From Oscillospiraceae bacterium (GTDB lineage Bacteria; Bacillota; Clostridia; Oscillospirales; Ruminococcaceae): 64,000 nucleotides of DNA. How positions within the stretch are numbered: the stretch's first letter is position 1; each line of letters opens with the position of its first letter. The stretch lies in contig CAAGCE010000241.1 of assembly GCA_900768245.1 (NCBI GenBank), positions 7,187-71,186 of the forward strand, written 5' to 3'. A model generated the notes under the pieces. That model was given only the letters and a program-made list of their open reading frames with translations. It searched no databases and was not told the DNA's origin. Below are positions 1-64,000 of the stretch, piece after piece. The position numbers and the translations under genes are program-made.

Positions 1-388
1 CGGAATAGATTTCGGCAGCAAGATAGCACCGCTTTTTTTGGCAGTATTCATCGGAACGATAATGGGAACATCACTTGGCTTTTTCGTAGGGGCATTCGGA
101 AATATGAAGCAGACAACAAAAACATCACTGCTTACAGGTGTAAGCCTTACTCTTTGTGCATTGAGCGGACTTATGGCAGATTCTCTCCCGAAAATGATAA
201 ACAGATATTGTCCTATAGTAAATAAAATTAATCCCGCAGCCATTCTTACAGATTGCTTTTATGCTCTGAATATTTATGATACATATGAGCGTTTCGGATT
301 TAATCTGATAAAGATCGCAGCATATTCGGCAGTATTTATTGTGTGCGGAATGACTATGCTCAGGAGGAAGAAATATGCAAGTATTTAA
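1..388 (+). CDS. ABC-2-type transporter permease, C-terminal fragment (start lies upstream of window)
   Basis: Open frame from window edge; hydrophobic TM-like segments; immediately followed, with overlap, by a second ABC-2 permease gene. Confidence 0.4.
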   Translation, partial: GIDFGSKIAPLFLAVFIGTIMGTSLGFFVGAFGNMKQTTKTSLLTGVSLTLCALSGLMADSLPKMINRYCPIVNKINPAAILTDCFYALNIYDTYERFGFNLIKIAAYSAVFIVCGMTMLRRKKYASI

Positions 389-1526
389 AACATTCTGGAA
401 AATAGCATTGAAACGTTTTCCGTCAATTTTGATGTATGTGGTTATATATGTTTTTGCGACTGTACTTATCAGCAGCATCATTGGTGCAAATGATGAAAAA
501 AGCTTCAGCGGCTCGTCCATAGATATAAGCATAATGGACAGCGATAATTCGGTGCTCAGCAAAGGACTTACGGAATATATGTCCAAGGGTAATAATGTAG
601 TTGAGCTTGAAAATGATAAGGAAGTAATGCAGGACGCTCTTTTCTTCAGAAATGTGGATTATATTCTTCAGATCCCGGAAGGCTTCGGGGAAAACTTTGT
701 AAACGGCGGAGATAAAGAGCTTACAAATATAAAGATACCGTCAAGCCGAACAGGAACATTTACTGATAATCTTGTTTATGAATATCTTAATACGGTAAGA
801 CTTTATCTTGCAGGCGGTGACAGTATTGAAGAAGCAGCTGCATTGGCAGCGGAAGCCTGTAGCAACGATACGGAAGTGACCGTAGTTGACTTCAATGAAA
901 GCCTTGCATCTGACAGCAGCATATACTATATTTATGCTTATATGCCATATGGTCTGCTTATGATACTTATATGCGGACTTTGCCCGATAATAATCACAAT
1001 GAACAGCGATGAGATAAGCAAAAGAACATTGTGCTCAGCTATAACAAAACGAAATTTCTCAATGCAGATAATATTGGCTGGACTTCTTTACGGTCTTGCT
1101 GTATGGCTTGTTTTTATTGTGATAGGTCTGGTGATGAACGGCAGCGAAATGTTCACATTGCTTGGCTTCAAGTATATGCTCAACAGTATAGCATTTCTTG
1201 CGGTTACAGCAGGAATAGCGGTTTTTCTCAGCGGATTTGAGCTTAAAGTTCCTGTTGTAACGATGCTTGCAAATGTTATCGGACTTGGAATGTGTTTTAT
1301 CTGCGGAATATTTGTACCTCAATGGCTTCTTGGAGAGCAGATAGTCAATATGTCAAAAATTCTTCCTGCCTATTGGTATGTAAAGGCTGTAAATATGCTC
1401 AGCGGAAGCGGAGGAGAGGTCTATACAGCTTATGATTATAATATTTGCATATTGATACAGGTGCTTTTTGCAATACTTCTTTTTGCCTGCAGCTTTGCAG
1501 TATCAAAGAGAAAACAGAGAGCATAA
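375..1526 (+). CDS. ABC-2 family transporter permease (N-terminal TM, large extracytoplasmic loop, C-terminal multi-TM bundle)
   Basis: 383 aa; topology typical of ABC-2/YhgE-like permeases; overlaps upstream permease ORF by 14 nt. Confidence 0.55.
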   Translation: MQVFKTFWKIALKRFPSILMYVVIYVFATVLISSIIGANDEKSFSGSSIDISIMDSDNSVLSKGLTEYMSKGNNVVELENDKEVMQDALFFRNVDYILQIPEGFGENFVNGGDKELTNIKIPSSRTGTFTDNLVYEYLNTVRLYLAGGDSIEEAAALAAEACSNDTEVTVVDFNESLASDSSIYYIYAYMPYGLLMILICGLCPIIITMNSDEISKRTLCSAITKRNFSMQIILAGLLYGLAVWLVFIVIGLVMNGSEMFTLLGFKYMLNSIAFLAVTAGIAVFLSGFELKVPVVTMLANVIGLGMCFICGIFVPQWLLGEQIVNMSKILPAYWYVKAVNMLSGSGGEVYTAYDYNICILIQVLFAILLFACSFAVSKRKQRA

Positions 1527-1536
1527 GATTTGTGAA

Positions 1537-1572
1537 AGCGGTGCTGATATGTGTCAGTACCGCTTTGCTGTT
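1537..1572 (+). terminator. Stem-loop after permease gene (agcggtgctga...tcagtaccgct) with weak U-tract
   Basis: 11-bp imperfect inverted repeat directly after stop codon. Confidence 0.4.
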
Positions 1573-1715
1573 ATGCACAAAAAGACGTGTGCTTAAAACG
1601 TTTTCTGTTTACTCGGTTTAAATTTATTAACAATCAGCATATTTTTCATACTTTAATTAAGAAATACGGTATGATATAATCCATTCTTGTTGATAAAATA
1701 AAGGTGGTATATCAT

Positions 1716-3053
1716 ATGAAGGATCTGACAGTCGGCAAACCCGGAAAACTTATTCTTGCCTTTGCGCTGCCGATAGCTTTGGGAAATATATTTCAGCTCT
1801 GTTACAGCTTTGCGGACGTCTGGATAGTCGGACGTACACTTGGAAACAATGCACTTGCCGCAGTAGGTTCGACCAGTACATTAAATGACCTTATAGTAGG
1901 TTTTCTGCTTGGACTGACGAACGGCTTTGCAGTAATAACGGCGCAGAATTTCGGTGCAAAAAATGAAAGCGGTATGAGAAAATCAGTCGCTCATTCAATA
2001 GGACTTGGGTTTATTATTTCGATAGTTCTTACTTTTTTCAGTGTTGCATTCCTTACCCCCATACTTAACCTGCTCAATATACCTGAGGAGCATTTTGTGA
2101 ATGCCTATGCTTATGCAAGGGTCATTCTTCTCGGTATGACAGCGTCGATGGTATATAATATATGTGCAAGCATCCTCCGTGCAATAGGCGATACGGTCAC
2201 ACCGCTGATATTCCTTATAATTTCAGCAGTTATGAATGTGATCCTTGATTTTGTGCTTATTGCAAATGTCGGAATGGGTGTAGAGGGCGCAGCCTATGCA
2301 ACGGTCATTTCGCAGATAGCGTCAGCGGTGCTTTGTGTGATCTATATGTATATAAAATATCCTGTGCTGCATCTTAAAGGCGAGGATTTTAAACCGTCAA
2401 AGGAAATGATAGGTCATCTTATGAGCTGCGGAATGTCAATGGGACTTATGAACAGCCTTGTTGCATTCGGAACAGTTGCGCTCCAGAGTTCAATAAATAC
2501 ATTCGGCACAAATATCATAGTTGCACATACCGCAGCAAGAAAGCTGACAAGCTTCTTTATGATGCCTTTCGGTGTTCTTGGAATGACAATGGCAGCCTAC
2601 TGCGCACAGAATTACGGTGCTGAAAAATACAGCAGAATACGTCAGGGTGTGTTCAGATCTGTTTTTTACGCTTGGATATGGTGTGCATTTCTTATTGTGC
2701 TGATATATACCTGTGCGCCTGCAATGCTCCGTGCCATAACATCAACAGATGTTGCGGAAATAATAGATACAGCAGCACTTTACCTCAGAATAAACTGTGT
2801 ACTTTATTTTGTAACAGCGGTAATATCCATTTTCAGAAATGCTCTGCAGGGCGTCGGCGAACATCGTACACCTATTATTTCAAGCGGAATAGAGCTTGCG
2901 GGAAAGGTAGCCGTTGTAATGTTCCTTGCACCGAGGATAGGATATATGGGAATAATCCTTTCCGAGCCGATAGTATGGGTGCTTATGGTAATACCTCTTA
3001 TTATCAAGCTTTTGTCCCACCCGGCAATGAAAAAAACAGAAGGTCAGGTATAA
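1716..3053 (+). CDS. MATE family multidrug/oligosaccharidyl-lipid efflux transporter
   Basis: 12-TM protein with N-terminal KxGKLILAFALPIALGNIFQ... pattern typical of MATE; ATG at 1716 has aaggtgg RBS 8 nt upstream (the track's 1704 start is a GTG inside the RBS). Confidence 0.85.
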   Translation: MKDLTVGKPGKLILAFALPIALGNIFQLCYSFADVWIVGRTLGNNALAAVGSTSTLNDLIVGFLLGLTNGFAVITAQNFGAKNESGMRKSVAHSIGLGFIISIVLTFFSVAFLTPILNLLNIPEEHFVNAYAYARVILLGMTASMVYNICASILRAIGDTVTPLIFLIISAVMNVILDFVLIANVGMGVEGAAYATVISQIASAVLCVIYMYIKYPVLHLKGEDFKPSKEMIGHLMSCGMSMGLMNSLVAFGTVALQSSINTFGTNIIVAHTAARKLTSFFMMPFGVLGMTMAAYCAQNYGAEKYSRIRQGVFRSVFYAWIWCAFLIVLIYTCAPAMLRAITSTDVAEIIDTAALYLRINCVLYFVTAVISIFRNALQGVGEHRTPIISSGIELAGKVAVVMFLAPRIGYMGIILSEPIVWVLMVIPLIIKLLSHPAMKKTEGQV

Positions 3054-3079
3054 AGAGTTAGTTTTATGCATAAAAATAC

Positions 3080-3108
3080 TTGACAAGCTGTTTAGCGTAT
3101 GCTATAAT
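3080..3108 (+). promoter_or_regulatory. Sigma-A promoter TTGACA-17-TATAAT driving Mn riboswitch/mntP
   Basis: Perfect -35 (3080-3085) and -10 (3103-3108) consensus hexamers with 17-nt spacer. Confidence 0.65.
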
Positions 3109-3111
3109 CAT

Positions 3112-3250
3112 AAAACAATGTTTGGTTCATAAGGGAGTAGTCGGCGCAGACCTTTCTGTGCGGCAAGTCAACATACTGACAAAAAAGTCTGGCTTGCCTT
3201 AATTGACGAGACTTATGTATAGCAATGGCTGTACATAGGCTCCTTTTTAA
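3112..3250 (+). promoter_or_regulatory. yybP-ykoY (Mn2+) riboswitch with terminator expression platform
   Basis: Conserved blocks aAGGGAGUAGuCGG, CAACAUACUGAC and UUGACGAGAcuuaug; followed by hairpin cuuaugua/uacauagg plus cuccUUUUU; sits directly upstream of an MntP gene. Confidence 0.7.
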
Positions 3251-3328
3251 GATCGTGTATGCTTATGTACTGCTTGCAGCGCATAAGCATTTTTTATGTC
3301 TGCAAATAATTGGGAGGATGGACTTAAT

Positions 3329-3907
3329 ATGGGATTTATTGAATTGTTTCTTATCGGCGTCGGACTTTCTATGGATGCATTTGCGGTTTCAGTCTGTAAG
3401 GGGCTGAATATGCGTGGAAAGGTAAACTATAAGCAGGGTGCGGTGATAGCGTTTTTCTTTGGTGCATTTCAGGCAATAATGCCGCTTATAGGTTATCTGC
3501 TCGGTACAGGCTTTGAAAAGTATATCACAAGCATCGACCATTGGATAGCATTTATTCTTCTTGGATTTATCGGCGGAAAAATGGCAATAGAGTCATTTAA
3601 AAAGGACGATGACGAAAAGCCTGAGGGATCGGATAAACTTGATATAAAGGAACTGTTTATGCTTGCCGTTGCAACCAGCATTGACGCACTTGCGGTAGGT
3701 ATCACATTTGCATTCCTTCAGGTAAATATCTGGAGTGCGATCGGAATAATCGGAACAACAACATTTATACTGTCGCTTGTCGGCGTTGTTATCGGCAATA
3801 AATTCGGAAGCAAGTATAAAAGTAAGGCTGAGCTTGCGGGAGGTATCATTCTTGTACTTATCGGCGTAAAAATTCTTCTTGAACATCTTGGCATAATAAA
3901 TTTCTGA
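3329..3907 (+). CDS. mntP: Manganese efflux pump MntP
   Basis: [21 protein letters not shown]... two-repeat MntP/YebN architecture; gggagga RBS 10 nt upstream of ATG at 3329. Confidence 0.85.
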
Positions 3908-3927
3908 TAAAGCATATATTTTTTGAA

Positions 3928-3962
3928 CAGGCTGCCGCTGCATTGGCGATAGCCTGTTTTTT
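3928..3962 (+). terminator. Rho-independent terminator of mntP (caggct...agcctg + TTTTTT)
   Basis: GC-rich hairpin followed by 6 T. Confidence 0.65.
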
Positions 3963-3990
3963 GTGCGTTGGATTTTGTTTTTGCTTTGTT

Positions 3991-4056
3991 TATTTTTATT
4001 TTTTGGCGGCGGCATTGGGTACGCTGTGAACTGTAAGTTGTCCTGCCGCCGCGGTC
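3991..4056 (+). repeat. Solo copy of palindromic intergenic element family: T-tract + GGCGGCGGCATT - 28 nt - GCCGCCGCGGTC
   Basis: Conserved 12-mers at 4005-4016 and 4045-4056 are shared with two further copies at 16515-16566 (+) and 16612-16663 (-); the spacer is exactly 28 nt in all three. Confidence 0.55.
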
Positions 4057-4202
4057 CGGGCAAGTCAGTACCCAAACTAAAAAACAAGATACTGCCGCCA
4101 AATATATCTTTTATTTATTTAAGATGAATTTCAGAAAAGTGTTTTATTATATGTTCAATGAAAGTTAAATCCGATTAAAATCCGTGAAAGGAACGATGAT
4201 AA

Positions 4203-4949
4203 ATGGCTGAGCTTACATTTAAAAGATATGAGAAAAAATATCTTCTTAACGATGAGCAGTATAAAATGCTCCGTGAAAAAACAGCAGACTTTATGACCGT
4301 GGATAAATACGGTGAACACACCATATGCAATATTTATTATGACACGGAAGACGATGAGCTTATCAGAGCATCAATTGAAAAGCCCAAGTACAAAGAAAAG
4401 CTCAGGCTCAGAAGCTATGGAGTTCCAAAGGAAGATGATACAGTCTTTCTTGAAATAAAAAAGAAATATGACGGTATCGTTTATAAACGCCGTGAACAGA
4501 TAATCTGTTCCGATGCGGAAACACTTATACGCAATGGAAAAATGATAAAATACGACAGTCAGATATTTCGTGAGATAGAGTATTTCCTTACTGTTCATAA
4601 GGTAGTGCCTAAGCTTTATCTCGCCTATGACAGAATAGCAATGTTCGGCACAGAGCAGCCTGAGCTGCGTATTACCTTTGATAAAAACATACGAAGCCGA
4701 CGTGATGACCTTGACCTTACAGCAGGCGACAGAGGAGAAATGCTTTTTGATGATGATATGCATCTTATGGAGCTTAAAGCCCCTGGAGTAATACCTTTAC
4801 GGCTTGTAAGGATACTGTCGGAAATGGAAATATACCCTGTTTCATTTTCAAAGTACGGCAGCGTGTATAAAAAGTCATTGGAAAATCAGAAGCATATTTA
4901 CTTATTAAATTCAGAGAAAACAATATTAAACAGCGCAATTAATTATTGA
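4203..4949 (+). CDS. VTC-domain (polyphosphate polymerase / CYTH-like) protein
   Basis: N-terminal FKRYEKKYLL ExK-type motif typical of CYTH/VTC tunnel domain; 248 aa, soluble; aaaggaacg RBS. Confidence 0.65.
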   Translation: MAELTFKRYEKKYLLNDEQYKMLREKTADFMTVDKYGEHTICNIYYDTEDDELIRASIEKPKYKEKLRLRSYGVPKEDDTVFLEIKKKYDGIVYKRREQIICSDAETLIRNGKMIKYDSQIFREIEYFLTVHKVVPKLYLAYDRIAMFGTEQPELRITFDKNIRSRRDDLDLTAGDRGEMLFDDDMHLMELKAPGVIPLRLVRILSEMEIYPVSFSKYGSVYKKSLENQKHIYLLNSEKTILNSAINY

Positions 4950-4964
4950 TAATGAGATTTTTTT

Positions 4965-5636
4965 ATGTTTACAAGTATTCTTAATTCAGCAGCAGGAAGT
5001 CTTTCGGTATCCGATGCATTGATATGTACAGTAGTTTCGGCAATTATAGGTCTTGTTATTGCTGCGGTGTATCTTTACAGCGGAAAATGTACAAAAAGCT
5101 TTGCGGTGACGATAGTCCTTCTTCCGATAATTACTCAGGTGATTATTATGATGGTAAACGGCAACCTTGGTGCTGGTGTTGCGGTAATGGGTGCTTTCAG
5201 TCTTATAAGATTTCGTTCCGCACCGGGTTCTTCAAAGGAAATAGCCGTTATTTTTCTTGCAATGGCATCAGGACTTGCAACAGGTATGGGATATGTTACA
5301 TTTGCCGCATTGTTTACCGTGATAGTCTGCGGAATATTCCTTGTACTCTGCAAAACGGGCTTTGCGGAAAATACAGCAGAAAAAACGCTCCGTGTGACTA
5401 TACCCGAATCACTTGATTATACAGGTGCATTTGACGATATATTTAATAAGTATACAAAAAAGGTGTCGCTTGATAAGGTCAAAACAACAAACCTCGGCAG
5501 TATGATAGAGCTTTCATATACCATTCTGCTTGCAGATGGATCAAGGGAAAAGGATATGATAGATGAACTTCGCTGCCGAAACGGAAACCTTACAATTATC
5601 TGTGCAAGAGCAATGACAAATAACGATGCTTTGTAA
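4965..5636 (+). CDS. DUF4956-family membrane protein (multi-TM N-terminus + soluble C-terminal domain)
   Basis: Hydrophobic N-terminal half with 3-4 TM segments, then a soluble C-terminal domain; 16 nt after the VTC gene, the canonical genomic partner of DUF4956. Confidence 0.55.
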   Translation: MFTSILNSAAGSLSVSDALICTVVSAIIGLVIAAVYLYSGKCTKSFAVTIVLLPIITQVIIMMVNGNLGAGVAVMGAFSLIRFRSAPGSSKEIAVIFLAMASGLATGMGYVTFAALFTVIVCGIFLVLCKTGFAENTAEKTLRVTIPESLDYTGAFDDIFNKYTKKVSLDKVKTTNLGSMIELSYTILLADGSREKDMIDELRCRNGNLTIICARAMTNNDAL

Positions 5637-5666
5637 TAAAACTTTTTGGAAAGGAAGCAAAAGCTT

Positions 5667-7649
5667 ATGATAAATTTTAAAAAGACAGCAGCTTTTCTGA
5701 CAGCGATAATTTGTGTGATGTCAATGTGTTCCTGCGAAAAGGGGCAGACGGAAAGTGAAGAAACACAGCAGAGCAGCATAACTGTTATGACCGATGCGGA
5801 ACAGGCTAACGATAGTGATGCATCTGATAATGCTATAACAAAAGAAGATAGATATGAAGAAAAAACAGATGATTCGGATAATGAAGAAACTGCTTCTTCC
5901 GATAATTCCGATGAAGAAGTAAGTGCTGTGGAAGAAGCTTTGGTCAAAGCAGAGGAAACAACGGTAACTGCGGCTGAGCAAACCAAAAAGAATGCAGTGA
6001 TCTTTGACGGAAATAAGATAACATATTCTGGTAAAGACGCAAAAATAAACGGCAGTACGATAACCATAACATCATCGGGTACATATTATTTCAGCGGAAG
6101 TCTTTCAGACGGTCAGATAATCGTTGATTCCGACGATGACGGTACAGTAAACCTTGTGCTGAACGGAGTCGATATAACCGGCTCGAACAACGCTCCAATA
6201 TATATTGCAAATGCGGAAGAAACGGTAATTACACTTGCCGACGGCAGCAAAAATATTCTTACAGACGGTTCGACACGTTCAGATGAAGAAATAACAGGTG
6301 CATTATACAGCTCAGACGATCTCACTCTGACAGGCAGCGGCTCGCTGACCGTTACAGCAAACTATAATGACGGTATCGTATGCAAGGATACACTTAAAAT
6401 AATCAGCGGAAGCTATACGGTAAAAAGCGCAGATGACGGAATTATCGGCAAGGACTGCATTATTATAGCAGGCGGCACATTTAATATCAACGCAGAGGGC
6501 GACGGCTTCAAATCCACAAATGACTCCGATACCTCCCTCGGATATATTGCAGTTTCAGACGGTACATTCAACATTACAGCAGGTGCGGACGGTATGCAGG
6601 CTGAAACAAATATCCTTATAGAAAATGGCACATTTACAATAACAACAGACGGCGGAAGTGCAAAAGCTTCAAAGAAGAATGATTTCGGCGGCAGTTCATC
6701 ATCAGAGGATACTTCATCTGCTAAGGGTCTAAAGGCAGGCAGTACAATTACTGTCAAAAACGGCATATTTACTTTTGATACCCTTGACGATTCTGTACAT
6801 TCCGATTTCAAGGTCAATATCTCAGGCGGAACATTTAATATTTCATCCGGTGACGACGGTATCCATTCTGATGAAGTGCTTAATATAAGCGGCGGAAAAA
6901 TAACCGTATCAAATTCATATGAGGGACTTGAAGCGTCGGAGATCACAGTAAGCGGCGGCACAATAGACATAACGGCATCTGACGACGGTATCAATGCAGC
7001 GGGCAAAAATGATGTTGAATCTTTTTTTGATATAGGAAGTTCTTCAAATAACAACATTCTTACGATAAGCGGAGGAATTGTGAAAGTTGATGCCTCGGGT
7101 GACGGACTTGACGCTAATGGTTCTATATATATTACAGGCGGCGAGGTTTTCGTAAACGGTCCTGAAAATGACGGAAATGGAGCATTGGATTATAACAATA
7201 CTTTTGAAATAAGCGGCGGCATTTTAGTATGCGTAGGAAGTTCGGGAATGGCACAGTCACCGTCATCTTATTCAGAGCAGTCATTTGTTGCGACCAATAA
7301 TGTTTCAGGCTCGGCAGGCAGCGTTATAACTGTAAAGGACAGCAGCGGAAATGAGATATACAGCTATACTGCATCAAAAAAATTTGCATCAGTCGTATTT
7401 TCATCATCAAAAATAAAATCGGGAGAAAGCTATACTGTATCGGTTGACGGCAGCAATGATGTCACAGTAACAGCGGGAACAGAGCTTGGCGGCTTTGGTG
7501 GTTTTGGCGGCGGTCCAAGAGGTGATTTTGACGGTGATCCTCCGGATAATAATTTTGGCGGAAATGGTACTCCTCCCGACAACAATTTCGGCGGTAACGG
7601 AACTCCTCCTAATTTCCAAAATAAAAGAAATGACGCAGCTGTACAGTAA
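5667..7649 (+). CDS. Lipoprotein with acidic linker and Cthe_2159-like parallel beta-helix carbohydrate-binding domain, Gly-rich repeat tail
   Basis: Signal peptide with lipobox (VMSMC); D/E/S-rich low-complexity segment; then ~20-25 aa periodic repeats (TLTGSGSLTV, ITAGADGMQA, ISGGTFNI, ISGGKITV...) typical of Cthe_2159 / right-handed beta-helix family; C-terminal GGFGGFGGG and duplicated DNNFGGNGTPP. Confidence 0.6.
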   Translation: MINFKKTAAFLTAIICVMSMCSCEKGQTESEETQQSSITVMTDAEQANDSDASDNAITKEDRYEEKTDDSDNEETASSDNSDEEVSAVEEALVKAEETTVTAAEQTKKNAVIFDGNKITYSGKDAKINGSTITITSSGTYYFSGSLSDGQIIVDSDDDGTVNLVLNGVDITGSNNAPIYIANAEETVITLADGSKNILTDGSTRSDEEITGALYSSDDLTLTGSGSLTVTANYNDGIVCKDTLKIISGSYTVKSADDGIIGKDCIIIAGGTFNINAEGDGFKSTNDSDTSLGYIAVSDGTFNITAGADGMQAETNILIENGTFTITTDGGSAKASKKNDFGGSSSSEDTSSAKGLKAGSTITVKNGIFTFDTLDDSVHSDFKVNISGGTFNISSGDDGIHSDEVLNISGGKITVSNSYEGLEASEITVSGGTIDITASDDGINAAGKNDVESFFDIGSSSNNNILTISGGIVKVDASGDGLDANGSIYITGGEVFVNGPENDGNGALDYNNTFEISGGILVCVGSSGMAQSPSSYSEQSFVATNNVSGSAGSVITVKDSSGNEIYSYTASKKFASVVFSSSKIKSGESYTVSVDGSNDVTVTAGTELGGFGGFGGGPRGDFDGDPPDNNFGGNGTPPDNNFGGNGTPPNFQNKRNDAAVQ

Positions 7650-7663
7650 TAAATAAATCATAA

Positions 7664-7708
7664 GGCAATATCTGCACGATATATGTGCGGTACTGCCTTT
7701 ATTTTTTT
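7664..7708 (+). terminator. Imperfect hairpin + T-rich tract after beta-helix lipoprotein gene
   Basis: ggcaatatctgcac...gtgcggtactgcc followed by tttatttttttt. Confidence 0.45.
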
Positions 7709-7787
7709 GCAAGCATTTAAATGACAAAATATACCATATGATAGGTGCTACAATAAGCACAAATAAAAAAGAGGAGAGGATATAAAA

Positions 7788-8093
7788 ATGCCCGTTATCA
7801 TTGATACGGATAACAATACCGTTGTTGCACATCTTCAGGGAGAAATAGATCATCATATTGCGCCTGAGCTGCGTAAAGACATTGACCTTGCAATAGACAG
7901 ATACCGTCCCGAGATACTTGTTCTGGATTTTGATGAGGTAACGTTTATGGACAGCTCAGGCATAGGTCTTGTTATGGGCAGATATAAAGCTGTTAAAGCG
8001 TTTGGCGGACGTGTCGAAGTAAAGAATACTTCCTCTCAGCTGAAAAAAGTTATGAAGCTTGCAGGTCTGGACAGGCTTGCTTCAATAGAATAG
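7788..8093 (+). CDS. spoIIAA: Anti-sigma F factor antagonist SpoIIAA (STAS domain)
   Basis: 101 aa STAS protein with phosphorylatable Ser in FMDSSGIG context; first gene of spoIIA operon; strong gaggagagga RBS. Confidence 0.85.
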   Translation: MPVIIDTDNNTVVAHLQGEIDHHIAPELRKDIDLAIDRYRPEILVLDFDEVTFMDSSGIGLVMGRYKAVKAFGGRVEVKNTSSQLKKVMKLAGLDRLASIE

Positions 8094-8111
8094 CAAAAGG
8101 GTGGTAATGCA

Positions 8112-8561
8112 ATGAAAATTCTCAATGAAGTTAAAATATCGTTTATGTCGGAAAGCCGTAATGAAAGCCTTGCAAGAATGTGCATCACATCATTTGTATC
8201 TCAGCTTGATCCGTCTGTAAGTGAGCTTGCGGAAATAAAAACAGCGGTTTCGGAAGCTGTGACAAATTGTGTTGTACACGGCTATCGGGGAAGAAAGGGA
8301 AAAATAGAGCTTCTTGCAAGATACAGCGATGACAACACGGTAACAATAAGAGTAACAGACCACGGCTGCGGAATAGCTGATATAGAACAGGCTATGGAAC
8401 CCCTTTATACATCTGCTCCCGAAGAGGAACGGGCAGGTCTTGGTTTTGCTGTAATGGAATCATTTATGGACAAGGTAACAGTAAAAAGCAAGGTCGGAAA
8501 GGGAACAGCTGTTACTATGAAACGAAAGCTAATATCGGAAAAGGAAACTGTACATAAGTAA
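8112..8561 (+). CDS. spoIIAB: Anti-sigma F factor / serine kinase SpoIIAB
   Basis: HATPase_c kinase (AVSEAVTNCVVHGY, DHGCGI, GLGF) between spoIIAA and a sigF-like sigma factor. Confidence 0.9.
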   Translation: MKILNEVKISFMSESRNESLARMCITSFVSQLDPSVSELAEIKTAVSEAVTNCVVHGYRGRKGKIELLARYSDDNTVTIRVTDHGCGIADIEQAMEPLYTSAPEEERAGLGFAVMESFMDKVTVKSKVGKGTAVTMKRKLISEKETVHK

Positions 8562-8581
8562 CTGAAAGGAATAGCTTTGAA

Positions 8582-9247
8582 ATGAACGGCATAAAATCCG
8601 ACCGATTTATTGAAGAAAATCTGGGGCTTGTTCACTTGTGTGCAAACCGTTTCAGAAACCGAGGGATAGAATACGATGACCTTTTCAGCGCAGGAAGCAT
8701 AGGGCTTATAAAGGCTGCCGACGGTTTTGATACCGAAAGAGGCGTAAAGTTTTCGACCTATGCAGTGCCGGTGATACTGGGAGAAATAAAACGTCTTTTC
8801 CGTGACGGCGGAGCTGTAAAGGTGAGCCGAAGCGTAAGAGAGCTTTCATTGCGGCTTATGCATATGAAAGATGATTTCAGACTTAAAAACGGACGTGATC
8901 CCACGATCAGCGAATTGTGTGAGATCTCCGGTGAAGATACAGACGATGTAATTGAAGCCTTGAATGTAAGTATGCCGCCGTTTTCACTTTCCGATTCAAG
9001 AGATGATGAAGAAGGCGGTCAGATAGATATTGCAGTTGAAGCGCCTGACAGCGAAATGACAGATATTCTTTCGCTGCGGCAGGCTTTATCAATTCTTGAT
9101 GAAAATGACAGACAGCTTCTTTATCTGCGCTACTTTAAGGATATGACACAAAGTGATGTTGCCAAACGGCTTGATATGACACAGGTGCAGGTCTCAAGAC
9201 GTGAAAAAAAGCTTTTAATGAAGCTTAGAGGCTTTTTAAGCGAATAA
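8582..9247 (+). CDS. sigF: Sporulation sigma factor SigF (sigma-70 family)
   Basis: Region 2 (YAVPVILGEIKRLFRD) and region 4 HTH (QSDVAKRLDMTQVQVSRREKK) with spoIIA operon context. Confidence 0.85.
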   Translation: MNGIKSDRFIEENLGLVHLCANRFRNRGIEYDDLFSAGSIGLIKAADGFDTERGVKFSTYAVPVILGEIKRLFRDGGAVKVSRSVRELSLRLMHMKDDFRLKNGRDPTISELCEISGEDTDDVIEALNVSMPPFSLSDSRDDEEGGQIDIAVEAPDSEMTDILSLRQALSILDENDRQLLYLRYFKDMTQSDVAKRLDMTQVQVSRREKKLLMKLRGFLSE

Positions 9248-9318
9248 AGGTCACCTATAAAAACCATAGTGCCTCTGAGGTGCTAAGGCTTTAGCCGGTG
9301 GTTTTTAGAGGTGACCTT
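9247..9318 (+). other. 72-nt palindromic element: 20-bp arms (aaggtcacctataaaaacca / tggtttttagaggtgacctt, 1 mismatch) enclosing 32 nt with two small hairpins; overlaps sigF stop codon; no U-tract
   Basis: Directly read inverted repeat at 9247-9266 and 9299-9318. Confidence 0.55.
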
Positions 9319-9413
9319 AAAATATTCATAGCTTATCACTTTGATTAACATTTTTATTCTATACATTTATTTATGATGTAAAGGTTTTCATTGTTTGCAG
9401 TTTGTACAACTAT

Positions 9414-9447
9414 TGTTGTTTAATAAGTCATTTATCTATGCTATAAT
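9414..9447 (+). promoter_or_regulatory. Putative promoter of GH5 gene with extended -10 (TGcTATAAT), weak -35
   Basis: tgctataat at 9439-9447; no good -35 hexamer. Confidence 0.3.
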
Positions 9448-9482
9448 TACAAAAATTTTAATGATAGTTGGGAGAATGGTTT

Positions 9483-10508
9483 ATGATAAATAAAAAAGCA
9501 TTTGATTTTGTAAAAGAGCTTGGCATAGGGTGGAATGTCGGTAATTCATTTGATGCCGTTAAGAAACACAGCACAGGCAATGACGGCTTAGGATCTGAAA
9601 CAGCATGGAAGAATCCGCCTGTATCAAAAGAGCTTATTGACAGCGTGTGCAAAGAAGGCTTTGATGTGATAAGAATACCTGTTACATGGTCAAATCATTT
9701 TGCTGACGATAATTGTACCATTGACAGCGAGTGGCTTGAACGTGTGGCGGAGATCGTTGACTATACCTATAATAAAGGCGTCAGGGTAATATTGAATACA
9801 CATCACGAGAACTGGATATTTATGTCTGATGAAAATTATCCAAGAGCATCAAAGGCTATGAAGCGTATATGGGAGCAGCTTTGCGAACGCTTTAAAGACT
9901 ACGGCGAAAGGCTTATTTTTGAAGGAATGAACGAGCCGAGAAAAATGGGCTGCCCCGATGAATGGAACGGCGGCGATGCGGAAGCCCGTAATGTTGTAAA
10001 TAAGCTTAATCTGGATTTTGTGGATACAGTCCGCAGCTTTGGCGGCAATAATGCCGAACGTTATCTTATGATAGCAACATACTGCGGCTGCTGCACAGAT
10101 ACTGTAATGCGTGAGCTTGAAATTCCCGATGATAATGGTATAATTGTAACAGTACATTCCTATAAGCCTTGGGGATTTGCTTGTTCTGAGCCTGACAAGC
10201 CTGATTATACTGCTGTTTTTGATATGAATGACCCTGGATTTATGGAATCTCTGGACGAAACCTTTGGCTTTATGAAAAAGTATTGCATTGATAAAAACAT
10301 TCCTGTTATAATAGGTGAGTTCGGTGCTTTAAACAAGGATAATGACAATGAAAGGTTAAAGTATATCGGCTATATGAGAAAAAAATCCGATGAAACAGGT
10401 GTAAAGCTTATATGGTGGGATAATGGCTATCCACATGATTTTGCACTTTTTGACAGAAAAAGCAGTAAGGTAATTCATCAGCAGCTTGTAGATGCCTTAA
10501 CAAAATGA
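9483..10508 (+). CDS. Glycoside hydrolase family 5 (endo-beta-1,4-glucanase/cellulase-like), no signal peptide (cytoplasmic)
   Basis: GWNVGNSFD, IRIPVTW, NTHHENW and catalytic FEGMNEPR motifs of GH5; gggaga RBS 7 nt before ATG 9483 (track ORF starts at an upstream TTG). Confidence 0.8.
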   Translation: MINKKAFDFVKELGIGWNVGNSFDAVKKHSTGNDGLGSETAWKNPPVSKELIDSVCKEGFDVIRIPVTWSNHFADDNCTIDSEWLERVAEIVDYTYNKGVRVILNTHHENWIFMSDENYPRASKAMKRIWEQLCERFKDYGERLIFEGMNEPRKMGCPDEWNGGDAEARNVVNKLNLDFVDTVRSFGGNNAERYLMIATYCGCCTDTVMRELEIPDDNGIIVTVHSYKPWGFACSEPDKPDYTAVFDMNDPGFMESLDETFGFMKKYCIDKNIPVIIGEFGALNKDNDNERLKYIGYMRKKSDETGVKLIWWDNGYPHDFALFDRKSSKVIHQQLVDALTK

Positions 10509-10583
10509 TACGGTATATCCTGCATAAAATTGAATAATACATACGCTTATAAGCGTTTTTGCGTTAAGGAAAGGAGCAGCATT

Positions 10584-11054
10584 ATGAAAATGAAAGATAC
10601 CTGTAAAAAGTTTTTGGAGCTGTTAAAGGACGATATTACGGATTCATTTTATGATGATGACGGCGGTGATTATGTAGAGCTTTATATTGAAAATCCCGAT
10701 AATGAGGATCTGAATTTGCAGATCGAAATAGACAGCGAATATTTCGGATTGTCCTATCGCAGCTATGATGAAACATACAGCTATGATGAACATTCAGAGG
10801 AAAATATCATTCTTTTAGCTGATAAAATACACAAAATAATCAGCGGTGAGCTTTGTATGATAACATTATACCGTGAAAATAGAGGCTGGAGCGTTGATAT
10901 TCTTGAAGAAACGTCAAAGGTAAATGACAGCTGTCTTGAAAAATTTGTTGCAGATGTAACGGACGACGGTGACAACGGCTATATCGAAGTTGTTATATGG
11001 GGCGAAAGTGATTATGACAGCTATGATTTTGATGATAAACAGCTTGTAAAATAG
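10584..11054 (+). CDS. Highly acidic hypothetical protein (D/E/Y-rich, ~157 aa)
   Basis: ORF with aaggaaaggag RBS before ATGaaaATG; strongly negative composition; no recognisable family. Confidence 0.45.
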   Translation: MKMKDTCKKFLELLKDDITDSFYDDDGGDYVELYIENPDNEDLNLQIEIDSEYFGLSYRSYDETYSYDEHSEENIILLADKIHKIISGELCMITLYRENRGWSVDILEETSKVNDSCLEKFVADVTDDGDNGYIEVVIWGESDYDSYDFDDKQLVK

Positions 11055-11063
11055 TTTTTTATG

Positions 11064-11097
11064 CAAAGCCGGTATGAAATTATCGGCTTTGCTTTTT
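11064..11097 (+). terminator. Rho-independent terminator (caaagccg...cggctttg + TTTTT)
   Basis: 8-bp GC-containing stem, 12-nt loop, T-run. Confidence 0.65.
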
Positions 11098-11167
11098 GTA
11101 ATAAAAGTGCATAAATATCCGAAACCTATTCAATAATATGTTTAACCTGCCAAAAGTAAAAAAAGGT

Positions 11168-11196
11168 GTTGACAAACTATGTTTACTCTGGTATAA
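11168..11196 (+). promoter_or_regulatory. Sigma-A promoter TTGACA-17-TATAAT for tRNA-Lys
   Basis: Consensus hexamers at 11168-11173 and 11191-11196. Confidence 0.6.
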
Positions 11197-11247
11197 TAAA
11201 TAAGCGTTGTGAGTACTGAGAAACAAATTTACTTAGTGTCTCGTGAC

Positions 11248-11323
11248 GAGCTATTAGCTCAGTCGGCAGAGCATTTGACTTTTAATCAAAGGGTCTGGGG
11301 TTCAAATCCCCAATAGCTCACCA
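11248..11323 (+). tRNA. tRNA-Lys (anticodon UUU), CCA encoded
   Basis: Cloverleaf folded by eye: acceptor GAGCUAU/AUAGCUC, D-arm GCUC-AGUCGGCA-GAGC, anticodon stem UUUGA/UCAAA with loop CUUUUAA, T-arm UGGGG-UUCAAAU-CCCCA, 3' ACCA. Confidence 0.9.
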
Positions 11324-11325
11324 AG

Positions 11326-11375
11326 AAAACCTCTTAAATTGCGTTTATACGTTGTTTAAGAGGTTTTTGCTTTTA
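11326..11375 (+). terminator. Terminator after tRNA-Lys (aacctcttaaa...tttaagaggtt + TTTTgcTTTT)
   Basis: 11-bp inverted repeat followed by T-rich tract. Confidence 0.6.
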
Positions 11376-11386
11376 AGGAGGTTTTT

Positions 11387-12034
11387 ATGCAGCATTTTAA
11401 GTATATATTTTTTGATTTGGACGGTACTATATTCAATTCCGAAGCAGGCATAAGTAAATCGGTAAAATATGCCCTAAGTAAGTTCGGAATAGATGAAAAT
11501 GATGAAAACAAGCTTAAAGCCTTCATAGGACCGCCGCTTAAAGATTCGTTTATGAAATATTACGGTTTTTCCGAGCAGCAGGCAAGGGACGCTATAAAAT
11601 TTTATCGTGAATATTATTCGGTCAAAGGCATTTTTGAGGGACACATATATAATAATGTTGAAAAAATACTGGCATATATTAATGAAAGGGGCAAAAAGGC
11701 TGTTCTTGCTACTTCCAAACCTAAATTTTTTGCCGAGCAGATAATTGAACACTTGGGACTTACAAAGTATTTTGATTTTATATCAGGTGCAACGCTTGAT
11801 GAAACTGTCACAGGAAAATATGAGGTCATTAAAATCGCAATTGATGAAGAAAAAATTGATGACCTGTCAAGTATTTTAATGGTAGGCGACAGACTGCACG
11901 ACGTTGAGGGTGCAAAAAAAGCAGGGATAAAGTGTGTCGGGGTTTTGTATGGCTTCGGTTCTGAATCGGAGCTTCGTGAGGCGGGTGCCGATCATATTAT
12001 TTCAGATGCGTTTGAACTTGCGGATATAATTTAG
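11387..12034 (+). CDS. HAD-IA family hydrolase (phosphatase)
   Basis: FDLDGTIFNS motif I, S/T motif II, K..GDRLHD motif III-IV; aaggagg RBS. Confidence 0.75.
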   Translation: MQHFKYIFFDLDGTIFNSEAGISKSVKYALSKFGIDENDENKLKAFIGPPLKDSFMKYYGFSEQQARDAIKFYREYYSVKGIFEGHIYNNVEKILAYINERGKKAVLATSKPKFFAEQIIEHLGLTKYFDFISGATLDETVTGKYEVIKIAIDEEKIDDLSSILMVGDRLHDVEGAKKAGIKCVGVLYGFGSESELREAGADHIISDAFELADII

Positions 12035-12693
12035 TTCAGCTTGGGATTTTTGCATTTAATATTGTATGCTGCCGAATATACCGAACATCGGTTTTTCCCA
12101 AGCTGCTTTGAATGATACAAGGCTATATCGGCATACTCATAAAGCTTCATAAAATCTCTTGAATCGGAGGGATAGCAGCTTATTCCTATGCTGCATGAAA
12201 CATTGCTGCAAATATCACCGATGCATATCTTCCTGAATGTGCAGCTTATGGTATTGGCAATTCGGATAACATCACTCAGCAGAGAATTTTTTACAAGTAT
12301 CATAAATTCATCTCCGCCCACACGTCCGATAATGTTATTGTTTTTTCCGCATATTGAGTGAAGCTTTGCCGCAAATTCACAAATAACATTATCCCCGAAA
12401 ATATGTCCGTTGTTATCATTTACGCTTTTAAAATTATCAATGTCTATTAGCATAAGTGCATGAGCACCGTTTTTTCCCTCCTTTGAAAGGTAGTCTTTTA
12501 TTTTGACTTCTGTTGCGGTTTTATGCAGAAGCTTTGTCTGGGCGTCCTGCTTTGAAACACGGGAAAGAGTTTTTACAGTTTCATTAAGCTGACCGATAAT
12601 GTCAATGAGCTGCTCTTTGTCCAGCTCATTCAGCTTTGAAGATATGGCAGTACAGTATTCAAAATCATCTGTATATATATCGTTAATGTTCAA
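12031..12693 (-). CDS. Diguanylate cyclase, stand-alone GGDEF domain with short coiled-coil N-terminus
   Basis: ALMLIDIDNFKSVNDNNGH and RVGGDEFMIL motifs; TTG start with ggggga RBS; stop overlaps the HAD gene stop on the opposite strand. Confidence 0.85.
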   Translation of the reverse strand: MNINDIYTDDFEYCTAISSKLNELDKEQLIDIIGQLNETVKTLSRVSKQDAQTKLLHKTATEVKIKDYLSKEGKNGAHALMLIDIDNFKSVNDNNGHIFGDNVICEFAAKLHSICGKNNNIIGRVGGDEFMILVKNSLLSDVIRIANTISCTFRKICIGDICSNVSCSIGISCYPSDSRDFMKLYEYADIALYHSKQLGKNRCSVYSAAYNIKCKNPKLN

Positions 12694-12717
12694 TTTTGTT
12701 TCCCCCTGTAAAAGATA

Positions 12718-12746
12718 TTGACTTTATACATTATATGCTTTATAAT
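12718..12746 (+). promoter_or_regulatory. Sigma-A promoter TTGACT-17-TATAAT for GH74-like lipoprotein gene (divergent from GGDEF gene)
   Basis: Hexamers at 12718-12723 and 12741-12746. Confidence 0.5.
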
Positions 12747-12784
12747 TGTTTGTATATAATAATATTTATTTAGGAGTAATTGAG

Positions 12785-15028
12785 ATGTTAAAAAAAATTA
12801 CATTAAAAAGGTCAATAGCTGCATTTGCTGCGGCTGCAATGTGTTTTGCAGTCCTCACAGGCTGCAATGACAAAACAAGTGAACCTGATGTGACTGACTC
12901 AGCTGTAAGCGAAAGCTCAGAAACTGCTGAAGCAGAAGCATCGGCTATGGTCAATACAGAATGGTCATACGGACAGGTAGCTATCGGCGGCGGCGGATTT
13001 GTCACAGGCGTGTACAGTACTTGCGAGGAAAACGTTTACTATGCAAAAACTGACGTAGGCGGCGCATATGTATGGTCAGAGGACGAACAGATGTGGAAGT
13101 CACTCAGCTACTGGGTCTCTGATGAAGACAAAGGACTTCTTGGAATTGACGGACTTGCTGTTGACCCTAACGACGCTTCAAAGGTGTATATGCTTGCGGG
13201 AACAGAGTATTTCAGCGGCGGCAAAACTGTTTTTCTCAAGTCAGATGATTATGGCGCAACCTTTACTCAGGTGGAGCTTACCGATATGATAAAGGTCCAC
13301 GGCAACGGTATGGGTCGTGGAAACGGTGAGCGTATCGCAGTCGACCCTAATAACGGCGATGTTATTTTTGCAGGCGGAAGAACAGGCGGTATGATAAAAA
13401 GCACAGACGGCGGTCTTACATGGACAGCTGTTGAAAGCTTCCCTGTAACCAAAACTGCAAACGCAAATGGTATCAATATAATAGTATTTGACCCATCAAG
13501 CGAAAAAGACGGAGTTTCACAGCGCATCTATGCAGCTGTTTCACAGAAAAAGACAGATGACGGCAACCTCTTTGTTTCGGAAGACGGTGGTGAAACATGG
13601 TCTGTTCTTGAAAATGCTTATAATGATGCAATGCCGCAGAGAATGAAGCTCGATTCAAACAATAATCTTTATGTTACATATGCAAATAACGAAGGACCTT
13701 GGAATGCAGCTATGGGTACTGTAATAAAGTATAATGCTGCCGATAAGTCTGCTGAAAATATTGCTCCTTCAACACAGTCATTCGGTGATATTGTAATTGA
13801 CCCGACTGATGAAAACCGTATGCTTCTCGTTACAACACAGATGTGGACAGAGCAGCCTAATGGTGCATTCGGTGATATATTCTATGTTACGACCGACGGC
13901 GGAAAGACATGGACAAATATCCTTGACAAGATGACAATGTCAACGAACGGTATGCCTTGGATAGAAGATTGTGCGATCCATTGGTGCAGCAGCCTTCTTA
14001 TCGATCCGTTTGATCCTAATGAAATAATGGTAAACTCAGGCAACGGTATCTTTGCCTGCGACAATATCTGGGACGAAAATCCTGAATTCTACTTTAATTC
14101 AAGAGGTATTGAAGAAACTGTACCTGAGGATATTGTAACAATGAAGGATTATCCTCTTATTTCAGCAGTAGGAGATTACGACGGTTTTGTTCATGAGGAT
14201 ATTTTCACTCCGGCAGAACGTTTGCAGGATAAGATAGGTTCAACAACAAGCATAGCAATTGCCGCTCAGAACAGAGATTACTGGGCAAAGGTAGGCGGAA
14301 GTGACAGCGAATTCAAGCTTACATACTCTACTGACGCAGGCAAAACATGGAACTTTATTCAGAATTCACCTGAAGCAGGCAATATACTTTACAGAGGAAA
14401 GCTTGCATTCACAGCAGACGGCTCACGTCTTATCTGGAGCTCCGAAAACGGATTGAAAACATACTATACAGAAGACTGGGGCGAAACATGGACACAGTCC
14501 ACAGGTATTGTCGGAAGCAATGTTTACCTTATCGGCGACCCTGAAAACAGCGACTATGTTTACGGCTGCGGAAACGGTGTAGTATATTTAAGCTCTGACG
14601 GAGGAAAGTCCTTTACAAGAATGGCACTTGTAAGTCCGAGCTTTGACAGACTTTGTGTTGTTCCCGGTGAAGAGGGTACATTCTATATTCCCGGCGGTGC
14701 AGGTCTTTATAAGGCAACGAACCACGGCGAAGATGTTGAGCTTGTGAAAAAAATAAAATACTGTGAAGCAGTAGGACTTGGCAAGGCTAAAAACGATGGC
14801 GACCCATACGTTATCTATGTTTACGGCACACCGACCGACACAGATGTCAAGGGCATATATATGTCAGAGGACAACGGTGAAACATGGTCAAGAGTAAATG
14901 ATGACCTTCACCGATTCGGCGGAACAGGCAACGGCGTATTTGTCAGCGGTGATATGAACGAATACGGCAGATGCTATATGAGTACAGTAGGTCTTGGAAT
15001 TATCTATTGCGACAAAAACGACAAATAA
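12785..15028 (+). CDS. BNR/Asp-box repeat lipoprotein, GH74-like (xyloglucanase/sortilin-type double beta-propeller)
   Basis: Lipoprotein signal (AVLTGC); at least 8 S/T-x-D-G-G-x-T-W/F repeats (STDGGLTWT, SEDGGETWS, TTDGGKTWT, STDAGKTWN, TEDWGETWT, SSDGGKSFT, SEDNGETWS) over ~740 aa as in GH74. Confidence 0.6.
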   Translation: MLKKITLKRSIAAFAAAAMCFAVLTGCNDKTSEPDVTDSAVSESSETAEAEASAMVNTEWSYGQVAIGGGGFVTGVYSTCEENVYYAKTDVGGAYVWSEDEQMWKSLSYWVSDEDKGLLGIDGLAVDPNDASKVYMLAGTEYFSGGKTVFLKSDDYGATFTQVELTDMIKVHGNGMGRGNGERIAVDPNNGDVIFAGGRTGGMIKSTDGGLTWTAVESFPVTKTANANGINIIVFDPSSEKDGVSQRIYAAVSQKKTDDGNLFVSEDGGETWSVLENAYNDAMPQRMKLDSNNNLYVTYANNEGPWNAAMGTVIKYNAADKSAENIAPSTQSFGDIVIDPTDENRMLLVTTQMWTEQPNGAFGDIFYVTTDGGKTWTNILDKMTMSTNGMPWIEDCAIHWCSSLLIDPFDPNEIMVNSGNGIFACDNIWDENPEFYFNSRGIEETVPEDIVTMKDYPLISAVGDYDGFVHEDIFTPAERLQDKIGSTTSIAIAAQNRDYWAKVGGSDSEFKLTYSTDAGKTWNFIQNSPEAGNILYRGKLAFTADGSRLIWSSENGLKTYYTEDWGETWTQSTGIVGSNVYLIGDPENSDYVYGCGNGVVYLSSDGGKSFTRMALVSPSFDRLCVVPGEEGTFYIPGGAGLYKATNHGEDVELVKKIKYCEAVGLGKAKNDGDPYVIYVYGTPTDTDVKGIYMSEDNGETWSRVNDDLHRFGGTGNGVFVSGDMNEYGRCYMSTVGLGIIYCDKNDK

Positions 15029-15039
15029 TATACAAAGGG

Positions 15040-15075
15040 CACATCGAAAGGTGTGTCCTTTTGTTTTAAATGACA
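15040..15075 (+). terminator. Terminator (gggcaca...tgtgtcc + TTTTgTTTT)
   Basis: 7-bp stem with U-tract right after stop. Confidence 0.5.
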
Positions 15076-15103
15076 AATTTTGCGGATAAATGTTCTTAGT
15101 GGT

Positions 15104-15131
15104 TTGAAAAAGCAGAAAAATATGATATAAT
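15104..15131 (+). promoter_or_regulatory. Sigma-A promoter TTGAAA-16-TATAAT
   Basis: Hexamers at 15104-15109 and 15126-15131. Confidence 0.5.
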
Positions 15132-15207
15132 TTTAAGACAGATATAATATAATATATTTTCTGACTGAGCTTTGGAATTTCAAAGCTTAAAAAGGAATGG
15201 TCTTAAA

Positions 15208-16461
15208 ATGAAAAACAGCTACAAAAATTATGAAAAGGAACAGCTTATCAGCATAATTATAATTGTTGTTTCGCTGTTGGTTTTTGGCGGCTTTATAGTG
15301 TATTTTCTTGTGCTGGGAGGAAATAATGATACAGTCAAAACCGAAACGATGCCTAATATAGTCGGATATAGCCTTAACGACGTCGAGGGCTGTTACAGCA
15401 GGTTTTTTACCCTTGATGTTGAGGAAGAGTATTCCGATTATGACAGCGGAGTGATCTTATCACAGAGCATTGCGGAAAATGAAAGCTATGTCCCGGGTGA
15501 TACGGTTGTAAAGGTCGTTGTAAGTGCAGGAAAAAAGCCGCAGGAAACTGCTGCCGTGACCGAAGAAACAACTACCGCCGCAGCAGAGCCTGAAAGGGTT
15601 CTTGAAACAGGTCTTATAGTGGAAAATCCCACAATGGAATTTGAATATATGTCGCAGGGCGAGGCTCTCAGCGTGTCAACAATAGGTGTTGACACGGATA
15701 AAGAAGAAATGAGCGCAGCACTTGACGAGCTTTACAGAGTCCTCGTAAAAAGGGGAGGGGACGCAGGATTTTTGTATGTTGACCTTGAAAGCGGCGCAAG
15801 CGTTGAGTATAATGCCGATGAAAAGTTTTCGTCAGGAAGCATTATAAAAGCACCCTATGCAAGAGCGGTCCTCGGTCAGGAAAAGGACCTTGAAAAAAGC
15901 TTTGAAATGACAGAGGATATGCTTAATTCACAGTATGAGCTTATTGACGATAAGCCTGTCGGAACGGAGTTCACGATAGAAGAGCTTGTGAATGCGGCTA
16001 TAACCAAAAGTGACAATACGGCATATAAAATGCTTTATAATTATGTTGGTTACGATTGCTTCAATGAGCTTGCCGAAACCTTAAACCTTCCGCAGCAGAT
16101 GACCGACGATAATTATTGGTTCAGACTAACAGCCCGTCAGACCGCAATTTATTTTAAAGATATATACTATTTTAATGAAGAGCATCAGAACGGAGCATTT
16201 CTCCGCAAATGCCTTGAAAACACTGAGAGCAACGACCTTTTTGCAGATGAGCTTACGGAATATGAGGTATGTGAAAAGTACGGCTATCTGCCGCAGGAAG
16301 ATTTCTATACCCTTGGCGATGCGGCAGTAGTTTATGCTGATTCGCCGTATATCCTCGTTGCATATGTCAGGGGTACAGGTTCAACTCTTAACACGCAATT
16401 TTTCCATGATACCGCAAGATGTGCGGATAATATTCACAAGCTTCTGCATAGTGAGGATTAA
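15208..16461 (+). CDS. Membrane-anchored PASTA-domain protein fused to class-A beta-lactamase-fold serine hydrolase domain
   Basis: N-terminal TM; PASTA-like block MPNIVGYSLNDVEG...VVKVVVSAG; then SxxK (SGSIIKAP) and SDN (KSDNTAYK) motifs of penicillin-recognising serine enzymes. Confidence 0.6.
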   Translation: MKNSYKNYEKEQLISIIIIVVSLLVFGGFIVYFLVLGGNNDTVKTETMPNIVGYSLNDVEGCYSRFFTLDVEEEYSDYDSGVILSQSIAENESYVPGDTVVKVVVSAGKKPQETAAVTEETTTAAAEPERVLETGLIVENPTMEFEYMSQGEALSVSTIGVDTDKEEMSAALDELYRVLVKRGGDAGFLYVDLESGASVEYNADEKFSSGSIIKAPYARAVLGQEKDLEKSFEMTEDMLNSQYELIDDKPVGTEFTIEELVNAAITKSDNTAYKMLYNYVGYDCFNELAETLNLPQQMTDDNYWFRLTARQTAIYFKDIYYFNEEHQNGAFLRKCLENTESNDLFADELTEYEVCEKYGYLPQEDFYTLGDAAVVYADSPYILVAYVRGTGSTLNTQFFHDTARCADNIHKLLHSED

Positions 16462-16468
16462 CAGATCG

Positions 16469-16510
16469 GACTGCTGCATTTTATATTGCGGCAGTCCTTT
16501 TATTTTTTAT
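16469..16510 (+). terminator. Rho-independent terminator (ggactgctgc...gcggcagtcc + TTTTaTTTTTT)
   Basis: 10-bp stem (1 mismatch) with long T-tract. Confidence 0.6.
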
Positions 16511-16566
16511 TTGGGGCGGCGGCATTAAGCTTGCTGCGATTTCGGGGATTGCAAGCCGCCGCGGTC
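16505..16566 (+). repeat. Palindromic intergenic element copy B1 (GGCGGCGGCATT-28 nt-GCCGCCGCGGTC), + orientation
   Basis: 12-mers at 16515-16526 and 16555-16566, preceded by T-tract; same family as 3991-4056. Confidence 0.55.
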
Positions 16567-16611
16567 GTTACTGCCCTGCGTGACCGGACATAAAAGTCCC
16601 GACAATGTTTC

Positions 16612-16680
16612 GACCGCAGCGGCAAGACGATTTACGATTTAAGCATAATTTAATGCCGCTGCCAAAATAAAAAAATAAAA
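16612..16680 (-). repeat. Palindromic intergenic element copy B2, inverted orientation (minus-strand reads T-tract + GGCAGCGGCATT-28 nt-GCCGCTGCGGTC)
   Basis: Reverse complement of 16612-16680 reproduces the family consensus with a compensatory C>A / G>T pair in the two arms. Confidence 0.55.
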
Positions 16681-16687
16681 AGCTGCC

Positions 16688-16722
16688 GCAGTCTGATGAA
16701 ATGACCGCAGCAGCCGTATTTG
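16688..16722 (-). terminator. Terminator of queF operon (minus strand): imperfect 11-bp stem followed by U-run on minus strand
   Basis: ctgccgcagtc/gaccgcagcag stem; forward A-run 16671-16681 gives U-tract on minus strand. Confidence 0.4.
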
Positions 16723-16725
16723 ATT

Positions 16726-17223
16726 TTATCTGTTATCAACTTTTTCAGGGTACATATCGTGATTTGCCATTCTGTCAAAGGCAATTTTTTCCCAGCAAGT
16801 ACCTTTTCTGCCATAGTTGCAGTATGGGTCGATGGAAATGCCGCCTCTCGGAGTAAATTTGCCCCAGACCTCAATGTATTTCGGATCCATAAGCTTGATA
16901 AGGTCTTTCATAATAATGTTCATACAGTCCTCGTGGAAATCACCGTGATTTCTGAAGCTGTAAAGGTAAAGCTTGAGGGATTTGCTTTCTACCATTCTGA
17001 CGTCGGGAACATATGAAATGTATACTGTTGCAAAGTCAGGCTGTCCCGTGATAGGACAAAGGCTTGTAAATTCAGGACAGTTGAATTTTACAAAATAGTC
17101 GTTATCCTGATGCTTGTTTATAAATGTTTCAAGAACCTCGGGAGCATAGTCATCGGGGTATTTTGTTTTCTGGTTCCCGAGAAGAGTGATGCCGTTAGTT
17201 TCTTCTTTGTTTCTTCCTGTCAT
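16726..17223 (-). CDS. queF: NADPH-dependent 7-cyano-7-deazaguanine (preQ0) reductase QueF (YkvM type)
   Basis: Near-identity by memory to B. subtilis QueF: [45 protein letters not shown]; start ATG at 17223 with gaaagaagg RBS (track ORF extended upstream into queC). Confidence 0.85.
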
Positions 17224-17239
17224 AGGTGTGCCTTCTTTC

Positions 17240-17923
17240 TTATTCATATTTAAGCGGGTCGGTTGTGCCGTTTGCTTTAAATGCAGCGATCCTGTCAATG
17301 CAGGTTCCGCATACACCGCATGGTTTATCGTGTCCTTCATAGCAGCTCCATGTGAGCTCATACGGAACTTTAAGTGCAAGACCTGTTTTGACAACTCCTG
17401 CTTTGCTCATACCGACAAAAGGAGCTTCGACCTTTACCTGACGTCCGCTTCCTTCGTATATTGCAGTGTTCATAGCATTTGTGAAAACCTCCGAGCAGTC
17501 GGGGTAAGCGTTTCCTGCCGCATCATCAGCGTGTGCTCCGTAAAGGATAATATCACAATGCTTTGAGATAGCAATGCTTGCCGCAGATGCAAGGAAAAGT
17601 CCGTTTCTGAATGGCACATAAGTGGAAACAGGTGTACCGTCTGTTTTTTTCAGCTGTTCAGCGTAGCTTTCGTGAGGTACTTCCGCATCGGAGTGGCTTA
17701 AAAGTGAGCAGTCCGAATATTGGAACATTGCCGAAAGGTCAAGCTTTATCATTTCAACTCCGTAATAAGCTGCGATTTTGTCTGCCGCTTCAATTTCCTT
17801 TGTGTGCTTCTGACCGTATGAAACGGAAAGTGCAACTACATTATCCTTGCCGTATCTGTCGATAGCCAAAGCAAGGCAGGTAGTGCTGTCAACGCCGCCG
17901 CTGAATAAAACAAGTGCTCTCAT
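17240..17923 (-). CDS. queC: 7-cyano-7-deazaguanine synthase QueC
   Basis: [20 protein letters not shown]-loop N-terminus and C-terminal Zn-binding CGVCGTC cluster; gagaaagga RBS. Confidence 0.9.
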
Positions 17924-18068
17924 AAATAATATCCTTTCTCTTAACCTGTTTTCACAAGCATATGCACACATCTTTTTGGCAAATTTTGACGCAACCTGCG
18001 GATCTTTGCCTTGTCTGCAACAAAATTATGCTCGAAAACCCGCACACATTTCTTATGAAGACAGGTTC

Positions 18069-18659
18069 TTATTTCATTAGTAAAAATAATTTATTCTGTA
18101 ATGCCGCATCAGTTCCGAAACGTCCTCTCAGAGTCGTTGAAACAGTCTTTGCAGACGGTTTCTTTATACCTCTTGCAGTCATACAGCTGTGGCTTGCTTC
18201 AATAAAAACCGCAACGTCATCAGAGCCTGTTGCGATCTGCATTATCTCGGCAATGTCAGAACCGATACGCTCCTGAAGCTGCAAACGCTTGGCAGCCATA
18301 TCAGCTATTCGTGCGATCTTTGAAAGCCCGAGAACCTTGCCGCACGGAATATAAGCAACCGATACTTTCATATCATACATTAATGCCATATGATGCTCAC
18401 AGTACGAAAATACTTCAATGTCCTTTACAAGAACGATGTCATTTTCCTTGTTTTCGGAAAATCCGTCCTCAAATGACTTGTTGAACATTTGGGCAATTTC
18501 CTCATTTGAATACTTCATTCCTTCAAAAACTTCACCGTACATTTTAGCAACACGTTCAGGTGTTTCTTTAAGTCCCTCTCTGTCAGGGTCATCACCGAGA
18601 GCGATAAGAATACCTCTGATATGTTCTTTTATTGCTTCGTAATCAAATTCCTTTTTCAC
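18069..18659 (-). CDS. folE: GTP cyclohydrolase I FolE
   Basis: [12 protein letters not shown] and CEHHM motifs; 196 aa. Confidence 0.9.
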
Positions 18660-18671
18660 TTTACGATCTCC

Positions 18672-19340
18672 TTATACCCCACGTTTGTCAGGATCCCATA
18701 TAAACTTGTGCAGCTGAAGCTGCATATTGATGCCGTTCATTTTATTTCTTATCATAAAATCAACGATTTCCGACGGTTCGATCCTGCCGAAAACAGGGCT
18801 GAAATAAACGGGGCATTTTTCCGCAAGCTTATATTTCTCAATTATCTCCTTGGCTTTTTTTAAGTCATCTTCCGAGGATACAACAAATTTAACAGTATCA
18901 CGTCCGTCAATAATATCATAATTTTCGGTAAGCATAAATTTTTCCATACCGCTGCCTGCTGTTTTATAGTCGAGTGTAAATGACGGTCTGTTGGGAATAT
19001 CCGCAAGATCGGCAATGCTTACACTTCCGTTGGTCTCAATTTCAATATGTAAATTTTCATCGGATGCAAGTTCCGCAAGAAGCAGCTTTATTTCAGGCTG
19101 TATAAGAGGCTCACCGCCTGTCAAGGTCACATTCTTTACATCGGTGCTTGAAATGTAGGAATGAATGTCCTTTTCCGTCATAAGCTCATAGGGAGCACTT
19201 TTTTGATTTGCCCACGTTGTATCACAGTATGAGCAGTTCAGATTACAGCCCTGAAAGCGTACAAAGACTGCCAATTGACCTGCAAGTCTGCCTTCGCCGT
19301 TAATGCTTATAAATTTTTCTGCAACTTTATATTCTGCCAT
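18672..19340 (-). CDS. queE: 7-carboxy-7-deazaguanine synthase QueE (radical SAM)
   Basis: CNLNCSYCDT radical-SAM cluster motif near N-terminus; aagaggt RBS before ATG 19340. Confidence 0.85.
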   Translation of the reverse strand: MAEYKVAEKFISINGEGRLAGQLAVFVRFQGCNLNCSYCDTTWANQKSAPYELMTEKDIHSYISSTDVKNVTLTGGEPLIQPEIKLLLAELASDENLHIEIETNGSVSIADLADIPNRPSFTLDYKTAGSGMEKFMLTENYDIIDGRDTVKFVVSSEDDLKKAKEIIEKYKLAEKCPVYFSPVFGRIEPSEIVDFMIRNKMNGINMQLQLHKFIWDPDKRGV

Positions 19341-19356
19341 ATTAAATAACCTCTTA

Positions 19357-19776
19357 TTATTCTGAGTAAGCTGCACAGTTGTTCGGTGTTTCGTAAACAG
19401 TCATCAGCTTTACATCGTATCCCTTGCTTTTCATAATGTCATAAAAGTATTTTGAGAAATTTTCTGCTGTCGGACGGAAATCAACTTCAATAAGATCAAA
19501 GTTTTCCGATTTGAGTGCGGCAACGGTTTCAGGCTTAAGAGTGTTTTTTTCATAAATGAAAGCGTGGTCAAAGCTGTCTGCAAGCTTTTTAAGGTCTGAT
19601 TTCAGGTCACCGAAATCAACTATCATACCTCTGCATTGACCGTCGGAAATAAGCTTTTCACTCATTACCTCAATTTCAAGCTTCCATCTGTGACCGTGGA
19701 GATTTGAGCATTTTCCGTTATATCCCGAAAGAAAATGAGCACTGTCAAATGCAGCTTCTGTTTTTAAAATATACAA
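19357..19776 (-). CDS. queD: 6-carboxy-5,6,7,8-tetrahydropterin synthase QueD
   Basis: C..HGH Zn-binding motif (CSNLHGHRW); TTG start with aggggg RBS. Confidence 0.8.
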   Translation of the reverse strand: MYILKTEAAFDSAHFLSGYNGKCSNLHGHRWKLEIEVMSEKLISDGQCRGMIVDFGDLKSDLKKLADSFDHAFIYEKNTLKPETVAALKSENFDLIEVDFRPTAENFSKYFYDIMKSKGYDVKLMTVYETPNNCAAYSE

Positions 19777-19790
19777 ATGAATATTCCCCC

Positions 19791-19900
19791 TAAAAAATAA
19801 AAGCGGGCATGGCTGACACCATACCCGAATTTCTTTGAAAAATCAAGTTAAATGATGTCCTGGTTTTGTTTATAGACAGGATGGCACAAACGAACTGTCT
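19791..19900 (-). promoter_or_regulatory. preQ1-I-like riboswitch aptamer (19859-19900) plus intrinsic terminator expression platform (19791-19828) in queD leader
   Basis: Minus-strand RNA AGACAG-UUCGUUUGUGCCAUC-CUGUCU-AUAAACAAAACCAGG (6-bp P1, loop starting UUC, A-rich tail ending AGG); downstream 9-bp hairpin cggguauggu/gccaugcccg + UUUUAUUUUUU; the aptamer-proximal GACAUCAU can pair with the terminator 5' arm AUGGUGUC (antiterminator). Confidence 0.55.
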
Positions 19901-19919
19901 TTATTGCATTAATATTATC

Positions 19920-19948
19920 AGTATAAAATATTTTTTTGCGTATGTCAA
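19920..19948 (-). promoter_or_regulatory. Sigma-A promoter TTGACA-17-TATACT for que operon (minus strand)
   Basis: Reverse complement of 19920-19948; -35 at 19943-19948, -10 at 19920-19925. Confidence 0.55.
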
Positions 19949-20027
19949 CAGTTTAAACAACATTTTTGCATTGCATATAAATAACTTTCTGAAAAATTAA
20001 TTAATTTTGAATTAATACATCAATATA

Positions 20028-20056
20028 TTGCAATTCTTTATAAATTGTAGTATACT
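20028..20056 (+). promoter_or_regulatory. Divergent promoter TTGCAA-17-TATACT for SGNH hydrolase gene
   Basis: Hexamers at 20028-20033 and 20051-20056. Confidence 0.45.
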
Positions 20057-20135
20057 GTATGTAAAGTATTTGTAAACATTGTATATAACATTTTTTTCTT
20101 GTTATATTACATTTTGACATATATGGAGGAAAAGT

Positions 20136-20903
20136 ATGCAGGTCCATCAGGAAAAGAAAAAAGCAAAATTCAGAGTGTCATTTATATTCTTATTTATAAT
20201 TGCCAGCTTTGCTGCCTGCTTTGCATTTTATATGAAAGGCGATTTTGACGCATCTCAGGCTGTTCAGGCAGGTATGAGCACTGATAATTCCATTTTATCG
20301 CTGCTTGATTTCGGTAAAAATCAGACTGCTATTGTAAATCCCGTGCAGCAGAGTGAAAAGGCAGACGCAAGCTATTTGAAGGATATTGTATTTATTTCCA
20401 ATACACAAATGAGCGGTATGGCAGATTACGGTATGATACAGCGCAGCAAAATGTATCTTAATGATAATTTGTCAATAAGCAATTTAAATTATGACGAGCT
20501 TGCACTTGATGAATTTACTGCCGAAAGCAAGGATATTTACCTAATGCTGGGAATGAACGACCTTGATACAGAGGATACGGAAAGCTTATTTAAAGAGCTT
20601 GGAAAGTTCATTGATAAAGTAAATGCCGATGGCAGCAAAACGGTTTATCTTGTTTCGCTTCTTCCCGTGACAGGGAAATATGAAACCGAAAATATCACAA
20701 ATGCAAAAATCGATGCATTCAATTCGGAATTGCTAAAGTATGCAAATGAAAAAAATGTATACTATCTTGATATTAACACTATGTTTGTGGGCAACGACGG
20801 AAAAATGCCTGAGAGCAAGGCTGAAAATGACGGCTACCGACTGAAAAAAACATCATATGAGGAGATAGGGGAATATATCCTGACTCATATTGCCGCTGTC
20901 TGA
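20136..20903 (+). CDS. Membrane-anchored SGNH/GDSL-like hydrolase family protein
   Basis: N-terminal TM anchor; GMNDL block-III-like motif and overall SGNH-like layout; weak assignment. Confidence 0.4.
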   Translation: MQVHQEKKKAKFRVSFIFLFIIASFAACFAFYMKGDFDASQAVQAGMSTDNSILSLLDFGKNQTAIVNPVQQSEKADASYLKDIVFISNTQMSGMADYGMIQRSKMYLNDNLSISNLNYDELALDEFTAESKDIYLMLGMNDLDTEDTESLFKELGKFIDKVNADGSKTVYLVSLLPVTGKYETENITNAKIDAFNSELLKYANEKNVYYLDINTMFVGNDGKMPESKAENDGYRLKKTSYEEIGEYILTHIAAV

Positions 20904-20918
20904 TAAGGGGTTGAAAAT

Positions 20919-21275
20919 ATGCTTGTTGAGTGTATGGTTATCGTTGGCATAATATGCGCAGTTATTATAATGTCATACGTGAACGGCAAAAAAGATGCCG
21001 CAATTGAAATGCTGCCGCTTATATATGTGCCGTGTATGTATGTTATCGCAAATTATATTTCGATCCCGCTTGAACATATTCTGCCGATGAACAGGTTTGC
21101 GGTCTTTACGGGACTTGTTATAGTTTCGGCTGTGATAGCAGCATTGTTTATAGGCTTTTTTGCCAATAGGTTCAAAAGGAAATCGACAAAAGCTGTTTAC
21201 AGTATAATGAGCATAACTTTTGTTTTTGTGCTTACGGGTATTCTTGTTTATAATTTATTTGATTTGTTTTATTGA
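20919..21275 (+). CDS. Small integral membrane protein (3-4 TM), hypothetical
   Basis: 118 aa, hydrophobic throughout; tightly follows SGNH gene. Confidence 0.4.
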   Translation: MLVECMVIVGIICAVIIMSYVNGKKDAAIEMLPLIYVPCMYVIANYISIPLEHILPMNRFAVFTGLVIVSAVIAALFIGFFANRFKRKSTKAVYSIMSITFVFVLTGILVYNLFDLFY

Positions 21276-21387
21276 TTTTAATTCTGATGCAATATTAAGA
21301 AAAAATTTTTATTCAGCACTTTACATAATGATTAAAATGTAGTAAAATAAAAAATACATATGATTGCTGAAATAAAGGAGTATTGTT

Positions 21388-22107
21388 ATGGCTGATGAAC
21401 CAAAGTATAAAAGAGTTCTGCTTAAATTGAGCGGTGAGGCTCTTGCGGGAGAGAAAAAAATAGGGCTTGATTATTCAACTATTACACCGATTTGCGAGAG
21501 CATAAAAAAATGTGCCGATGCAGGTGTTCAGATAGGTATCGTTGTGGGCGGCGGCAATTTCTGGCGTGGACGTTCAAGCGGTGCTATGGACAGAACAAGA
21601 GCCGATCATATAGGTATGCTTGCAACAACAATGAATGCACTTGCTGTTGCTGATGTTCTGGAATCACTTGGAGTAGATGTCCGTGTTCAGACAGCTATTG
21701 CTATGCATCAGGTCGCTGAACCTTACATCAGAAATAAGGCTGTACGTCATCTTGAAAAGGGAAGAGTAGTTATATTCGGCTGCGGTACAGGCAACCCATT
21801 CTTCTCAACAGATACCGCTTCAACTCTTCGTGCCGCTGAAATTGAGGCTGATATTGTCCTTAAGGCAACAATGGTTGACGGTGTATATGACAAAGATCCG
21901 AATAAGTATGATGATGCAGTTAAATTCGATGAACTCAGCTTTAATGATATTCTTGTAAAAAATCTTGCGGTTATGGACAGCACAGCTGCTTCAATGTGCA
22001 AGGACAATAACATTCCGATAATCGTATTTGATCTCAGCAGACCTGAGAATATCTATGATGCCTGCATGGGCAAAAAGGTCGGAACTATCGTTATTGACAG
22101 AAAGTAA
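21388..22107 (+). CDS. pyrH: UMP kinase
   Basis: [23 protein letters not shown] motifs. Confidence 0.9.
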
Positions 22108-22190
22108 TTATTTTTCGGAGTGCTTGCGGCAGAAGCATTGCCGACATAAATTTAAAATAACATTTTTTATGCCGGGAAAAGGAGTATATT

Positions 22191-22745
22191 ATGAACGAAC
22201 AGGTTAAAACAGCACAGGAAAAAATGGAGAAATGCTTAGGCAGCCTTGAACACGAACTTACAACAGTAAGAGCAGGAAGAGCTAACCCCGGTGTACTTGA
22301 TAAGGTACTCGTTGATTATTACGGAACACCTACACCTGTTCAGCAGATGGCTGCTGTTTCAGTTGTTGAAGCAAGAAATCTCGTTATTCAGCCTTGGGAT
22401 ATTTCACAGCTCAAAGCTATTGAAAAGGCTATCCAGACTTCCGACATTGGCATCACACCTACAAATGACGGTAAAGTTTTAAGACTTGCTTTCCCTCAGC
22501 CAACTGAGGAACGCCGTAAGGAACTTGTTAAGCAGGTTCGCAAGTATGGTGAAGAAGCTAAGGTCACTATCAGAAACATCAGACGTGATGCACTTGAAAA
22601 GTTCAAATCAATGAAAAAGAACAGCGAGCTTACAGAAGATGATATGAAGAATCTTGAAAAGGATGTTCAGAAGCTTACAGATAAGTTCTGTGATGATATT
22701 GATGCTACAATTTCCGATAAAGAAAAGGAAATTATGGCTATATAA
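22191..22745 (+). CDS. frr: Ribosome recycling factor
   Basis: 184 aa; LDKVLVDYYGTPTP, typical Frr. Confidence 0.9.
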   Translation: MNEQVKTAQEKMEKCLGSLEHELTTVRAGRANPGVLDKVLVDYYGTPTPVQQMAAVSVVEARNLVIQPWDISQLKAIEKAIQTSDIGITPTNDGKVLRLAFPQPTEERRKELVKQVRKYGEEAKVTIRNIRRDALEKFKSMKKNSELTEDDMKNLEKDVQKLTDKFCDDIDATISDKEKEIMAI

Positions 22746-23465
22746 ATGAGTATGCTTGGTTTGGACAAAAGCAAACTGCCCGTTCATATAGGATTCATTA
22801 TGGACGGCAACGGCAGATGGGCGCAAAAGCGTGGTCTGCCCCGTACCTTTGGGCATAGAGAAGGTGCTCAGGCGTTCCGAAAAATTGCAAGGTACTGCAA
22901 AAAGATAGGAATAAAGTACATTACGTTTTACGCTTTCTCAACGGAAAACTGGTCACGTCCCAAAGAAGAAGTCGATGCAATTATGGCACTGTTCAGCCAG
23001 TATCTTGAAGAGGCTGATAACTTTGCCGAGGATAAAACAAGACTTATATTCCTTGGAGATAAAGCTCCGTTCAGTCCCAAGATGAGAGAGCGTATGATCG
23101 AGCTTGAAACGGCTTCGGAAAATTTTGATGAAATGACACTTGCCCTCGCAATTAATTACGGCGGACGTGATGATATTGTTCATTCTGTAAAGAGAATTGC
23201 TGAGCTTGTCGAGAGCGGAGATATTAGATCGTCCGATATTGATGAAAGTCTGGTAGGAAGTTTGCTTTACACAGGAACAATGCCGGATGCGGACCTTATA
23301 ATACGACCAAGCGGAGAAAAGCGTTTGTCAAATTTTCTTATATGGCAGTCGGCTTATGCGGAATTTTACTTTACCGATGTTCTGTGGCCTGATTTTACAC
23401 CTGCTGAGCTTGATAAGGCTTTGAAGGATTTTGCACAGAGAAACAGACGGTTCGGCGGAGTATAA
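22746..23465 (+). CDS. uppS: Isoprenyl transferase / undecaprenyl-diphosphate synthase
   Basis: HIGFIMDGNGRWA and FSTENW motifs. Confidence 0.9.
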   Translation: MSMLGLDKSKLPVHIGFIMDGNGRWAQKRGLPRTFGHREGAQAFRKIARYCKKIGIKYITFYAFSTENWSRPKEEVDAIMALFSQYLEEADNFAEDKTRLIFLGDKAPFSPKMRERMIELETASENFDEMTLALAINYGGRDDIVHSVKRIAELVESGDIRSSDIDESLVGSLLYTGTMPDADLIIRPSGEKRLSNFLIWQSAYAEFYFTDVLWPDFTPAELDKALKDFAQRNRRFGGV

Positions 23466-23526
23466 TTCTTTGAAATGGAAGAATACTAAATAAAAATTCC
23501 TCATTATATGGGAGAAAAAATACTGT

Positions 23527-24357
23527 ATGCTTACACGAATTATTACAGCGATAGTTGGTATATCGATCGGAATAGGTGTATTGTTTCTTGCGGATACAAT
23601 TGTTTTTGACATTGTAATTGCCGTATTGGCTGTTCTGATAGTATACGAGCTTCTTTCCAATTGTAAATGTCTTGAATTTAAGGTGCATAGTGCCGTGTGC
23701 TTTGCTTTTGCCGCTGCATTACCGTTTCTTATACAGTACTTTACGATGGATATAGTCTATATATTTGCAACATTGTGTATTTTCATAATGATGGCTGCAT
23801 TTATAGCATCGCATAAAAAAATGGAATTTGATAAGGTCTGCTTTATGCTTACAACAACTCTTCTTTCATCAATGGCAATGTGCTGTATGATAAAGATGAA
23901 GAATATGAGTGATATTCATGGCGTATGCTATGTTGTAATATGCTTGGCATCTGCATGGCTCAGTGATGGTGCTGCTTATTTTGTCGGAACATTTTTCGGC
24001 AAGCATAAGCTTTGCCCTGAGATCTCACCTAAGAAAACAGTCGAGGGTGCTGTTGGCGGAGTTGTAGGCGGAACAGTGATTCTTCTGATATATATTTTCG
24101 TTTATCAGAAAGTACAGGCATCAAGAGGATATGATTTCAGCGTGAATTATCTTGTGGCAGTAATTATTGGTTTGTTCAGCGGATTGCTCAGCATTGTTGG
24201 TGACCTTACTGCTTCATTGATAAAAAGGCAGCATAATATAAAGGATTTCGGCAAGATCATGCCGGGACACGGCGGTGTGCTTGATAGATTTGACAGTGTG
24301 CTGTTTGTTGCTCCGTTCCTTGCGCTGCTTCTTAATTATGTAAATTTGTTTAATTGA
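23527..24357 (+). CDS. cdsA: Phosphatidate cytidylyltransferase
   Basis: Multi-TM with C-terminal PGHGGVLDRFDS signature. Confidence 0.85.
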   Translation: MLTRIITAIVGISIGIGVLFLADTIVFDIVIAVLAVLIVYELLSNCKCLEFKVHSAVCFAFAAALPFLIQYFTMDIVYIFATLCIFIMMAAFIASHKKMEFDKVCFMLTTTLLSSMAMCCMIKMKNMSDIHGVCYVVICLASAWLSDGAAYFVGTFFGKHKLCPEISPKKTVEGAVGGVVGGTVILLIYIFVYQKVQASRGYDFSVNYLVAVIIGLFSGLLSIVGDLTASLIKRQHNIKDFGKIMPGHGGVLDRFDSVLFVAPFLALLLNYVNLFN

Positions 24358-24491
24358 TATTTATTCGGGGCGTGCATAAAAGCGATCTTTTGTGTGCGCC
24401 CTCAAAGTTTGGATAGATAATTGTAATGAGCAATACCTTTACACAATAGCGGATAGGAGGATATGTTCTTTTATACAGAACATTTCATATT

Positions 24492-25631
24492 ATGAAGACA
24501 ATTTCACTTATAGGTTCAACAGGTTCTATCGGTACACAGACATTAGAGGTCTGCAAAAAGCATAATATAAGAGTAAAGGCTTTGGCTGCCAAAAGAAATG
24601 TCACATTGCTTGCCGAACAGGCACATAAATTCAATGTGGAATATGTATGTGTATTTGATGAGGAAAAATACGATGAACTGAAAAGATTTATGAGTGATAC
24701 CGATGCGGAAGTGCTTTGCGGAATGGACGGACTATGTAAAGCTGCACAGCTTGACGGTATAGATCTGTTCGTTAATTCTGTTGTTGGTATGGTCGGGCTG
24801 CTCCCTACATTAAAAGCTATTGAGGCGGGCATTGATGTTGCCCTTGCAAATAAGGAAACGCTTGTTGCGGGCGGTGAGCTTGTAATGAGATCTGCTGCCG
24901 AAAAAAAGGTTAAGATATATCCTATTGACAGCGAACATTCAGCGATCTTTCAATGCCTGCAGGGAAACGACCCGAAACAGCTTCATAAAATTATTCTTAC
25001 TGCATCAGGCGGACCGTTCTTTGGAAAAACTAAAGATGAACTGAAAAATGTCACAGTTGAACAGGCTTTGAATCACCCCAATTGGAGCATGGGCAGCAAA
25101 ATAACAATTGATTCCGCAACACTTATGAATAAGGGACTTGAATTTATAGAGGCAAAGTGGCTTTTTGATGTTAAGCCTGAAAATATTGAAATTGTCGTGA
25201 ACCGTGAAAGCGTACTTCATTCGGCGGTAGAGTTTGACGATTATTCTGTTATAGGTCAGCTTGGAACGCCTGATATGAAGATACCTATCCAGTATGCAAT
25301 TTTGTATCCGCAGCGTGTTGAATGTGATGTAAAGCCATTATCCTTAACAGATTACGGAACATTGTCATTCTATAAGCCTGATTATGATACCTTTGAGTGT
25401 CTTGCGTCATGTATTAAGGCAATAAAAAAGGGTGGAGCGTATCCGTGCATTGCCAACAGTGTAAATGAAGAAGCGGTTGCACTTTTCTTGAACAGAAAGA
25501 TACCGTTCCTGAAAATCGGTGAGCTTGTAAGTGAAGCTGTTGAAAAGTTTGAGCCTATGAGTGTTAATTCCTATGAAGATATTGTAAAGGCTGATAAGGC
25601 TGCAAGAGAATTTGTTCTTGGGAGAGTATAG
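24492..25631 (+). CDS. dxr: 1-deoxy-D-xylulose 5-phosphate reductoisomerase
   Basis: ISLIGSTGSIGTQTL NADPH-binding N-terminus; 379 aa. Confidence 0.9.
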   Translation: MKTISLIGSTGSIGTQTLEVCKKHNIRVKALAAKRNVTLLAEQAHKFNVEYVCVFDEEKYDELKRFMSDTDAEVLCGMDGLCKAAQLDGIDLFVNSVVGMVGLLPTLKAIEAGIDVALANKETLVAGGELVMRSAAEKKVKIYPIDSEHSAIFQCLQGNDPKQLHKIILTASGGPFFGKTKDELKNVTVEQALNHPNWSMGSKITIDSATLMNKGLEFIEAKWLFDVKPENIEIVVNRESVLHSAVEFDDYSVIGQLGTPDMKIPIQYAILYPQRVECDVKPLSLTDYGTLSFYKPDYDTFECLASCIKAIKKGGAYPCIANSVNEEAVALFLNRKIPFLKIGELVSEAVEKFEPMSVNSYEDIVKADKAAREFVLGRV

Positions 25632-25635
25632 TTGA

Positions 25636-26679
25636 ATGAATACATTTTGGTCGATATTAATTGCAATTGTGATCTTTTGTGTGATCGTACTTGTTCATGA
25701 ATTCGGACATTATTTTGTCGCAAAGCTATGCGGAATAAGAGTCGATGAATTTTCAATAGGCATGGGACCTGTCATATATAAAAAAATGGGTAAAGAAACT
25801 CTCTTTACAGTCAGAGCACTTCCGATAGGCGGTGCTTGTATGATGGGTGAAGATGTTGATGAGGAACGTTCCGATTCGTTCAGAAAAAAGCCTGTGCCTC
25901 AGAAAATGGCTGTAATCGTTGCAGGGGCTTTTATGAACATTGTTCTTGGCTTTGTAATTGCAGTCGCTGCACTGATAATCAGCGGAAAAGCCGTAACATC
26001 GACTATTGTTTATTTTTCGGACGATGCAGTAAGCACACAATATGGACTTCAGCTGAATGATACCATTGTAAAAATAAACGGTACAAGAATATTTACTGCC
26101 AAAGACATAACGTATCAGCTTAGCAGCGATGATGACGGTATTGTTGATTTTGTAGTCAAGCGTGACGGAAAAAAGGTAGAACTTAATGGCGTACACTTTG
26201 CAATGGCTTACAATGAAGAAACCGGCACACAGACCTTGACTTATGATTTTAAGGTAGCTGCCGAAAAGGTCACTTTTGCAAATATTATTCCGTATGCATT
26301 CAAAAACTGTATTTACTATGGGAGAATAGTGCTTATGTCGCTCCGTGACCTTATCATAGGGAAGTATGGCATAAACGACCTGCAGGGGCCGGTGGGAATC
26401 GTTACGGCAATAGGAAGTACAGCCACAGAATCGGGTTTTGATATTGATTTCCTTTTACAGATGGCAACACTTATTACAATAAATATCGGTATCTTTAACC
26501 TTCTTCCTATACCTGCATTGGACGGCGGAAGATTTGTATTTCTTGTAATTGAAGCTATAAGAAGAAAGCCTATGAAAGCAGAAGTTGAGGGTATGATACA
26601 CTTTGTTGGATTTGCACTTCTTATGCTGCTTATGATCGTTGTGACATTTAATGATATAAAGAATATCTTTGTAAAATAA
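25636..26679 (+). CDS. rseP: Site-2 (RIP) zinc metalloprotease RseP/RasP with PDZ domain
   Basis: HEFGHYFVAKL HExxH motif in TM1, LDGG motif in C-terminal TM. Confidence 0.85.
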   Translation: MNTFWSILIAIVIFCVIVLVHEFGHYFVAKLCGIRVDEFSIGMGPVIYKKMGKETLFTVRALPIGGACMMGEDVDEERSDSFRKKPVPQKMAVIVAGAFMNIVLGFVIAVAALIISGKAVTSTIVYFSDDAVSTQYGLQLNDTIVKINGTRIFTAKDITYQLSSDDDGIVDFVVKRDGKKVELNGVHFAMAYNEETGTQTLTYDFKVAAEKVTFANIIPYAFKNCIYYGRIVLMSLRDLIIGKYGINDLQGPVGIVTAIGSTATESGFDIDFLLQMATLITINIGIFNLLPIPALDGGRFVFLVIEAIRRKPMKAEVEGMIHFVGFALLMLLMIVVTFNDIKNIFVK

Positions 26680-26697
26680 AGTATCGGAGAGATAAAA

Positions 26698-27735
26698 ATG
26701 CGTAGAGTCACACCTGTAAAGATAAAAGACATTACACTTGATGGAAAACATATTTACATTCAGTCTATGCTGAGTGTACCGTCATATGATGTTGAGGGGA
26801 ATGTAAGACAGGCAAAAGCACTTGAAGAAGCAGGCTGCGAGATAGTAAGAGTTTCGATACCTGACGAAAAAGCGTTGGAGCTTATTCCTGCAATAAAAAA
26901 TGAAATAAATATTCCGTTGGTTGCGGATATTCATTTTAATTATAAGCTTGCTCTTGAAAGCATAAGCCGTGGTATTGATAAGATAAGGATAAATCCGGGC
27001 AATATAGGAAGTCATGAACGTGTAAAGGCTGTTGCGGACGCTTGCCGTGTAAATGGTATTCCTATAAGAATAGGTGTTAATTCAGGTTCTGTTGAAAAGG
27101 AAATACTTGCTAAATATGGTTCTCCTACGGCAGAAGCCTTGGTCGAAAGTGCTTTGAACCATGCAAAGCTGCTTGAAGAATGTGACTTTTATGATACGGT
27201 AATTTCGATAAAATCTTCTGATGTAAACACAATGATAAAAGGTTACAGGCTGCTTGCGAAAAAATGCAGCTATCCTCTTCATCTTGGCGTTACCGAAGCA
27301 GGTACAGCCCATATGGGACTTGTTAAGTCTGCAATAGGTATAGGCTCGCTGCTTTCGGACGGTATAGGCGAAACCATAAGAGTATCTCTCACAGCTGACC
27401 CTGTGGAAGAGATTTACGCTGCAAAGGATATTCTTAAAGCACTTGGAAAGGGCAGCGGTGTAAAGCTTGTTTCCTGTCCGACCTGCGGAAGAACAAGGAT
27501 AAATCTTATCGACCTTGCGAGAAAGGTTGAAAATGCGGTAAAGGATATTGATAAGGATATTACTGTTGCCGTTATGGGCTGTGTTGTAAACGGTCCCGGA
27601 GAAGCACATGAAGCTGATCTGGGAATTGCAGGCGGTGACGGCTGTGCGGTTTTGTTTAAAAAAGGCGAGGTCCTCCGAAAGGTTGCGGAAGAGGATATTC
27701 TTTCGGAACTGCTTGCGGAGATCGAAAAGTTTTAG
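26698..27735 (+). CDS. ispG: 4-hydroxy-3-methylbut-2-enyl diphosphate synthase (flavodoxin)
   Basis: GcpE family, C-terminal CPTCGR / GCVVNGPGE cluster. Confidence 0.9.
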   Translation: MRRVTPVKIKDITLDGKHIYIQSMLSVPSYDVEGNVRQAKALEEAGCEIVRVSIPDEKALELIPAIKNEINIPLVADIHFNYKLALESISRGIDKIRINPGNIGSHERVKAVADACRVNGIPIRIGVNSGSVEKEILAKYGSPTAEALVESALNHAKLLEECDFYDTVISIKSSDVNTMIKGYRLLAKKCSYPLHLGVTEAGTAHMGLVKSAIGIGSLLSDGIGETIRVSLTADPVEEIYAAKDILKALGKGSGVKLVSCPTCGRTRINLIDLARKVENAVKDIDKDITVAVMGCVVNGPGEAHEADLGIAGGDGCAVLFKKGEVLRKVAEEDILSELLAEIEKF

Positions 27736-27750
27736 GAGTTGTAAAATTCA

Positions 27751-30700
27751 ATGCTTATAAAAGAGTTGTTTTCCGAATACATAGATCTGATACCCAATTC
27801 AATAGGCAGAGGTGAAATGCTTAAGCTGGAGCATACTGTCGATATGAAGGAGCTCTATATCTATGCGTCATACGACCAGATACAGAACAGTGAATATGTA
27901 TCTGATTTTGAAAGAGAACTCTGTAAGGCTTTGAATTTGAGAATTATCAATCTTATATGCAGATATGCACCGAATCTTTTCAGCGAACGTGCTTTGCCTG
28001 AGCTTGTTGAGCGTCTGAAAAGACGTATGTATGTCATTAACGGTCATCTTAAAGGTGCGTTCTATAATGTTGACGGAAACAAGGTGACCATTGCAATGAA
28101 AGGTGCAGGCTATAATATGCTGCACAACGCAGGCTTTGAGCGTGAGCTTGCCAAAATAATAAAAGAATATTTTCAGCTTGATGTGACTGTTATGCTTGAA
28201 AAGATCAATGATGCGGCACAGGAAAATTCGGCTGAAAATTATGCAAAAGCACTTCAGTCTGTATATGAAAATATGCCTGTTCCCGAAGATATACCGCCTG
28301 AAGATCCGTCCGCAGCTTATAATACTGATATGTCAGCCGAGGAACTTGTTACCGTTAATTATAAGGATCTGCCGATACTTTCTGACGGTGCGGAGCTTAT
28401 AAAGGGCAGGAAAATTGATTCTCCTGTTATAAATATAGGTGATATTAAAGGCAAGGTAAGCAACGTTACGATATGGGGCGATGTTTTCGATTATCAGGAG
28501 CGTGAAATTAGAACCAAAAATGGCGAAAAACGTGTTGTGTCGCTCAGTATTACTGACTATACAAGCTCCATTTCAATAAAAAGCTTTGAAAATAAAGATG
28601 ATGAAAATATACTTGGCAAATTTGCAAAGGGCGGAACTCTTCTTGTAAGGGGACGTGCCGAATTTGATACTTTTGAAAATGAACTTGTTTTCAAGGCAAA
28701 TGATATAATGAAGGTAAAGCGTATTGAACGTATGGATAATGCGGAAGAAAAGCGTGTTGAGCTTCATCTTCATACAAATATGTCAATGATGGACGCTATC
28801 ACTCCTGCATCAAAGCTTGTACAGCGTGCATACAAATGGGGACATAAGGCTATTGCCATTACTGACCATGGCGTTGTTCAGGCATTCCCGGAAGCAAGTG
28901 CTACTGTTGCCGATATAAGAAAAGGCGGCGGTGAATTTAAGCTTATTTATGGCTGTGAAGCATATTCTGTAAACGACTGCGAAGAAGCAGTTCGCTTGTG
29001 TGAGAATAAAGACATAAAGGACGAGCTTATTGTTTTTGACCTTGAAACAACAGGCTTTAATGCACAGGCAGAGCGTATTATTGAGATCGGTGCGGTAAAG
29101 CTTTCTAACCTTGAAATAACAGATACCTTTCAGACTTTTGTTGACCCTGCAAAGCCTATACCGAAAAGAATAACAGAGCTGACGGGTATTACCAAGGAGG
29201 ATGTAAAGGGCGCACCTTCACAGGAAGAAGCTTTGAAAAGCTTTATTGAATTCTGCGGCAATAAGCCCGTGCTTATTGCGCATAATGCGGGATTTGACTG
29301 CTCATTTGTAGAGGCAGGCTGTAAACGATACGGCTATGACTTTAAATTTTCAATGATAGATACTGTCGTTATGAGCAGAAGTATGCTGCCTGAGCTATCA
29401 CGTCATAAGCTTGACAGCGTTGCCAAGGAGCTGAAGCTGGGTGAATTTGACCATCACCGTGCAATAGATGATGCCAAAATGCTTGCCCGTATTTTCATAA
29501 AGCTTATCCAGCGTCTTATCGATGAAAATAAGATAATAAAAATATCCGAGATAAATGAGTGCGTAAAAAATGTTGACCCACGCCTTTTGAAAATGTATCA
29601 TCAGATAATTCTTGTAAAGGACGCAATAGGTCTGAAAAATCTTTATAAGCTGATTTCTTTCAGCAACCTTAAATATTATCGACGCAAGCCGAGAATACCT
29701 ATTTCCGAGGTAATAAAGCACCGTGAGGGTCTTATCCTCGGAAGTGCCTGTGAAGCGGGAGAGGTTTTCAATGCTGTAAAGGAAGGCCGTCCGTGGGAGG
29801 ACATAAAGAAGATAGCAAGATTTTACGACTATCTTGAAATTCAGCCTGTCGGAAACAATGAGTTTCTTATCCGTGACCCCGAACAGCCTGCATATAATAC
29901 TATTGAAGACCTTCAGGAGCTTAACAAAAAAATCGTTCAGCTTGGCGAAGAGCTTGGAATACCTGTTGTAGCTACCTGCGATGTTCACTTTATGGATAAG
30001 TCTGATGCTATTTTCAGACGTATTCTTCAGCAGGGCGGTATGAAGATGAAAGATGCTGAGCATCAGCCTCCGCTTTATCTCCGAACAACAGAAGAAATGC
30101 TTGAAGAATTTGCTTATCTTGGAAAAGAAAAGGCTTATGAAGTTGTTGTAACAAATACAAATATGGTAGCCGATTGGGTAAATCCCGATATTGTTCCGAT
30201 ACCGCCGGGAACTTTTACTCCTGAAATTGACGGTGCGGAAGAGGATCTCCAGCGTATCACATGGGCAAAATGCAGGGAGATCTATGGCGACCCTGTTCCG
30301 GAGCTTGTTGCAAAGCGTCTTGACCGTGAGCTGTGCTCTATTATAAAGCACGGTTTCTCTGTGCTTTATATGATCGCACAGAAGCTTGTTGCAAATTCAA
30401 ATGAACACGGCTATCAGGTAGGTTCACGAGGTTCGGTAGGTTCGTCATTCGTTGCGTCAATGGCAGGCATATCCGAGGTCAATCCGCTGCCGCCCCATTA
30501 TATCTGTCCAAAATGCAAACACAGCGAGTTTATAACGGACGGTTCTGTAAGCTCAGGCTTTGACCTTCCGCCGAAGGACTGTCCTGAATGTGGTACTCCG
30601 TATAACCGAAACGGACACGATATTCCGTTTGAAACATTCCTTGGCTTTGACGGTGATAAAGCGCCTGATATTGACCTTAACTTTTCAGGCGAGTACCAGA

Positions 30701-32094
30701 CCTTTGCTCATAAATATACCGAAGAGCTTTTTGGTGTTGACAACGTGTTCAAAGCGGGAACTATCGGTTCAGTAGCGGATAAGACTGCTTACGGTTATGT
30801 TATGCATTACCTTGAAGATACAGGTCAGAGTGCAACAAAAGCGGAAATAAGCAGACTTACTATCGGCTGCACAGGCATTAAGCGTACAACGAGCCAGCAT
30901 CCGGGCGGAATGGTCGTTGTGCCGTCTAAATTTGAAGTGTATGATTTTACACCTGTACAGCACCCTGCCGATGACCCTAAATCCAATTTTATAACAACTC
31001 ACTTTGACTTCCATTCGCTTCATGATACTATACTGAAGCTTGATGAACTCGGACACGATGTTCCGACGTTATATAAGCACCTTGAAGACCTTACGGGTAT
31101 CAAAACCGATGATATTTTCCCCGGTGATGAAAAGGTTATGAGCTTGTATACGTCGCCTGAGGCTTTAGGGGTAACTCCCGAACAGATAGACAGCGAAACG
31201 GGAACGCTTGCGATACCTGAAATGGGTACAGCCTTTGCACGTCAGATGCTTATTGAATCACAGCCGACTAAGTTCTCCGACCTTTTGCAGATCTCGGGAC
31301 TTTCTCACGGTACTGACGTATGGCTCGGCAATGCACAGGAGCTTATCAGAAATAGGACATGTACGATTTCTGAGGTTATCGGCTGCCGTGACGGTATTAT
31401 GACATATCTTATTTATCACGGCATTGAACCGAAAACCGCATTTAAAATTATGGAGATAACCCGAAAGGGAAAAGCTCCGAAGCTTCTTACAGAGGAAATG
31501 AAGCAGGATATGCTTGCTCATGATGTTCCGCAATGGTACATAGACAGCTGTCTGAAAATCAAATATATGTTCCCGAAGGCTCATGCTGCCGCATACGTTA
31601 TTTCCGCAAACAGACTTGCATGGTATAAGGTATATTATCCGCTTGCGTTTTATGCAACTATTTTTACAGTCCGCGGTGAAGATTTTGATGCAGAATCTGC
31701 TGTTCAGGGTAAGGAAGCGGTAAGGTTCAAGCTGGACGAGCTTAAGAAAAAGGGAAACGAGCGTACTGCAAAGGAAAACTCAACATTTGATATGCTTATG
31801 ATAACAAATGAAATGATGCAGCGCGGATATGAGTTCCTGCCGATCGATATTTATAAATCACATAGTGTTGACTATCTTGTTGAGGACGGAAAAATAAGAC
31901 TTCCGTTCTGTGCAGCAAGCGGCGTCGGCGTAAATGCCGCAAAGGCAATATATGACGCTGTGCAGCAGGGTCCTTTGCTTTCCATAGATGAACTTCAGGA
32001 GCGAAGCGGCGCAACAAAGTCTGTTATCGAAACACTTGAAAGCATCGGTGCAATGGGTTCGCTGCCGAAATCAGACCAGATGTCATTGTTCTGA
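27751..32094 (+). CDS. polC: DNA polymerase III PolC-type (PHP, 3'-5' exonuclease, polymerase domains)
   Basis: 1447 aa; exonuclease motifs FDLETTG and HNAGFD; Gram-positive PolC layout. Confidence 0.95.
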
Positions 32095-32127
32095 TATGCT
32101 TTGTAAAAAAATTAACAATTAAAAATA

Positions 32128-32156
32128 TTGACTTTTTGAAGATATTGTGATATTAT
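32128..32156 (+). promoter_or_regulatory. his operon promoter TTGACT-17-TATTAT
   Basis: Hexamers at 32128-32133 and 32151-32156; short (~65 nt) leader, no T-box. Confidence 0.5.
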
Positions 32157-32220
32157 AGTATCAAGATGATGTGATACTACTTTACAACGCTAAAATATAA
32201 GTGATATAGGGAGAAAGAAA

Positions 32221-33432
32221 ATGAAGCGATATGATCTCATTACCCCTGAGGGTACAAACGATCTTCTTTTTGAAGATTGCGCAATAAGAAGAAGTGTTGA
32301 ACAGCGCATTGCCAGGATATTTAAATCAAAGGGATATTGCGAGGTCGTAACTCCGGGAATTGAATTTTTTGATGTTTTCAATCTTAATTCAAGATATTTT
32401 CCGCAGGAGAGTATGTATAAGCTTGTTGACAATAAGGGCAGACTTCTTGTTGTCCGTCCTGATTCAACAATGCCTATTGCAAGAGTTGCGGCAACAAGAC
32501 TCCGTGAAGTACCTCTTCCTCTGAGAATGTTTTACAGCCAGAACGTATATCGCAACAAGCCTGTTATGAGAGGCAGAAGCGATGAAATAAAGCAGATGGG
32601 TATTGAGCTTATCGGTTCGGCATCAAGAAGAGCGGATCTTGAAGTTATCACAACGGCTATCGAGGTTCTTGCGTCCTGTGATGAAGAAAAGTTCCGTTTT
32701 GAAATAGGTGATATAGGATTTTTCAGAGAGCTTGTTTCAAAGCTTGATACAGATGACGGCACAAAGGAGCAGATAAGAAGTCTTATTGAAGTAAAGAACT
32801 ATCCTGCACTTAATGACCTTCTTGACAGCATCGGTGATAATCAGATAACAAATGCACTCAAACAGCTTCCACGTCTTTTTGGCGGCGTTGAGGTATTTGA
32901 AAAGGCTTCACAGCTTTTTGCTGATGAAAAGATCGATAAAATTCTTTCTGACCTTAAATCAATTTATACAAATATTGCCGCACTCGGTTATGACGGCAAA
33001 ATAACGATCGACCTCGGTATCGTAAACAAAATGGATTACTATACAGGCGTTGTTATCAAAGGCTATCTTGAAGGCTACGGTGATGCGGTACTTTCAGGCG
33101 GACGCTATAACAAGCTTCTTGCTGAATTTGGCTATGATGTTCCCGCAACAGGCTTTGCCGTTAATATTGATGCAGCCGCAAAGCTTATCAAGCGTTCAAA
33201 TACATACAAAGCACCTGCTGCCGACGCTGTTGTTTTTGCAGATAACGGTTATGAAATGGCAGGTCTGAAATATGCAAGAAAGCTTATCGGTGAGGGACTT
33301 ACCGTTGAAAATTCAGTTTTTGATACTTTGGAGGAAACTGAAAAGTATGCTGTTGAAAAGCATATAAAGAAGCTCGTTTATGTATCCGAGAAAATTACCG
33401 AAACAGTTCTGGGGGTGTCCGACGATGAATAA
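32221..33432 (+). CDS. hisZ: ATP phosphoribosyltransferase regulatory subunit HisZ (HisRS paralog)
   Basis: Class-II aaRS-like fold without anticodon-binding domain, directly upstream of short-form hisG. Confidence 0.8.
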   Translation: MKRYDLITPEGTNDLLFEDCAIRRSVEQRIARIFKSKGYCEVVTPGIEFFDVFNLNSRYFPQESMYKLVDNKGRLLVVRPDSTMPIARVAATRLREVPLPLRMFYSQNVYRNKPVMRGRSDEIKQMGIELIGSASRRADLEVITTAIEVLASCDEEKFRFEIGDIGFFRELVSKLDTDDGTKEQIRSLIEVKNYPALNDLLDSIGDNQITNALKQLPRLFGGVEVFEKASQLFADEKIDKILSDLKSIYTNIAALGYDGKITIDLGIVNKMDYYTGVVIKGYLEGYGDAVLSGGRYNKLLAEFGYDVPATGFAVNIDAAAKLIKRSNTYKAPAADAVVFADNGYEMAGLKYARKLIGEGLTVENSVFDTLEETEKYAVEKHIKKLVYVSEKITETVLGVSDDE

Positions 33433-34066
33433 TGAAAACAGAAAGCTGCGTATCGCTCTTACAAAGGGCAGACTTGAAAAGGACACGATAGGACTTCTCG
33501 AAAAAATGGGTTATGACTGTACAGCCGTAAGGGAAAAGGGCAGAAAGCTTATTCTTCCTGTCGGTGACTCGATCGAAGTCGTGCTTGCAAAGGCTGCCGA
33601 TGTTATTACATATGTTGAACACGGTGTATGTGATATGGGCGTCGTGGGCAAGGATACGATAATGGAGATGAACGGAAAGTTCTTTGAAGTGGTCGACCTT
33701 GGATTCGGACGCTGCAAATTTGCACTGGCAGGAAAAAAAGGCGATAACTTTTATCAGGGCTATAATGTAAAAACTATTGCTACAAAGTATCCAAATGTTT
33801 CACGCTCTTTCTTTGAAAAGAAGGGTATGGACGTTGAAATAGTAAAAATTGAGGGCAGCGTTGAGCTTGCACCGCTCCTTAACCTTTCGGATGCTATTGT
33901 TGATATTGTTGAAACAGGTACAACTCTTAAAGAAAACGGACTTGAAGTTTTTGAAGATGTGTGTCCTATTTCCGCAAGACTTATTGTAAATATGGTAAGC
34001 CTGAAAATTCGACAGCATGAAATTGAAGAGCTTATAAAAAATATTGAAGCCAATCTTGATAAATAA
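33425..34066 (+). CDS. hisG: ATP phosphoribosyltransferase (short form)
   Basis: MNNENRKLRIALTKGRLEK start; ~213 aa; overlaps hisZ stop. Confidence 0.85.
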   Translation: MNNENRKLRIALTKGRLEKDTIGLLEKMGYDCTAVREKGRKLILPVGDSIEVVLAKAADVITYVEHGVCDMGVVGKDTIMEMNGKFFEVVDLGFGRCKFALAGKKGDNFYQGYNVKTIATKYPNVSRSFFEKKGMDVEIVKIEGSVELAPLLNLSDAIVDIVETGTTLKENGLEVFEDVCPISARLIVNMVSLKIRQHEIEELIKNIEANLDK

Positions 34067-34085
34067 CTGAACGGAGGAAAAGCTG

Positions 34086-35375
34086 ATGATAAAGAAAATA
34101 TATGCCAATGGTGTTGATGAAAAAAACTTCCTCAAAGAGGTAGAAGCAAGAAATACCGAAAAGGATAAAAAGGTAAGCGAGATAGTTGCCGAAATTGCAG
34201 AAAATGTAAAAAAAGACGGCGACAAGGCGGTTAAGGACTATACACTTAAATTTGACGGAAAGCTCCCTGAATATTATGAAGTTCCGAGAGATGTTATAAA
34301 CGATGCCCTTAACGAAGCTGATTCGGATTTTGTAAATGCACTTCTCAATGCACAGGAAAATATCACAGCATTTCACCAGCGTCAGAAAGAGCAGGGATTT
34401 ATCGATCCGCAGGCTAACGGTGTAATTCTCGGACAGCGTGTAAGAGGTCTTGAAAGAGTAGGTCTTTATGTTCCGGGCGGCACAGCTGCATATCCTTCAT
34501 CAGTTCTTATGAACGCTATTCCTGCAAAGATCGCAGGCGTTAAAGAGATCATTATGGTAACTCCTCCCAAAAAGGACGGAACACCGAATAAGGACATTCT
34601 CGTTGCTGCTGCTATCTGCGGAGTAGACAGAATATTCCTCGCAGGCGGTGCACAGGCTATTGCAGCTCTTGCATACGGTACAGAAGAGATACCTAAGGTC
34701 GATAAGATCGTCGGACCGGGCAACATATTTGTTGCAACTGCAAAGAAAATGCTTTTTGGTCAGGTAGATATTGATATGGTAGCAGGACCAAGTGAGATCC
34801 TTGTTGTTGCAGATGAAACAGCTGACCCGAAATATCTTGCCGCTGACCTTATGTCACAGGCAGAGCACGATGTTCTTGCATCAGCTATCCTTATTACAAC
34901 AAGCGATGAAATTGCAGATAAAACTATTGCGGAGATAGAGCGTCAGAAGAAAGACCTTTCAAGAAAGGATATTATTGAAAAGTCTATTGATAATTACGGT
35001 GCCGTAATTGTTGCAAAATCTATTTATGATGCAATTGATATTGCCAACGGACTTGCTCCGGAACACCTTGAAATGCAGGTGGCAAATCCTATGGAATATC
35101 TGGGCAGACTTGATAACGCAGGTTCAATTTTCCTTGGAAAATATGCTCCTGAGCCGTTGGGCGATTACTATGCAGGTCCGAACCATGTTCTTCCTACAAG
35201 CGGTACAGCAAGATTTTTCTCGCCTTTGTCTGTAAACAGCTTTACAAAGCGTTCCAGCTTCATTTATTACACAGAACAGGCTCTTCTTGATGCCAAGGAC
35301 GACATTGTATGCATTGCAGAACGTGAAGGTCTTACAGCTCATGCCAATGCGATCAAGGTAAGATTTGAAAAGTAA
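34086..35375 (+). CDS. hisD: Histidinol dehydrogenase
   Basis: 429 aa; QAEHD motif, Zn-binding His residues. Confidence 0.9.
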   Translation: MIKKIYANGVDEKNFLKEVEARNTEKDKKVSEIVAEIAENVKKDGDKAVKDYTLKFDGKLPEYYEVPRDVINDALNEADSDFVNALLNAQENITAFHQRQKEQGFIDPQANGVILGQRVRGLERVGLYVPGGTAAYPSSVLMNAIPAKIAGVKEIIMVTPPKKDGTPNKDILVAAAICGVDRIFLAGGAQAIAALAYGTEEIPKVDKIVGPGNIFVATAKKMLFGQVDIDMVAGPSEILVVADETADPKYLAADLMSQAEHDVLASAILITTSDEIADKTIAEIERQKKDLSRKDIIEKSIDNYGAVIVAKSIYDAIDIANGLAPEHLEMQVANPMEYLGRLDNAGSIFLGKYAPEPLGDYYAGPNHVLPTSGTARFFSPLSVNSFTKRSSFIYYTEQALLDAKDDIVCIAEREGLTAHANAIKVRFEK

Positions 35376-35398
35376 CCCACCTGAAAGGAACTGCGCTA

Positions 35399-36460
35399 AT
35401 GTACGAGTTAAATGATAAACTGAAAAAAATCGAAGCATATGATCCGATCGAGGGCAGCTATAACATACGTCTTGATGCCAATGAATCCTGCTTCAATATA
35501 AATGATGTTCTCGGCGATAGAATTTCCGAAGCAATAAAAAAAGTTGCCCTGAACCGTTACCCTGACCCTATGGCAAAGGGTGCAGTAAAGGCTTTTTCCG
35601 AGCTTTATAATGTACCTGAAAAGTATATTACCGCAGGAAACGGTTCTGATGAGCTTATCAGTATTATTTGCGGCAGCTTTCTTGAAAAGAAAGATAAGGT
35701 GCTTACTCTTTCTCCTGACTTTTCAATGTATGCCTTTTACAGCGGACTTTATGAACTCAAAGTTGAAACCATGCATAAGGACGGCTCACTTAAAATAAAT
35801 GTTGCTGATGTGATTGAATACTGCAACAATAATGATATAAAGGCTGTTATTTTCTCAAATCCGTGTAATCCGACTTCACTTGGTCTGAAGCGTGAAGATG
35901 TTATCAGGCTTATAAAAAGTGTATGCTGTCTTGTTATAGTTGATGAGGCATATATGGATTTCTGGGATCAGAGTATCCTTGATGAAGTTGGCAATTATGA
36001 TAATCTTATCATTCTTAAAACCTGTTCAAAGGCATGGGGACTTGCTGCGATCCGTTTTGGCTTTGCAGCAGCTTCCGAAAAGATAACAGGTGCATTGAGA
36101 GCAGTTAAATCACCATATAATACTGACTCTGTTTCTCAGGCAGTAACAGAACTTGTTCTTTCCGAAAAAGAGCTGCTTAATGACTATTGTGCAAAGATAG
36201 TTGAAAGCAGAAAAGAGCTTCAGGCAGCACTTGAAAAGCTTGCTGAAAAATATACCGTTCTTGAAAGAGTTTATGATTCGGTTACAAACTTTATATTTAT
36301 AAAAACTCCTGCCGCAAAGGAGATCCACAGCAAGCTGCTTGAAAAATCAATTGCAATAAGATGTATGGGTGCATATATCAGAATTTCCGCAGGTACTAAG
36401 GAAGAAAATGCAGCAGTTATAGCTGCACTTGAAGATATTCTGCCGCAGGTGAAAAACTGA
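35399..36460 (+). CDS. hisC: Histidinol-phosphate aminotransferase
   Basis: Class-II aminotransferase; PLP lysine in CSKAWG context. Confidence 0.85.
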   Translation: MYELNDKLKKIEAYDPIEGSYNIRLDANESCFNINDVLGDRISEAIKKVALNRYPDPMAKGAVKAFSELYNVPEKYITAGNGSDELISIICGSFLEKKDKVLTLSPDFSMYAFYSGLYELKVETMHKDGSLKINVADVIEYCNNNDIKAVIFSNPCNPTSLGLKREDVIRLIKSVCCLVIVDEAYMDFWDQSILDEVGNYDNLIILKTCSKAWGLAAIRFGFAAASEKITGALRAVKSPYNTDSVSQAVTELVLSEKELLNDYCAKIVESRKELQAALEKLAEKYTVLERVYDSVTNFIFIKTPAAKEIHSKLLEKSIAIRCMGAYIRISAGTKEENAAVIAALEDILPQVKN

Positions 36461-36479
36461 AACATTTGGAGGGGTAACG

Positions 36480-37058
36480 ATGCGAAAAGCTGAAATAAGC
36501 CGCAAAACAGGTGAAACAGACATAACTGTAAAAATTGATCTTGACGGAAGCGGAAAGGCTGATATTTCCACAGGCATAGGTTTTTTTGACCATATGCTCA
36601 CAGCTCTTACCGTTCACAGCGGATTTGATATTACAGTAAAAGCCGTAGGGGACCTTTATGTTGACAGTCACCATACTGTTGAAGACACGGGAATAGTTCT
36701 CGGACAGGCTTTTAAAGAGGCTATCGGCGACAGAAAAGGGATCGAGAGATACGGTTCAGCATATATCCCTATGGACGAAGCTCTAGGTTTTGCAAGTCTT
36801 GACATCAGCAACCGACCTTTCCTTGTGTTCAAAGCAGATTTTCACGATGACAGAGCAGGCAATTTTGACACCTGCCTTACAGAAGAGTTTTTCAGAGCCT
36901 TTGCGTTCAACGGCGGAATAACTCTTCATGTGATCGAGGAGTACGGAAAAAATGACCACCACATTATCGAAGCAATGTTCAAAGCTGTTGCCCATGCACT
37001 TAAAACTGCTGCATCGGTAAACGGCGGACAGATTCTTTCTACAAAGGGCGTGTTATAA
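36480..37058 (+). CDS. hisB: Imidazoleglycerol-phosphate dehydratase (monofunctional)
   Basis: RKTGETDITVKIDLDG and HHTVEDTGI motifs. Confidence 0.9.
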   Translation: MRKAEISRKTGETDITVKIDLDGSGKADISTGIGFFDHMLTALTVHSGFDITVKAVGDLYVDSHHTVEDTGIVLGQAFKEAIGDRKGIERYGSAYIPMDEALGFASLDISNRPFLVFKADFHDDRAGNFDTCLTEEFFRAFAFNGGITLHVIEEYGKNDHHIIEAMFKAVAHALKTAASVNGGQILSTKGVL

Positions 37059-37661
37059 ATGATAGCGATCGTTGATTACGGTGCAGGCAATATTTTCAGC
37101 GTGAAAAATGCACTTGATTATATTGGTGTTGAAAATAAGCTTACATCTGATGTAAAAGACCTTGTCAATGCAGACCGGATAATTCTTCCCGGTGTCGGAG
37201 CATTTCCGTGGGCAATGAAAATGCTTAATAGCAGCGGACTTGTTGATGTTATCCGTGAACAGGCTAAGGTCAAACCTTTTCTTGGAATTTGTCTTGGAAT
37301 GCAGCTTATTTTTGATAAGGGATATGAATTTGAAGAAACAGACGGTCTTGGACTTATAAAAGGTACTGTAAAAAAAATTGAGCGTGACGACCTTTCGATA
37401 CCTCATATGGGTTGGAACAGCCTTATTGTAAACAATGAATGTCCTCTTCTTGACGGACTTTCTCAGGACGAGTATGTTTATTTTGTACATTCATATGCAG
37501 CTGTATGTGATGATAAAGATGTTGCAGCATATTGTGATTATGGCGGAAAAATAACCGCTCTCGTTTATGACGGCAAATATGTTTACGGTTCGCAGTTCCA
37601 CCCTGAAAAGAGCGGTGCTGCAGGACTTAAAATGCTAAAGAACTTTTCGGAACTGAAGTAA
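37059..37661 (+). CDS. hisH: Imidazole glycerol phosphate synthase glutaminase subunit
   Basis: Class-I GATase, GICLGMQ catalytic Cys. Confidence 0.9.
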   Translation: MIAIVDYGAGNIFSVKNALDYIGVENKLTSDVKDLVNADRIILPGVGAFPWAMKMLNSSGLVDVIREQAKVKPFLGICLGMQLIFDKGYEFEETDGLGLIKGTVKKIERDDLSIPHMGWNSLIVNNECPLLDGLSQDEYVYFVHSYAAVCDDKDVAAYCDYGGKITALVYDGKYVYGSQFHPEKSGAAGLKMLKNFSELK

Positions 37662-37676
37662 GGAGGGGAATATAAA

Positions 37677-38438
37677 ATGCTTGCTAAACGAATTATTCCT
37701 TGCCTTGATGTTCGTGACGGAAAAGTTGTCAAGGGTATAAATTTTGTTGGGATAAAGGAAGTCGGAGATCCTGTTGAATGTGCTGCCGAGTATGACAGAC
37801 AGGGTGCCGATGAAATAGTGTTCCTTGATATTACAGCTTCAAACGAGGGCAGGGGAACTATGCTTGATGTTGTAAGAAGAACTGCTCAGAAGGTTTTTGT
37901 TCCTCTTACAGTCGGCGGCGGTATCAGAACGATTGATGATTTCAGAGATACACTTCGTGCAGGAGCGGATAAGGTTTCTGTAAACTCTGCGGCTGTCAAA
38001 AATCCTCAGCTCATAAAAGAAGCTGCTGATATTTTTGGCTGTCAGTGTGTCGTGGTTGCAATTGATGCAAAAAAGTGCGATGACGGACATTATACGGTCG
38101 TGATCAACGGCGGACGTATTGATATGGGTATAGATGCTGTTGAATGGGCAAAAAAAGCCGAAGAGCTTGGAGCAGGAGAAATACTCCTTACATCAATGGA
38201 TACTGACGGCGTAAAGGGTGGATTTGACCTTGATATGCTCAACGCAGTATGCAGCGTTGTAAAGATACCTGTAATTGCAAGCGGCGGCTGCGGAAAGCTT
38301 GAGCATTTCACGGAAGTGTTTGAAAAGACAAATGCTTCGGCTGCTCTTGCGGCATCATTGTTCCATTATAAAGAGCTGACTGTTGATGAAGTAAAAACTG
38401 AACTGAAAAAACATAATATCCCCGTCAGAAAAAACTGA
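37677..38438 (+). CDS. hisF: Imidazole glycerol phosphate synthase cyclase subunit
   Basis: [20 protein letters not shown] HisF-type N-terminus (not HisA). Confidence 0.9.
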
Positions 38439-38451
38439 AAGAGGTATTTTT

Positions 38452-38868
38452 ATGGGAATGATCGAAGAAACAAACGAGCTTATGCTTGATTGGGATAAGA
38501 TACGCAATATGCCGAAAGAAAATCATGTTATCCCTGTTGCTGTGCAGAATATTATAACAAAGGAAGTTATCCTAGTTGCATATGTAAATGAAGAGGCTTT
38601 AAAGGAATCCATACGTCTGAAAAAGGCAGTTTTCTGGAGCACATCAAGAAACAAGCTTTGGTTCAAGGGTGCAGAATCGGGAAATACATTCACGCTTGAC
38701 CATATTTTTGTCAACTGTGAACAGAACTCACTTGTTTATCAGGTAACTCCCGATAAGGGCAACATATGCCATACAAGCTATAACGGAGCGGCGAACAACT
38801 GCTATTACCGTGAACTTGATATGGATACGATGAAACTTATAAATCTTAACGAAAAGAAAGGAAACTGA
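38452..38868 (+). CDS. hisI: Phosphoribosyl-AMP cyclohydrolase
   Basis: 138 aa PRA-CH domain (SRNKLWFKGAESGN). Confidence 0.85.
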   Translation: MGMIEETNELMLDWDKIRNMPKENHVIPVAVQNIITKEVILVAYVNEEALKESIRLKKAVFWSTSRNKLWFKGAESGNTFTLDHIFVNCEQNSLVYQVTPDKGNICHTSYNGAANNCYYRELDMDTMKLINLNEKKGN

Positions 38869-38870
38869 AT

Positions 38871-39209
38871 ATGACAGTTTATGAAGAGATATTTGAAGTA
38901 TTGAAGCTTCGCAAAAAAGCATTTGACGAGGGCAATGCTCCTGAAAAATCATATACCTGCTACCTTTATGAAAAGGGCGTTGACAAAATATGCAAAAAGG
39001 TCGGTGAAGAGGCTACCGAAACAGTTATCGCTGCAAAGAACGGTGATAATGATGAACTTATGAATGAGATCAATGACCTTATTTATCATGTTATGGTCCT
39101 CTGCGTAAATCAGGGACTTGAATGGAGTGATGTTGAAAAGGTGCTTTCTGAAAGAAACGAAAAGATAGGCAACCTGAAAACATTCCACCAGACAGATAAA
39201 AACAGCTGA
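38871..39209 (+). CDS. hisE: Phosphoribosyl-ATP pyrophosphohydrolase
   Basis: MazG-like, EEATETVIAAKNGD and LIYHVMVL motifs. Confidence 0.85.
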   Translation: MTVYEEIFEVLKLRKKAFDEGNAPEKSYTCYLYEKGVDKICKKVGEEATETVIAAKNGDNDELMNEINDLIYHVMVLCVNQGLEWSDVEKVLSERNEKIGNLKTFHQTDKNS

Positions 39210-39332
39210 TAATTATTTAATTGTGTAACTTTTTTGACCTCCTGTGAATAATATATATTGAAGTTTTAAGGAAGTTATACTAATCTTTAATCGTTCTATA
39301 GACAAAGCCGACAGATGAAATAATTCCAATTA

Positions 39333-39368
39333 AGTCACTGTGTGGACTTTAGTCACTGCGTGTACTTT
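39333..39368 (+). repeat. Tandem 18-nt direct repeats AGTCACTGTGTGGACTTT / AGTCACTGCGTGTACTTT (plus degenerate third copy to ~39386) upstream of Cys-rich gene
   Basis: Head-to-tail repeat with 16/18 identity; followed by a 5-bp hairpin cgggc-ttgtc-gcccg at 39385-39399. Confidence 0.5.
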
Positions 39369-39510
39369 GAAAAGCGACTGCAGGCGGGCTTGTCGCCCGT
39401 CAAAGGAGATTGACGCAGAGTGGGATTATTTCAGCCAAGGATTTGTCTATGGGTTGATTAAAGATTAGTATTAAATTCCTTTGCTTTAGTATATTCATAG
39501 GAGGATTTTT

Positions 39511-40401
39511 ATGAGCGAATTAAATAACTGCTTCAAAGAAGCAGTTTGTGTCGAGGTTCAGCGTGTATTTGACAGTTGTTCAGACCGTGACTGCATATAT
39601 GAGCTTCCTGTAACTCTTACAGATGACTCGCCTGAAATAACTGATGATATGGATATTGTGAAAACCCGCTGTGCAGAGGTCGAAGCAACCTGTATTTCGG
39701 TTGATGCAGTTCCATTCAAATCAGGCTATTATGCAGTTGATATTACTTATCGTTTTAAAATTACTGCGGAAGCATTTTCAAAGGGTTTTTGTAAGCCGCA
39801 GACAGGTACGATACTTTGCGGTACAGCTTTCTGGAACAAGCGTGTGATACTTTATGGCAGTGAAGGAAATGCAAAGGTGTTTACAAGTGAACAGGATACA
39901 GTTTTGACTCCTGTTGAGCCGTGTGATGCAAGTTGTGTATGCTGCTGCAATGATGCAAGTATGCCTAAGGCTACTGTTCATGTTGTTGACCCTATTGCAC
40001 TCGATACGAGATTCAAGTGTGTGCCTGAGGGAATGACAAGTCCGGGCGTGTGTCCGACACCGCCTGTTCCGCCTGCATCAATAACATTTGAAAGAATACT
40101 TACCGTATCTCTTGGACTTTTCTCGATCGTTCAGCTTTCAAGACCTGTATCAATGGTCATTCCTGCATACGATTACTGTATACCATGCAAGGACTGCTCA
40201 CTTACCGATACATCTGAATCACCATGTGATGTATTTGACAGAATAGAATTCCCGTCAGAACAGTTTTTCCCGCAGCCTGACAGCGACGCTTCAACAAAAT
40301 ACGGCTGCTGCTGCCATAAGGAAAATACAAGATGCGATGACGGCGACAGACCGTCTGAAAAACACGATAAGCCGGAAAAGAAGTGCGGCTGTTCAGACTG
40401 A
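39511..40401 (+). CDS. Cysteine-rich hypothetical protein (25 Cys / 296 aa; CVCCC, GCCCH, CGC clusters), possible spore coat/exosporium component
   Basis: Strong RBS ataggagg; Cys spaced throughout with C-terminal charged DDGDRPSEKHDKPEKK tail; no confident family assignment. Confidence 0.5.
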   Translation: MSELNNCFKEAVCVEVQRVFDSCSDRDCIYELPVTLTDDSPEITDDMDIVKTRCAEVEATCISVDAVPFKSGYYAVDITYRFKITAEAFSKGFCKPQTGTILCGTAFWNKRVILYGSEGNAKVFTSEQDTVLTPVEPCDASCVCCCNDASMPKATVHVVDPIALDTRFKCVPEGMTSPGVCPTPPVPPASITFERILTVSLGLFSIVQLSRPVSMVIPAYDYCIPCKDCSLTDTSESPCDVFDRIEFPSEQFFPQPDSDASTKYGCCCHKENTRCDDGDRPSEKHDKPEKKCGCSD

Positions 40402-40450
40402 TATATTTGAGAGCTGCAGCTTTCAAGTAAAATGAATATCTGAAATCCAA

Positions 40451-40490
40451 CAGATCCCCGATTTTGAAAAAAGTCGGGGTCTGTTTTTTT
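40451..40490 (+). terminator. Rho-independent terminator (cagatccccga...tcggggtctg + TTTTTTT)
   Basis: GC-rich stem and 7 T. Confidence 0.65.
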
Positions 40491-40520
40491 GAACTCATAA
40501 AAATTTACTGAAAAATAATG

Positions 40521-40549
40521 TTGAAATCTTAAGTCAAAAGTGATATAAT
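40521..40549 (+). promoter_or_regulatory. Sigma-A promoter TTGAAA-17-TATAAT for miaB
   Basis: Hexamers at 40521-40526 and 40544-40549. Confidence 0.55.
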
Positions 40550-40588
40550 AGACCTATATAGTGTATTTATTTGGAGGATAATTAAATT

Positions 40589-41953
40589 TTGAATCTGTAT
40601 ATAGATAAAGTAAGAGCATTCCGGAGCGAAAAAGAAAAAATCCCGCTATGCTATGTTCATAGCTTCGGCTGTCAGCAGAATGTGAGCGACGGCGAAAAAA
40701 TAATGGGACTTCTCTCAGAAATGGGATACGGAGTTACTACTGAGATCGATTCCGCCGACTTAATTATATATAATACCTGCGCTGTGCGTGAAAATGCCGA
40801 ACAGCGTGTTTACGGTATGATAGGCGAGCTTAAACATATGAAGGAGCGCAAGCCTGAGCTTATAATCGGACTTTGCGGCTGTATGGCTCAGGAAGAAAAA
40901 ACAGTCGAAAAAATACGCCGTACATATAAGCAGGTCGATCTGATATTCGGTACTCATGCGCTTTCGGAACTTCCGAGACTTCTTTATGAAGTGCTTAATG
41001 AAAGAAAGTTTGTTTACGATACAGATGAGTATGATGTTTCTTCGTCTGAGATAGAACCTGTAAGGTCATGCAGCTTTAAGGCAAGCGTGCCTATAATGTA
41101 TGGCTGCAACAATTTCTGCTCATACTGTATTGTACCATATGTAAGGGGCAGGGAAAAAAGCCGTGCCGCCGAGGATATTATTGCCGAAGTGAAAAAGCTG
41201 GCAAAGAACGGCTGTAAGGAAATAATGCTCCTTGGACAGAATGTCAATTCATACGGCAAGAATCTTGAAACGCCTGTAAGCTTTGCAGAGCTTCTCAGAA
41301 GCCTTAATGATATAGAAGGTGATTTTAAAATACGTTTTATGTCACCTCACCCGAAGGATATGACAAAGGACGTTATTGACGCTGTTTTTGAATGTGACAA
41401 GGTCTGCAAACATATCCACCTTCCGCTGCAGTCGGGAAGCAATGAAATACTGCGCAAAATGAACCGCAGATATACTGTAGAGCAGTATATGGACATTGTT
41501 TCGTATATCAGAAGCAAGTCAGCGGATTTCTCTCTCACTACCGATATTATCGTAGGATTTCCAAATGAAACATATGAGGATTTCTTACAGACATTAAAGG
41601 TCGTTGAAGAGGTAAAATACGACAATATTTATTCATTTATATATTCTAAACGTACAGGTACAAAGGCTGCCGAGATCGAAGATAACACTTCCGACGCAGA
41701 CAAGAGCAAATGGATGACTGAGCTTTTGCAGACACAGCGAAGGGTTTCGACTGAGCATTACAAACGCTTTGTCGGAAGAACTCTTGATGTTTTGTTTGAT
41801 GCGGAAAGCAGACATGAAGGCTTGCTTACGGGAAAAAGCGATGAATTTATTATTGTAGAAGCTCCGTGCAGCGATAAGAGCATTATCGGACAGCGCCGAA
41901 AGGTCAAGATAACAAAGGCTTATAACTGGGCATTGCACGGTGAAATAATTTAA
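40589..41953 (+). CDS. miaB: tRNA-i6A37 methylthiotransferase MiaB (radical SAM, TRAM)
   Basis: MTTase N-terminal Cys triad plus CNNFCSYC radical-SAM motif; TTG start with ggagga RBS. Confidence 0.9.
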   Translation: MNLYIDKVRAFRSEKEKIPLCYVHSFGCQQNVSDGEKIMGLLSEMGYGVTTEIDSADLIIYNTCAVRENAEQRVYGMIGELKHMKERKPELIIGLCGCMAQEEKTVEKIRRTYKQVDLIFGTHALSELPRLLYEVLNERKFVYDTDEYDVSSSEIEPVRSCSFKASVPIMYGCNNFCSYCIVPYVRGREKSRAAEDIIAEVKKLAKNGCKEIMLLGQNVNSYGKNLETPVSFAELLRSLNDIEGDFKIRFMSPHPKDMTKDVIDAVFECDKVCKHIHLPLQSGSNEILRKMNRRYTVEQYMDIVSYIRSKSADFSLTTDIIVGFPNETYEDFLQTLKVVEEVKYDNIYSFIYSKRTGTKAAEIEDNTSDADKSKWMTELLQTQRRVSTEHYKRFVGRTLDVLFDAESRHEGLLTGKSDEFIIVEAPCSDKSIIGQRRKVKITKAYNWALHGEII

Positions 41954-41971
41954 TTAAAAGGAGTTAGAACA

Positions 41972-42382
41972 ATGACTGTAATTGACAAAGCAAGAGAACT
42001 TGGAGTGATGATCCAGCAGGACGAGCGTTACGCTGCTTACTATGTTGCAAAGGACGCTAATGATAATGATGAAACTCTTCAGAATATGATAAACGAATTC
42101 AATATGAAGAGAATGCAGCTCAACAGCGAAATGTCCAAGGAACAGAGAGATGAAGCAAAGCTTGCTGAACTTGACAAGGCTATCAAGAATCTATATTCCG
42201 ATATTATGTCAAATGAAAATATGGATAACTACAACAAGGCTAAGAATGCAATGGACGCTCTTCTTAATGAGATCAATATGGTGATCACATTCTCAGCTAA
42301 CGGCGAAGACCCAATGACTTGCCCAACAACACAGGAGCATAGCTGCGGCGGAAGCTGTTCGACCTGCGGCGGCTGTCACTAA
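41972..42382 (+). CDS. ricA: YmcA/YlbF-family protein (RicA-like) with C-terminal CGGSCSTCGGCH cluster
   Basis: ~136 aa helical protein between miaB and mutS, as B. subtilis ymcA; Cys cluster consistent with Fe-S ligation in Ric proteins. Confidence 0.55.
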   Translation: MTVIDKARELGVMIQQDERYAAYYVAKDANDNDETLQNMINEFNMKRMQLNSEMSKEQRDEAKLAELDKAIKNLYSDIMSNENMDNYNKAKNAMDALLNEINMVITFSANGEDPMTCPTTQEHSCGGSCSTCGGCH

Positions 42383-42554
42383 GGAAATTACCGCTTCGCA
42401 TTGAAGGGTTTTTCCTGATAAAGCAAGCTATTATTTGATCGACCTGTCCATAAGGGCAGGTCTGTCATTGCTTTTTATGTATAAGAAATAAATGTCTGCT
42501 TGAATCAATAATGTTGACTGAAACAGATATTTATACAGATCGGAGGCTTTTTTC

Positions 42555-45164
42555 GTGCAGACACAGATCGATTTTGATAAATTGTCACCTATGATGAAGC
42601 AGTATTTTTCGGTGAAGAATAAATGCACCGACCATATACTGTTTTTCCGTTTGGGCGACTTTTATGAAATGTTTTTCGATGATGCCATAATGGTGTCAAA
42701 GGAACTGGAGCTTACATTAACAGGACGTGACTGCGGACTTGAAGAACGTGCTCCTATGTGCGGCATACCTTATCATGCTGCCGATATATACATAAAAAAG
42801 CTTATTGAAAACGGTCATAAGGTTGCAATATGCGAGCAGCTCACAGACCCGAAGGAAACTAAGGGTATCGTTGAGCGTGATATTATTAGAATAGTAACTC
42901 CCGGAACGCTTACGGAAAGCAATCTTCTCGATGATTCAAAAAACAACTACATCGGAGCGGTCTATGTTCAGGATAAGACCTGTGCGATATGTTTTGCGGA
43001 TATTTCAACGGGCGAAGTGCATTTGTTCAATAAATCCTCCAAGGATCTGCAGGGCGAGATAATCAATGAGCTGTCACGCTTTGATCCTGTTGAACTCCTT
43101 TTTAACGGTAAATTTCTTGATTTCAAGCAGGTGCAGGATTTTATCAGAAATAAAATGAACGTGTCTGTTCAGCTTCTTGATGATGAATGTTTTGATGTTA
43201 AAGCAAAGAAAGAGGTCATTCTTCGTCAGTTCAGTATTTCCGACCTTGACGAGATCTCACTTCATGAGGGTACGGTTGAAGCAGCTTGCGTATGCGGACT
43301 TTTTGATTATATTTCGGATACACAAAAGTCACTTGTAGGACGTTTTACGGAAATAAAACGCTATAACGACAACTTCTTTATGGAACTTGACCTTACTGCA
43401 AGACGAAATCTTGAACTTACCGAAACTCTTCGCAATAAGGAGAAAAAGGGAAGCCTTCTCTGGGTGCTTGACCATACAAAAACATCAATGGGCAAGCGTC
43501 TGCTTAAATCATATATTGAACAGCCCCTTGTAAAGCTTGCTATTATCACAAACCGTCTTGATGCAGTCGAGCAGCTTTGCAGAAAGTCCGTTCTTCAGCA
43601 GGAGCTTGCAGAGGCTCTCTCAAAGGTTTACGATATAGAACGTCTTATGACAAGAGTAATGTATAAGACAGCTACTCCGAGAGATGTTAAATCATTGTCG
43701 CTTACAGCATTGCAGATACCTGAGATAAAGCGTATTCTCGGTGAATTCAATGCAAAGCTTCTTGTTGAGCTGAACAGTAAAATAGATACGCTTACCGATA
43801 TTTCAAATATAATTGAAAAAGCGATCGTTGATGATCCTCCGATTACAGCAAAAGAGGGCGGAGTTATCAAGGACGGTTTTAATGAGGAGCTTGACCGCCT
43901 CAGACATATAATTAAGGGCGGAAAAGGCATTATAGATGAAATAGAACAGCGTGAGCGTGATGCAACGGGAATAAAAAGCCTTAAGATCGGATATAACCGT
44001 GTGTTCGGATATTATATCGAAGTCACAAAATCTTATTATGACCTTGTTCCCGATACTTATATAAGAAAACAGACTCTTGCAAACTGTGAGCGTTTTATCA
44101 CAGACGAGTTAAAGAAAACCGAAAATGAGATACTCGGTGCAAATGAAAAAGTGCTCTCTCTTGAAGCAAATATCTTTGCTGAAGTGCGTGACTATATTGC
44201 CGAGCAGCTTGCCAAGGTACAGGAAACTGCTTCATCTATTGCACAGCTTGATGTTCTTTGCTCTTTTGCATATGTGTCAATGAAAAATGAGTATACAAAA
44301 CCTGATATTGCAATTGACGGCATTATTGATATTAAAGACGGCAGACATCCTGTTGTTGAGCTTATGCTTAACGATGAGATGTATGTGCCGAATGATACAT
44401 ATCTTGATATGAACAGCAACCGTATGTCCATTATCACAGGTCCGAATATGTCAGGTAAATCAACATATATGCGACAGGTCGCACTTATCACTCTTATGGC
44501 GCAGATAGGCTGCTTTGTTCCTGCCAAAAGTGCAAAGATAACAATTGTTGATAAGATATTTACAAGAGTTGGTGCGTCGGACGACCTTACGGCAGGACAG
44601 TCAACATTTATGGTCGAAATGAGCGAGGTCGCCGATATTCTGAAAAATGCCACAAAACAGAGCCTTGTTATTCTCGACGAGGTCGGCAGAGGTACTTCGA
44701 CCTTTGATGGCATAAGCATTGCCACATCTGTTGCGGAATATATCGCAAATACAAGAGTTCTTGGCTGCAAGACGCTTTTTGCTACCCATTATCATGAGCT
44801 TATAAAGCTTGCCGACAGAATTGACGGAGTAAATAATTACAGCGTTGCCGTAAAGAAGATCGGTGAGGATATTAAGTTTCTCAGAAAGATAGTCCCCGGA
44901 GGTGTTGACGACAGCTACGGCATAGAGGTCGCAAAGCTTGCAGGGCTGCCAAATAAGGTGCTTTCGAGAGCGAAAGAGCTGCTTAATGAAATGGAGCTTT
45001 CAAAGGCTCAGGAGAAAACAGCAGCTGTCCGTGACGATCAGATCTCATTCCAGAGTATGGGTGACGACAGGATACTTGACAGACTTAAAAAGACAAATGC
45101 TGATGAATTTACAGATGCAGAGGCAAAAGCATTTTTAAAGGAACTTACTGATTCATTAAAATAA
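42555..45164 (+). CDS. mutS: DNA mismatch repair protein MutS
   Basis: 869 aa; Walker A GPNMSGKST; GTG start. Confidence 0.95.
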   Translation: MQTQIDFDKLSPMMKQYFSVKNKCTDHILFFRLGDFYEMFFDDAIMVSKELELTLTGRDCGLEERAPMCGIPYHAADIYIKKLIENGHKVAICEQLTDPKETKGIVERDIIRIVTPGTLTESNLLDDSKNNYIGAVYVQDKTCAICFADISTGEVHLFNKSSKDLQGEIINELSRFDPVELLFNGKFLDFKQVQDFIRNKMNVSVQLLDDECFDVKAKKEVILRQFSISDLDEISLHEGTVEAACVCGLFDYISDTQKSLVGRFTEIKRYNDNFFMELDLTARRNLELTETLRNKEKKGSLLWVLDHTKTSMGKRLLKSYIEQPLVKLAIITNRLDAVEQLCRKSVLQQELAEALSKVYDIERLMTRVMYKTATPRDVKSLSLTALQIPEIKRILGEFNAKLLVELNSKIDTLTDISNIIEKAIVDDPPITAKEGGVIKDGFNEELDRLRHIIKGGKGIIDEIEQRERDATGIKSLKIGYNRVFGYYIEVTKSYYDLVPDTYIRKQTLANCERFITDELKKTENEILGANEKVLSLEANIFAEVRDYIAEQLAKVQETASSIAQLDVLCSFAYVSMKNEYTKPDIAIDGIIDIKDGRHPVVELMLNDEMYVPNDTYLDMNSNRMSIITGPNMSGKSTYMRQVALITLMAQIGCFVPAKSAKITIVDKIFTRVGASDDLTAGQSTFMVEMSEVADILKNATKQSLVILDEVGRGTSTFDGISIATSVAEYIANTRVLGCKTLFATHYHELIKLADRIDGVNNYSVAVKKIGEDIKFLRKIVPGGVDDSYGIEVAKLAGLPNKVLSRAKELLNEMELSKAQEKTAAVRDDQISFQSMGDDRILDRLKKTNADEFTDAEAKAFLKELTDSLK

Positions 45165-45176
45165 AAGGGTGGTGAT

Positions 45177-47222
45177 ATGTTGTCAAAGGTAAAGCTTTTA
45201 AGCAAGGAAACTTCAGAACTTATCGCAGCGGGCGAGGTCATTGAACGTCCAAGCTCTGTTATAAAGGAGCTTATTGAAAATTCAATAGACAGCGGTGCGG
45301 ATAATATAACAGTTGAAATAAAGAACGGCGGCATATCATATATCCGTGTTACAGACAACGGCTGCGGTATGGAGCAGGACGATGTGAAAATGGCGTTTCT
45401 TCGTCATGCTACAAGTAAAATAGCTTCCAAAGATGATTTGAATAATATACATACCCTTGGATTCAGAGGAGAAGCACTTGCATCTATATGTGCTGTTGCA
45501 AAGGTCGAAGTGCTCACAAAGACCCCCGGAAGCCTTTACGGTACTCATTATGTTATAGAGGGCTCAGAGGAAAAGGTAATTGAACAGACCGGCTGCCCTG
45601 AGGGAACTACGATCATTATCAGGGATATTTTTTATAACGTTCCCGCGCGTCTTAAATTTCTTAAAAAGGATGTCGCAGAGGGTAATGCAATTTCAGATAT
45701 AACAAGTAAAATTGCACTTTCACACCCTGAAATATCATTTAAATTTATCAGAAATAACCGTCAGGATTTTCTTACTCCGGGCGACAGTGAGCTTTATTCA
45801 TCAGTGTATTCAATTATGGGCAGAGATTTTGCTGAGTCAATGATACCTGTCGATTATGAATTGAACGGTGTTCGGATAAAAGGTTTTACAGTAAAACCTG
45901 TGCTTGGACGTGCAAAGCGCAGCTTTCAGTTCTTCTTTGTGAACGGCAGATATGTCAAGGCTTATACCTGTACAGCTGCCCTTGAAGAAGCATACCGCAA
46001 TTGTATGATGGAAGGAAAATTTCCTGCCTGCGTTCTGCTGATAAATATATCTCCGGCTATGCTTGATGTAAATGTGCATCCGGCAAAAACAGAGGTGCGT
46101 TTTACAGATGAAAGAGTTATCCACGACGGGATATATTTTTCTGTAAAAAATGCTATACTTGCTGACTCACAACCTATGGAAATGCAGTTCAGGCGTACCG
46201 TACCCGATTATACAAAACCGCTGCCTGAAAGCTATGACACAGGAAAACAGCTTATGTTTAACAATACGGCTGTCAATGAGATACCTAATCCGAGCAATAG
46301 TGCTCCTGTTTACGGTGTTGCGGTCAAGCCTGTGAAAACGGAGCAGTATTATATGCCGAATGAATATGTTCCGCAGACAAATTCCGTTCCGCAGTTTCAG
46401 ACGCAGCCTAAACCGCAGCCAATTCCCGAACCGATCGAACCTAAGCAGGTTTCTGTAAATATTGAGTATTCCGATTCCGCTGATGATAAGCTTCAGACAA
46501 ATGTGCCATATCAAATCGAAGATGCCGAAAGCGGTGAATCGCTTGATAATATTGTGCCGGAAGAGCCAAGGCATACCGACTATAAATATTTTGACCCTGA
46601 AAATATAGCCGCACCGATAAAAGAACCTGTAATAGAAAAGCCTGCAAGTGAGATATTTTTCCGTGTGATAGGCGAGGCTTTCAAGAATTATATTGTTACG
46701 GAAATTGATGACAGTATTGTTTTTGTTGATAAGCATGCGGCACATGAGCGTATTTTGTTTGAAAGATTGAAATCAGGTCAGCAGCTGCTGCAGTGTCAGA
46801 TGCTGCTTATGCCTGTTGATGTTATGCTTTCATATGAAGAGTATGATGCTTTGGTAAGTAATAAAAAGACTGCGGAGGAGCTTGGCTTCAGCTTTAATGA
46901 AAAACGTAATTCCGCAGTAAGTGTAAACGGCATACCTGCTATACTTGATGGCTGTGATGTTGCAGATCTGACAGTAGAGCTTGCACATAATTTCAGTGAA
47001 AATAAAAATAATCCTATGCCCGAGATCCTTGATGATATGTATCACACATTCGCTTGCAAGGCGGCAATAAAGGCAAATGACAAAAATGATTTAAAGGAGC
47101 TTTCCTCTATTGTCAGAACACTTCTTGAAAATGAAACAATAAGATATTGTCCTCATGGCAGACCTGTTATGTTTAAGCTGACGAAATATGAGCTTGAAAA
47201 GCAGTTTAAAAGAATAGTTTGA
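45177..47222 (+). CDS. mutL: DNA mismatch repair protein MutL
   Basis: GHKL ATPase N-terminus (ELIENSIDSGA), C-terminal dimerisation domain. Confidence 0.9.
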   Translation: MLSKVKLLSKETSELIAAGEVIERPSSVIKELIENSIDSGADNITVEIKNGGISYIRVTDNGCGMEQDDVKMAFLRHATSKIASKDDLNNIHTLGFRGEALASICAVAKVEVLTKTPGSLYGTHYVIEGSEEKVIEQTGCPEGTTIIIRDIFYNVPARLKFLKKDVAEGNAISDITSKIALSHPEISFKFIRNNRQDFLTPGDSELYSSVYSIMGRDFAESMIPVDYELNGVRIKGFTVKPVLGRAKRSFQFFFVNGRYVKAYTCTAALEEAYRNCMMEGKFPACVLLINISPAMLDVNVHPAKTEVRFTDERVIHDGIYFSVKNAILADSQPMEMQFRRTVPDYTKPLPESYDTGKQLMFNNTAVNEIPNPSNSAPVYGVAVKPVKTEQYYMPNEYVPQTNSVPQFQTQPKPQPIPEPIEPKQVSVNIEYSDSADDKLQTNVPYQIEDAESGESLDNIVPEEPRHTDYKYFDPENIAAPIKEPVIEKPASEIFFRVIGEAFKNYIVTEIDDSIVFVDKHAAHERILFERLKSGQQLLQCQMLLMPVDVMLSYEEYDALVSNKKTAEELGFSFNEKRNSAVSVNGIPAILDGCDVADLTVELAHNFSENKNNPMPEILDDMYHTFACKAAIKANDKNDLKELSSIVRTLLENETIRYCPHGRPVMFKLTKYELEKQFKRIV

Positions 47223-47235
47223 TTTGGAGTTTTTT

Positions 47236-48180
47236 ATGGATAAGAAGCAGCCGCTTATAGCTGTTGTCGGTCCGACAGCATCGGGTAAAACAGCATTGGG
47301 CATAGCCCTTGCAAAAGAATATAACGGTGAAGTTGTATCTGCGGATTCAATGCAGATATATAAGGGTATGGATATTGCTACCGCTAAACCGACAGCAGAG
47401 GAAACAGACGGTGTTCCGCATCATCTTATAAGCGTACTTGAAACGGGAGCGTCATTCAGCGTTGCCGATTATATGAAGCTGGCACATGAAAAGATCGACG
47501 ATATTGCTTCAAGAGGGAAAATGCCTATCCTTGTGGGCGGTACCGGTCTTTATGTGTCGTCACTTATTGACAACATAAATTTTGACAATGCTGTTACTGA
47601 CGGAAAGGTAAGGGAAAGGCTTATCGAGGAAAGCAAGCGTATTGGAAATGAAGCAATGCTGGAAAAGCTTCGTGAGGTCGATCCTGAAACCGCAGCCCTT
47701 CTTCCAGCAGGAAACCTTACACGGATCATAAGAGCCATAGAGGTTTACGAGGTGACGGGGATACCGTTCAGTCGCCATAAAGAGCTAAGCCGTTCAGAAG
47801 AACCGATATACAATGCCTGTATGATAGGTCTGACATATAAGGACAGGCAGCAGCTTTATGACAGGATAAACCGCAGGGTCGACATTATGATCGAAAACGG
47901 TATGATAGAGGAGTGCCGTGCGGTCTATGAAAATGAAAAACTCGGTACAGCTTGTCAGGCTATCGGTTACAAGGAATTTATTCCATATTTTAAGGGAGAA
48001 AAGACAAAAGAGGAATGTATTGACAAAATTAAGCAAAGTTCACGCCGTTATGCCAAAAGACAGCTCACTTGGTTTCGTCGAGATGACCGAATTAACTGGA
48101 TAGAACTAACAGATGTTATATCTTTTGATAAAATTATGGAATGTTGCAAAAAAATAGTAGCCAAGTCGGATATTTTGTGA
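47236..48180 (+). CDS. miaA: tRNA dimethylallyltransferase
   Basis: P-loop GPTASGKT; 314 aa. Confidence 0.85.
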   Translation: MDKKQPLIAVVGPTASGKTALGIALAKEYNGEVVSADSMQIYKGMDIATAKPTAEETDGVPHHLISVLETGASFSVADYMKLAHEKIDDIASRGKMPILVGGTGLYVSSLIDNINFDNAVTDGKVRERLIEESKRIGNEAMLEKLREVDPETAALLPAGNLTRIIRAIEVYEVTGIPFSRHKELSRSEEPIYNACMIGLTYKDRQQLYDRINRRVDIMIENGMIEECRAVYENEKLGTACQAIGYKEFIPYFKGEKTKEECIDKIKQSSRRYAKRQLTWFRRDDRINWIELTDVISFDKIMECCKKIVAKSDIL

Positions 48181-48272
48181 TATAATAATTTATGTGTATA
48201 AAAGGGTCATTGTTTATATGTGAAAATTAATAAACTGTGAACAACTTGACGCAGCAAAGGAGTGTGTTTACG

Positions 48273-48503
48273 TTGAATAAGAATATAAATCTTCAGGACG
48301 TTTTTCTGAATCAGGCAAGAAAAGACAAGACAATGGTAACAATGTATCTGACAAACGGATTTCAGTTCAAAGGAATTGTAAAGGGCTTTGACAGCTATAC
48401 TGTTATACTCGACAGCGAGGGCAGACAGATGCTTGTTTTTAAACACGCAATTTCAACTATTTCGCCTGTTAAACCTATTTCAATTCTTGATTCGGAACAG
48501 TAA
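48273..48503 (+). CDS. hfq: RNA chaperone Hfq
   Basis: Sm motifs ([25 protein letters not shown].., YKHAISTI); start chosen as TTG 48273 with aaaggag RBS (track ORF extends 12 codons upstream). Confidence 0.75.
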
Positions 48504-48532
48504 GTCCGTATCGGAACTCAACAGAGGTTGTT

Positions 48533-49876
48533 ATGGATACTATTACAGCAAAGATACTGTTCTTTTTGTTGTCAGTATTTATTTTGATAGTCGTTGCCCA
48601 TCAGGTTGCACTTTTGTTTGATGATGAGTACGATACCGAAACGGCAATTGTTTATTCATCTGCCGAAAAGGTCACTTTTAAAGGAATATATGTGCGTAAC
48701 GAAACTGTGGTCACAAGCAATGCCAACGGTGTTCTGAGTTATCCGAACATCGACGGCAGCAAAATTGCAAAGGATTCTGTTGTCGCTTACGTTTATAAAA
48801 CTGAAAACGATATTTTTATCAATCAGCAGATCGCAAAGCTGAAGGAAGAGGTTGCGCTTCTTGAAAAAGAACAGAATCCGGGTACTACAGATGTTGCTCA
48901 GCCGGAATTTATTTCGAGCCTTATTGATGAAAAATATCAGACAATAACAACTTTGATAGCTAAGAACGATCTGACAGCATTAGCTGAGGAGCGGAAGAAT
49001 TTCCAATCGCTTCTTGGGATTTATCAGATAGTTATAAATGAAGAAACAGATTATAACGACAGAATTGATTCGCTTAATAAAGAAATAGCTGAGCTTCAAA
49101 AAAGACAGAATCAGCCTGTTGATACGATAACAGTTCCCGATTCGGGATATTTTATCAGCTATGTTGACGGATATGAAAGCCTGCTTGATCCTGATAATAT
49201 AAGCAGCATTACGGCAGATGACATAAAAGAGATAATTGAAAATGACGGCTATGATCCAAGCAAGGTTTCAAAAAAAGCTGTCGGAAAAATTGTTGACGGA
49301 TACAAATGGAATCTTATTGGACTTGTAAATATAGATGATGCAGTTTTTCAGGTAGGACATGATGTTACAGTAAAGCTTTCATCAACGCCTGACAGCGTCA
49401 GTGCGAAAATTGAGGACATTATTGAAACGGACGACCCTGAGAAAAGCATTGTTATCCTCAGCTGTGAAAAGCTTAATTATAATCTTGTGCAGTGCCGTAC
49501 GGAACGTATTGAGCTTATCCTGAATGATTACAGCGGTATAAAAGTTCCGAGGGAGGCTATCCGCTTTAACAAAAAGAATGAAAAGGGCGTCTATATCCTT
49601 CAGGGACAGAGAATTGCCTTTAAAAAGCTTGATATTATTTTTGAATGTGATGAATACCTGCTGTCGAAAATTACTTCCGACAATGAGTATGTAAGCGTTT
49701 ATGATGATATAATCCTGAACGGAGAAATTCCGCAGGAGGTAATTGAGCAGATCAGCGAGGTTACCACGGTTACTGAGTCTGAAACTGTACCGTCGGTGCA
49801 GACGTCTGCCTCGGAAACAATTCAGACCGATGCTTCTTCGGATACAACAATTTCGGGAGATGGTGAAAATGAATAA
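48533..49876 (+). CDS. Membrane-anchored coiled-coil / beta-barrel protein, HlyD (membrane-fusion)-like, with S/T-rich tail
   Basis: N-terminal TM, two heptad-like stretches (KLKEEVALLEKEQ, KEIAELQKRQ), beta-rich C-terminal half; family assignment tentative. Confidence 0.4.
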   Translation: MDTITAKILFFLLSVFILIVVAHQVALLFDDEYDTETAIVYSSAEKVTFKGIYVRNETVVTSNANGVLSYPNIDGSKIAKDSVVAYVYKTENDIFINQQIAKLKEEVALLEKEQNPGTTDVAQPEFISSLIDEKYQTITTLIAKNDLTALAEERKNFQSLLGIYQIVINEETDYNDRIDSLNKEIAELQKRQNQPVDTITVPDSGYFISYVDGYESLLDPDNISSITADDIKEIIENDGYDPSKVSKKAVGKIVDGYKWNLIGLVNIDDAVFQVGHDVTVKLSSTPDSVSAKIEDIIETDDPEKSIVILSCEKLNYNLVQCRTERIELILNDYSGIKVPREAIRFNKKNEKGVYILQGQRIAFKKLDIIFECDEYLLSKITSDNEYVSVYDDIILNGEIPQEVIEQISEVTTVTESETVPSVQTSASETIQTDASSDTTISGDGENE

Positions 49877-50552
49877 CAGCATTGTTTCTGAAAATTTAAA
49901 ACGTGTGCAGTATAATATTGCCGAGGCAAAAGCTAAATATCGAAATGAAAATGATGATGTTAGGCTTATGGCGGTAACCAAAACTGTGCCATATGAAATT
50001 GTAAATTCGGTAATTGAACAGGGTGTAGACCTTCTGGGTGAAAACCGTGTTCAGGAGTACCTTGATAAAAAAGATCATTATGACAAAAATGCAGAGGTCC
50101 ATTTTATCGGACATCTGCAGACAAATAAAGTAAAGTATATCGTTGACAGCGTTAAATGTATTCATTCGGTTGACAGCTTAAAGCTTGCTGCTGAAATTGA
50201 AAAGCTCGCTGAAAAGAACGGCATTGTTATGAATGTCCTGACCGAAGTGAATATCGGCGGTGAGGAGTCTAAGAGCGGTATCAGTACAGATATGCTCGAT
50301 GAGCTTGTTTATGGTATTTCGGAAATGAAAAATATAAAACTTTGCGGTCTGATGACGATACCGCCTGTGGGTAATTCGGAATTTTACTTTGAAAAAATGC
50401 AGAGGATATTTGAAGATCTGAAAGCAAAAAAAGTTGATAACGTATCTATGGATATACTTTCAATGGGTATGTCGGCTGATTACGTTGAAGCCATAAAATA
50501 TGGTTCTAATATAGTAAGAGTAGGTTCCGCCATTTTCGGAGCCAGAAAATAA
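49869..50552 (+). CDS. yggS: YggS/YlmE family PLP-binding homeostasis protein
   Basis: RLMAVTKT PLP-lysine motif, HFIGHLQTNK; overlaps upstream gene by 8 nt. Confidence 0.8.
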   Translation: MNNSIVSENLKRVQYNIAEAKAKYRNENDDVRLMAVTKTVPYEIVNSVIEQGVDLLGENRVQEYLDKKDHYDKNAEVHFIGHLQTNKVKYIVDSVKCIHSVDSLKLAAEIEKLAEKNGIVMNVLTEVNIGGEESKSGISTDMLDELVYGISEMKNIKLCGLMTIPPVGNSEFYFEKMQRIFEDLKAKKVDNVSMDILSMGMSADYVEAIKYGSNIVRVGSAIFGARK

Positions 50553-50570
50553 AAGAGAGGATGTAAAATA

Positions 50571-51002
50571 ATGGGATTACTTGATACTTTAAAGGAAGCT
50601 TTTGGTATGGGTGCTGAAAATGATGGGGATAATGACGGCAATGAGGGCTATGTAAACGACCAGCCAAGCTATGATAATGACGACGAGGGCAAAAGAAATC
50701 GCGTTGTTAATATCCATGCAACAGCTCAGCTTCAGGTTATCCTTGTTAAACCGGAGGTTTTTGCAGATACAAAGGAAATTGCAAATCATCTTAATTCAAA
50801 GAAGACAGTTGTGCTTAATCTTGAGTCAACAACTCCTGATGTAACAAGAAGAATTATTGACTTCCTTGGCGGTGTTGCATACGCAAACGGAGGAAACATC
50901 AAGCCTGTTGCAAACAATACATTTATTATTACACCTTATAATGTTGGCTTTGAGGGCGATGACCTTGTTGGTGAGCTTGAAAACAACGGTGTATTTCTTT
51001 GA
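50571..51002 (+). CDS. sepF: Cell division protein SepF
   Basis: Conserved C-terminal SepF domain (VVLNLE...IIDFLGG...FIITP). Confidence 0.8.
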   Translation: MGLLDTLKEAFGMGAENDGDNDGNEGYVNDQPSYDNDDEGKRNRVVNIHATAQLQVILVKPEVFADTKEIANHLNSKKTVVLNLESTTPDVTRRIIDFLGGVAYANGGNIKPVANNTFIITPYNVGFEGDDLVGELENNGVFL

Positions 51003-51781
51003 TGAATAAGCTTGGGAGCTTTTTTGACGGTTTATCAGGCGATGATAAGCTTCTTGCATCACATATATATGATATGGCTGAAATTTGCGATAAAAAATAT
51101 ATACCGAGGTTTTCGTCTTTTCTTGACGCAAGACAGGCTAAACTTGCGGAATCTGTGCTTTGCAGCATTGGTTTTGACAGATATATGTTTTATGGCGGAT
51201 ATAATGAGGCGGAAAGGGTAATTCTGAGTGTTTTTCCACCGTATTCCGAGCCTGACAAAACGGAATTTCCTATGAAAAATCTTGTGTTCAGATACAGAGA
51301 GACCGATAAGCTTTCTCATAGGGACTTTCTCGGTTCACTTATGGGGTGCAGGATAAACAGGAATATGATCGGTGACATTATTGTAAATGATGGTTATACG
51401 GTCGCATTTGTTTATGCTACTGTGGCAGATAATGTCTGTACGGAAGTCAGGAAGATCGGGTCTGTGGGTGTGAATATATCGGAAGAAGCTGAACCTGATA
51501 TTCGTGTTAATAAAAAATTTACTGAAATATGCGGTACTGTTTCATCATTGCGTGTAGACAGCGTAGTCAGTCTTGCTGTAAAATTAAGCCGTGAGAAAAC
51601 CGCACAGATCATAAGAAGCGGAAATGTAACGGTGAATTACAGCGATGATGTTTCCGTAAGCGATGAAATGAAAGAGGGAGATGTTTTTTCCGCAAGAGGC
51701 TATGGAAAATTTCTCCTTGAAAGCATTAACGGCAAAACAAAAAAAGATAGATTACATATTTGTATAAAAAAATATATTTAG
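50999..51781 (+). CDS. ylmH: YlmH-like S4-domain RNA-binding protein
   Basis: 260 aa; position after sepF and before divIVA; C-terminal S4-like region. Confidence 0.65.
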   Translation: MMNKLGSFFDGLSGDDKLLASHIYDMAEICDKKYIPRFSSFLDARQAKLAESVLCSIGFDRYMFYGGYNEAERVILSVFPPYSEPDKTEFPMKNLVFRYRETDKLSHRDFLGSLMGCRINRNMIGDIIVNDGYTVAFVYATVADNVCTEVRKIGSVGVNISEEAEPDIRVNKKFTEICGTVSSLRVDSVVSLAVKLSREKTAQIIRSGNVTVNYSDDVSVSDEMKEGDVFSARGYGKFLLESINGKTKKDRLHICIKKYI

Positions 51782-51792
51782 AGGTGAAAGAA

Positions 51793-52500
51793 ATGCTTAG
51801 TGCAAAGGATATTAACAATAAAAAATTTGAGCAGACAAGACCCGGTTATAAGCCTGAAGAGGTTGATGATTTTCTCAGAGAGATCGCAATGCAGATAACG
51901 AAAATGAATGAGGAAATCGCAAGAGTTCAGAGCGAGCATGAAGAATTAAAAGGAAAAATGGATGTTCTTGTGAAGAAAATCCGTGAATACAAGGACGATG
52001 AGGACGCTCTCAAGGATGCTCTTATCGGCGCACAGAAGCAGGGCAGAGCTGTAATTCAGGAAGCAAATGAAAATGCTGAGAAAATTATTGCGGAAGCTCA
52101 TGTCAAGGCTGATGAAATTATTGGTAACACAAGAGTTCAGCTTGAAAAAGAAAAACGCTGCCTTTCAAAAATGCAGCAGGAAGTTTCAGATTTCAAGGCA
52201 AACCTTCTTTCAATGTATAAGTCACACCTTGAACAGATAACATCAATTCCAGATTTTGATGACGACGATGAAGAAGAGGAAGTTCCTGTTCAGGCAGAAA
52301 AAGCACCTGAGCAGCCTGTTGCGGAACAGCATGCTGTTAATGAGCCTGAACCGGCACCGCAGCCGCAGAATATGGAAGCAACAAGAGTTATGGACAGCTC
52401 TTTAAGACGTGAAAGACAGGCTCAGGCATTCCCATTTGCTGATACATCAAATTCATCAGACAGCAAATTCGGAAATCTTAAGTTCGGACAGAACAAATAA
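51793..52500 (+). CDS. divIVA: Cell division / polarity protein DivIVA
   Basis: MLSAKDINNKKFEQTRPGYKPEEVDDFL N-terminal lipid-binding domain then coiled coil. Confidence 0.85.
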   Translation: MLSAKDINNKKFEQTRPGYKPEEVDDFLREIAMQITKMNEEIARVQSEHEELKGKMDVLVKKIREYKDDEDALKDALIGAQKQGRAVIQEANENAEKIIAEAHVKADEIIGNTRVQLEKEKRCLSKMQQEVSDFKANLLSMYKSHLEQITSIPDFDDDDEEEEVPVQAEKAPEQPVAEQHAVNEPEPAPQPQNMEATRVMDSSLRRERQAQAFPFADTSNSSDSKFGNLKFGQNK

Positions 52501-52563
52501 TTTTTTCTGATAATTTAATTCATTTATTTGGATTATAATTTTATAACAAGGAGAGTTAATTAC

Positions 52564-55368
52564 ATGGCGCAGGATTATAATACCACACTTAATCTTCCCA
52601 AAACAGAATTTTCTATGAGGGGCAATCTTACACAGAAAGAACCTGCTATGCTTGAAGATTGGGCTAAGGACAGAACTTACTATGCAATGATCGAAAAGAA
52701 TAAGGAGAAGCCTTTATATGTTCTTCACGACGGTCCTCCGTATGCTAACGGCGATATTCATATGGGTACGGCTCTTAATAAGGTTCTTAAGGATATTATT
52801 GTTAGATATAAAAATATGAATGGTTTCTGCGCCCCTTATATTCCGGGCTGGGATACACACGGTCTTCCGATCGAACTTAAAGCAATGAAGGAGATCGGCG
52901 TTGAGAATGGTGCAATTCCGCCTGTTGAGCTTCGTGAACATTGCCGTGACTATGCTTTGAAGCAGGTAGAAAATCAGAAGAAGCAGTTTGTACGACTTGG
53001 TGTGTGGGGTGATTTTGATAATCCGTACCTTACACTTAAGCCTGCTTTTGAGGCTCGTGAAATTGAAGTATTCGGTGATATGTATAAGAAGGGCTATATT
53101 TACAAGGGACTCAAGCCTGTTTATTGGTGTCCTGACTGTCAGACAGCTCTTGCCGAAGCTGAGATCGAATATGCAAATGACCCGTGTCATTCAATTTATG
53201 TTAAGTTTAAGGTTACAGACGATAAGGGTAAATTTACTGCTCTCGGACTTGACCTTGATAAGACATACTTTGTGATCTGGACAACAACAACCTGGACTCT
53301 CCCCGGTAACCTTGCGATCTGCCTTGGTCCTGAATATGAATATACAATTGTTCAGGCAAACGGTGAGAATTATGTAATGGCAGCTGAGCTTGTTAAGCCA
53401 ACAATGGCTGCAGCTAAAATTGAAAATTACACAACAACAGGTTCTTTCTATGGCAAGGAGCTTGAATATATGGTTGCTGCTCATCCGTTTATGGGCAGAG
53501 ATTCACTTGTAATTGTCGGCGACCATGTAACACTTGAAAGCGGTACAGGATGTGTTCATACTGCTCCGGGATTCGGTGTTGACGACTTTGAAGTCTGCAA
53601 GAAGTATCCTGAGATCGGTATTGTTGTACCTGTTGATTCAAAGGGTGTTCTTACAGCTGAAGCAGGAAAATATGCAGGACTTAAAACAGATGATGCAAAT
53701 AAAGTTATTGCTGCTGACCTTGAAGCAAGCGGAGCATTATTTGCACTTGAAAAGATTGTCCATCAGTATCCTCATTGCTGGAGATGTAAAAATCCGGTTC
53801 TCTTCAGAGCAACTGAACAGTGGTTCTGTTCCGTTAAGGGCTTTAAGGATGCTGCTATCAAGTCAATTGAGGATGTTCAGTGGATACCTGAATGGGGCGA
53901 AGAACGTATCAAGGGAATGGTAAATGACAGAAGTGACTGGTGTATCTCACGTCAGAGAACATGGGGTGTTCCTATTCCTGTTGTTTATTGTAAGGATTGC
54001 GGCAAGCCTGTTGTTACAGATGAAACGATCAAGGCTATTTCAGATATGTTCAGAGCAGAAGGCTCAAATTCTTGGTATCTTAAAGATCCTAAGGACTTTA
54101 TTCCTGCTGATGTTAAGTGCGAATGCGGATGTTCGGAGTTCGTTAAGGAAAAGGATATTTTTGATGTATGGTTTGACAGCGGTGTAACTCATAAGGCTGT
54201 TATGGAAGAAAGAGGATATGACCTTCCTGTTGACCTTTACCTTGAAGGTGCTGACCAGTACAGAGGCTGGTTCCAGTCATCACTCCTTACTTCAGCTGCT
54301 ACAAAGGGTACTGCTCCGTATAAGGCAGTCTGCACACATGGTTGGGTCGTTGACGGCGAAGGCAAAACAATGCACAAATCACTGGGCAATGGTGTTGATC
54401 CAAGAGAGATCACAGACCAGTATGGTGCTGATATTCTCAGACTTTGGGTCGCATCCTCCGATTATCATGCAGACATCAGAATCTCCAAGGAGATCCTCAA
54501 ACAGCTTTCCGATACTTATAAAAAAATCAGAAATACTGCAAGATTTATTCTCGGAAACCTTGGCGACAGCACAGGCTTCAGCGTAGAAAATGATATTGTT
54601 GATGTTAAGGATATGCACGAAATCGATAAATGGGCTCTTGTAAAGCTCAATGCTCTTATTGATAAGTGTAAGGCTGCATATGATGCATTTGATTTCCATA
54701 TCGTTGTACACAGCATTCATAACTTCTGCGTTACAGATATGTCTAATTTCTATCTTGATATTGTTAAGGACAGACTTTACTGCACAGGTGAAAAGTCACT
54801 TGACAGACGTGCAGCTCAGACTGTAATGTATTATATTCTCAGTGCAGTTTCAAGGCTTATTGCTCCTGTTCTTTCATTTACAGCTGAAGAGATCTGGAAG
54901 TATATGCCTCACGCTGCATCTGATGATACAAGAAGCATTATGATGAATGATATGCCTGAAAAGATCGACGTAAATGTTGATGAGGCATTCACAGAAAAGT
55001 GGAATATGATCTATCAGCTCCGTTCAGATGTAACAAAGGCACTTGAAGCAAAACGTGCTGAAAAGTTCATTGGTGCATCTCTTGAAGCAAAGGTCGTTAT
55101 TCATGTAAACAATGATGACGCAATGAAGGCTAAGATCAATGAATACGTTGATGTCCTCAAAAAGGTATTTATTGTTTCCGATGTTGCTGTTTCTGCCGAT
55201 GCAAAGGGTGACTTTGGCAGCGATTATTTTGCTGACAAGCTCTCATACAGCGTTGAAAAGGCTGCAGGACAGAAGTGCGACCGCTGCTGGATGTATTCGG
55301 AATCTGTCGGAACACATGCTGACCATCCAACTCTTTGCAGCAGATGCGTTGAAGAAGTTTCAAAATAA
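52564..55368 (+). CDS. ileS: Isoleucyl-tRNA synthetase
   Basis: HMGT (HIGH variant) and KMHKS motifs, C-terminal Zn finger CDRC...CSRC. Confidence 0.95.
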   Translation: MAQDYNTTLNLPKTEFSMRGNLTQKEPAMLEDWAKDRTYYAMIEKNKEKPLYVLHDGPPYANGDIHMGTALNKVLKDIIVRYKNMNGFCAPYIPGWDTHGLPIELKAMKEIGVENGAIPPVELREHCRDYALKQVENQKKQFVRLGVWGDFDNPYLTLKPAFEAREIEVFGDMYKKGYIYKGLKPVYWCPDCQTALAEAEIEYANDPCHSIYVKFKVTDDKGKFTALGLDLDKTYFVIWTTTTWTLPGNLAICLGPEYEYTIVQANGENYVMAAELVKPTMAAAKIENYTTTGSFYGKELEYMVAAHPFMGRDSLVIVGDHVTLESGTGCVHTAPGFGVDDFEVCKKYPEIGIVVPVDSKGVLTAEAGKYAGLKTDDANKVIAADLEASGALFALEKIVHQYPHCWRCKNPVLFRATEQWFCSVKGFKDAAIKSIEDVQWIPEWGEERIKGMVNDRSDWCISRQRTWGVPIPVVYCKDCGKPVVTDETIKAISDMFRAEGSNSWYLKDPKDFIPADVKCECGCSEFVKEKDIFDVWFDSGVTHKAVMEERGYDLPVDLYLEGADQYRGWFQSSLLTSAATKGTAPYKAVCTHGWVVDGEGKTMHKSLGNGVDPREITDQYGADILRLWVASSDYHADIRISKEILKQLSDTYKKIRNTARFILGNLGDSTGFSVENDIVDVKDMHEIDKWALVKLNALIDKCKAAYDAFDFHIVVHSIHNFCVTDMSNFYLDIVKDRLYCTGEKSLDRRAAQTVMYYILSAVSRLIAPVLSFTAEEIWKYMPHAASDDTRSIMMNDMPEKIDVNVDEAFTEKWNMIYQLRSDVTKALEAKRAEKFIGASLEAKVVIHVNNDDAMKAKINEYVDVLKKVFIVSDVAVSADAKGDFGSDYFADKLSYSVEKAAGQKCDRCWMYSESVGTHADHPTLCSRCVEEVSK

Positions 55369-55379
55369 AATGATAAGGT

Positions 55380-55413
55380 CAATGTAAACTGCCGTAAATG
55401 GCGGTTTACATTG
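55380..55413 (+). terminator. Strong hairpin after ileS (caatgtaaactgcc...ggcggtttacattg), no U-tract
   Basis: 14-bp inverted repeat with one wobble. Confidence 0.45.
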
Positions 55414-55425
55414 AATTATATTAAA

Positions 55426-55908
55426 ATGATATTGATTTTTTCTATTATTGCGGCAGTAGTTCTAATTGCCGTAGATCAGATAATAAAATATTGGGCAGTT
55501 ACACAGCTGATGCCGGTTGGAAAAATGGACTTCATTAAATTTGGTGATACAGATATATTGGGACTGACCTATGTTCAGAACGATGGTGCTGCATTCAGCA
55601 GTTTCAGCGGTGCAAAATATTTTCTGATTGTTCTGACGTCTGTTATGATAATCGGACTTGCTGTCTGGGCTGTAAAAGATAAGCAGAAGCACCCGTTTAT
55701 GATGTTCAGTACAGCTGCTGTCATTGCGGGAGGTATTGCTAATCTGATCGATCGTATTCGGCTTGGATATGTAATTGACTATCTTGATGTAAAGCTATTT
55801 AACTTTGCAATCTTCAACTTTGCTGATATATGCGTTGTTGTCGGAGCGATTTGCTTGGTTATATATGTGCTGTTCGTTGAAAAAAAGGTGACAAAGACCG
55901 ATGAATGA
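55426..55908 (+). CDS. lspA: Lipoprotein signal peptidase II
   Basis: 4-TM protein with LspA-like DQIIKYW and NxGAAFS motifs; start set at ATG 55426 because the track's TTG 55411 lies inside the ileS terminator stem. Confidence 0.8.
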   Translation: MILIFSIIAAVVLIAVDQIIKYWAVTQLMPVGKMDFIKFGDTDILGLTYVQNDGAAFSSFSGAKYFLIVLTSVMIIGLAVWAVKDKQKHPFMMFSTAAVIAGGIANLIDRIRLGYVIDYLDVKLFNFAIFNFADICVVVGAICLVIYVLFVEKKVTKTDE

Positions 55909-56818
55909 ATTGATCTTTAATGTTGACAACCTTGATGAAAATGAGCAGATCCGTGCTGATAAATGGATATGTGAGCAGAATAGTGATATAACACGTTCGA
56001 TGCTTCAAAAGCTTATTAAAGACGGTCAGGTAACTGTGAACGGAAAAGCAATTGTAAAAAGCTACTCTGTTAAAAACGGTGATGTTATAAAAGTAATCGT
56101 TCCCGAACCCACAGAACTTGATGTAAAGCCTGAGAACTTGCCAATCGAAATTGTCTATCAGGATGATGATCTTCTTGTTGTTAATAAGCCAAAGGGAATG
56201 GTAGTTCATCCTGCGGCAGGAAATTATGATGGTACTCTTGTTAATGCGCTGTTGTATCATTGCAGAGGACAGCTTTCTTCAATAAATGGAGTCATACGTC
56301 CGGGAATTGTTCATAGAATTGACAAAAACACCAGCGGACTTCTTATAGTTGCAAAGACAGATAAGGCTCATCTTGGCCTTGCCAAACAGATAAAGGCACA
56401 TACCTTTACACGAGAATACCAAGCCGTAGTGTGCGGACGACTTAAAGAGCCGCATGGAATTATTGAAGCTCCAATTGGAAGACACCCTGTTGACAGAAAG
56501 AAAATGTGTGTAACAGACAAAAATTCAAAGCCTGCCAAAACAGAATATACCGTTTTGGAAGAATTTAATGGATATACACTTGTAAAGCTAAAACTCTTTA
56601 CAGGTCGAACGCACCAGATACGAGTTCATATGGCATATATAGGACATCCTGTTTTCGGTGACGATGTTTACGGAAAGCCTTCAAAGCTTTGTGAGGGTCA
56701 ATGTCTGCATGCCAAAAAGATCGGATTTATTCATCCTATCAATGGACAGTATTATGAATTTGACAGCGAACTCCCTGATTATTTTACAGGGGTTTTAAAT
56801 AAACTGCGAAAATTGTAA
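55901..56818 (+). CDS. rluD: RluA-family 23S rRNA pseudouridine synthase (RluD-like) with S4 domain
   Basis: HRIDKNTSGLL catalytic Asp motif. Confidence 0.85.
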   Translation: MNELIFNVDNLDENEQIRADKWICEQNSDITRSMLQKLIKDGQVTVNGKAIVKSYSVKNGDVIKVIVPEPTELDVKPENLPIEIVYQDDDLLVVNKPKGMVVHPAAGNYDGTLVNALLYHCRGQLSSINGVIRPGIVHRIDKNTSGLLIVAKTDKAHLGLAKQIKAHTFTREYQAVVCGRLKEPHGIIEAPIGRHPVDRKKMCVTDKNSKPAKTEYTVLEEFNGYTLVKLKLFTGRTHQIRVHMAYIGHPVFGDDVYGKPSKLCEGQCLHAKKIGFIHPINGQYYEFDSELPDYFTGVLNKLRKL

Positions 56819-56847
56819 AATCAAGGTTGTTTTGTTCAGGTGAAATT

Positions 56848-57663
56848 ATGATTGATTTAGCCAAAACTCTTTTTATTACCGATATGGACGGAACGCTGCT
56901 GCCGGCGGATAAAAAGCTTAATCCTGCCGACATTGCCGCAATCGAGAAATTTCGCTGTAAGGGCGGACATTTTTCTGTTGCAACTGGACGTTCATTGCAG
57001 TCTGCTAGTCAGTATTTTAACGAATTAAAGCTTGATGAGCCTATAATTCTTTGCAACGGCGGCGGTGTATATGATTGTCGTGAAAAAAGGTTTGTCTGGC
57101 AGAAATTTGTTGATTCATCAGCATATGAAACCGTTAAAAAAGTTTTTGAACACTTCCCGAATGCAGGCGGCGAGATAAATTACAGCGACGGCATAAAAGT
57201 ACCTCATATGAGTGAAAAAGAGAAATATCACCTTAGGATTTCTTATGGTGATAATTATTGTGAGGTGCCGTATGATAAACTTTCTCCTGACGGTTGGTGT
57301 AAAATGCTTTTTGCAGCGGAAGAGGATGAGATTCCTATGATCGCTGAGTATTTGCAAAGGCTTGGCAACGATAAAATCGAATATGTTCAGTCAAGCAAGA
57401 TATTTTATGAGATCTTACCAAAGGACTGTACTAAGGGTCATGCTCTTGGTGTGCTTAAAGGTAAATATTCACTTGACGATTGGACTGTAATTGCCTGCGG
57501 CGATTTTGATAATGACCTTGAAATGATAAAGGAAGCTGACATCGGATTTGCTCCTGCAAATGCACAGGAGTGTATCAAAAATGCAGCAGATCATGTTACT
57601 GAGGCTGATTGCAGTAACGGTGCAATTGCCGAAGCTCTTAATTATGTGATGAATGTTCTGTAA
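56848..57663 (+). CDS. Cof-type HAD-IIB hydrolase
   Basis: LFITDMDGTLL motif I; C-terminal GDFDND; start position uncertain (TTG 56827 or ATG 56848). Confidence 0.7.
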   Translation: MIDLAKTLFITDMDGTLLPADKKLNPADIAAIEKFRCKGGHFSVATGRSLQSASQYFNELKLDEPIILCNGGGVYDCREKRFVWQKFVDSSAYETVKKVFEHFPNAGGEINYSDGIKVPHMSEKEKYHLRISYGDNYCEVPYDKLSPDGWCKMLFAAEEDEIPMIAEYLQRLGNDKIEYVQSSKIFYEILPKDCTKGHALGVLKGKYSLDDWTVIACGDFDNDLEMIKEADIGFAPANAQECIKNAADHVTEADCSNGAIAEALNYVMNVL

Positions 57664-57699
57664 AGCAGAATATTTTATAAAAATACGGAGGTATTTAAA

Positions 57700-58542
57700 A
57701 TGGATGCTAGTATAAAAAAACAGCTTGAAAAGACTGCCTGCAAAGTCAGAATGGGTGTTATTGAGGGTGTTTACAACGCTAAATCAGGACATCCCGGCGG
57801 ATCACTCTCAATTTGTGATCTTCTGACATATCTCTATTTTGCAAAACTTAATGTTGATCCTAAGAACCCTAAAATGGCAGAGCGTGACAGACTTGTGCTT
57901 TCAAAGGGACATTGTGCACCTGCACTCTATTCCGTACTTGCTGAGAGAGGATTTTTTGATGCTTCTGAGCTTAAGTCACTCCGTCATATCGGCGCAATGC
58001 TTCAGGGTCACCCTGATATGAAGGGTACACCCGGTGTTGATATGAGCACAGGTTCACTCGGACAGGGTATCTCCGCAGCCTGCGGTATGGCTCTCGGCGG
58101 AAAGCTTTCTGCTGCAAATTATAAGGTATATGCTATCCTTGGTGACGGTGAAATCGAAGAAGGTCAGGTTTGGGAAGCAGCAATGTTTGCTGCCCACAAT
58201 AAGCTTGACAATCTCGTTGCTATCGTTGATAATAACGGACTTCAGATAGATGGAAAGATCACTGATGTATGTTCTCCTATGCCTATCACAGATAAGTTTG
58301 AAGCTTTTGGCTGGCACGTTATTACAATGAATGCACATGATTTTGATGATATTGAACGTGCATTTGATGAAGCTGAAAAGATCAACGGCAAGCCTGTTGC
58401 AATTATCCAGACAAGTGTCAAGGGCAAGGGCGTTTCATTTATGGAAAATCAGGTAGGCTGGCATGGTACTGCTCCTAATGCTGAACAGTATGCACAGGCT
58501 ATGGATGAACTTAAGAAAACATTAGAAAGCTTGGAGGATTAA
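57700..58542 (+). CDS. Transketolase, N-terminal (TPP-binding) subunit
   Basis: Split transketolase; GHPGGSLS and GDGEIEEG motifs. Confidence 0.9.
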   Translation: MDASIKKQLEKTACKVRMGVIEGVYNAKSGHPGGSLSICDLLTYLYFAKLNVDPKNPKMAERDRLVLSKGHCAPALYSVLAERGFFDASELKSLRHIGAMLQGHPDMKGTPGVDMSTGSLGQGISAACGMALGGKLSAANYKVYAILGDGEIEEGQVWEAAMFAAHNKLDNLVAIVDNNGLQIDGKITDVCSPMPITDKFEAFGWHVITMNAHDFDDIERAFDEAEKINGKPVAIIQTSVKGKGVSFMENQVGWHGTAPNAEQYAQAMDELKKTLESLED

Positions 58543-58546
58543 GATA

Positions 58547-59497
58547 ATGGCTGATGTAATCAAAAAAGCTACCAGAGAAAGCTACGGTGAGGCTCTTGCA
58601 GAGCTTGCTGATAAATATGAAGATCTTATCGTACTTGATGCTGACCTTGCTGCCGCAACAAAGACAGGTATTTTTAAGAAGGCTCACCCTGAGCGTTTTG
58701 TAGACTGCGGTATTGCAGAAGCAAATATGATGGGTATTGCCGCAGGTCTTTCAACAACAGGCAAAAAGGTTTTTGCAAGCTCTTTTGCTATGTTTGCTGC
58801 AGGTAGAGCATATGAAGTTGTTCGTAACTCTATCGGCTACCCACATCTTAACGTAAATATCGGTGCAACACATGCCGGTATCTCAGTAGGTGAAGACGGT
58901 GCAACACATCAGTGCAACGAGGATATTGCTCTTATGAGAACAATTCCGGGAATGACAATTATCAATCCTGCCGATGATGTTGAAACAAAGGCTGCTGTTG
59001 AAGCTGCTCTTAATATCAATGGTCCTGTTTACCTCCGTTTCGGCAGACTTGCTGTTGAGAATTTCAATGATAAGGCAACATATAAATTTGAGGTTGGCAA
59101 GGGAATCCAGCTTCGTGACGGTAATGACGTTACAATTATTGCAACAGGTCTTATGGTACACGAGGCAAGAAAAGCAGCTGATATTCTTGCAGAGCAGGGT
59201 ATTTCCGCAAGAGTTATCAATATGCATACTATTAAGCCTATTGATAAGGATATTATCTGTAAGGCAGCTAAGGAAACAGGTGTTATTGTAACAGCTGAAG
59301 AACACAGCATTATCGGCGGACTTGGCTCTGCTGTTGCTGAAGTTGTAACAGACTGCTGTCCTGTGCCTGTTGTTAAGGTTGGCGTTAATGATGTATTCGG
59401 TCATTCAGGTCCTGCTGTTGATCTTCTCAAGGAATTCGGACTTTCAGCTGAAAATATAGTTGAGAAGACAAAATATGCACTCACATTAAAAAAGTAA
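58547..59497 (+). CDS. Transketolase, C-terminal (pyrimidine-binding) subunit
   Basis: 316 aa, follows N-terminal subunit by 4 nt. Confidence 0.9.
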   Translation: MADVIKKATRESYGEALAELADKYEDLIVLDADLAAATKTGIFKKAHPERFVDCGIAEANMMGIAAGLSTTGKKVFASSFAMFAAGRAYEVVRNSIGYPHLNVNIGATHAGISVGEDGATHQCNEDIALMRTIPGMTIINPADDVETKAAVEAALNINGPVYLRFGRLAVENFNDKATYKFEVGKGIQLRDGNDVTIIATGLMVHEARKAADILAEQGISARVINMHTIKPIDKDIICKAAKETGVIVTAEEHSIIGGLGSAVAEVVTDCCPVPVVKVGVNDVFGHSGPAVDLLKEFGLSAENIVEKTKYALTLKK

Positions 59498-59525
59498 TTT
59501 ATTTAACCGAATAATTTAAACTTAA

Positions 59526-59565
59526 ACGGATACAATTTGAGTTATCAAAGAGTATCCGTTTTTTA
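59526..59565 (+). terminator. Rho-independent terminator (aacggatac...gtatccgtt + TTTTT)
   Basis: 9-bp stem, U-tract. Confidence 0.6.
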
Positions 59566-59587
59566 TAGAAAGTATTATGGAGTGTAA

Positions 59588-61573
<1,986 letters not shown>

Positions 61574-61574
61574 A

Positions 61575-61612
61575 AAAACAGCGTACAGTCTTGATGACGG
61601 TACGCTGTTTTT
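61575..61612. terminator. Bidirectional terminator between ligA (+) and pspC-like gene (-)
   Basis: aaaaacagcgtac...gtacgctgttttt: perfect 8-bp stem flanked by A-run and T-run. Confidence 0.65.
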
Positions 61613-61629
61613 ATAAATGAAAGGTTTGG

Positions 61630-61821
61630 TTAATAGATAGATGTTTCTTCATTTGGCATTACAATTGCACAGATAATGTATGCCAGCAAGCCTGTTCCTG
61701 CACATAATACAAGAACTGCCCATATAAGACGAATTATCGTCGGGTCAACGTCAAAATATTTTGCAAAGCCTGCGCATACGCCGCAGATCATTCTTTCATT
61801 TGATTTTGTAAGCTTTTTCAT
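61630..61821 (-). CDS. PspC-domain small membrane protein
   Basis: MICGVCAGFAKYFDVDPTIIRLIWAV PspC signature. Confidence 0.7.
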   Translation of the reverse strand: MKKLTKSNERMICGVCAGFAKYFDVDPTIIRLIWAVLVLCAGTGLLAYIICAIVMPNEETSIY

Positions 61822-61833
61822 AATGATACTCCT

Positions 61834-62730
61834 TTACTCAATGTTGATGTAAATATCTCCTGCTATAAGGGATATGACAAATTTGTTTGGTGCATCTTCA
61901 TTAACCGGAATAGATGAATTATTATTTATGTTTAGATCTCCTGCAGCCTTAGATACATTAAAGCTGTAATCATCAATGCTGCCTGAGAGATTGATGCTGC
62001 AGTCTCCGGCTGTGTTTGAAATTTTGATAGTGTCTGTTAAAACAGATCCTTCCACATAAAGATCGCCTGCTGTTTTGTCGAGATCAAGATTGCTTATTGC
62101 TGATTCATATATAGAGGTTGAACCTGCGGTCGTTTGGATCTTAGCACTTTCTGCGATATTTATGCCGGACAAGGAAATGTTACCTGCTGTCAATTCAACG
62201 TCAAGAGTCTGAGCATTTAAACTGTAAACAGACACAGAACCTGTACTCATATTAATTTTGACAGAATCAAGCTCATTCGAAGGGAGAGTAATGTTGATCG
62301 ATGGTATTTCATAGTCAAGATATTGAGAAAGGTTGATTATATCGTTGTTTTCATAATTTATTTTAAGAATACCGTTTTCATCAATGCTCTCATTGAATTT
62401 ATGTGTTTCAACACCTGAAGCGGAAACTGAAAAATAGTCGCTGTAATCAACATAAACATCTGCGGCTGAAACATCAATTTTAATTCCGTTGATTTCTGTA
62501 GAATATGGATAGCTGTGGTAATAGCTGTCATCTGTTGTGCTTACGCTGTCTGATGATTCAACTGCAATTGATGTTTCAACAACTTGCATCGCATCAGATC
62601 TGCTTCTGTTTAAGCCAATATCATCAAGGTCAACGGAGTAACCCATTGAAGTGTAGATACCCGAAATAATTATACCCGCAATAAGAAGAACAAGACCGAT
62701 TGCAGCAAAGGCTATGCATAATTTTTTCAT
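61834..62730 (-). CDS. DUF4097-type beta-strand-repeat putative adhesin/LiaG-like membrane-anchored protein
   Basis: N-terminal TM then repeated ~20-aa beta-strand units (TAGDLYVEGSV, TAGDCSINLSG...). Confidence 0.55.
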   Translation of the reverse strand: MKKLCIAFAAIGLVLLIAGIIISGIYTSMGYSVDLDDIGLNRSRSDAMQVVETSIAVESSDSVSTTDDSYYHSYPYSTEINGIKIDVSAADVYVDYSDYFSVSASGVETHKFNESIDENGILKINYENNDIINLSQYLDYEIPSINITLPSNELDSVKINMSTGSVSVYSLNAQTLDVELTAGNISLSGINIAESAKIQTTAGSTSIYESAISNLDLDKTAGDLYVEGSVLTDTIKISNTAGDCSINLSGSIDDYSFNVSKAAGDLNINNNSSIPVNEDAPNKFVISLIAGDIYINIE

Positions 62731-63590
62731 TAAGCAACACCTCCTGCAAACTTGTTAAAGAATTTGATAACTGATTTTATTACCCAAGGCACAAACTTTA
62801 TCAGTCCAAGGATACCGGGTATGACAAGAATAAATCCTGCACCGCCGCATATAAGGCTGATTCCAAGCAGAAGCATACCTGTTCCAAAGCTTGCACCAAG
62901 TGTAATTATGCCAAAAATTGTGAATATAACCGCACAGGCAACCAATACAACTGCACCGACAGCTAAAGCAATGAAGAGGAAAAGCAGGAATATAAATATC
63001 GGAAGACCGAAAAACATTCCAAATAAAATTCCGAGTATGAGCATTACGACATCGCCGTCACTTTTGTAAGATTTGTTTTTATAGGCTGTATTTGATGTAT
63101 TTGAAGCCGATGAATTTGCAGTTGACGAAGAACCGTAGTTTTCCTTATATTCATCATATGACTCATAAGATGTATTATATTTTGAAGAAGCCGTGTCATT
63201 GTTGTTTGTATTTGTGTTGTTGTTTTCGTAGGAATAATTGTATGCCGTATATTGAGTATGCGGAGCGTCCTGCTGTTCGGAGGCAGCTTTCTGCGGCATA
63301 ACATCTTCTTCAGCGGCAGCGGAATTATTTTCAATAGGTTCGCTTTGTGCCAAAGATTTGCTTTCACGGTATTTTGCATATGAAAGGCTTTTTGAGTAAG
63401 CGGACTGTTCGCAGATTATGCTTTTTGCAAGAGCATAAGGCTTTCCGAGTTCGTCAATAACTGTCTGCTCATTTTCAGCTCCCGCATCTTCAAAATATTC
63501 TTCATAAAATCTGACAGCATTTTCTCTCTCTTCTGAAGAAAGCGACATAAGGTGTGTGTTTAATTCAGCGAGGTATTCTTGTTTTGTCAT
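62730..63590 (-). CDS. DUF1700-like protein (N-terminal helical domain, N/S/T/Y-rich linker, C-terminal multi-TM)
   Basis: MTKQEYLAELNTHLMSLSSEERENAVRFYEEYFEDAG N-terminus characteristic of DUF1700 partners of PadR. Confidence 0.55.
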   Translation of the reverse strand: MTKQEYLAELNTHLMSLSSEERENAVRFYEEYFEDAGAENEQTVIDELGKPYALAKSIICEQSAYSKSLSYAKYRESKSLAQSEPIENNSAAAEEDVMPQKAASEQQDAPHTQYTAYNYSYENNNTNTNNNDTASSKYNTSYESYDEYKENYGSSSTANSSASNTSNTAYKNKSYKSDGDVVMLILGILFGMFFGLPIFIFLLFLFIALAVGAVVLVACAVIFTIFGIITLGASFGTGMLLLGISLICGGAGFILVIPGILGLIKFVPWVIKSVIKFFNKFAGGVA

Positions 63591-63922
63591 AGATTTTCTT
63601 CACTCCCATCTAAATCAGGAAAGACCAATAGTTTATCAATTTTTGATTTATAAGAACCCCATTCTTCCTGATAATAACTAAGCTGTTCTTTTCCTTTTTC
63701 GGTAACTTTATAATATCGTCTGTTTCTGCCCATATATTCCTGGTCATAGCTTTCGAGGTACTCATTTTTGAGCAGTCGCCGCAGAACAGGGTAGAGCGTA
63801 GATTCCGACATTTCCATAGCTTCTCGTATCTCTTGGGTAATTTTATATCCGTAAGTATCTTCTTTTGAAACAACCGATAAAACAAGGGCATCAAGCAGCG
63901 TGGCACTCACCGGAAATACCAT
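63587..63922 (-). CDS. PadR-family transcriptional regulator
   Basis: Winged-helix PadR signature (YGYKITQEI...STLYPVLRRL). Confidence 0.8.
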   Translation of the reverse strand: MVFPVSATLLDALVLSVVSKEDTYGYKITQEIREAMEMSESTLYPVLRRLLKNEYLESYDQEYMGRNRRYYKVTEKGKEQLSYYQEEWGSYKSKIDKLLVFPDLDGSEENL

Positions 63923-63952
63923 ATCAGTCCCTCCTTATTGTTTGACTTTACT

Positions 63953-63984
63953 ATATTATACGCCGTATAATATACAATGTCAAT
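63953..63984 (-). promoter_or_regulatory. Promoter TTGACA-17-TATAAT of PadR operon with overlapping 21-bp perfect palindrome ATATTATACG-G-CGTATAATAT (candidate PadR operator)
   Basis: Read on minus strand; palindrome 63953-63973 covers the -10 hexamer. Confidence 0.55.
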
Positions 63985-64000
63985 ACTTATTGCTAAAAAA

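Follow-up and report, generated by a model that had tools for sequence, protein, structure and literature searches.

The window, a stretch of 64,000 nucleotides, contains a three-gene operon that encodes a soluble protein of the VTC family, a membrane protein of the DUF4956 family and a probable surface lipoprotein of the Cthe_2159 beta-helix family. Many Firmicutes of gut and soil carry the same trio; its operon organisation and family matches are far beyond chance, and its VTC–DUF4956 core is much more widespread than the pel loci, for which an association of VTC, DUF4956 and CotH genes, with mutant phenotypes and without a mechanism, has already been published. We tentatively read the operon as self-contained, its three genes specifying a membrane-associated machine. 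The features of the region are as follows.

About 3925 to 3965, + strand: intrinsic terminator (hairpin and U-run) of the upstream mntP, forming the 5' boundary of the operon
4203 to 4949, + strand: gene 1, VTC-domain protein of 248 aa (Pfam VTC)
4965 to 5636, + strand: gene 2, DUF4956 membrane protein of 223 aa (Pfam DUF4956)
5667 to 7649, + strand: gene 3, Cthe_2159-family protein of 660 aa (Pfam Cthe_2159; match to PDB 4peu)
5667 to 5735, + strand: putative signal peptide with a degenerate lipobox (MINFKKTAAFLTAIICVMSMCSC), read from the sequence
5736 to 5996, + strand: acidic linker rich in D/E/S/T, joining the probable lipid anchor to the beta-helix (translation)
6051 to 6860, + strand: best Cthe_2159 parallel beta-helix stretch (Pfam; residues 136-405 of the 667-aa ORF)
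7538 to 7609, + strand: 33-nt tandem duplication giving PPDNNFGGNGT twice in the Gly-rich tail (Tandem Repeats Finder)
About 7662 to 7707, + strand: intrinsic terminator (hairpin and U-run) at the operon end

The three open reading frames lie on one strand, as the first-pass annotation had them, and are lodged between two intrinsic terminators, that of mntP (−19.7 kcal/mol; z = −3.1 against shuffles) and one that closes the operon (−16.3 kcal/mol; z = −3.3), with spoIIAA lying downstream of the latter at 7788. The genes are closely spaced, as had been claimed, with the correction that 15 nt and not 16 (4950-4964) separate genes 1 and 2; the second gap is 30 nt if ATG 5667 is the start of gene 3, and departs from that value in the mechanical ORF from TTG 5646, which would give 667 aa. 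ATG 5667 is the likely start, since GGAAAGGAAG stands 9 nt upstream of it as a ribosome-binding site and metagenome gene callers give the product as 660 aa. The bracketing terminators, the short gaps and this ribosome-binding site bear out the proposed single operon, and profile searches place the proteins in the three families to which they had been assigned. The same VTC protein, identical in sequence, is encoded on 24 assembled contigs.

The pairing of the first two genes is near-obligate, in agreement with the co-occurrence expected at first pass. The VTC gene stands immediately 5' of DUF4956 in all 80 species loci, its stop codon overlapping the DUF4956 start in about 46 of them, and DUF4956 follows VTC in 74 of the 75 metagenome loci that could be evaluated, often with the same kind of overlap between stop and start. 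At least two lineages have the two genes fused in frame into one ORF; such fusions are rare, one is in a decaying locus, and the full-length fusions conflict with the N-out topology predicted by the positive-inside rule. A Cthe_2159-family gene, mostly with a lipoprotein signal, completes about 80-86% of loci (69 of the 80 species loci). One Nonomuraea locus has CotH where the Cthe_2159 protein stands elsewhere, and such a CotH substitution, already suggested for this system, has been published for Streptococcus, Clostridia and Bifidobacterium. The genes flanking the module vary between genomes.

VTC (PF09359) is the sole domain found by Pfam in the 248-aa product of gene 1 (E = 2.3e-41; 142.3 bits, with a cut-off of 23), the match running from residue 7 to 223 and covering profile positions 1-232 of 235; the protein is soluble, with neither a signal peptide nor a transmembrane segment. 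An AF2 model (pLDDT 87) finds its best Foldseek matches in Vtc4 (3g3r/3g3q; E = 3e-12 to 1.5e-11, TM 0.61-0.63), followed by Vtc3 and Vtc2 and then, with E values around 1e-6 to 1e-7, by CYTH hydrolases and cyclases (2gfg, 5a60 and 3sy3 at 4e-7 to 1e-6). Judged by this model, gene 1 is a triphosphate tunnel enzyme whose predicted fold is nearest to the Vtc4 catalytic domain. The tunnel motif FKRYEKKYLL that had been picked out by eye occupies residues 6-15 and aligns with Vtc4 as R-x-E-K-K, with K12 at Vtc4 K200. In the full profile alignment to 3g3q, K12, R68, R70, K86, K95, R97, Y142, R144 and R156 correspond to Vtc4 K200, R264, R266, K281, K294, R296, Y359, R361 and R373, respectively, and the equivalents of these nine residues, together with R196, are invariant in 26 homologues. 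The homologues also share the invariant motifs LMELK (E190, K192) and FSKYG (S216 and K217, where the C-terminal helix begins), which lie outside the Vtc4 alignment and, by motif and secondary structure only, may correspond to the catalytic Lys-458 and the metal ligand Glu-426 of Vtc4.

A patch of four glutamates marks the hydrolytic and cyclase tunnel enzymes. Three of these four positions appear to be basic in gene 1 as they are in Vtc4, namely R8 and K95, placed by the 3g3q alignment and published spacing, and K192, placed by motif only. An invariant glutamate, E10, is kept from the patch at a position where Vtc4 has T198 and the hydrolases have Glu, and this leaves room for hydrolase chemistry; from its residues, gene 1 is likely but not certain to be a polymerase rather than a hydrolase. 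The tunnel-enzyme superfamily takes in class IV adenylate cyclases and tripolyphosphatases, which are weaker structural matches to gene 1, and ACT and PII-like domains, to which the C-terminal domain of gene 2 has structural matches (see below), are typically ligand sensors. These points, with E10, speak for outside-in signalling, in which the lipoprotein would sense an extracellular polymer or cation, DUF4956 would relay the stimulus, and the tunnel enzyme would be a triphosphatase or nucleotide cyclase that gives a small signal rather than a polymer. We regard this as very unlikely: in both sequence and fold gene 1 clearly stands closer to Vtc4 than it does to the cyclases and hydrolases, the patch seems largely basic, and a conventional two-component system adjoins the module in 27 loci, which suggests that the module is regulated rather than itself the sensor.

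Gene 3 matches Cthe_2159 (PF14262) at E = 1.7e-98 (329.5 bits) in two stretches, the weaker of which follows that at 6051-6860, and matches PDB 4peu at E = 1.2e-38 over 225 aligned residues; identity with the 4peu fragment reaches at most 46% among the retrieved VTC–DUF4956 locus proteins. Its product is probably exported and lipid-anchored, judging from its N-terminal sequence; the lipobox is atypical (VMSMCSC), and of the 69 neighbouring homologues at least 54 have a canonical L-x-G/A-C lipobox, such as LTGC, LSGC or LAGC. The D/E/S-rich linker described at first pass is found in the translation and carries a net charge of −20 over 87 residues, and the duplicated Gly-rich tail is a tandem repeat of period 33 with 2.2 copies and 82% matches. 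The entire protein has a pI of 4.05 and a net charge of −64, and the beta-helix lipoproteins of the family loci are without exception strongly acidic, with a pI near 4.05 and a median net charge of −49. The suggestion that the surface beta-helix captures a polyanion fares poorly for this reason: such acidity argues against simple attraction and makes direct capture unlikely in the absence of bridging divalent cations. Proteins of the Cthe_2159 family are reported to bind cellulose or polygalacturonate. In one strain of the same species the whole beta-helix has been removed by an in-frame deletion, so the third protein may be dispensable.

Gene 2 matches DUF4956 (PF16316) at E = 2e-17 (63.9 bits, cut-off 30.6), a family with 5,790 representative clusters at E <= 0.001 among 1.84 billion. 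Five helices are predicted within residues 15-130, followed at 139-215 by an ACT/ferredoxin-like domain at the C-terminus. In the alignment the cytoplasmic loop is basic and invariant (RFRSxPGSSKE) and the C-terminal domain has conserved basic residues, while none lies within the helices. Structure matches liken the C-terminal domain to those of MgtC and to ACT and PII-like domains, and in modelled architecture DUF4956 looks like an MgtC-type membrane domain joined to an ACT-like cytoplasmic domain. As in MgtC/SapB/YhiD, a membrane domain of several helices is followed by a cytoplasmic beta-alpha-beta-beta-alpha-beta domain, and a Gly-rich helix motif (AxGLAxGxGY) has the same position in both; the MgtC signature G-x-ER...AGLRTH after the first helix, however, is invariant in the MgtC alignment and missing from that of DUF4956. 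Weak, collinear MgtC matches below threshold are seen in 21 of 30 DUF4956 homologues (best E = 0.0014; 10-16 bits, with a Pfam cut-off of 31.4), and hhalign against six MgtC proteins gives a probability of 14% over 40 columns, so that on sequence a homology with MgtC is unproven. We know of no MgtC-type protein that acts as a channel, nor of any that partners a tunnel enzyme.

Bacterial polyphosphate is normally kept in the cytoplasm. This, the MgtC-like architecture of gene 2 with its weak MgtC matches and its MgtC/ACT/PII-like C-terminal domain, and the existence of a strain without the beta-helix would all suit a membrane-tethered, purely cytoplasmic module of polyphosphate or phosphate homeostasis, in which VTC synthesises or turns over intracellular polyphosphate, DUF4956 is an MgtC-like, ligand-sensing regulator rather than a conduit, and the lipoprotein is co-regulated and biochemically separate. 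A 2025 paper, too, reads the Streptococcus intermedius homologue of DUF4956 as MgtC plus ACT and ties it to phosphate metabolism. We nevertheless consider such a module rather unlikely; whether a lipoprotein beta-helix (69 of 80 loci) or a secreted CotH, the protein that joins the pair consistently lies outside the cytoplasm, a pattern not easily accounted for unless some process spans the membrane, and the relationship to MgtC has the limits given above (an hhalign probability of 14% and matches under the Pfam cut-off).

Genes for CotH, VTC, DUF4956 and DUF4832 are contiguous with Gram-positive pel operons, the accessory genes of S. intermedius being SIR_1594-SIR_1591 (cotH, polyphosphate-polymerase, DUF4956 and DUF4832). 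Deletion of the DUF4956 and CotH homologues in this species alters the Pel level and Pel-dependent aggregation, and deletion of VTC has no clear aggregation phenotype; the authors of the 2025 paper found their own three-gene arrangement in pel loci only. In Clostridium perfringens, NELoc-2 holds VTC, a membrane protein, CotH and a chitin-synthase-like glycosyltransferase together, and a GT2 glycosyltransferase stands upstream in the Nonomuraea locus. These gene sets and the altered Pel phenotypes, together with the carbohydrate-binding annotation of the Cthe_2159 family in Pfam and its solved beta-helix structure, raise the prospect of an accessory system for surface polysaccharide or matrix, in which the pair would give phosphate, energy or regulatory input to a partner that binds, modifies or trims glycans (a CotH kinase or, here, a lyase-like, carbohydrate-binding beta-helix) and the end product may be something other than polyphosphate. 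We think this improbable: no glycosyltransferase or exopolysaccharide genes adjoin the module in the window or in most of the 80 loci, whose flanks vary, and no mechanism joins a tunnel enzyme to glycan modification. The first-pass statement that the pairing has no established function in bacteria holds, a literature search having returned no biochemistry for any bacterial VTC protein.

The mechanism that we prefer, tentatively as a whole, is one of polymer synthesis and passage across the membrane. Gene 1, as a cytoplasmic Vtc4-like tunnel enzyme, would most likely polymerise the gamma-phosphate of ATP into polyphosphate. DUF4956, as its obligate membrane partner, would form a complex with the enzyme, docking it at the inner membrane face through the conserved basic loop and the ACT-like domain, and would either conduct the product or control its passage. 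The lipoprotein, tethered outside, would act upon the product once exported, or in concert with it, divalent-cation bridges or the help of a surface polysaccharide being the most plausible means. Polyphosphate export of this kind is plausible. The effect on Pel of deleting the DUF4956 and CotH homologues gives the mechanism a genetic link to a surface polymer; it is weakened by the lack of a clear phenotype of the VTC deletion, the invariant E10, the helices of DUF4956 with no basic residues, the want of likeness between DUF4956 and the yeast channel subunits, the acidity of the lipoproteins and the strain that has lost the beta-helix. It is more doubtful that many Firmicutes and some Actinomycetota possess a PPK-independent polyphosphate synthase-exporter, in which a Vtc4-like polymerase on an MgtC-like protein threads its product to the surface for use by an acidic, cation-loaded beta-helix or, in other lineages, CotH, and as doubtful that bacteria would in this way have their own equivalent of the eukaryotic VTC complex, built on a membrane module of unrelated origin.

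To our knowledge, bacterial polyphosphate is thought to be made by PPK1 and PPK2 only and to stay in the cytoplasm. If the preferred mechanism is true, a widespread Vtc4-like enzyme with membrane and surface partners would be a second route of synthesis and possibly one of export, with bearing on biofilm matrix chemistry, cation handling and the interactions of gut Firmicutes with their hosts; it would also give a function to DUF4956, a family of thousands of members, and could shed light on the role of MgtC-type membrane domains. Even without export the pairing is tight, and the system is small, well defined and directly testable.

The window operon and the pel loci have in common the VTC–DUF4956 pair and an extracytoplasmic third partner, which is CotH in the pel loci and a Cthe_2159 beta-helix lipoprotein here; unlike the pel loci, the operon stands alone, in varied contexts and without adjoining pel or exopolysaccharide genes. 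Gene 3 belongs to the same beta-helix family as Cthe_2159 of Clostridium thermocellum (PDB 4peu/4phb), and is twice as long; it carries in addition a lipoprotein signal and the acidic linker, a second stretch of helix, a sandwich-like C-terminal region and the Gly-rich tail. Gene 1 is in the same Pfam family as the yeast VTC complex (Vtc4 with Vtc1/2/3/5), the eukaryotic polyphosphate polymerase-translocase, and keeps most Vtc4 tunnel residues, the K200 equivalent included; in both systems a membrane protein always accompanies the enzyme. The bacterial protein, however, lacks the SPX domain of eukaryotic VTC and has E10 in place of T198, and the DUF202-type three-helix membrane domain that forms the yeast channel is missing both from the enzyme and as a separate subunit. 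Descent of DUF4956 from a common ancestor with that yeast membrane domain was considered and rejected, its model having no fold match to the yeast VTC membrane chains. The target compartment would also differ, being the cell exterior rather than the vacuole. With PPK1 and PPK2, gene 1 would share a product, polyphosphate made from a nucleoside triphosphate, whereas fold and mechanism are unrelated: the PPKs are reversible cytoplasmic kinases, and gene 1 is a tunnel-type enzyme tied to a membrane partner.

The three adjacent genes that the first-pass annotation had read as an operon of VTC, DUF4956 and Cthe_2159-family proteins were each matched in Pfam to the expected family; none of the three proteins is covered by an NCBIfam model. 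The operon and its surroundings are as follows.

Features of the operon and its surroundings, in window coordinates
3296-3907: mntP-like gene, upstream of the operon
~3925-3965: terminator of the upstream mntP gene, hairpin with U-run
4203-4949, + strand: gene 1, VTC ORF, 248 aa; Pfam VTC E = 2.3e-41
4965-5636, + strand: gene 2, DUF4956 ORF, 223 aa; Pfam DUF4956 E = 2e-17
5646/5667-7649, + strand: gene 3, Cthe_2159-family ORF, 667 or 660 aa; Pfam Cthe_2159 E = 1.7e-98, in two stretches
~7662-7707: terminator at the 3' end of the trio, hairpin with U-run
7788-9247: spoIIAA-spoIIAB-sigF-like genes (STAS, anti-sigma kinase, sigma-70 family), directly downstream of the trio
9468-15028: GH5 cellulase-family gene, GGDEF protein and BNR/sortilin-type repeat protein, after the sigF-like gene

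Terminators flank the trio on both sides, and it is therefore its own transcription unit, separate from spoIIAA-spoIIAB-sigF. The first intergenic gap measures 15 nt rather than the 16 nt originally given, and the 30-nt second gap is obtained with the gene 3 start at ATG 5667, the most likely start because GGAAAGGAAG sits 9 nt upstream. A promoter scan of 3965-4200 gave no convincing sigma-70 site, matches being at least as frequent in shuffled sequences, and an Rfam search of 2900-8000 found no riboswitch 5' of gene 1. The sole Rfam match is a manganese riboswitch before the mntP-like gene (3115-3291), sub-threshold, scoring 18 bits where the gathering score is 45, and lying 3' of a sigma-70 promoter at 3080-3108 that agrees with the consensus at 12/12 positions. 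A VTC protein identical to the gene 1 product is present on 24 assembled contigs, with neighbours unchanged. The source is a spore-forming Firmicute that degrades plant fibre and is known from metagenome assemblies.

The pairing of the first two genes is strongly conserved. A forward scan with the DUF4956 alignment against one genome per species yielded 80 loci, mostly from Bacillota (Lachnospiraceae, Oscillospiraceae, Clostridia, Enterococcus, Carnobacterium and Desulfoscipio), and the proposed co-occurrence is borne out in all of them: a VTC ORF lies directly upstream on the same strand in 80/80. In over half of these species (about 46 of the 80) the VTC stop falls beyond the start of DUF4956, the overlap usually being 8 or 19 nt, and it is because of this overlap, in which the DUF4956 start MFTSIL is read in another frame, that the VTC proteins recurrently end in CLQAL, CLQAY or similar (alignment A2 of VTC proteins; fetched loci L008-L087). 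A Cthe_2159-family gene is found at 69 of the 80 loci, directly downstream on the same strand in 46. The reverse scan, of 80 metagenome loci anchored on VTC, has VTC followed by DUF4956 in 74 of the 75 loci evaluable for DUF4956, and a Cthe_2159 gene in 39 of the 48 evaluable for that family. The one exception to the pairing is L114 (2532-9206), with a Cthe_2159-like protein upstream of VTC and, downstream, a TagF-like protein, a GT2, a cytidylyltransferase and an APS kinase, which appear, from reading the translations alone, to be of teichoic-acid type. No VTC relatives were found in viral contigs, and a phage origin of the module was rejected on that ground.

The module also occurs in other settings. 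An annotated Paenibacillus record contains the same trio. The suggestion that CotH can stand in as the third partner holds for the actinomycete Nonomuraea gerenzanensis (L100 472-9236), where the gene order runs GT2 glycosyltransferase, then a protein of 1039 aa that has no Pfam match, a VTC protein with a 110-aa N-terminal extension, DUF4956 and finally a CotH kinase-family protein (Pfam CotH E = 5.9e-30). On a Hymenobacter volaticus plasmid (L099 5796-9051), DUF4956 comes after a 364-aa protein that matches neither Pfam nor the VTC profile and before a TolC-like outer-membrane protein; a two-component system and a TMEM260-like protein are located upstream. Genes flanking the module vary from genome to genome. 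At 27 of the fetched loci it is adjoined by an OmpR-type response regulator (~225 aa) and a HisKA kinase (~420 aa) with an extracytoplasmic loop (for example L020 8815-9489, L046, L053 and L101 3996-6106), and no two-component system is adjacent to it in the window. As a rival explanation of the module, outside-in signalling with a small product seems to us quite improbable.

The gene 1 product is a Vtc4-like tunnel enzyme. A profile built from 26 homologues and searched against the PDB matched the catalytic domain of yeast Vtc4 (E = 2e-6), then Vtc2 and Vtc3, and the AF2 model of the gene 1 product (pLDDT 87) is nearest to Vtc4 structures (E = 3e-12, TM 0.61-0.63), with Vtc3 and Vtc2 next and CYTH hydrolases and putative cyclases only at E ~1e-6 to 1e-7. 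In the profile alignment (chain offset +185 for Vtc4 numbering), R8 corresponds to R196, K12 to K200, R68/R70 to R264/R266, K86 to K281, K95 to K294, R97 to R296, Y142 to Y359, R144 to R361 and R156 to R373, and all of these residues are invariant across homologues. Hydrolytic tunnel enzymes are characterized by a four-glutamate acidic patch that is replaced by basic residues in Vtc4, in which Lys-458 is catalytic (Martinez et al., PMC4641920). At the patch positions the gene 1 product appears to have R8 and K95, by alignment and spacing, and K192 at a third, by motif. An invariant glutamate, E10, is kept where Vtc4 has T198. A separate PDB search with the C-terminal 77 residues, with which we aimed to map E426 and K458, gave no Vtc4 match; FSKYG, an invariant motif that opens the C-terminal helix, may by its position correspond to Vtc4 S457/K458. 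The protein is thus probably a polymerase, less likely a hydrolase.

DUF4956 is a large family, which at E ≤ 0.001 takes in 5,790 representative clusters. No PDB entry is related in sequence to the gene 2 product. The AF2 model of this product (pLDDT 75) has five helices (15-39, 44-64, 67-83, 90-107 and 111-130) followed by a beta-alpha-beta-beta-alpha-beta domain at 139-215. All Lys and Arg of the membrane part fall in every other loop (GKxxK, RFRSxPGSSKE and the stretch following helix 5), and by the positive-inside rule the C-terminal domain would be cytoplasmic and the N-terminus outside. Of 30 homologues, 21 have a membrane part that matches Pfam MgtC weakly and collinearly, residues 16-131 aligning with profile positions 26-118; the best E is 0.0014, and none of the matches reaches the cut-off. 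Comparison by hhalign gave no signal with E. coli YhiD alone, and with six MgtC/YhiD proteins it aligned helices 4-5 only, at a probability of 14% (AMAVGLATGMGY against TAAIGLAIGxGLY); the MgtC signature ER...AGLRTH is absent from DUF4956. Since the matches are weak and the signature is missing, we describe the architecture as MgtC-like, with homology not established. The S. intermedius homologue was independently described in 2025 as combining an MgtC membrane domain with an ACT domain (PMC12345266). A prokaryotic STING profile weakly matches the C-terminal domain (window ~5370-5570) in 8 of 30 homologues (best E = 0.0009), and this reading is rejected because the fold search returns ACT and PII-like domains, together with CutA folds. 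A second rival explanation, a purely cytoplasmic regulatory module in the style of MgtC, is in our estimation somewhat doubtful.

The gene 3 product matches the solved Cthe_2159 beta-helix (4peu, E = 1.2e-38); with the fetched locus proteins, the 4peu fragment shares at most 46% identity. The gene 3 product also has a signal peptide, whose lipobox is atypical, an acidic linker, a second stretch of helix and a sandwich-like region, and it carries a Gly-rich tail, whose claimed duplication is present as a 33-nt tandem duplication. A canonical lipobox is found in at least 54 of the 69 homologues adjoining VTC-DUF4956 pairs, and many Cthe_2159-family proteins (L008-L087) have Gly/Met/Pro-rich low-complexity C-terminal tails, such as GGMGGG repeats. 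All 67 beta-helix homologues measured at these loci are very acidic, with a pI of 4.05-4.67 and a net charge of -49 at the median. In one strain of this species (L001 11465-11965, equivalent to window 6014-7496), gene 3 has an in-frame 1482-nt deletion that removes the whole beta-helix and sandwich region and leaves the signal/lipobox, acidic linker and Gly-rich tail (166 aa).

A concatenated query recovered proteins containing both VTC and DUF4956 domains. P0250 (L090 223-1614) is an artefact in which an in-frame TGA was translated as Trp in the source gene call; it represents two genes, because TGA is a stop under the standard bacterial code. P0245, P0247 and P0251, which contain out-of-frame segments, are artefacts as well. 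P0241 and P0244 are genuine: each is an in-frame ORF, the VTC reading frame continuing through the RBS into the DUF4956 ATG, with this internal RBS and ATG retained. A Cthe_2159 gene comes after P0244. In P0249 (L102-L104 3167-7900), present in three independent samples, VTC is joined to DUF4956 minus its first helix; the two-component system adjacent to it is broken, with a split histidine kinase and a regulator cut to 59 aa, and the Cthe_2159 gene is of varying length, which suggests that this fusion sits in a decaying locus. The fusions would fit a close physical relation between VTC and DUF4956, and we give them little weight because they are rare and ambiguous.

Overall, the original observation of the operon is confirmed and its interpretation, a VTC-like machine that polymerises, exports and captures a polyanion, is partly supported. 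The best-supported reading is of a membrane-associated machine in which a Vtc4-like enzyme would work with an obligate membrane partner, the two serving an extracytoplasmic third component. Putative polyphosphate export would be the most economical link between a cytoplasmic polymerase and a surface protein, and we propose it tentatively. Caution is called for because the lipoproteins are acidic, E10 is retained in the VTC protein, DUF4956 is without any channel-like relative, the VTC mutant phenotype is weak, and a natural allele with the beta-helix deleted exists.

The literature searched assigns no biochemical function to bacterial VTC or DUF4956, in agreement with the first-pass annotation, and holds no instance of Cthe_2159 mentioned together with either. 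Neither the free-standing operon that includes a Cthe_2159 lipoprotein nor its breadth across species is described there. A C. thermocellum VTC protein, Clo1313_1989, is mutated in some ethanol-adapted lineages. In S. intermedius, loss of the DUF4956 and CotH genes lowers aggregation in artificial sputum by >50% and changes Pel levels, deletion of the VTC gene has no clear phenotype, and no settled mechanism was offered (PMC12345266). A further rival explanation, an accessory role of the module in surface-glycan handling, appears unlikely to us. In C. perfringens NELoc-2, genes with a VTC domain are paired with membrane proteins of 226 aa, which we infer to be DUF4956, and the locus also has CotH and a chitin-synthase-like gene (Lepp et al., PMC2879425). 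The VTC-DUF4956 core with CotH has already been noted in pel loci, the contiguous accessory genes of Gram-positive pel operons including cotH, a 'polyphosphate polymerase', DUF4956 and DUF4832 (Whitfield et al., 10.1101/768473).

What the first reader, a model, noticed from the sequence alone, without database searches (positions are those of the whole stretch)
16505..16680. Inverted doublet of a novel GC-rich palindromic element (REPIN-like) between convergent genes, with compensatory arm mutations
Two copies of the same element sit head-to-head in a 260-nt gap between the terminators of the PASTA/beta-lactamase-fold gene (+) and queF (-). The + copy reads T-tract + GGCGGCGGCATT - 28 nt - GCCGCCGCGGTC (16515-16566). 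The reverse complement of 16612-16663 reads T-tract + GGCAGCGGCATT - 28 nt - GCCGCTGCGGTC. The 5' 12-mer core (GCGGCGGC / GCAGCGGC) is the reverse complement of the 3' core (GCCGCCGC / GCCGCTGC). In the second copy a C>A change in one arm is matched by G>T in the other. That is covariation preserving an 8-bp stem. The spacer differs in sequence but is exactly 28 nt in every copy, including the solo copy at 3991-4056. The organisation is a singleton plus an inverted pair able to form a larger hairpin. That resembles REP/REPIN or BIME elements mobilised by RAYT transposases, or a structured sRNA or protein-recognition site. It does not behave as an intrinsic terminator: the U-tract lies 5' of the hairpin in the element's own orientation.
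Basis: seen in the sequence. Interest (0 to 1): 0.65.

Follow-up and report, generated by a model that had tools for sequence, protein, structure and literature searches.

The report
Terminator-side palindromic repeat element family
The head-to-head pair of GC-rich hairpins between two converging genes is real, and it is one copy of an undescribed family of non-coding palindromic repeats that sit beside gene ends in an uncultured human-gut bacterium; it is most likely selfish DNA resembling REP/REPIN or MITE elements, not a terminator or an RNA gene.

Summary
The window holds three exact copies of GGCRGCGGCATT-N28-GCCGCYGCGGTC where none is expected by chance, and two of them sit head-to-head at 16498-16683 between the terminators of a PASTA/beta-lactamase gene and queF. 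A spacer-tolerant metagenome scan found 25 more copies, all in human-gut contigs and all with exactly 28 nt.

The "spacer" is not arbitrary: it is diverged homologous sequence. The real unit is about 72 nt: a conserved 17-nt T-rich tract, an 8-bp (GGC)n stem closing a 31-nt loop, then GGTCG. Units come in two end types (A and B). Inverted pairs of units bound non-coding elements from 185 nt to about 1 kb long, with modular interiors.

Related species have a 42-47-nt empty site at the same gene junction, and 16 of 40 units abut a host terminator stem. There are compensatory stem changes, but few. The loop carries no extra structure. No Rfam, phage or plasmid match was found, and no RAYT/IS200 homologue, target-site duplication or strain-level presence/absence polymorphism.

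Best reading: a lineage-specific, now fixed, REPIN/BIME/MITE-like repeat family whose mobiliser is unknown. It is a new variant of a known kind, of moderate interest.

The parts
15208..16461 (+). PASTA + beta-lactamase-fold (serine hydrolase) gene, 417 aa; the left neighbour
   Evidence: Pfam PF13354 and PF03793; the called product is 417 aa in strain contigs
16468..16497 (+). Host intrinsic-terminator stem-loop of the + gene (GGACTGCTGCA-TTTTATAT-TGCGGCAGTCC). Its U tract is supplied by the repeat's T tract.
   Evidence: Terminator scan. The stem uses the species' common CTGCSGCAG terminator motif.
16498..16514 (+). T-rich tract of unit 1; a conserved outer part of the repeat unit
   Evidence: Conservation begins at -17 from GGCGGCGG across 40 units; nhmmer unit hit 16498-16570
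16515..16566 (+). Core of unit 1 (type A): 5' arm 16515-16526, 28-nt spacer 16527-16554, 3' arm 16555-16566. An 8-bp GC stem closes a 31-nt loop, followed by GGTCG.
16567..16611 (.). Central linker between the two units, with a small central hairpin GGAC-ATAAAA-GTCC (16586-16599). It corresponds to the variable, modular interior of longer family members.
   Evidence: Sequence; comparison with other doublets and long elements
16612..16663 (-). Core of unit 2 (A-like variant GGCAGCGGCATT...GCCGCTGCGGTC) carrying the compensated G-C to A-T stem pair
16664..16681 (-). T-rich tract of unit 2 (reads as an A tract on the + strand)
   Evidence: nhmmer unit hit 16679-16609
16682..16715 (-). Host terminator stem-loop of queF (GGCTGCTGCGGTC-ATTTCATCA-GACTGCGGCAGC on the - strand). 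Unit 2's T tract follows it directly.
   Evidence: Read from the sequence; hairpin detection
16726..17223 (-). queF (165 aa); the right neighbour, convergent with the + gene
   Evidence: Pfam PF14489; gene call in L132
3989..4057 (+). Solo unit (type A variant) between mntP and a VTC-domain gene. Present in all 10 strain contigs examined.
   Evidence: No significant remnant of a partner lies downstream.

Best explanation
The doublet is the shortest, two-ended form of a lineage-specific, multi-copy, non-coding palindromic repeat family in an uncultured human-gut Oscillospiraceae species. Each end is a unit of about 72 nt: a 17-nt T-rich tract, then an 8-bp GGCGGCGG/CCGCCGCC stem closing a 31-nt loop, then GGTCG. 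Two units in inverted orientation (commonly one type A and one type B) bound elements of 185 nt to about 1 kb, whose interiors are mosaics of small hairpin modules. As single-stranded DNA the whole element can fold into one long hairpin. The family spread (inferred) as selfish, trans-mobilised DNA. It settled in transcriptionally quiet spots just beyond intrinsic terminators, often so close that its T tract now serves as the terminator's U tract. The copies are now fixed in the species and exchange sequence by gene conversion. Shown: family membership, architecture, insertion relative to related species, terminator-side location, absence of coding capacity. Inferred: mobility, and its mechanism. 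The mechanism could be a hairpin-plus-tag-recognising single-strand (HUH/RAYT-like) enzyme, with GGTCG/CGAC as the tag, or a transposase that binds terminal inverted repeats. Neither enzyme was found.
For: There are three exact copies in the window against none expected. A metagenome scan that allowed spacers of 20-36 nt returned 25 matches in 24 human-gut contigs, and every one had a 28-nt spacer. By contrast, chance matches in GC-rich genomes show spacer lengths spread across 18-40 nt. An nhmmer search with a unit profile found 45 units at E<=1e-4, falling into two end types. Inverted pairs of units bound elements of 185-990 nt (L112, L110, L120, L117, L109). The long interior is multi-copy, and contigs often end inside it. 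It is non-coding: the ORF starting at its conserved ATG varies from 7 to 86 aa. The orthologous PASTA-queF gap in two related species is 42-47 nt with a single hairpin, against 264 nt here, and no units were found in about 80 kb of those species. 16 of 40 units abut a terminator-type stem, against 4 expected and a maximum of 9 in shuffles. About 25 of 45 units have their T tract facing the 3' end of a co-oriented gene within about 100 nt. The stem is 94.7% paired, with 3 pairs (5 cells) changed on both sides; 0 of 500 shuffles reach this. The doublet folds as one hairpin as ssDNA (z = -4.8). At orthologous loci in two strains, the loop or the linker has been replaced while the flanks stay about 99.5% identical, which indicates gene conversion between copies. 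There is no Rfam, phage, plasmid or viral-contig match.
Against: No transposase of any kind is associated with the units. No Y1/RAYT/IS200 homologue was found in the 667 kb held, and no protein recurs next to units. No target-site duplication is visible. No presence/absence polymorphism was seen among strains: the solo copy is present in 10 of 10 contigs and the doublet in every strain contig examined (L132 plus its 4 similar contigs, and L122). Recent mobility is therefore unproven. The near-invariance of the GC stem and T tract, and the placement next to terminators, could instead reflect a host function. Only one species has been sampled, and the empty-site comparison is with species only 68-72% identical in the neighbouring protein.
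Confidence: 0.65

Rival explanations
1. Host-serving cis-element. On this reading the units are protein-binding or architecture sites, like E. coli BIMEs that bind IHF or gyrase, or terminator 'extensions' that supply a long U tract and a GC clamp. They would insulate convergent or tandem transcription units and be kept by selection rather than by selfish spread.
For: The T tract and GC stem are extremely conserved across 40 units. Units are enriched directly after terminator stems and at gene 3' ends. Copies are fixed in all strains examined. The two GC half-sites keep a constant spacing.
Against: Related species manage the same gene junction with a single 42-47-nt terminator and no unit. 24 of 40 units are not next to any terminator stem. 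Interiors are mosaic and vary in length from 45 nt to about 850 nt, which is hard to reconcile with one defined function. In neither orientation is the hairpin followed by a U tract.
Confidence: 0.17
2. Structured RNA. On this reading the units, or the long elements that carry them, are genes for a multi-copy non-coding RNA, or are RNA processing or stability signals.
For: An interior hairpin of the long element shows two compensatory pair swaps (CTCC...GGAG versus CCTC...GAGG) among 8 copies. The stem of the unit shows a few compensatory changes. The long interior contains a long hairpin followed by a T run on the opposite strand.
Against: No Rfam family matches, at gathering or permissive thresholds. 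The loop has no excess structure (mean z = -0.04 over 40 units). No promoter-like site exceeds chance in the doublet. In the doublet, both units lie beyond terminators and so should be little transcribed. The same covariation is expected for ssDNA hairpins of a mobile element.
Confidence: 0.08
3. Chance GC-rich terminator fragments, or a locally duplicated terminator; not a repeat family at all.
For: The flanking terminators share a GC-rich motif (TGCGGCAG) that is common in this genome.
Against: Shuffles give 0 matches. Twenty-five further copies at unrelated loci have identical arms and identical spacing. Conservation extends over about 72 nt, including the T tract.
Confidence: 0.01

Closest known systems
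REP / REPIN elements mobilised by RAYT (Proteobacteria; Bertels & Rainey 2011, PMC3116915; Di Nocera et al. 2013, PMC3733652)
   Same: They are short, GC-rich, imperfect palindromes in intergenic regions at gene 3' ends. They occur as singletons and as inverted dimers that can fold into one long hairpin. A conserved tetranucleotide lies next to the stem. The stem is 8-9 bp, as in CGTC-type REPs. Heterodimers of two unit types occur. Copies are inherited vertically and are fixed.
   Different: The tag here is CGAC (GGTCG), not GTAG or CGTC. The loop is 31 nt, against 2-20 nt. A conserved 17-nt T tract is part of the unit. Elements can reach about 1 kb with modular interiors. The host is a Firmicute. 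No RAYT was found.
BIMEs (bacterial interspersed mosaic elements) of E. coli
   Same: They are mosaics of two palindromic unit types in alternating orientation, joined by a small set of alternative linker motifs, and they lie after gene ends.
   Different: The sequences are unrelated. BIME units are 35-40 nt with short loops. BIMEs have known protein partners (IHF, gyrase, Pol I; stated from my own knowledge), and none is known here.
BOX elements of Streptococcus pneumoniae (Croucher et al. 2011, PMC3049150)
   Same: They are a Gram-positive, non-coding, modular repeat whose two different end modules are mutually complementary, with a variable middle. No cognate transposase is known.
   Different: BOX modules (boxA, boxB, boxC) are unrelated in sequence. 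BOX has no T-tract/GC-stem unit and no documented preference for abutting terminator stems.
MITEs / foldback elements (for example Correia; also the 196-nt TIR MITE in this same window at 39273-39468)
   Same: They are non-autonomous, non-coding, bounded by inverted ends, multi-copy and intergenic.
   Different: No target-site duplication is seen. The ends are 72-nt structured units with a T tract of variable length rather than short, precise TIRs. No autonomous partner was found. No strain polymorphism was seen, whereas the window's true MITE is polymorphic.
Terminator-targeting mobile elements (group IIC introns; the IS200 left-end terminator hairpin)
   Same: They lie immediately next to an intrinsic-terminator stem or T tract.
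   Different: No group II intron signal was found (Rfam). The elements here are far smaller, palindromic and lack an ORF. IS200-family ends carry hairpins in direct orientation, not inverted.

Membership tests
REP/REPIN (RAYT-associated) | Short (20-40 nt) imperfect palindrome with a 5-13 bp stem and a 2-20 nt loop | tested here: not met
   The stem is 8 bp (within range), but the loop is 31 nt and the core is 52-54 nt. Ranges are from PMC3733652.
REP/REPIN (RAYT-associated) | Conserved GTAG (or CGTC) tetranucleotide at one end of the palindrome | tested here: not met
   The conserved flank is GGTCG, which is CGAC on the other strand, in 36 of 40 units. No GTAG or CGTC is present.
REP/REPIN (RAYT-associated) | Inverted doublets with conserved organisation that can fold into one long hairpin | tested here: met
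   Doublets occur in the window and in L112/L124, L114/L119/L127, L110 and L116. The whole-doublet hairpin has z = -4.8 as DNA and z = -8.6 as RNA for the full gap.
REP/REPIN (RAYT-associated) | A cognate single-copy RAYT (Y1 HUH transposase) gene flanked by the repeats | tested here: inconclusive
   No hit with E<0.8 to IS200 TnpA or E. coli RayT was found in six-frame ORFs of the 667 kb held. The query sequences were recalled from memory. The whole genome is not available.
REP/REPIN (RAYT-associated) | Tens to hundreds of copies per genome, mostly extragenic | tested here: met
   45 units were found in the loci held. Unbiased density is 3 units in about 79 kb, which extrapolates to roughly 100 per genome. 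All are intergenic.
MITE (TIR-type non-autonomous transposon) | Terminal inverted repeats | tested here: met
   The elements are bounded by inverted 72-nt units of types A and B.
MITE (TIR-type non-autonomous transposon) | Target-site duplication flanking the element | tested here: not met
   The sequences outside the T tract and A tract of complete elements show no direct repeat. The exact termini are blurred by T runs of variable length.
MITE (TIR-type non-autonomous transposon) | Presence/absence polymorphism, or an autonomous partner sharing the ends | tested here: not met
   All strains carry the window's copies. No unit pair encloses a transposase. An empty site was seen only in other species.
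Intrinsic (Rho-independent) terminator | GC-rich stem-loop followed directly by a U tract on the transcribed strand | tested here: not met
   The T tract is 5' of the stem on one strand, so the stem is followed by an A tract on the other. The true terminators are the separate flanking hairpins.
Known structured RNA family (Rfam 15) | Match to a covariance model at the gathering score | tested here: not met
   Only tRNA, FMN and T-box hits were found, and all lie elsewhere. Nothing matches at the units or the long elements, even at E<=10.

The most novel reading that the evidence does not exclude
The units are the ends of a new kind of mobile or semi-domesticated element that docks onto intrinsic terminators. 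Its T tract would replace the terminator's U tract. Its (GGC)n stem plus GGTCG tag would be recognised by an enzyme that is not a RAYT or IS200-type transposase and is not yet identified. The long modular interior, with hairpins that show covariation, would be a functional single-stranded DNA or RNA intermediate. This would be a REPIN-like replicator system in Firmicutes with its own mobilisation chemistry and possibly a role in shaping termination.
Probability: 0.12. Interest if true: 0.7.

Novelty: new variant of a known kind. Interest (0 to 1): 0.42.

Why it matters
REP/REPIN-type palindromic repeats are characterised almost only in Proteobacteria. A distinct family in an uncultured gut Oscillospiraceae, with a large-loop hairpin, a built-in T tract, two end types and modular interiors, would extend the known range of such elements. 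It would offer a system for asking what mobilises them when no RAYT is present.

There are also practical consequences. These repeats break metagenome assemblies. They mimic or modify terminators, so they can mislead terminator and sRNA predictors. They mark intergenic sites where gene conversion between copies generates local hypervariability between otherwise near-identical strains.

Tried and rejected
1. The single genome-contig scan used a pattern without the T tract.
2. Rfam searches at gathering and permissive thresholds, over the window and 15 loci, found nothing relevant.
3. I tested whether the 28-nt loop hides a conserved inner helix. An inner 7-bp helix exists in some A units, but across 40 units the loops fold no better than shuffled loops (mean z = -0.04), and RNAalifold keeps only the outer stem.
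4. I tested for a small hydrophobic peptide or type I toxin encoded in the long element. The ORF from the conserved ATG varies from 7 to 86 aa between copies, so this was rejected.
5. I looked for a degraded partner unit downstream of the solo copy at 4005. Alignment scores fall within the shuffle range, so this was rejected.
6. I asked whether the terminator hairpins flanking the doublet are part of the repeat. They are not: conservation stops 17 nt upstream of the stem. Their mutual similarity comes from a motif (TGCGGCAG / CTGCSGCAG) that many free-standing terminators of this species share.
7. No RAYT/IS200 gene and no recurrent neighbouring protein were found.
8. Searches of phages, plasmids and viral contigs gave no match.
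9. No strain-level presence/absence of units was found across about 85 kb of syntenic strain contigs.
10. Literature searches found no description of this family.

Full report
**Observation**

The window holds exactly three matches to GGCRGCGGCATT-N28-GCCGCYGCGGTC, even with three mismatches allowed: 4005-4056 (+), 16515-16566 (+) and 16612-16663 (-). None appeared in 100 dinucleotide shuffles. The two 12-mers share an 8-bp complementary core. In the third copy a G>A change in the 5' arm is matched by C>T in the 3' arm.

The pair at 16515-16663 lies in the 264-nt gap between a PASTA/beta-lactamase-fold gene (15208-16461, +) and queF (16726-17223, -). Each gene has its own terminator stem-loop: 16468-16497 and 16682-15 on the - strand, i.e. 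16682-16715. The T-rich tract of the adjacent repeat follows each stem directly.

The whole gap folds as one long imperfect hairpin (RNA z = -8.6). The doublet alone does the same as DNA (z = -4.8).

**It is a family**

My first public scan, of genome contigs, used the arms alone. It returned only chance matches from contigs of at least 53% G+C, with spacers spread evenly over 18-40 nt. This was useless for finding relatives but serves as a null.

A metagenome scan then added the A/T-rich flank and still allowed spacers of 20-36 nt. It returned 24 contigs with 25 matches. All are human-gut assemblies and every spacer is exactly 28 nt. One contig (L122) carries the same doublet as the window, so at least that sample holds the same species.

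A unit profile searched with nhmmer found 45 units at E<=1e-4 in the window plus these contigs, which collapse to 41 distinct sequences.

**Anatomy of the unit**

Conservation starts 17 nt upstream of GGCGGCGG, within the T-rich tract (consensus about TTTTTTATTTTTATTAG). It runs through the 3' arm to GGTCG. The "spacer" is alignable between copies, with nearly invariant TTTGCTGTRA, so its constant length mainly reflects common descent: 36 of 40 units have the same length and 4 are one base shorter.

There are two end types:
- Type A: GGGCGGCGGCATT...ATAGCAAGCCGCCGCGGTCG
- Type B: GGGCGGCGGTTTGA...GAAACGTTTCCGCCGCGGTCG

Only the outer stem is a consensus structure. Its 8 pairs are 94.7% paired, and 3 pairs (5 cells) are changed on both sides; no shuffle out of 500 reaches this. 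The stem is mostly simply invariant.

The 31-nt loop folds no better than shuffled loops (mean z = -0.04 over 40 units).

**Anatomy of the elements**

Units occur as inverted pairs, commonly one A and one B, with T tracts outward and GGTCG inward. The pairs are 185-190 nt apart in the window, L112/L124 and L114/L119/L127. They are 247 nt apart in L110, 767 nt in L120, about 920 nt in L117 and 990 nt in L109. There are also single-ended long copies such as L111.

The long interior (about 530 nt) is a mosaic of small hairpins and A-rich linkers. It is present in many copies, and contigs frequently end 60-200 nt inside it. It is non-coding: the ORF from its one conserved ATG is 7-86 aa long in different copies. 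One interior hairpin shows two compensatory pair swaps among eight copies.

The window's doublet is thus the minimal two-ended form of this family.

**Location**

About 25 of 45 units have their T tract facing the 3' end of a co-oriented gene within about 100 nt (the ORF calling was crude). In 16 of 40 units a terminator-type stem ends exactly where the T tract begins, against 4 expected and a maximum of 9 in shuffles.

Free-standing terminators of this species have only 4-6 T after the stem. In the abutting cases, therefore, the repeat's own T tract stands where the U tract should be. In neither orientation is the repeat's GC stem followed by a U tract, so the unit is not itself a terminator.

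**Insertion and history**

The neighbouring PASTA protein has homologues named as from Oscillospiraceae MAGs. In two related species (72% and 68% protein identity) the same PASTA-queF junction is 47 and 42 nt long, with a single shared hairpin. About 80 kb of those species and a third one contain no unit.

Within the species, the solo copy is present in 10 of 10 strain contigs. The doublet is present in every strain contig examined: L132, which stands for 5 contigs carrying the gene, and L122. No extra or missing unit was seen in a further roughly 45 kb of syntenic strain sequence.

By contrast, an unrelated 196-nt TIR MITE at 39273-39468 is polymorphic among the same strains. The family therefore expanded after the split from those relatives and is now fixed.

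Copies still exchange sequence. At one locus (L112 versus L124) the flanks are about 99.5% identical but the loop differs at 10 of 28 positions, and resembles another subfamily. At another locus (L113 versus L120) the linker module differs.

**What mobilises it**

This is unknown. No protein recurs next to units. No unit pair encloses a transposase. phmmer with IS200 TnpA and E. coli RayT, both recalled from memory, found nothing at E<0.8 in six-frame ORFs of the 667 kb held. No target-site duplication is apparent.

The unit, the doublet and the long element have no match in Rfam, phage or plasmid records or viral contigs.

**Comparison with known families**

The closest analogues in organisation are REP/REPIN and BIME. 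These are GC-rich palindromes with an adjacent conserved tetranucleotide, singletons and inverted hetero-dimers, a location at gene 3' ends, vertical inheritance, and a whole dimer that folds as one hairpin.

Membership fails on tested features. REPs carry GTAG or CGTC tags, and have stems of 5-13 bp and loops of 2-20 nt (PMC3733652). This unit has CGAC, a 31-nt loop, an integral T tract and interiors up to about 850 nt. A RAYT could not be shown.

MITE membership fails on target-site duplication, an autonomous partner and polymorphism.

Pneumococcal BOX elements (PMC3049150) are the nearest Gram-positive parallel: modular, with two different complementary end modules and no known transposase. 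They are unrelated in sequence.

**Verdict**

The REPIN-like interpretation is right about the kind of thing this is and wrong or untested on the family's defining features. The terminator and sRNA readings are not supported.

The best explanation (confidence about 0.65) is a lineage-specific, fixed family of selfish palindromic repeats lodged beside terminators. A host function in termination or insulation, or in protein binding, remains a live rival (about 0.17).

This is a new variant of a known kind, of moderate interest.

Noticed in passing
window 39273-39468: A 196-nt insertion lies between hisE and a 296-aa gene. It has 13-bp perfect terminal inverted repeats (CTAATCTTTAATC / GATTAAAGATTAG). 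It is present in the window, L138 and L139, and absent in L140, L141, L142 and L147. It is a classical MITE that is polymorphic among strains and unrelated to the GC-hairpin family.
   Followed up: partly
window-wide, e.g. 16487-16494, 16683-16690, 22125-22132, 36309-36316; also L110 2930-2960 and 4420-4450, L131 5210-5245: The 8-mer TGCGGCAG (CTGCCGCA on the other strand, often within the quasi-palindrome CTGCSGCAG) occurs 15 times in the window against 1.65 expected. It appears in coding regions and, as an inverted pair, forms the stems of many intrinsic terminators of this species. This pattern is reminiscent of DNA uptake sequences, or of a second, very short repeat.
   Followed up: partly
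L112 6093-6144 versus L124 3078-3129 (same locus, two strains): The flanks are about 99.5% identical over about 1 kb, but the 28-nt loop of the A unit differs at 10 positions and matches another subfamily. The T and A tracts differ by 7-8-nt indels. This is local hypervariability, apparently from gene conversion between repeat copies.
   Followed up: partly
L111 1637-2290; L109 7380-8369; L117 870-1787; L120 2959-3725: A long (about 530-990 nt), multi-copy, non-coding modular element begins with the unit. It contains a conserved long hairpin (GCGCAATGCAG...CTGCATTGCGC) and AAGCAAA-type short tandem repeats. One hairpin shows compensatory swaps. Contigs often break inside it. Whether it is transcribed is unknown.
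   Followed up: partly
window 5646-7649 (Cthe_2159-family gene); L098, L104 and L105 at 11465-11965: In three strain contigs the 660-aa Cthe_2159-family gene is replaced by a 166-aa gene call. This is a deletion polymorphism of about 1.5 kb among strains.
   Followed up: no
L133 7556-12991 versus window 16726-19776: In a related species (72% identity in the PASTA protein) the queuosine operon queF-queC-folE-queE-queD is interrupted by extra genes (an acetyltransferase, AAA-type ATPases and a PNPOx-like gene) that are absent from the window's operon.
   Followed up: no
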